Shown here: one piece after another, positions 1-32,000 of the stretch
Layout: every line of letters begins with the position of its first letter
Position numbering within the stretch: position 1 is the first letter of the stretch
Assembly (NCBI GenBank): GCA_048882505.1
Contig: JBHLRO010000004.1
Location: forward strand, 80,193 to 112,192
Length of the DNA stretch: 32,000 bases
Direction: 5' to 3'
Origin: Candidatus Thorarchaeota archaeon
Lineage (GTDB): Archaea; Asgardarchaeota; Heimdallarchaeia; Hodarchaeales; Hodarchaeaceae
The notes under the pieces: model-generated
Told to the model about the DNA's origin: nothing
The model's database searches: none
Seen by the model: only the letters and a program-made list of their open reading frames with translations
Program-made: the position numbers and the translations under genes

Positions 1-8131: not shown

Positions 8132-9757
8132 TCAGGGGACTTTGTATATCGATATATTCTGGATTACCTGAATATTGGTGAAATCCTCCAAGTTTAGATT
8201 AAGATATAATTTGGTGCTTTTAGTAACACTTCCTTCCCAATCTACCGAGACTATGAACCTTCCGACTAAATAATATGGAGGAACAATGACGAAGTCGCCA
8301 GGAAGATAATCTGATATGGTTTGGAAGACTTTAAAACGCGAATGGTTGGTCTCGGTAAAGGCCAGGAAGGCACGAAACTGATTCCAATCACAATGTATTG
8401 TTGACCCTCCCTCATCCCATTCGCTCAAGCTAAGCGCGACTAAATATTCACCATGACTTACTGACGTTTTTAGGAGAAGATTCTCGAAGTTGGAATTTCC
8501 CTCAATAAGAACAGATTGCGAACTGGTTACCATAGGTGTAAATGTTATGGGATTTATCAAAATACCCAAGATTCCTAGCACAAGAAACCTTTGGCGTCTT
8601 TCGAATTTCAGTCCATTAAATTTCTGCAAAATGGCAGCAGCTAGAAGGTAAATCCCACTAGAAAAGATTCTTTCAGGTCCAAAATCGCCTATGAAGAAGG
8701 TACTGGCCAGAAGTAATATAACACATCCTGTGGACAGATCAAAGAAGGTATAGGTTTTGTCTTTCCACCACAGGTAAACAAACCAAAGAAAACCGAAACC
8801 TGTAAGCATAATTGTAAGGAGGAACCAAAACGCGGTATTCGTGGAATAAGAAAGGACGGTAGACGAGATTGAAAAGCTTGTTATCGTATTAAATAGGAAT
8901 TCTACCATCAAGGTGAGATATTTAGGGATTAAAAGTAGAATTAAAACTGCCAAAAGTAATGGGCCGAAAAAGAATAAGAAATAATATCCCCGGAAGTTAA
9001 CCTTTGAGATTAGATCTATTAAATGTCCTAGATCTTCATGAAAGTTTTTAGAAGAGTCTCCAAGGCGTTTGTACAATCCAATGCATATTGATGGAAAAGC
9101 CACAGTAGCAAGGCTGACAAAAAATAAGAGGTAATGGGTAAAAAAGATTAAAGCCATTCCAGCCCCGACCCGTTTGTAAGTTGCATTTAACAAGATTAAA
9201 AGAAGCCAAATTAATGCAAATGACTCACGTAACCCGATCCACCATGAAGGACTTATAAAAAAGAATGAATTAACAATAATCGAAGTTATAATGAATGAAA
9301 GTGGCTTAGAAGTATATTTGCAAAGAAAAATGAACAGAAGTACTGATTTTATTGCTGCAGTAGCTAATAAGAGAATGTGGTAAGCCAAAAGCCACGCATT
9401 ATTTCCCATAAACAGAAATAGAAATCTGCTTAGTATGAAGAAGGATAACAAGGGAATGAGTGCCAAAGAATAGTTATCAAAAAAGCTGATGTTAAGGGGA
9501 TCCATAGTATATTGGATATTCCGGCTGATTTGCGTAAATACTCGTAATTCACCTGCCTGGTCGATTCCAACAAAAACTACGTCGCGCCCCCAGAAAATTA
9601 ACCAATATTCAACTAGAATTTGAACCAATAACAATAATATGGGTAATATCTTTCCCCTACGAGTTTCCCAATCCAGGCCCATGGCTGTCGAAAACATCAT
9701 GGCAAGTGTTATAAGAATTATTACAACAATAAAAAATAAATTCAGGAAATAAGTCAT
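8132..9757 (-). CDS. Polytopic membrane protein, possible GT-C-type glycosyltransferase or polymerase
   Basis: Many hydrophobic helices plus a soluble C-terminal domain; lies between GT2 and GT4 genes. Function inferred from context only. Confidence 0.55.
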   Translation of the reverse strand: MTYFLNLFFIVVIILITLAMMFSTAMGLDWETRRGKILPILLLLVQILVEYWLIFWGRDVVFVGIDQAGELRVFTQISRNIQYTMDPLNISFFDNYSLALIPLLSFFILSRFLFLFMGNNAWLLAYHILLLATAAIKSVLLFIFLCKYTSKPLSFIITSIIVNSFFFISPSWWIGLRESFALIWLLLILLNATYKRVGAGMALIFFTHYLLFFVSLATVAFPSICIGLYKRLGDSSKNFHEDLGHLIDLISKVNFRGYYFLFFFGPLLLAVLILLLIPKYLTLMVEFLFNTITSFSISSTVLSYSTNTAFWFLLTIMLTGFGFLWFVYLWWKDKTYTFFDLSTGCVILLLASTFFIGDFGPERIFSSGIYLLAAAILQKFNGLKFERRQRFLVLGILGILINPITFTPMVTSSQSVLIEGNSNFENLLLKTSVSHGEYLVALSLSEWDEGGSTIHCDWNQFRAFLAFTETNHSRFKVFQTISDYLPGDFVIVPPYYLVGRFIVSVDWEGSVTKSTKLYLNLNLEDFTNIQVIQNISIYKVP

Positions 9758-9765
9758 CTAGGGAA

Positions 9766-10830
9766 TCACGTGCTGGTTACATCTTCAAGAACTTCTTCGA
9801 TTTTATCGAGGGTTTTTTTCCATGAGAACTTCCGTGCATAAGCTGTATGTCTGGAAGCTACCATCTTCCTTAGTTTTGGATTCGAAGCAAGATCTAAAAG
9901 CATTTCTTTAAATTGTTCGCTATTTCTTGCTAGAGAAAGTCCAATATTAGCGAACTCCTTATGGCTCCCTTTATTGAATGCAACAATGGGGATTCCGCTT
10001 CTCATAGCTTCGAAAATGGGGAGATTAAATCCTTCCCATGACGAATATGTCGCATAGATATCGGCAGCGCTGTACATCCCACATAAATCATCATCATTAA
10101 GAGAACCAAAATACTTTACAGTATCTGTATGATCCTGAATTGCCTGAAGTAACTTGGTGGCATATTTTCTATCGCTGGTTGCAGATCCGATTAATACTAA
10201 TGCGAGAGAAGGTTCAATGGAACGTAGATCATTTAATGTGGCAATAAGCTTGTGTATTCGTTTATGAGGGCTCCAGCGTCCTACAAACAAAACCACGATT
10301 CGTTTCTTTAGATCTAATTCTTGGCGGATCTTCTCTCTCTTAGCTGAGGAGAAAGAAAAATTATCCGTAATTCCATTGTAGATCACTATGGATCTTCTTC
10401 GATAAACTATCCAATTTATACGCTCTAAAAACCTACTAATAGTTATAATACGGTCTGCAAACCGTAGGCTTGGTACACGCATAAAAAATTCCAAGGAATA
10501 ACGAATCCTCGCACTCCCACCAAACAACCAAGGGAATGCTGTTCCATGATCGTGGATAACCAATGGTCGTTTTAGTTTCAGCTTTAGATATGCAGAAAGA
10601 GGTTCAAGAATGCCATAATGGCAATAAATGACATCTATCTTACGAAACTTCTCGATATTTATAGACTGGGAGATTTTCTGTATCGCAAACCGAGCTTCCC
10701 TGGAATTACCACCAGACGTTAACATAAGGACTTCATGCCCTAGATCAATCAATCCGTTACCAATCTGAATCGCGACTCTTGAGACGCCACTTCCTGGATT
10801 TATTAATGAATTGAGCAAGAGGATCTTCAT
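9766..10830 (-). CDS. GT4 glycosyltransferase
   Basis: LFVGRWSPHK and SSWEGFNLPIFEAMRSG (E-x7-E). ATG at 10830 preferred; in-frame GTG at 10842 is the alternative. Confidence 0.92.
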   Translation of the reverse strand: MKILLLNSLINPGSGVSRVAIQIGNGLIDLGHEVLMLTSGGNSREARFAIQKISQSINIEKFRKIDVIYCHYGILEPLSAYLKLKLKRPLVIHDHGTAFPWLFGGSARIRYSLEFFMRVPSLRFADRIITISRFLERINWIVYRRRSIVIYNGITDNFSFSSAKREKIRQELDLKKRIVVLFVGRWSPHKRIHKLIATLNDLRSIEPSLALVLIGSATSDRKYATKLLQAIQDHTDTVKYFGSLNDDDLCGMYSAADIYATYSSWEGFNLPIFEAMRSGIPIVAFNKGSHKEFANIGLSLARNSEQFKEMLLDLASNPKLRKMVASRHTAYARKFSWKKTLDKIEEVLEDVTST

Positions 10831-10848
10831 GGCTATTCTCACAGGGTT

Positions 10849-12063
10849 TCATTCTGCATATAATCTTTTAACCGATGAAAACACTTCGGATCGGGAAAAA
10901 CGCTCACGCAAATACTCAAAGTTCTGTATTGCTAATACATCACGGTTTTTTAATGTGTAGATTTCCCATATATTCTGTTCTAGTGTTTTTATATCTCGAG
11001 GTTGACAAAATCGTACCCCTGGCGCAGTTTCACGGCCGCCCATGTTAACAACCCCCCGTGGGCCAGGTAGGTTGGATATTATGGGAAGTGCTCCCATTTG
11101 CATTGCTTCAGCGATAACAATTCCGAAACCTTCGTTATTGTTCTCTGAGGGTAGAATTAGACAGTCGACGGCTTTTAATACATCTTGGTATTTGATTCTG
11201 GGTAAATATCCTAGGAATTGTACTGAGGATCCAATGCCCATTAGCTCAGATAAATCTTCATAGAAGGTTCGCATGGGCCCTTCACCTACAACGACTAGAT
11301 GTGCTTTAGGGTGTCTACGATAGAATTTCCGCCAGGCCCCAAGTACAATGTCCAGACGTTTGTATGATAATCTTTTCCTTAATCCTCCAATAAACGCAGC
11401 GAGAAAAACCTCTGGAGAATAGCCAAGTTCTTCTTTCTTCCGATTCTTTTCTTTTTTAGATAAGGGATGTGAATTATTTGGCAGAAAGAATGGGGGGATA
11501 ATAATCAACTCATTTACATATTTGCCAATTGACATAAACGATCTGAAATATTGAAGTGAAGAAAATGAAAATTTCTTGATTAACCTGCCCCAGATTGTCC
11601 ATGATACCATCCGATATACTTGAAATAATCTTTGGAGAACTCCTGTCATGAATGTTCCCTCGCCTAATATGACCTCATTAATGACTGTACAAACGACTCT
11701 CTTCTTGCTTCTTAAGGCATAAATGACTCCCACATCTAAACTCACGGGGAATGGTTTTACGACATGTATAATATCAGGATTTATTTTTTTTAGAAGCTGA
11801 TATAATGTTGTGGGGTTTATGAGAGGCGAATCATGAATCCACTTCCAAGGTTGGAGTTGATATATTGTTGCATTCCCATTCTGGATTAGTGGCCGTTCCG
11901 TATCGATAACCATAGATTTATTCGGTGTAGTCGTGACAATAATGACCTCATGACCTAGTTGAATTGCAAAGTTGGCAATCAACTTGATGTGATTTTGTAA
12001 GCCACCAATTGATGGCAAAAAGCTGATTGTTATTATGACGATCTTCTGGGGTTGGCTTGCCAA
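10849..12063 (-). CDS. GT4 glycosyltransferase
   Basis: IGGLQNH, VVGEGPMR, LPSENNNEGFGIVIAEAM; TTG start with GGTG upstream. Confidence 0.92.
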   Translation of the reverse strand: MASQPQKIVIITISFLPSIGGLQNHIKLIANFAIQLGHEVIIVTTTPNKSMVIDTERPLIQNGNATIYQLQPWKWIHDSPLINPTTLYQLLKKINPDIIHVVKPFPVSLDVGVIYALRSKKRVVCTVINEVILGEGTFMTGVLQRLFQVYRMVSWTIWGRLIKKFSFSSLQYFRSFMSIGKYVNELIIIPPFFLPNNSHPLSKKEKNRKKEELGYSPEVFLAAFIGGLRKRLSYKRLDIVLGAWRKFYRRHPKAHLVVVGEGPMRTFYEDLSELMGIGSSVQFLGYLPRIKYQDVLKAVDCLILPSENNNEGFGIVIAEAMQMGALPIISNLPGPRGVVNMGGRETAPGVRFCQPRDIKTLEQNIWEIYTLKNRDVLAIQNFEYLRERFSRSEVFSSVKRLYAE

Positions 12064-12148
12064 AACGATTTACACCAAGAAAGACTTATTACTTTTCCAG
12101 TTCTCGATCAAGTGAAGACTAGGTTAAAGTTTGTGGTTTGATTAGAGA

Positions 12149-13066
12149 GTGAATATTACAATATCCATGCTGAAATCCATGAACAGCAACTTCTCTGAAA
12201 GTGAATTGGCGATTTTGGCCACTGTGTGCTATTTCGACATCTTTGACTATCCATTAACAGTTCCTGAAATTCACCAGAATCTAATTCGGATAGCTTTACC
12301 ATTTGACTCCCTATTATTTGCACTAAAAAATGAACCCCTTCGAAGCATCTTAGTTCACAAAAAGGGGTACTACGTATTAGCTGGACGCGAGGAAATCATC
12401 AATATACGAAATTCTCGTTTTGAGTTTTCTCAACGGTATCTTTGGCCGCTAGCTATCAAATATGGTTGGTATATCGCAAATCTTCCGTATGTGCGTATGG
12501 TTGGCGTTACTGGTAGTTTATCAATGAATAATACGTTCAAATATTCAGATATTGATTTTTTCATCGTAGCAAAGGCCAAGCGCGTATGGGTATGTAGGCT
12601 TCTCGTTTTCCTACTACAAAAACTAAGTGAACTCAATGGTACGGTGCTCTGTCCAAATTACATCATTTCAGAAGAGAACCTCGCCATAAGCGAACAAGAT
12701 CTATTTACAGCATATCAATTAACTCATATAATCCCAATCATAAATTCAGCAATGTATAAACGGATCTTGAGAAAAAACAATTGGATTTCTAGATTCCTCC
12801 CCAACACTAGAAATGGTAGAACAGCAAGACTCCCACTCCAGACAAATCACCCATTAAAGACTTTAGCAGAATTTGCTTTAAATAATCCCCTTGGGATTTG
12901 GTTGGATCTTGGAGAGCGAGCCCGAGTCCTCAAAAAATATGGTAATATTGAATCCTCATCAAAAGAAACATCATTTCTTCCCGATAGATATAAGGGACAC
13001 TTTTCAGGCCATGCTAAAAGGACTGAGGAGCTGTTCCTGCAAAGATTAGAGGAAATTCTGCTTTAG
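12149..13066 (+). CDS. Pol-beta-superfamily nucleotidyltransferase-domain protein with N-terminal helical/wHTH-like region
   Basis: VGVTGSLSMNNTFKYSDIDFFIV (GS-x10-DxD); N-terminal AILATVCYFDIFDYPLT. Confidence 0.75.
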   Translation: MNITISMLKSMNSNFSESELAILATVCYFDIFDYPLTVPEIHQNLIRIALPFDSLLFALKNEPLRSILVHKKGYYVLAGREEIINIRNSRFEFSQRYLWPLAIKYGWYIANLPYVRMVGVTGSLSMNNTFKYSDIDFFIVAKAKRVWVCRLLVFLLQKLSELNGTVLCPNYIISEENLAISEQDLFTAYQLTHIIPIINSAMYKRILRKNNWISRFLPNTRNGRTARLPLQTNHPLKTLAEFALNNPLGIWLDLGERARVLKKYGNIESSSKETSFLPDRYKGHFSGHAKRTEELFLQRLEEILL

Positions 13067-13069
13067 GAA

Positions 13070-13090
13070 GATGGAGAAATTTCATCCATC
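13070..13090. other. Short intergenic hairpin between the NTase and MTase genes
   Basis: GATGGA-GAAATTTC-A-TCCATC inverted repeat. Confidence 0.3.
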
Positions 13091-13143
13091 ACGTTCTCCA
13101 ATGAAAACATGTCAAAATTTCCTGTTAGAAAGAACTGGTACTA

Positions 13144-13938
13144 ATGAAATCGCCCTATTACAAGCAGATTGCCAAATACTATGATCTCGACGCTTTAGAT
13201 TTTGAGAAACGCTATTCTGTTAACCATATACTCCAGAAAATCCGAAATGATTTTCGAAAAGTAACCGAAAGATATGTTTGGGATTCTGCTCTTGAAATTG
13301 GAATAGGTCCGGGAATGGACTTACTTTACTTCTCTAGAAAATATCCTGGAAGGGAATTCTACGGAATTGATATAAGCCTGGAAATGATCAAAATTGCTCG
13401 GGAAAAACTCCAGGAAAATCAAATCACCAATGTACGCATATTTCGCACTGTTCCAGAGAATCTAAATAGAATGATTACTCCACGAATAGATCTAATTTAT
13501 TGTTATTTTGGTGCCTTAAATACAGTACGAAGTCTAGAGAGTATCGTTGAAGTTTTTGACGAGATTCTATCCATTGATGGCATTTTGGTGCTTACATTTA
13601 TCAATAAATGGTATTTATTTGATTTAGTTTATAATGTGATGCTTTTACGATTTCAAGCTTCATCTGCACGCATTAAGAATACCTGGAAGGGATATTCCCT
13701 TGATAAAAACCTGAAAACAACCTGCAGATCTTCCAAAGAAATCAGCGAAACATTTAATCCAGCTTTCAAATTGGTAGAAAAGAAAGGATATTCAATTTTC
13801 TATCCTGCCTGGCCTAGGGCTAGATTTTTCCCACGAGGTAGATTTACTGATCTCTTATGGAGGATTGATCAAGCCCTTAACAGGACGGCCCTATGGCAAT
13901 TTGGTGAATACAGTTTATATGTGTTTAAGAGGAAATAA
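13144..13938 (+). CDS. Class I SAM-dependent methyltransferase
   Basis: Motif I ALEIGIGPG, GIDISLEMI, LIYCYFGALN. Confidence 0.9.
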   Translation: MKSPYYKQIAKYYDLDALDFEKRYSVNHILQKIRNDFRKVTERYVWDSALEIGIGPGMDLLYFSRKYPGREFYGIDISLEMIKIAREKLQENQITNVRIFRTVPENLNRMITPRIDLIYCYFGALNTVRSLESIVEVFDEILSIDGILVLTFINKWYLFDLVYNVMLLRFQASSARIKNTWKGYSLDKNLKTTCRSSKEISETFNPAFKLVEKKGYSIFYPAWPRARFFPRGRFTDLLWRIDQALNRTALWQFGEYSLYVFKRK

Positions 13939-14899
13939 GACCGTGTCGGTCAAGTACTTCTGAAATCCCTTGCTTTAAATTCGGGTAAATGGGTTGATAT
14001 TTTCGATAAAATTCGGTATGTTTTGTATTAATTTTCAAAGAAAAATTAAATGCCTCCTTAACAGCCTTACCATACCTACATCTAACGTACAAATTCGAAA
14101 ATTTCTTTACGGGGAGTCCTGAAAGTTCCGAAATCATACTTGAAAAATCCCGTTGCCTGATGGGTTTACCAATAAACAAATTAAAAATCCCCCTGCTTTT
14201 CTGAGATGCTATCCAATAAACCATTTCAGCACAGTCTGCGACATGAATAAGAGACATCCAATTATTCCCCTCTCCGTATAAGGGGACAAAACCGCTTGAT
14301 TGCATTGGCTTCAGGTAAAATCGCTCAAACCACGAGCCTGAACCATAAATCCAGCCAGGTTTACAGATTATTACTGGAAACTCTTCATTTAGGTTTAATG
14401 CACGATATATTGGAAATTCTCCTCTCAAATATTGCTTGGAATAACTATCCGGAACTAATCGTGCGTTTTCAGTTACTCTTTCATCTCTAGAGCCATAAGT
14501 CAAAGATCCAGACAAATAGACCAATTTTATGTCATGTTCTGACTTGAGGATCCAATCAATTAATCTTTTATTAGCGCGGTAGCTTCTGTTTGCTGCGATC
14601 ATTCTACCAAGGGATCTTTTACCCGAAATACGTGCTAAATGAAATACTAGGGTAGGGGGATATTCTTGAAAAGATTGCCAGGGATAATTAGTGATTGATC
14701 CATTAACAAGTCTGATTTCTTTCTTAGAATGGGTTCTTGCTTTTTGTAGAGGATTCTTATGTATCATACAGATTATTTGGGTGTTATAATCAATTAGGAC
14801 CCGTAATAAATGACGCCCCAAAAAACCACTCCCCCCTAGCAATAGACATCTATTTTCCTTTTGAAATTCGTTTATAGATTGCGACATGCTTTTGCGCAT
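13925..14899 (-). CDS. NAD-dependent epimerase/dehydratase (extended SDR)
   Basis: LLGGSGFLG, YLSGSLTYG, YxxxY..GE region, KPGWIYG, IHVADCA. Start at ATG 14899 or 14887. Confidence 0.88.
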   Translation of the reverse strand: MRKSMSQSINEFQKENRCLLLGGSGFLGRHLLRVLIDYNTQIICMIHKNPLQKARTHSKKEIRLVNGSITNYPWQSFQEYPPTLVFHLARISGKRSLGRMIAANRSYRANKRLIDWILKSEHDIKLVYLSGSLTYGSRDERVTENARLVPDSYSKQYLRGEFPIYRALNLNEEFPVIICKPGWIYGSGSWFERFYLKPMQSSGFVPLYGEGNNWMSLIHVADCAEMVYWIASQKSRGIFNLFIGKPIRQRDFSSMISELSGLPVKKFSNLYVRCRYGKAVKEAFNFSLKINTKHTEFYRKYQPIYPNLKQGISEVLDRHGLISS

Positions 14900-16028
14900 T
14901 TCCCTGCCAATCTAATTGGTTTTTTATAAAAGTTTTATATCCTTCTTCTCCTATTTCTTTCGCAGTTCTAGGATTTTCTTCAAGGAATTTCAATTCTGAG
15001 AATAATTCTTCCGCATCCTTGGGGGAAACCAAAATTCCATTTACCCGATGCTCGATATATTGACTTATCCCTTCGCCATTTATCCCAATTATTGGTACTT
15101 TTACCGACATTGCTTCAAAATATACAGTACCCATGGCCTCCACAAAACTGGGTAGGACAAAGACGTTTGACCTAGAAATTCGTTTAACTACTTCCCGATT
15201 TGGTAAGTATCCCGTCAATTCCACCCGCGATTGTATTCGATATTTGGAAATCAATTGTCTGATATTTTCAAATTCAGGCCCATCCCCGATGAGAACTAAT
15301 CGTGATCGTGGATTTATTTTCATTAGCTTAGCAAAGGATTCAATGAGTGTGTCAATGCCTTTGGTCTTTATAAACCTCGCAACACAAATTACGGTAAAAT
15401 CAGAGGGCAGCTGCTTCTTGAAGTTATAATTATGTGCCCCCCAAGGTATTACTGAATATGAATGCTTCCCAGCGAGATTTAATCCAATTTTATTAAGTTT
15501 CTCTGAAGCATAGATCACATGATTTGCCTTTCTAATTGTGTCAATTATTACTGTCCTCAGATACTTGTTTTGGGAAGCAACTACCATCAATTCTGAGTCA
15601 TGAATGGAAACAATAAGAGAGGCGTTACGTTTTAAATCCAAAAGCGCTTGTCCTGCCAATAAACATGAATGAGCATGAATAACATCTCCTTCTCTTAGTA
15701 CAAATGACTCTACCTCTTTTCGAATGGCGTTACGGTATAGAAAACGTTGTATTCGATAGAACATACCCCCGATTTCTTGAAATTTGGGAATAAAAGGAAA
15801 AATTGGGTGGAATGTCGCGATATTACGATAGCTCTCTCTGTAAGGAATTTTTAATAGCGTATCCCAACGTCCTTTAAACCCCCTTATCGGCAGAATCCAG
15901 GGAATGGGAACAATAATGCGTACTTCATATCCTAATTTACTGAACACGATAGCCTGGTCACTGTAGATCCGTCCTCCCATGGGATAAGCTGGAGAGGGAA
16001 ATCTAGGAGAAACGATCAAGATTTTCAT
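14850..16028 (-). CDS. GT4 glycosyltransferase (TuaC-like)
   Basis: CVARFIKTKG, IGDGPE, LPSFVEAMGTVYFEAM. Confidence 0.92.
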   Translation of the reverse strand: MKILIVSPRFPSPAYPMGGRIYSDQAIVFSKLGYEVRIIVPIPWILPIRGFKGRWDTLLKIPYRESYRNIATFHPIFPFIPKFQEIGGMFYRIQRFLYRNAIRKEVESFVLREGDVIHAHSCLLAGQALLDLKRNASLIVSIHDSELMVVASQNKYLRTVIIDTIRKANHVIYASEKLNKIGLNLAGKHSYSVIPWGAHNYNFKKQLPSDFTVICVARFIKTKGIDTLIESFAKLMKINPRSRLVLIGDGPEFENIRQLISKYRIQSRVELTGYLPNREVVKRISRSNVFVLPSFVEAMGTVYFEAMSVKVPIIGINGEGISQYIEHRVNGILVSPKDAEELFSELKFLEENPRTAKEIGEEGYKTFIKNQLDWQGNAQKHVAIYKRISKGK

Positions 16029-16133
16029 TAAATTCTACCAATTTATTCTCTTAGAACCAGCCTTTTTTTACCTAGTTAAGAACTAGTTCTCTACAAACAA
16101 AACCAAGAACATCCACTCTACTGTGTTCCCTGC

Positions 16134-19127
16134 ATGTTCACAATAACGTTCCCTGTTTCCCGTCCCAAAGCAGGTAGGAATTATCACTGGTGTCTGCCAA
16201 ACCTTGCTACATATAAGAATCCCGTTCCTAGCAAGAAGCGTGATCCCCACTTGAAATCACCTGATAAGAATGTGATTGATGGGTTTTATCGTACATTAAT
16301 CGATACACGAGAGTTTCTACTGCAAAATTTGTCCGGAATCGACGATCATCGATCTGGACGCGAATATATTAACCAATTAATAATGCAGCTGGTCTTTCTT
16401 CGAATCCTCCAAGAAATTTGCTTATTAAATGAAAATCAGAATTTCCTCATTACAAATTTCAAACGTAACATACAGATTAATCATTTCAACAGCTTTCTTG
16501 ATCTTTTTCGGCATTATTTTTCCGTATTCCAAGGACGAGAATCCCCCCTTCATGAAACATTTCAGTATCCCGATTTCCCAACATATTTTCCTATCTGGAG
16601 TTCATCCAATATCCCATCTATTCCTGATTTTTGCTTTTATGAAGAACAGGAATCGGAAAATTCTAGACGAATAACTCCCATTCCGCTTTTAAATCTATTA
16701 GAATCGCTGGATTGGGATCAAATCCAAGATCATTCATTTTTTTTTGGAGCTTTATATGAAAAGATAATTACTCAAAGCGAGAAAAAAAGTTCGGGATCAT
16801 ATTATACTCCCCAATCAGTCGCAGAGTTCATTTGCAATCGAACTTTAGAGCTTTTTTTTCTTTCAGACCTTAATTCTCGTTTTTCTAACGATTTTCAAAC
16901 AATGGAAGAGTATTTTTCATCTGTTCCCGAAGCCGCCAGAATGCATTATCTTGGTTACCTCCAAGAACGCCTTCAGAAAATTACAATTCTAGATCCTGCA
17001 ATGGGTACAGGACACTTTTTAGAATGTAGTGCTCGCAAGCTATTACAATATTATAAAATGATCACGGATTCTTCTCGGGGAGGCGAAGACAAATTATATG
17101 ATTCCTATTCTCTGTTAAGTACCGTTATTCTCCCTAAAAATCTATATGGAGTAGACAATGACCCCTTAGCGGTGCAGATCTCCAAAGTTCGTATGTTCTT
17201 GTTTTTAGTGTCATTCTTGAGTGATGAAAGCTCAATATCTAAGAGTTCAAAAAATATAGATCAAATATTCGACCATTTCAAAGTGGGTGATGCCCTTGCG
17301 GGCTTTGTCTCACGAAATAGCAAAAGTTCATCTGATTTATCTTCCTATTTCAGTTCCTCTGCTGACGATACAGACTACTCCAAGAATGAAAATCTGGCGT
17401 TGGAGTTTGTCCGCCAATACCGTTTGAAAAGAAAAAAACCATTGAAAATCGAGTTTTTTCACTGGTTCAACGCATTCCCAGATATATTTCCAGAAGGAAT
17501 TGAAGTAAGAGGTTTTGATGTGATAATCGCTAATCCTCCTTATCTTGGAGAAAGCGGGAACAAAGAGTTATTCCGTACTTACGCAAAAATGCTACCAAGA
17601 TATTATGAGGGAAAAATGGATCTTTGGTACTTATTTCAACACCGTATCATTGATCTACTAGCCCAAAATGGATTTGCGACGACTCTTGCCTCCAATTACT
17701 GGTTAACAGCAAGTGGAGCAAATTATCTTCGACGTAGAATAATGGATGAAACCGCTATCATCGAATACATTAATTTCGCGGATAATAAGGTTTTCAGCAA
17801 TGCCCAAGGGATTCATACTAATATTATAACCATAAAACGCGGGAGAGTAGAAAACAACATAATTCAATGCATCCTCTTTGATAAAACCTATCCATCTGAA
17901 GCTAACCTTATTGCCAAGATTAAAAATCAGCTGAGGTTTGAACTTCCACAAAATAAATTGGTATTTGATCAATGGGATACCTATTTCCACTTCTTACCAG
18001 AGGATATAGGTAATACTATACAAAAAATAATTGCAAACTCAAAACCACTTAAAAAATGTGGTTTTTACGTGAAAGAAGGGATCGTAACAGGACTAAACAA
18101 AATTTCAAGAAATCAAATAAATAATCATAACTTTCCTAAAAGCTGGCATGGTAGAGGGGTTTTTATTCTGGATCAGACAAAGCCTACAGATCTTGACACC
18201 ATTAGATCTTTTGCTGCCAAGGAGCTAGAATTTCTAAAACCCTTCTACAAGAGTTCGGATATTTTCAAATTCTCAACCCAAATCAGCACAAAAAAACGAA
18301 TCCTATATTTGACGAGAAAAACAAGAAACTTCGAAAAGTTACCTAATATCGAAAGACATCTGAGGAAATTTGGTAAAGCTCTAGCGGCCTCATTAGATAA
18401 CCCGCCGTATCTGAACCGTCCTCGTGAACAGAGGATTTTTTCCAGTCCGAAGATCGTTACTCCTCAACGTACGCCGGCTTTAAGATTTGCATATAATACA
18501 TTCGATTGGTACGGTGGCCAAGATATCTACTTCATACGATCTTTCGGATCTGAGGACGGAGAAAGACTAAAAGGACTCCTATTGCTTTTAAATTCTAAAT
18601 TAGCTCATTTCTGGTTCTATTGGATGGGGAAACGCAAAGGAAAACTGTTGGAAATGTTCGGCGATCCACTGGGATATTTCCCAATTCCAGTTAAAACTAA
18701 TTTTGGCTTTTTAGCAATGATATCAGAATATTTACTTTTTTTAAATTCTTTAGAGGCGAATGAAGGCCTTAAACAACAGATAAGCGATTTTTTTCAAAAA
18801 ATAGCAGATTTCATTGTCATAGAGTTATATTTGCGTCCTCATAACTCGAGGTTTTCAACCTACATAGCCAAGAGGCTTATACCAATTGACTATAGACGGT
18901 GGGAATCCCTCCACTATGAGGTTCAGCAAACTTGGGGTAACATGAGGAATGTTCCTGATGATTACTCTCAAGCCAAGCGTAAATATTTTCAAATAATTCT
19001 GGACGCTCATTCGTCTATTCAAGAAGATGGGGTTTTTCACCAATTATTAGATGAATTCAGAAATAATATGCATGGTTTAAAACTTCCCCGACATCCAATA
19101 CTTCTAGATGATTTTAGCCTTAACTAG
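16134..19127 (+). CDS. Eco57I/type IIG-like N6-adenine DNA methyltransferase with target-recognition domain; no nuclease domain recognised
   Basis: GSYYTP, ILDPAMGTGHFL, NLYGVD, GFDVIIANPPY (17532-17543) and a TaqI-C-like region (PKIV...LLLLLNSKL). Start uncertain; TTG at 16251 is possible. Confidence 0.88.
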   Translation: MFTITFPVSRPKAGRNYHWCLPNLATYKNPVPSKKRDPHLKSPDKNVIDGFYRTLIDTREFLLQNLSGIDDHRSGREYINQLIMQLVFLRILQEICLLNENQNFLITNFKRNIQINHFNSFLDLFRHYFSVFQGRESPLHETFQYPDFPTYFPIWSSSNIPSIPDFCFYEEQESENSRRITPIPLLNLLESLDWDQIQDHSFFFGALYEKIITQSEKKSSGSYYTPQSVAEFICNRTLELFFLSDLNSRFSNDFQTMEEYFSSVPEAARMHYLGYLQERLQKITILDPAMGTGHFLECSARKLLQYYKMITDSSRGGEDKLYDSYSLLSTVILPKNLYGVDNDPLAVQISKVRMFLFLVSFLSDESSISKSSKNIDQIFDHFKVGDALAGFVSRNSKSSSDLSSYFSSSADDTDYSKNENLALEFVRQYRLKRKKPLKIEFFHWFNAFPDIFPEGIEVRGFDVIIANPPYLGESGNKELFRTYAKMLPRYYEGKMDLWYLFQHRIIDLLAQNGFATTLASNYWLTASGANYLRRRIMDETAIIEYINFADNKVFSNAQGIHTNIITIKRGRVENNIIQCILFDKTYPSEANLIAKIKNQLRFELPQNKLVFDQWDTYFHFLPEDIGNTIQKIIANSKPLKKCGFYVKEGIVTGLNKISRNQINNHNFPKSWHGRGVFILDQTKPTDLDTIRSFAAKELEFLKPFYKSSDIFKFSTQISTKKRILYLTRKTRNFEKLPNIERHLRKFGKALAASLDNPPYLNRPREQRIFSSPKIVTPQRTPALRFAYNTFDWYGGQDIYFIRSFGSEDGERLKGLLLLLNSKLAHFWFYWMGKRKGKLLEMFGDPLGYFPIPVKTNFGFLAMISEYLLFLNSLEANEGLKQQISDFFQKIADFIVIELYLRPHNSRFSTYIAKRLIPIDYRRWESLHYEVQQTWGNMRNVPDDYSQAKRKYFQIILDAHSSIQEDGVFHQLLDEFRNNMHGLKLPRHPILLDDFSLN

Positions 19128-19140
19128 AATCCTAGATGGA

Positions 19141-20157
19141 TTACAACACTGATACTGAGGAGTACTCCTCTAAACATGGGCTATTTCCGCAGACTTCAAC
19201 TAAATTAGCGCCCAGATTCGCGACCCATGACCATAATGTTCCTGCTTCACCATTGTGATCACAGATGCCGTACTCATGACTGCGAAGGATCGATTTAACC
19301 GAATTAATGGTAATTGGCCAATTTTGGGTTCTATACCATTTATCAATTCCTTCTAGGCGCGTAAACGTCGTGTGCGCATTTGCTGGTGTAATTTCCACCT
19401 CGTATTTCTTCATTTTTTTCGATTGAAAATGATTAGTGGCAATCATAAATTCATCATGGGCAAGAGAAGTTTCTACAGATTCAGGAGTTGCTTCCACGCG
19501 AGCACTGGCTCCACTACTGTCTGCAATGAGAAATATATAGGCCTCACTAAGTGGAACCTTTTCTAGGAAGCCGACAGCTTCCTCTACATCACGAAAATTG
19601 TCCAAAATCCATCGAATGGCCATATTTAACATGATTTGGGGTTTTACCTGTCCATTATAATATGCAGCCAATGTACACCCTACTGCTAGACCACATTCGT
19701 TCATTCCCCCAAAACCCCCAACAAAATGGTCCGTTAACAGAATACTTCTTAGTTTGTTCTTAGGAGATATCTTATGCAAGCTGAAATACTGTTGAGCTTC
19801 TTTTAACCAATCATAATTTCTTGCGAAAATCGGGTTTTCCATTTGTGTATCTTTACCTGGAATTAAAAAGACTGTACAGCGCTGAAGGTAATTAGGTTTA
19901 TAATAATCCTTAACATGGGAACAATCGTATAGAATAATTCCATTCAAGTCTTCCTTTTTGAGTCTAGCTGCATCAGCTATTCCTTGAAGTTCCTCTAATA
20001 GATCGGGTGTGAATTCCTCCATGTATTTCTCACAATTAGAGGCCCATTTAGTTTTCTTGGGATTTGCGGGGGGAAGAACCAGTATCTCTCTGAGTCTTGC
20101 TCCTTGTTGGACTCCCATTTCATAGTATGATCCACTGAAATATGACTTGTCGATCAC
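19141..20157 (-). CDS. C45-family Ntn hydrolase (acyl-CoA:6-APA acyltransferase-like)
   Basis: GSYYEMGVQQG, predicted nucleophile Cys in QR|CT (19876-19878), ARNYDW, GMNECGL, TNHF; GTG start. Confidence 0.88.
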   Translation of the reverse strand: MIDKSYFSGSYYEMGVQQGARLREILVLPPANPKKTKWASNCEKYMEEFTPDLLEELQGIADAARLKKEDLNGIILYDCSHVKDYYKPNYLQRCTVFLIPGKDTQMENPIFARNYDWLKEAQQYFSLHKISPKNKLRSILLTDHFVGGFGGMNECGLAVGCTLAAYYNGQVKPQIMLNMAIRWILDNFRDVEEAVGFLEKVPLSEAYIFLIADSSGASARVEATPESVETSLAHDEFMIATNHFQSKKMKKYEVEITPANAHTTFTRLEGIDKWYRTQNWPITINSVKSILRSHEYGICDHNGEAGTLWSWVANLGANLVEVCGNSPCLEEYSSVSVL

Positions 20158-20467
20158 CCTAGTATCTCCTATTTATCCGAACAAAGGTTTATGAACAGGA
20201 TTGTACATGATTCGATTTAGAATCTCGAAATTTTCATGTTTTTAAAGCTTAAGTTCCCAGTACGAATTTAAATCTTGTTTCATTAGAGGTGTACATATCC
20301 AACTGGCCCTCATTTGATAAGACTCACTTTTGTGGTATCCCTAGATACGTTTTGAATCTTCAACTCACACAAAACCTTCAGATAAATATTCAGAATCGCA
20401 AATCAATAATCGATACTCGGACACTGCAGGAATCAAAAACCTCTAAATACGATAAAAGAGGCATTGG

Positions 20468-22195
20468 ATGAGGTTCTTCAAATTGCGGAAGAAACTGATC
20501 TTGTACATATCGTGTTTAATTTTGCTAATTGGTATGAGTTTCGCTCCCACACGAACGTTGGCTTACAATAGGAGTTATAAATTCTCATTCTCACACACCC
20601 ATTATGATAGAGACTGGGAATCTATTTCCCTGATCTATCCTGACCAATATCATACACCTGAGGAATTGATTGAGGAACTAGAACAAGTAAATAGTACGGC
20701 ACCTGGAATAGTTGACCTCTTTTCAATTGGGAGTAGCTTCGAAGGAAGGGAGATTTATTGTGTCCGAATAACAAATGAAAACAATACTGGTCACAAACCT
20801 GGAACGTTGATAATAGGTCAACATCATGCCCGTGAGCAGATTACCATGGAGATGGCACTCCGGTTTATTCTCCGTCTTGTAAATGAGTATGATACCAACA
20901 ATGAGATTTCCGAACTTATCGATATGCAACAGATTTACATTATTCCGACACTCAATCCTGATGGTTTACATTATGTGGTTGGGAACAAGACAATACCTGG
21001 GGATCCGTGGCTACGAAAGAATGCACGCCAATTTGATGACGATGGTGATGGATTGTTTGATGAGGATGCTCCTGAGGACTTGAACTCCGACGGAATCATT
21101 TCTGGTTATGATGTGTACACAAAATCAGGGAACAATTGGGTGTACATCTATTCATATTGGGAGGGAAATGATACGGATAACGATGGAGAGGTCAATGAAG
21201 ACCCAATTGGAGGTGTAGATCTCAATAGGAATTATGATTACCGATGGAATGATTCCACGCTTGATTCTGGCTGGGGTCGTGATACAAGAGGTGAAGATTA
21301 TCCAGGCAGTGCTCCTTTCTCGGAACCCGAAACAATGGCGCTTAGAGCCTTTTTAGAAGGAAAGTCGTTTGCTACCGCGATGTCATTACATTCTGGGATC
21401 AATCAAACCTATTTTCCCTGGGGTTCAACTGGAGCATGGGCTGAACACGATCTGTATACATCTATATATAGTGATTTTCGAACGTTCCTACCGCCAGGAT
21501 ATTTAGCCTATATCAATTACGGTTTTGGAATTGGATATACAATAGCCGGCGACTGGGCCGACTGGATGTATGATTTCAAGGAGTGCCTTGTACCCATGAC
21601 CTTCGAACTCTATCATAATAGATCATCGACATATCAGGTTGAGAAAGAAAACGATTCTGTTAGAATTGAACGTCTGGATGATATTTATGGGTACTTTAAT
21701 CCCACTGGAACTTTCATTCCCTCACTTTGGGAGGATATCAAGCTTGCTTTCGATTACTGGTTAGAACTAACGCCGCGTTTGCTTGTCACAAGCTATTCCG
21801 CAATAGGTGGCAATAAGACAGGTGATACCTTGAGTATACGAATCACCGTTAGGAACCTCAGCCCCTGGGTCCCTACCGTTAAAGGTATAACAGTAGTGGA
21901 TGATAACTTCGATAGTATCAGAGACACGGCCGGGTCAACTGTCACTATGGTTGGAATTGAAGGTGGAAAAACCACAGATCTGTCATTTAATATATTTTTG
22001 GAGTCAGATCTAGGCTCTGACAATGAACTAACCTTTTTGATTGGCAATAGATTTGTCGGATGGGCTCCGATTGTAATAACGGCAGAATTGATTACGAGTT
22101 CACAATCGTCCCCTTTCGAGGTTATGGCCATGATGGCGGCCCTCCCCTTACTGATTCTGTTTCAAAAGAAATTAAAAAAGAAAGAACTTCAATAA
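20468..22195 (+). CDS. Secreted M14 zinc carboxypeptidase with DxDxDG Ca-binding inserts and C-terminal membrane anchor
   Basis: Signal peptide; HARE, RKN, GVDLNRNY, FSEPET, SLHS, TFEL; C-terminal SPFE + hydrophobic helix + KKLKKK. Confidence 0.92.
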   Translation: MRFFKLRKKLILYISCLILLIGMSFAPTRTLAYNRSYKFSFSHTHYDRDWESISLIYPDQYHTPEELIEELEQVNSTAPGIVDLFSIGSSFEGREIYCVRITNENNTGHKPGTLIIGQHHAREQITMEMALRFILRLVNEYDTNNEISELIDMQQIYIIPTLNPDGLHYVVGNKTIPGDPWLRKNARQFDDDGDGLFDEDAPEDLNSDGIISGYDVYTKSGNNWVYIYSYWEGNDTDNDGEVNEDPIGGVDLNRNYDYRWNDSTLDSGWGRDTRGEDYPGSAPFSEPETMALRAFLEGKSFATAMSLHSGINQTYFPWGSTGAWAEHDLYTSIYSDFRTFLPPGYLAYINYGFGIGYTIAGDWADWMYDFKECLVPMTFELYHNRSSTYQVEKENDSVRIERLDDIYGYFNPTGTFIPSLWEDIKLAFDYWLELTPRLLVTSYSAIGGNKTGDTLSIRITVRNLSPWVPTVKGITVVDDNFDSIRDTAGSTVTMVGIEGGKTTDLSFNIFLESDLGSDNELTFLIGNRFVGWAPIVITAELITSSQSSPFEVMAMMAALPLLILFQKKLKKKELQ

Positions 22196-22272
22196 TCAAA
22201 GACAAAATTCAATTTGATAAAGAAAGATAGTTCCATTTAGCCCCATAGCTGCGTCCTACTTTGTTAGTGGGA

Positions 22273-23028
22273 TTAAACAGGTGTGGCATTGATTTGTCGT
22301 ACCATTAGTGGCAAAAAAACGCCAGATTTGGCTTCAATACGAATGTCTGCCATGTGATCTAGTTCTGTTACCCCCTCATTAATAATGATAACCTGACTTC
22401 CCGATTGCTTCGCCAGAATGGGGAAATTGGCCGCAGGGAAGACACTTAAAGACGATCCGATGACAAGCATGACATCACATTGTCGTGAGTGATGTTCAGA
22501 TTGTCGCATCTCTCGTTCGGGCATCGGGTCATTGAAGTTCACCACAGAAGAGATTAAGCGGCCATTGCAAGCGGGACATCGGGGTTGACCATTAATCGGT
22601 TTCTCCGTGCGAAATCCAGTGCCATGTATCTTGTTGTCCCATTTCACCCTATTTTTGGCATAACGCTCGTCACAATCCAAGCATTTTAACAAACCGTAAT
22701 TACCGTGCAATTCTGCTAGCATTGAACTCGGAACTCCTGATTTAAGATGGAGATTGTCTACATTTTGGGAGATTACAAATTTTAGAATTCCTAGTTTGCA
22801 TAATTCAAAAAGAGCAAAATGCCCAGGATTAGGTTTCGTTACCTCAATGGGTTGTGCAGACTGGGGTGGTGGGAGACCTCGGTCCCGTCGTGTCCACACT
22901 CCTTCAGGACCACGGTAATCAGGGAGCCCTGATTCTGTGGAAATCCCCGCTCCAGTAAAAGCCACTAAGTATTTGGATTTCCTAACAATATCGGCTACTC
23001 GTTCTACATCATCAGAAGTAAATGCCAT
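22273..23028 (-). CDS. Sir2-family NAD-dependent deacylase with class IV (SIRT6-like) short helical region
   Basis: GAGISTESGLPDYRG, SQNVDNLH, ELHGN, CxxC...CxxC zinc site, GSSLSVFPA. Confidence 0.93.
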   Translation of the reverse strand: MAFTSDDVERVADIVRKSKYLVAFTGAGISTESGLPDYRGPEGVWTRRDRGLPPPQSAQPIEVTKPNPGHFALFELCKLGILKFVISQNVDNLHLKSGVPSSMLAELHGNYGLLKCLDCDERYAKNRVKWDNKIHGTGFRTEKPINGQPRCPACNGRLISSVVNFNDPMPEREMRQSEHHSRQCDVMLVIGSSLSVFPAANFPILAKQSGSQVIIINEGVTELDHMADIRIEAKSGVFLPLMVRQINATPV

Positions 23029-23048
23029 TCTAGACCATCTATGAGGTT

Positions 23049-24692
23049 CTAAACCGCCTCTGAAATCTTTATATCAAAGAGTCTCCGTAAATAATGGATT
23101 GGTAGACCTCCATTACGGATAATAGTATTATGAAAGAATTTATCCGTATATGCGTCTCCCATTTTTGCCTTGATTTCGTCACGTAGCTCCAAAATCATGA
23201 ATTTACCCAAAAGATAAGAAAATTGATATCCGGGTGTAGCAGTGTATCGTTTCAATTCCGCCACCACGGCGGGTTCAGCCATCCCGATTTCTTTCATCAT
23301 CATCATTTTGGCCTCCTCAAAAGTCATTTGCCCCGTAGACAATTTGATATCGACAATGATTCTAATAGCTCGCCACAACTGGTCTATCAGTTGAATAAAG
23401 ACTCCTTTTTTATCAAGGAACCCCTTTTCTGCCATCAACTGCTCACAATAATGCGCCCAGCCTTCAATAGTTTCGGTTCCAGACACTATGCTCCGTATCA
23501 GACTCGGTTGAAGATTTCCCGAGGCAAGTTGAAGATGATGTCCAGGATACCCTTCGTGGACAGCGGTGTTTTTGCAAGATGCGTAGCTGTGTTCTTTTAA
23601 CATCTCTTCGTTTCCTTCTGTTGGTGTCACGACATATTGGCCAACCTGAACCTTTGCAAACTTTTCTGGGGTAAAATAGGCTGCAAATGGAATAATCGGG
23701 ATTAGAAACGTAGGTGTAGGAATCACTTGGAGTTGTTCATTATCGGGTACATCCATAAGTTCGTGATCAATCACAAATGCCCTGGCTTCTTTCGTCAACT
23801 CCACCACATGTTCTAGAACCATTTCAAAGGATGGAGGATGATCCTCCTTAATAACCTCTCTTACCTCGTCCAGAGTCTTTCCGGGATAAAGTTCGTTCGC
23901 TAGTTCCTTTAGTTGGGTTTTAGTGTCGATTAAAGCCTGCTCTCCGATCTTTAGGATTTCAGCCGGAGTTTTGCCAATTTTCCTCAATGCAACCAATCTT
24001 GCGAATTTCTGAGGGCCAATTACCCAATCGTGAGTTGCCTTGGGTAAAATTTCATTTTTAATCCAGTAAGCATAGGTTTGGATCGCCTCAGTTGCTCCAG
24101 AAATTACTTCAACCAGTTCTCTGTGTAATTCAGGTTTTATTTGTGGCTTTAATGTTTGTTGAATAATTTGGAAGAAGCCTATCGTTGTTTCCCCCTCCTC
24201 GATTGCAATTCCCGTCCATAATTTCACTGGATATAGCCAGAGTGATTTTGTTTCTTCCAGATAGCGCGGGACAGCTTTTAGTCTGGAAATCATTGCTCTT
24301 ACTCTTGTTTCGACTGGAGCGAAATCTCGAACATATAGCGGGTATAAGGCATTCCCTATTTCGCCAATGGGTCCCTGCGCTGTCGCTCCCGCAGCCCACG
24401 AAGCTAATTCGGTCATCTCGAAAAACTGGAGATTTAGAAAATATTCAACTAAATCGTAATCAAGTTTGCCGTGATCAGATAACGAATCATAATCCAAACT
24501 CTCCAATTTTTGCCTAGATTCAAGGAATACTGAAATATCAGCAAGCATTGCCCCTAATGTTCCATCGGGCAACAAATGATCAAATTTTTCATGCTTGTAG
24601 CCCAGGTAGGTGGCAAATGTGGGGAATCTCTCCATAAATATTTCGAAGAATTCCTGAAATAACGCCTCCAGCCTCTTGTCTTCGTCACTCAT
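23049..24692 (-). CDS. DUF885-family metallopeptidase-like protein
   Basis: HEGYPGHHLQ, EGWAHYCE, LWRAIRIIVD, RYTATPGYQFSY. Confidence 0.9.
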   Translation of the reverse strand: MSDEDKRLEALFQEFFEIFMERFPTFATYLGYKHEKFDHLLPDGTLGAMLADISVFLESRQKLESLDYDSLSDHGKLDYDLVEYFLNLQFFEMTELASWAAGATAQGPIGEIGNALYPLYVRDFAPVETRVRAMISRLKAVPRYLEETKSLWLYPVKLWTGIAIEEGETTIGFFQIIQQTLKPQIKPELHRELVEVISGATEAIQTYAYWIKNEILPKATHDWVIGPQKFARLVALRKIGKTPAEILKIGEQALIDTKTQLKELANELYPGKTLDEVREVIKEDHPPSFEMVLEHVVELTKEARAFVIDHELMDVPDNEQLQVIPTPTFLIPIIPFAAYFTPEKFAKVQVGQYVVTPTEGNEEMLKEHSYASCKNTAVHEGYPGHHLQLASGNLQPSLIRSIVSGTETIEGWAHYCEQLMAEKGFLDKKGVFIQLIDQLWRAIRIIVDIKLSTGQMTFEEAKMMMMKEIGMAEPAVVAELKRYTATPGYQFSYLLGKFMILELRDEIKAKMGDAYTDKFFHNTIIRNGGLPIHYLRRLFDIKISEAV

Positions 24693-24816
24693 AATTTTTC
24701 AAATCCGCTAGAATTTCACAGAGAAAGATCCTTGTATAGAAAGATCCCCAAATCGGACACCTGAAAAGCTTTTTTACACGGGCAATCATTCTTAGGTTTC
24801 AAAGGATTCGGTAAAA

Positions 24817-25689
24817 ATGGAATCTCAACAGGGGTTATTACCAGAATTACTTCAGATTCAGCAAATCGTAATAGAGAGTCCAAATAACCTTCCAAAGGAC
24901 AAGACAAAACGATTTTGGTGGATCGTAGGTAGAATTAAACGTCAATCCGCACCTGATCCACAACTTGTTAAAGTAGCTGCGGACATACGGGATCGCTTGT
25001 ACCTTGCACGACTTGGCCCCACGAAACCAATACGGATTGTATTACCTCTCTGGACAGGTTTTGGTTTAGGGATCATCGGAATAGTCCTAATGTTTTCGGT
25101 TCCTGATCTGGTATTACTTGCGTCGATAACATCTGTGATTTTCACAGTATTCTTTTCTTTAGGATTTATTTGGATAATAGGTCTAGGCAGAAGGATAGCA
25201 TCAATCTTATTCGCTGCTCTAGTAGGAGGTACTATCATAATTGATGTGATTTTAGGGCTGATCTCCCTTGAATTACTAGCTTTTGCCAATCAATTTTTGC
25301 TATTTGCTGTAATTCCTTGCTTCTATTTGCATGGACGCTATATAGGTGGGCTTATTGCAAGAATAAGGTTTGACGGAGTCAGTCGTGATGTTTTTTATCT
25401 CCCAACATTGAAAATCAACTATGAAAGTTATTTATTGGCGTCTCCTCCCTCACGTCAGTGGATCTTCCTCTTTGGTGGTCTGGGAACAGTAGTGACATCG
25501 TTTTTGGTGGCCGTTATACAATTCTTGGTATTTGGCGTTCCCTGCCTCGTTATCGTGCCAATTATGCTGCTGGTTGGGGAGATCCTTGATTATCTGAACC
25601 TTGCTGGAAGCTTGGGTGGTGGGGAATTTAACCACCTTCGTCGAGAAAGAAGGATAATCAAAGATTGGAAAGCCAAACAAATACCGTAA
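24817..25689 (+). CDS. Membrane protein, probably a degenerate M50-like homolog
   Basis: Several TM helices; CFYLHGRYIG where HExxH would be expected; YESYLLASPPSR...GG segment. Confidence 0.55.
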   Translation: MESQQGLLPELLQIQQIVIESPNNLPKDKTKRFWWIVGRIKRQSAPDPQLVKVAADIRDRLYLARLGPTKPIRIVLPLWTGFGLGIIGIVLMFSVPDLVLLASITSVIFTVFFSLGFIWIIGLGRRIASILFAALVGGTIIIDVILGLISLELLAFANQFLLFAVIPCFYLHGRYIGGLIARIRFDGVSRDVFYLPTLKINYESYLLASPPSRQWIFLFGGLGTVVTSFLVAVIQFLVFGVPCLVIVPIMLLVGEILDYLNLAGSLGGGEFNHLRRERRIIKDWKAKQIP

Positions 25690-25695
25690 CTTCAG

Positions 25696-26598
25696 TTATG
25701 GAGGGAACCCGTACACCTGCCTTGGAGCAAGATATTTGGGAAAACGATCCAGAAGTTGTTTACGAACTGAATAACAGTAGTGACATTCATCCACATATGA
25801 CGCATCACCATTTATCCCGTAGGTTTTTGCAAGCTCATGTGGCCCCCCTTTAAGTAGCGGGCCAGCGATTGGGTGTGTTTTAGCATCATATGACGGGATA
25901 AGCTCTGAGAGTGGGATATCCCACATGTTTCCAAGACTCAAACCTTGGCAGAGATGAACATGTCCAAATGGATCCACATGGACTCGCCCAGGATTTTCCA
26001 AGTCTTCGTAGGGGCATTCCGGAAGTAGATCAGATGCTGGCCTTTTCGGAAGGTCTTCGACCAATTTTTCTACCGCACGACCTCTAAAGCGAGCGTTTCC
26101 TCCGATAATAGGAGCTCCTTTCTCCTGATTTTCACTAGTTTCAATGATTGGGGGGTCAATGCATATACTACCACAAGGGATGCCCAACTGCCGTAACGCT
26201 GATATTGCGTTCTTTGCGGTATTATTCACAACTTTACCATAATGAAAAGTATCATCTGAGATGCTTACATCAACAATATTTCGATTTACTAAGGGGCTAA
26301 GCCATAAAACAGCATCATCAACCGTAGTAGCCCAATATCCATTGGAAACAATCCCTATGTTGAATCCGAGTTCGTCCGCCCTACGAATTCCTTCCATAAG
26401 CAGAGGATAGAAAAGAAACGGTTCCCCTCCCTCAAAAAAGATGGTTTTCGCCTGTTCTAACTTTGTAAGTTCATCAAGAAGTATCCTTAATTGCTTGAGA
26501 CTAAATGTTCCATCAGCATCCGGGCTACAATATAGAAAGCAGTGATCGCACTCGAATGTGCATTTGAGTGTCAATAAAATATGGCATCCAGACACCAA
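25696..26598 (-). CDS. Radical SAM protein with C-terminal Cys-containing (SPASM/twitch-like) region
   Basis: CTFECDHC (CxxxCxxC), FEGGEPFL, VHVDPFGHVHLC, CHYC. TTG at 26598 (GAGG upstream) avoids the head-to-head overlap that the ORF-track start 26691 creates. Confidence 0.85.
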   Translation of the reverse strand: MVSGCHILLTLKCTFECDHCFLYCSPDADGTFSLKQLRILLDELTKLEQAKTIFFEGGEPFLFYPLLMEGIRRADELGFNIGIVSNGYWATTVDDAVLWLSPLVNRNIVDVSISDDTFHYGKVVNNTAKNAISALRQLGIPCGSICIDPPIIETSENQEKGAPIIGGNARFRGRAVEKLVEDLPKRPASDLLPECPYEDLENPGRVHVDPFGHVHLCQGLSLGNMWDIPLSELIPSYDAKTHPIAGPLLKGGPHELAKTYGINGDASYVDECHYCYSVRKQLLDRFPKYLAPRQVYGFPP

Positions 26599-26667
26599 GG
26601 GTGAAACCTCTCTGGATTTTGGTGCGAGAAGACCAAAGCGGAATCTCTTATCTGTGTTGGCGTAACT

Positions 26668-27243
26668 ATGGTGAAGAAATTGATAGAACATTCAGAGAGC
26701 CACGTTTCTTCTCGACATCTTTTAATCACGGGGAAACCTGGATGTGGCAAAACTAGATTAATCCAAAAGGTAGTACATCACTTTCCATCATATAAGATAA
26801 CTGGATTTTGGACAAATGAGGTAAAAGCAGCTGGTCAGCGTATTGGATTTGACCTTGTTATAATAGGAGGAGAATCTGGGGTTTTAGCGCGGGTAAATAA
26901 AAAATCATTGGAGGGACCACTGTTCAAAGTCGGAAAATACTACGTGTCGATTATAGATTTAGAAACATTGGCCGTACCATGTCTTTATTCAACCAGTGAT
27001 CTTTTGGTGATAGATGAAATCGGGAGGATGGAAATCTATTCTTCAAGATTTCGGCATGCCTTATTGCACTCATTAGATAATCATTCATGTATCTTAGCCA
27101 CGATAGGTCGTCAATCTCTTCCGTTTCTGGAATTGGTTAAGGCCCGTGATGACACTTTGCTTTGGGAGTTAACTAAATTTAATCGAGATGCTGTATTTGA
27201 AAAAGCACTGGATTTCTTGAAAGAGAGAGGACTTCGTCTTTAA
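26668..27243 (+). CDS. THEP1/NTPCR-like nucleoside triphosphatase
   Basis: LITGKPGCGKT (Walker A), RIGFDL, VGKYYV, LVIDEIGRME (Walker B). Confidence 0.92.
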   Translation: MVKKLIEHSESHVSSRHLLITGKPGCGKTRLIQKVVHHFPSYKITGFWTNEVKAAGQRIGFDLVIIGGESGVLARVNKKSLEGPLFKVGKYYVSIIDLETLAVPCLYSTSDLLVIDEIGRMEIYSSRFRHALLHSLDNHSCILATIGRQSLPFLELVKARDDTLLWELTKFNRDAVFEKALDFLKERGLRL

Positions 27244-27254
27244 CAGATGGGGAC

Positions 27255-27266
27255 AATCGTACGATT
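27255..27266. promoter_or_regulatory. 12-bp perfect palindrome, candidate operator
   Basis: AATCGTACGATT, about 48 bp upstream of a TATA box. Confidence 0.3.
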
Positions 27267-27307
27267 AAAAAGGGGATCCATGCCCCTGGGTTCTGGGTGC
27301 CGCTTTT

Positions 27308-27321
27308 AAAAAGTTTATATA
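27308..27321 (+). promoter_or_regulatory. Archaeal BRE + TATA box
   Basis: AAAAAG followed by TTTATATA, upstream of the small membrane-protein gene. Confidence 0.6.
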
Positions 27322-27398
27322 CATACTGTCCAAATATTTTACATGGTGTCATAATACACCGAAAACTGATAAAAAAAGATGAAATGGTGAAAAAACAG

Positions 27399-27596
27399 AT
27401 GATAGATCTAAATTTCTTTGAAATAGTGTTATTAGGGTTTACAGGGTTGGCCTTCTTTTCCACAATAGTATGTGGGCTCTGGTTAGGATTTTCTAGCGAA
27501 CAAGTGGATCTAGGCGCCAAGATTTTTCACATAGGAAGTGCCGTTCTTACCCTTGTTTCCACAGCCCTTCTCGTTTTTCTACTTTTAAACCGGTAA
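27399..27596 (+). CDS. Small two-helix membrane protein (65 aa)
   Basis: GGTGA 8 nt upstream of ATG 27399; two hydrophobic segments; ATG 27384 is the alternative start. Confidence 0.65.
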   Translation: MIDLNFFEIVLLGFTGLAFFSTIVCGLWLGFSSEQVDLGAKIFHIGSAVLTLVSTALLVFLLLNR

Positions 27597-27688
27597 AAGA
27601 TAAGGTGTGATCGCAGATTCTTTGATTACACTTATCCTTTTATCTCTATTTTTCTTTACCAAACCATGGGTAAAATGGTGGAGAAATT

Positions 27689-28390
27689 TTGAATAAAAAG
27701 AATGAACATTCTAGAAAATCACCAAGCAGACAAAGAAGAGAGCTTCAACGTGCTCAATACCGTAGCCAGATCATAAGTGCGGCAGAATCTCTTTTTCTTG
27801 AACGTGGATACGAAAGAACTAATTTAAAGCAAGTTGCTGACAAAGCTGGGTTTGTTCGTGCAACGATTTACAATTATTTTGTGAATGGTAAGGACGACTT
27901 ATACCTTGCCGTTGCTGCAAATGCCTTTCAATCTCTATGTGAATACGTTGAAGAGGGCCTGAATCAATCTAGTCCTGGAGACGAATTACTCTCCATGACG
28001 ACTTCATATCTCAATTTGGCTCGTAAACAACCTGCACGCGCTGATATTATTGACGATGTTAGATTGCGTCAAGCTCTAGCTATAATCGTGGAGAAAGAAT
28101 CAAAGAACATACGGTTAACAGATGATGAAGCCCACTTCCGTAATTATCAGATGAAAACTTTGGAGCTCTTGGTGTCTGGAGTTACATTAGCTGTCACCAG
28201 ATTAAAAATTTCAGGTTTATCTTCCCCAAAAATACAGGAAATCGCTGTTGCCATGAGTGCTATTATTCCTGGATGGATTAAAGAGCTTGTAAGGAGGGAA
28301 AGGTTTACTCATCAAACTCCCGATGTTTCTGAGTCACAGCTTAAATTGATCATTGGCTTTTTTGAGAAAGGAATTCGATCAATGAATTAG
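27689..28390 (+). CDS. TetR/AcrR-family transcriptional regulator
   Basis: HTH RSQIISAAESLFLERGYERTNLKQVADKAGFVRATIYNYF; TTG start with GGAG upstream. Confidence 0.92.
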   Translation: MNKKNEHSRKSPSRQRRELQRAQYRSQIISAAESLFLERGYERTNLKQVADKAGFVRATIYNYFVNGKDDLYLAVAANAFQSLCEYVEEGLNQSSPGDELLSMTTSYLNLARKQPARADIIDDVRLRQALAIIVEKESKNIRLTDDEAHFRNYQMKTLELLVSGVTLAVTRLKISGLSSPKIQEIAVAMSAIIPGWIKELVRRERFTHQTPDVSESQLKLIIGFFEKGIRSMN

Positions 28391-28408
28391 ATGGCTATTA
28401 ATAACCTT

Positions 28409-29362
28409 TTAAATTCCGACCAAGTATTCATCGAGAAGGGCGGAGCGAAGCTCGCGTTTTTTTCGATTCATTGTCTTTTGGATGGATTGAACATATTTCG
28501 ATCCCCTAATCTGGTTACTATAATTTGAGGCCTCCAGAAACCACCATACATTCCATAAAGCCCGGTTTTTCCATCCCACTGTTCCAGGTATGGACAGGTC
28601 CTCAATGTTTTCCAGGAATGGTGGAGAATATTTCTCAAATAGGTATTCCGTTAGAGTTTTCCCCTTCTTTGTTTTCTTCCGTGCCTCGTGAACGAGGGTA
28701 GAACCCTCTGGGGTGTAGCATGAACAAACTGCGGCATTTCGTCTCCAACCGATCCAATCCACAGAAGCTAGATGTGGTTCAAATAGGATTTGATGATAGG
28801 GGCTTCCTATCCCAAATCCATGAAAATTAAGCTCGTTTTCCTTAGAATTCTTCGTTATTTCAACAATCCAGCGTGAAACCTCATGAGCACCTCCAGATTG
28901 ATTAATCTTAAATGCAGGAACCATACCTCCTAGACCTATGTAAGGATCAACAAGGTAAGAGGGTTTTTTCGCAGGCCAATGAATAACGGGAAGGATCGGG
29001 CGATCTAGTTTATCAGAAAGCCATCGCCAATTTTCTTCCGATTGATGCGGATTCCCGATGACATCCAGGTTGACAACTATATCTTCTTCATCGGTATCAA
29101 GCCGCTTCAAGAATTCGAGGTAATTTTGAGCGGAAATTTCCACTCCTGAATTATGTGCAGAATACGCTCCGCTGTCTATCATGAGCGGACCCTCGTGCGA
29201 AAAGTAATCATGGAGGCTTTTCGAGCCAAGTTTACTGGTATGTTTTCTAAAAGCCCAGTAGGAAAAAATAACCCCTACTTGATTATCTCGCATTAGCTCT
29301 GCTATAAATGGCTGATCTCGCCACGGAAAAAATCCAGGAACTACTCCTAAGTAAAGTTTCAG
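28409..29362 (-). CDS. TGT/DpdA-like (queuine tRNA-ribosyltransferase-like) TIM-barrel protein; proposed CTG start
   Basis: MIDSGAYS, NLDVIG, LPVIH, YIGLGGMV, FHGFG, SVD. The frame stays open upstream of ATG 29293 and encodes KLYLGVVPG; CTG at 29362 has GAGGTG 7 nt upstream. Confidence 0.72.
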   Translation of the reverse strand: MKLYLGVVPGFFPWRDQPFIAELMRDNQVGVIFSYWAFRKHTSKLGSKSLHDYFSHEGPLMIDSGAYSAHNSGVEISAQNYLEFLKRLDTDEEDIVVNLDVIGNPHQSEENWRWLSDKLDRPILPVIHWPAKKPSYLVDPYIGLGGMVPAFKINQSGGAHEVSRWIVEITKNSKENELNFHGFGIGSPYHQILFEPHLASVDWIGWRRNAAVCSCYTPEGSTLVHEARKKTKKGKTLTEYLFEKYSPPFLENIEDLSIPGTVGWKNRALWNVWWFLEASNYSNQIRGSKYVQSIQKTMNRKKRELRSALLDEYLVGI

Positions 29363-29369
29363 GGCTTTA

Positions 29370-29375
29370 CACCTC
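29370..29375 (-). promoter_or_regulatory. Shine-Dalgarno motif GAGGTG before the proposed CTG start
   Basis: Minus strand reads GAGGTG-TAAAGCC-CTG-AAA-CTT-TAC. Confidence 0.6.
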
Positions 29376-29717
29376 AGAGTGCTTTTCCATGTGCGTAATG
29401 GGAAATCCCTATTCCTCTCAGATTCCAGGAATTGAACTTCTTTCTGAAAGAGATCATAAATTTCGGAAAACAGGACATTCTATGGTTAGATTTAAGATTT
29501 TACCAGAGCCTTTGTATCAAATTTACTCGAAATCCGTATAAAATATCCAGATCTGTTTTAAAATCGTGTATATCAGTACCTAGCAAATTGCTGCAGTTTG
29601 CCATGGATTGATCCACTATCTGTAAAATCAAATTACGGGGTAATGGTTCAGTTTATCGTTTTATATTCCTTTCTTGCCCCAAGGCAATATACTAATTGAA
29701 TCTGTCGAGGTTATTTC

Positions 29718-32000
29718 ATGAAAAACACATTGAGAGGAATCTCTATAGATTTCATGCTTTTTCTTATAATTCTAAATGCCTTAACTTTCATTACTCCTTT
29801 AAGTCAAGAAGGATTTTCAAACCTGGCCGGATTTTCATCTGAACACCTCCGAGGTTTGGGTATGGATGAAGGGGGAAAAACCAACGTCAAAAGAGTACCA
29901 GTCCTTAGAAATATAGAATCTCAAACTGATTCACACGATTTATTCTCTACGCCTGGAATCCGTTCAAGTGTTCAGTCTCAATACTCAGTTCCAGGATGGG
30001 TAGATACAAGATGGAATTATCGAAAGAATATTACAATAGGAACAGCGACCGCTGATATTATCAATTTTCCGTTATACATTGAGCTTCTTGATTCTGATCT
30101 AAGAGATCATGCCCAAGTTTCCGGAGGAGATATATTCTTTACAGATGCCTCAGGAAACAAACTAGACCATGAGATGGAGATTTACGATAGGCAATATACC
30201 AACCAACAAGCACGTTTAGTGACTTGGGTAAATCTTAACCTTTCAAGTTCTCAATCTACCCTAATATCAATGTATTATGGAAATCCCTCTGCGCCAAATC
30301 AGCAAAATAGAGCAGGGGTCTGGAATACTGATTATAAATTTGTATTACATATGGATCAAGATCCATCATTATCAAATATCCGTGATAGCACGTTAAACCA
30401 AATGGATTTCAATGTTGAACCCACTGGAGGGATGTCAACAGCTGATCTTGTTGGTGGAAAAACCGGTTTTGGTATCGCTTTTGATGGAACCGATGATTAT
30501 ATTTATATTCCTCTCTCAAGGGGATTTTCCGGCCCCACGGATAAATTCACTTTTGAATTCTGGATAATGTTTCCAAATGGAGGTCCTAGTACGACAACCT
30601 ATTTGGCAGCTCCAGGAACTACTTCATATGACCCACGTCTATCGTTTACGAATAATTTCAATTTTGAAGTGGAAACTACTCCTTCATCTCATAATGAAAT
30701 AGCTTCGACCCAAAGTAGCTTTACAGCTGGTAACTGGTATTACATTGCTGCCCTTTGGGATGGAGGAACTGGGATTCAACAAATATACATTGATGGAATC
30801 CTTGATGCAAGTGGTAATAAGCTTGGAACTCATGTAAACTGGAATACTCTAGCCATTGGAGCACAAGATGATGCTACTAATGGAGTCGGAGGGACGAACC
30901 CTCACAAAGAAATAAATGCCGTTATTAGTGAATTTAGGCTATCTGACACAATTAAATCTCCCGAATGGATTCAAACAACTTTTTCAAATCAATATAATCC
31001 AAATGTGTTCTATAGTGTAGGTTCTGAAGAGCTCATAACTAGTATTACTCAAAGTCTTGATGCCGATTGGGTTTTTCCCTCTCTTCGATTTCGCAAAAAT
31101 CTGACCATAAATGCATCCGAGGTGAGTAGTTCAAACTATCTTCACAATTTTCCTGTTTTGGTGGATATTTTAGATTCTGATTTAATGGATACAAGTAAAG
31201 TCCAATCGGACGGAGATGACATACGTTTTGCGAGTGATTTAGGGTGGGTATGGAGTTCTGAACTCCTCGTAAATGGAGATTTCGAATCTGGATCAACAAT
31301 TCCTTGGATTATATCTGGAAGCTGGGGGACTGGAACTGATCCACCCATGGGAGGTGCAGGAACGCATTCTGGAAATTATTCTGCATTCATTTCTGGGAGC
31401 GGAAGTGTAACAGACCAAATTTATCAAGATGTAAGTATTGGAGGCTTTAGTTCCTATATTGATTCAGGGAAAGCGGTGGCGAACGTATCAGGATGGATGG
31501 TTTCAGCAGAAACGTCCTTTGACTCTGTACAAATGAAAATCCAATACCTCGACAACGCAAAGACAGTGCTTTCCACACCTTTAGATACAGGTTTTCGGCA
31601 ACCTGCTACATGGACAAAATATTCCATAGGATTCAATGCTATTCCTATTAATACCAGGTACATTAGAGTTTGGGCGACATGCTTTGAGGATTCTTGGGAT
31701 GCAGGTAGTATTGATACATTTAGCGTAAAAGTTGGAACTTTAGAATTCAAAGCTTCAGGATATGGATTGGATCATGAAATTGAAGCATTTGACCAAACCA
31801 CTGGTCATTTAACGGCTTGGGTAAGAATTCCGGGATTATCAAACCTCAGCAATACCACTCTAACCATGTATTATGGCAATAATGTAATACCAAAGAATAG
31901 AAATTGCCAGTCTGTCTGGGAAAGTTATGAAGGTGTTTGGCATCTAAATGAGCAGATAGGTTCTGGAAATTATATCCTTGATTCGACCAAAAATAATCAC
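29718..32000 (+). CDS. Large secreted/surface protein with tandem DUF2341 + LamG (concanavalin-like) modules and an inserted CBM-like domain (3' truncated)
   Basis: Translated by hand: 761 codons with no stop, GAGG upstream, signal peptide; WNYRKNITI, NFPLYIEL, GDIFF, LDHEME, MYYGNP; LamG FDGTDDY, FTFEFW, WYYIAALWDG, IYIDG; second module begins at ~31068. Confidence 0.88.
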   Translation, partial: MKNTLRGISIDFMLFLIILNALTFITPLSQEGFSNLAGFSSEHLRGLGMDEGGKTNVKRVPVLRNIESQTDSHDLFSTPGIRSSVQSQYSVPGWVDTRWNYRKNITIGTATADIINFPLYIELLDSDLRDHAQVSGGDIFFTDASGNKLDHEMEIYDRQYTNQQARLVTWVNLNLSSSQSTLISMYYGNPSAPNQQNRAGVWNTDYKFVLHMDQDPSLSNIRDSTLNQMDFNVEPTGGMSTADLVGGKTGFGIAFDGTDDYIYIPLSRGFSGPTDKFTFEFWIMFPNGGPSTTTYLAAPGTTSYDPRLSFTNNFNFEVETTPSSHNEIASTQSSFTAGNWYYIAALWDGGTGIQQIYIDGILDASGNKLGTHVNWNTLAIGAQDDATNGVGGTNPHKEINAVISEFRLSDTIKSPEWIQTTFSNQYNPNVFYSVGSEELITSITQSLDADWVFPSLRFRKNLTINASEVSSSNYLHNFPVLVDILDSDLMDTSKVQSDGDDIRFASDLGWVWSSELLVNGDFESGSTIPWIISGSWGTGTDPPMGGAGTHSGNYSAFISGSGSVTDQIYQDVSIGGFSSYIDSGKAVANVSGWMVSAETSFDSVQMKIQYLDNAKTVLSTPLDTGFRQPATWTKYSIGFNAIPINTRYIRVWATCFEDSWDAGSIDTFSVKVGTLEFKASGYGLDHEIEAFDQTTGHLTAWVRIPGLSNLSNTTLTMYYGNNVIPKNRNCQSVWESYEGVWHLNEQIGSGNYILDSTKNNH

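Follow-up and report, generated by a model that had tools for sequence, protein, structure and literature searches.

We report a complete, core-only sirtuin of the SIRT6 type from an Asgard archaeon of the Heimdall/Hod type, encoded within a 32,000-nucleotide window, by which we mean the whole stretch of DNA that was analysed. The best explanation for this protein, to which we assign a probability of about 0.85, is that it acts as an NAD+-dependent protein lysine deacylase, likely on chromatin substrates, and belongs to a prokaryotic class-IV-like clade. Judged from the homologues sampled here, that clade is common but patchy in Asgard archaea, is found also in Desulfobacterota, Planctomycetota and Myxococcota, and has eukaryotic members of the SIRT6/SIRT7 type only. 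SIRT6 and SIRT7 have roles in chromatin and ageing, and the class IV to which they belong is still presented in reviews as eukaryotic. The protein is a further member of an Asgard class-IV-like sirtuin family that has already been reported, the Asgard link having been published in 2022, and a search of a literature library found no publication treating sirtuins, Asgard archaea and class IV together.

The gene and its predicted fold

The open reading frame starts with ATG, encodes 251 amino acids without internal stops (ORF list and translation; Table 1), and the placement of its start codon is backed by the conserved N-terminus of the Asgard orthologues. A single Pfam domain, PF02146 (SIR2), places the product in the sirtuin (SIR2) superfamily; the match is split in two and skips profile positions of about 26 to 58, which correspond to the helical module. 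All seven NCBIfam matches fell under their own cut-offs, and the best named ones, to CobB models, reached 206 bits in two stretches against a cut-off of 320 for the equivalog NF040867, so that the protein does not qualify as a CobB equivalog.

Table 1. Positions of the sirtuin gene, its motifs and the neighbouring genes, numbered from the first letter of the window
Feature	Position	Strand	Basis
Protein of 997 aa	16134-19127	+	
M14 zinc carboxypeptidase, 575 aa	20468-22195	+	
Complete sirtuin gene, P0001 (stop codon included)	22273..23028	-	ORF list, translation, Pfam SIR2 3e-30
NAD-binding motif GAGISTESGLPDYRG, residues 26-40	22909..22953	-	Invariant G26, A27, G28, S30, D37, R39, G40
Short connector GVWT...RGLPPP...PNPGH, residues 43-70, replacing the helical module	22819..22902	-	Alignment, AlphaFold2 model
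QNVDNLH motif, residues 88-94	22747..22767	-	N89 and D91 invariant
ELHGN, residues 106-110, with predicted catalytic base His108	22699..22713	-	E106, H108, N110 invariant
Zinc module C116-x2-C119 ... C151-x2-C154	22567..22683	-	C116, C151, C154 invariant, C119 nearly so
DUF885 protein, 547 aa, upstream same-strand neighbour	23049..24692	-	Pfam DUF885 1.6e-86

Residue conservation was scored over 60 class-IV-like sequences, and the NAD, catalytic and zinc residues (G26-A27-G28-x-S30, D37, R39, G40, N89, D91, H108 and the four cysteines) were invariant or nearly so among these homologues. They make up the GAGxS, QN(x)D and xHG motifs and the Cys4 zinc module by which the sirtuin superfamily is recognized. 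By analogy with established sirtuin structures, N89 and D91 would contact the NAD ribose and nicotinamide. The ELHGN motif pairs in the alignment with AELHGN of SIRT6, which includes H133. Between the two cysteine pairs lies a 31-residue insert (W-D...G-x-G-[FY]-R-T...Q-P-x-C), which in the alignment is common to both Asgard subclades described below, to Archangium and to a small group of sequences (L022, L077 and P0430), and is missing from the 235-aa forms of Desulfobacterota.

The linker between the GVWT and PNPGH motifs (W45 to P66) measures 20 residues in the alignment. That of SIRT6 has 19, and that of the Af2-like sequence P0152 has 35, which makes the present linker 15 residues shorter than the Af2-like type. 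An earlier note, made from the sequence alone and quoting residues 43-98 of the protein, had claimed a short spacing as in SIRT6 by comparison with a string of the human enzyme; the spacing holds, and the string agrees letter for letter with the SIRT6 chain in the phmmer alignment. Among solved structures, human SIRT6 was also the best relative by phmmer (2e-49), aligned in a single stretch over residues 10-234, with Sir2Af2 a close second (1e-47) and SIRT7 weaker (7e-28). By this measure of sequence, the resemblance to SIRT6 is far beyond chance.

A structural hallmark of SIRT6 is that its Rossmann fold and zinc module are joined without a helical module. An AlphaFold2 model built from a 60-sequence alignment (pLDDT 96.3, pTM 0.92) showed no bundle of helices in the stretch from residue 50 to residue 67. 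When the model was searched with Foldseek, the top 28 matches were all SIRT6, with TM-scores of 0.81-0.87 by query and rmsd mostly of 2.5-3.8 Å (up to 5.4 Å), while Sir2Af2 and Sir2Tm gave TM-scores of 0.67-0.74. VIA-align superposed the model on SIRT6 with Z 30.6 and an rmsd of 1.9 Å over 237 residues, and on Sir2Af2 with Z 27-29 and an rmsd of 4.2-4.8 Å over 215-227 residues; the gap in Z is small, and the difference in this predicted model rests on rmsd and coverage. Linker length, model and superposition thus all agree with the hallmark, and neither the helical module nor the clustering with Af2/Tm-type enzymes that would mark class U was seen. The class IV (SIRT6-type) architecture proposed in the earlier note, without the helical bundle of CobB/Sir2Af-type enzymes, is in this way backed by motifs, by linker and skipped Pfam positions, and by the predicted fold.

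Class IV sirtuins carry N- and/or C-terminal extensions that serve chromatin or nucleolar targeting. The present protein has none, its 251 residues being the core, which aligns to about residues 22-295 of SIRT6 and to nothing further. Its catalytic core is 34-36% identical to that of human SIRT6 (class IVa; PDB 3K35, 3PKI, 3ZG6), with which it has in common the short linker in place of the helical module as well as the NAD, His and Zn motifs. It differs from SIRT6 in lacking the N-terminal (about 25 aa) and C-terminal (about 80 aa) extensions, in the insert between the cysteine pairs, and in the second cysteine pair, which is a plain C-x2-C here and has extra residues in SIRT6 according to the phmmer alignment. 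The class U enzyme Sir2Af2 (Archaeoglobus fulgidus; PDB 1MA3) resembles the protein in being archaeal, core-only and about 250 aa long, but it has the helical module, its linker running to about 35 residues, and its relatives are placed outside the clade of class-IV-like sequences.

Distribution and genome context

The closest homologues were 55-74% identical, about 250 aa long, and came from metagenome-assembled genomes (MAGs) named as Heimdall-, Hod-, Loki/Prometh-, Thor-, Odin-, Freya-, Jord-, Hermod- and Borrarchaea. The nearest relative was in a Heimdallarchaeota MAG (L013, 71% identity), with which the local gene order is also shared. By our own count of rows, about 109 of the 301 sampled genomes of the phylum had a match of at least 245 bits. 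The class-IV-like gene is near-universal in some families (61 of 68 genomes in family f14, at the looser threshold of 1e-40) and patchy in others, the genus of the source genome included. Several f14 genomes carry a tandem pair of class-IV-like sirtuin genes (G287:C323:18496-20057, G281:C29:28135-29697, G215:C9:775486-777111 and G248:C190:72320-73942), and in the G215 pair the second copy has in-frame stops.

The source genome, assembled to 4.3 Mb in 83 contigs and 94.6% complete, contains two sirtuins: the one described here and, on contig 21, a paralogue of class III type. Three were present in complete Heimdall and Hod genomes (class III, U-like and class-IV-like) and two on a Loki chromosome. 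Two to three paralogues per checked genome agree with the three paralogous clades of Asgard SIR2 described in a 2026 preprint, 'Emergence of histone-based chromatin complexity in Asgard archaea' (bioRxiv 10.64898/2026.07.02.735847), whose authors did not infer ancestry, citing a 'complex evolutionary history'. A 2021 review stated that archaeal sirtuins are all of class III or U (PMC8556138), a statement which the class-IV-like Asgard family, as recognized by its sequences, contradicts.

A scan of prokaryotes, with one genome per species and the Branchiostoma SIRT6 core as confirming sequence, showed that the family is not confined to archaea. Among the best 80 loci, Asgard archaea were mixed with 'Deltaproteobacteria', namely Desulfobacteraceae, Desulfobacterales, Desulfatiglandales, Syntrophaceae, Syntrophorhabdaceae and other Thermodesulfobacteriota. 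Identity to Branchiostoma SIRT6 was 39-42% for the bacterial and 34-41% for the Asgard forms. A further family (P0127) is named from Planctomycetota (Pirellulales, Sedimentisphaerales), and a short-form sirtuin is also present in Archangium (Myxococcota). The R-D-x-G-L-P-P motif and the short linker are common to the Asgard, Desulfobacterota, Planctomycetota and Myxococcota forms. The bacterial short forms are 41-49% identical to the present protein and fall in the same clade (100/99), but they have bacterial hosts, and the Planctomycetota have a different insert between the cysteine pairs where the Desulfobacterota have none. The caveat of the earlier note that similar short forms may exist in bacteria was therefore well placed, and by its sequences the class-IV-like family is not Asgard-specific.

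The sequences L022 (2977-3741) and L077, on MAG contigs labelled Desulfobacterales/Thermodesulfobacteriota, together with P0430, are sirtuins of 254-269 aa with the Asgard-type insert. Their placement shifts with taxon sampling, either as sister of the Loki subclade or as sister of the eukaryotes (100/100), which could be due to transfer, mis-binning or long-branch attraction. The 110-kb contig of P0430 had metabolic genes only and is not diagnostic of taxonomy. Prokaryote-type class-IV-like sirtuin domains also occur behind N-terminal extensions in P0124 (408 aa), P0136 (537 aa) and P0142 (481 aa), and no Pfam domain was found in these extensions of 160-290 residues. Many SIRT7-like proteins of protists (P0306, P0194, P0314, P0321 and others) join a sirtuin core to a zf-UBP (PF02148) or CAP C-terminal (PF08603) domain, the latter pairing recalling the animal 'SIR8' of PMC9486876.

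In the window, the gene for a DUF885 protein containing the motif HEGYPGHH (H-E-G-Y-P-G-H-H) ends 20 nt before the sirtuin start, and the two genes are possibly co-transcribed. The adjacency was kept in L013 and L015 only, and DUF885 was accordingly rejected as a conserved operon partner, being limited to the two nearest relatives of the 80 loci checked. No functional clue was found in the gene neighbourhood across these loci. Convergent to the sirtuin gene lies that of an M14 zinc carboxypeptidase with a signal-like segment at its N-terminus and, at its C-terminus, a hydrophobic stretch followed by K-K-L-K-K-K, probably a surface-anchored peptidase. Further away, a protein with N6-adenine methylase domains of the Eco57I/MmeI type and a TaqI-like C-terminal specificity domain (997 aa; Table 1) looks like a restriction-modification enzyme of type IIG/IIL.

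Phylogenetic placement

Two trees, v3 and v4, were inferred with IQ-TREE under LG+C20+F+G4 PMSF, with ultrafast bootstrap and SH-aLRT. Tree v3 had 111 rows and a class III root (E. coli CobB with Asgard and bacterial paralogues); v4, with 102 rows, took in additional bacterial sequences and was rooted on class U. In both, the present protein and eukaryotic SIRT6/SIRT7 were united in one class-IV-like clade (100/99) to the exclusion of Af2-like class U and of class III, the reference sequences for other classes being prokaryotic ones of class III and class U. The stem of this clade measured 0.42 in both trees. In v3 it comprised 88 rows and was nested within a grade made up of class U sequences of the Af2 type, among which P0152 was confirmed as Af2-like by 244 bits to 1MA3. 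The grouping with class U or III that would have spoken against the earlier note was hence not seen, and on these alignments membership in the wider class-IV-like clade appears solid.

All eukaryotic sequences were monophyletic in both trees (100/100), with the present protein outside this eukaryotic crown of class IV. The eukaryotic clade included named animal SIRT6 and SIRT7, plant, amoebozoan, chytrid and heterolobosean sequences, the Amoeba sequence being SIRT7-like. The arrangement around it varied. In v3, the Asgard sequences grouped together (95/88) and split into two subclades, with the present protein in that of Heimdall, Hod, Jord, Freya, Borr and Odin, while the eukaryotes joined P0127, of Planctomycetota type, and P0129 (97/84) and then the Desulfobacterota forms (97/25). 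Tree v4 kept the 100/99 clade and the monophyly of eukaryotes and rearranged the backbone: the eukaryotes joined L022, L077 and P0430 (100/100), then the Loki/Thor/Hermod subclade (88/85), then Archangium-type bacteria, and then the subclade of the present protein. The stems of the eukaryotes (0.70-0.74) and of L022/L077 (0.47-0.60) are long, and with a eukaryotic stem of that length long-branch effects are likely.

These results may be compared with the published record. Grau-Bove et al. (2022; bioRxiv 10.1101/2021.11.30.470311) found SIRT7 to be the well-supported sister of a clade of Asgard (Heimdall and Loki) sirtuins, with SIRT6 nested among eukaryotes. The affinity itself is borne out by the present trees, which differ in that animal SIRT7 lies inside monophyletic eukaryotes. 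That clade and the paralogues of the 2026 preprint resemble the present protein in their Heimdall/Hod and Loki sources and in the affinity to class IV that has been claimed for them. In the preprint, Loki SIR2 paralogues deacetylated peptides of Loki histone tails in an NAD-dependent manner, and the cores of Loki and Hod SIR2 rescued silencing in yeast without Sir2 (bioRxiv 10.64898/2026.07.02.735847). LoSIR2a has N106 and H123 at a spacing of 17 residues, as against 19 in the present protein, and by this spacing LoSIR2a is probably not the class-IV-like paralogue.

Putative activity and origin

The conserved residues suggest how the enzyme may work. The Rossmann domain and the zinc module would be joined by the short linker, where other sirtuins have the helical module, and acyl-lysine and NAD+ would be held in the cleft between them. 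With His108 as the presumed general base, nicotinamide would be released and O-acyl-ADP-ribose formed. The likely candidate substrates are lysines of chromatin proteins that bear acetyl or other acyl groups, metabolic enzymes being another possibility. The source genome had nine histone-fold matches. Among its histones, one of 76 aa (L109; G000:C2:335566-335742) has a short Lys/Arg-rich N-terminal tail, M-S-K-R-T-K-A-R-R-K, and another (L106; G000:C32:6946-7356) is a doublet with two histone folds in a single frame. Each is a candidate substrate for the sirtuin.

Two other readings of the protein itself have to be weighed against a SIRT6-type deacylase. It could be an ordinary deacetylase of class U (Sir2Af2/CobB-type) that lost the helical module independently, its likeness to SIRT6 being convergent; Sir2Af2 nearly equals SIRT6 by phmmer and by VIA Z (29.0 against 30.6), CobB models are the best named NCBIfam matches, and with a class III root the whole class-IV-like clade is nested in the class U grade. 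However, the CobB matches are far under their cut-off, the rmsd to Af2 exceeds 4 Å, the clade shared with SIRT6/7 excludes all Af2-like sequences in both trees, and the linker shares with the eukaryotic enzymes the motifs GVWT and [DE][KR]G[LE]xP, beyond length alone. A class U identity is thus disfavoured, and we regard it as very improbable. Less far-fetched, though still improbable, is that mono-ADP-ribosylation of proteins or long-chain deacylation, both reported for SIRT6, is its main activity in place of deacetylation. The predicted SIRT6-type fold would be in keeping with such activities, and many prokaryotic members bear the JGI label 'mono-ADP-ribosyltransferase sirtuin 6', a name that stems from annotation transfer alone. 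The N-terminal segment of SIRT6 helps to form its long-acyl pocket, and this segment is missing here. In our reading of the phmmer alignment, the positions of F82, F86 and W188, which we take to be pocket residues of SIRT6, are S/A, I and F in the present protein, which argues likewise against this reading. The class IV sirtuins tested in a 2023 survey showed no significant peptide deacylase activity (JBC; PMC10652111), so that weak activity or ADP-ribosyltransferase activity of the present protein is possible; the Asgard SIR2 paralogues assayed so far, which may be of other types than the one described here, are deacetylases.

For the SIRT6-type deacylase, the question of how eukaryotes came by their class IV enzymes admits more than one answer. 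The earlier note had suggested an Asgard ancestor of SIRT6/7, and part of this suggestion stands: the protein shares a clade with SIRT6/7, and the family occurs in nearly all named Asgard lineages. Vertical descent of SIRT6/7 from the Asgard family, with the bacterial copies as secondary transfers out of Asgard archaea, also draws on the adjacency of the Loki/Thor/Hermod subclade to the eukaryotes with the L022/L077/P0430 group in v4, on the sister relation to SIRT7 of Grau-Bove et al. (2022), and on AU tests in which eukaryotes and Asgard archaea as one clade were not rejected in v3 (p-AU 0.335) or in v4 (p-AU 0.154). Against it, this constraint costs 10.7 and 18.8 lnL units, respectively, the Asgard clade of v3 has a sister in which the eukaryotes are grouped with sequences of Planctomycetota and Desulfobacterota type, animal SIRT7 is nested within the eukaryotes and not beside Asgard archaea, the subclade of the present protein is in neither tree the immediate sister of eukaryotes, bacterial homologues are equally SIRT6-like, and the gene is found in about one third of the sampled Asgard genomes. 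We hold such descent to be possible and rather doubtful. The same guarded judgement applies to a closest link between eukaryotic class IV and the bacterial short forms, with the Asgard family as a parallel branch or as the outcome of transfer to or from bacteria sharing the same sediments. Class IV has already been listed in bacteria, mainly Streptomyces (PMC8603916), Desulfobacterota forms match or exceed Asgard forms in identity to Branchiostoma SIRT6, each tree places sequences assigned to bacteria beside the eukaryotes, and eukaryotes with all bacterial forms, Asgard archaea outside, gave p-AU 0.39 in v4 at a cost of only 7.0 lnL units. Yet the bacterial sister differs from one tree to the other, a sign of unstable signal, long-branch attraction is plausible given the stems, and L022 and L077 come from MAGs with contigs that are bacterial by label, the context of P0430 being undiagnostic. 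The possibility raised in the earlier note that the nearest relatives of SIRT6/7 are bacterial is thereby neither confirmed nor rejected, the AU tests on these alignments not separating Asgard archaea from bacteria, while the accompanying idea that the gene itself is a recent transfer is unlikely in view of its breadth over Asgard lineages and of a local GC of 0.43 within the range of the window (0.37-0.43).

The evolutionary message is weaker than the earlier note had hoped, since the Asgard link is published, close bacterial homologues exist, and a single-gene signal cannot settle the donor to eukaryotes. We tentatively consider that class IV may not have arisen in eukaryotes but be their branch of an older clade, one common to Asgard archaea and to sediment Desulfobacterota, Planctomycetota and Myxococcota. 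The immediate donor would then be some lineage of bacteria or an Asgard subclade distinct from that of the present protein. If true, SIRT6/7 would represent an inter-domain transfer around eukaryogenesis and not simple vertical inheritance from Asgard archaea. For the family as a whole, the present protein is a clean archaeal case of the SIRT6 architecture and a good small model for the class IV core without its eukaryotic extensions.
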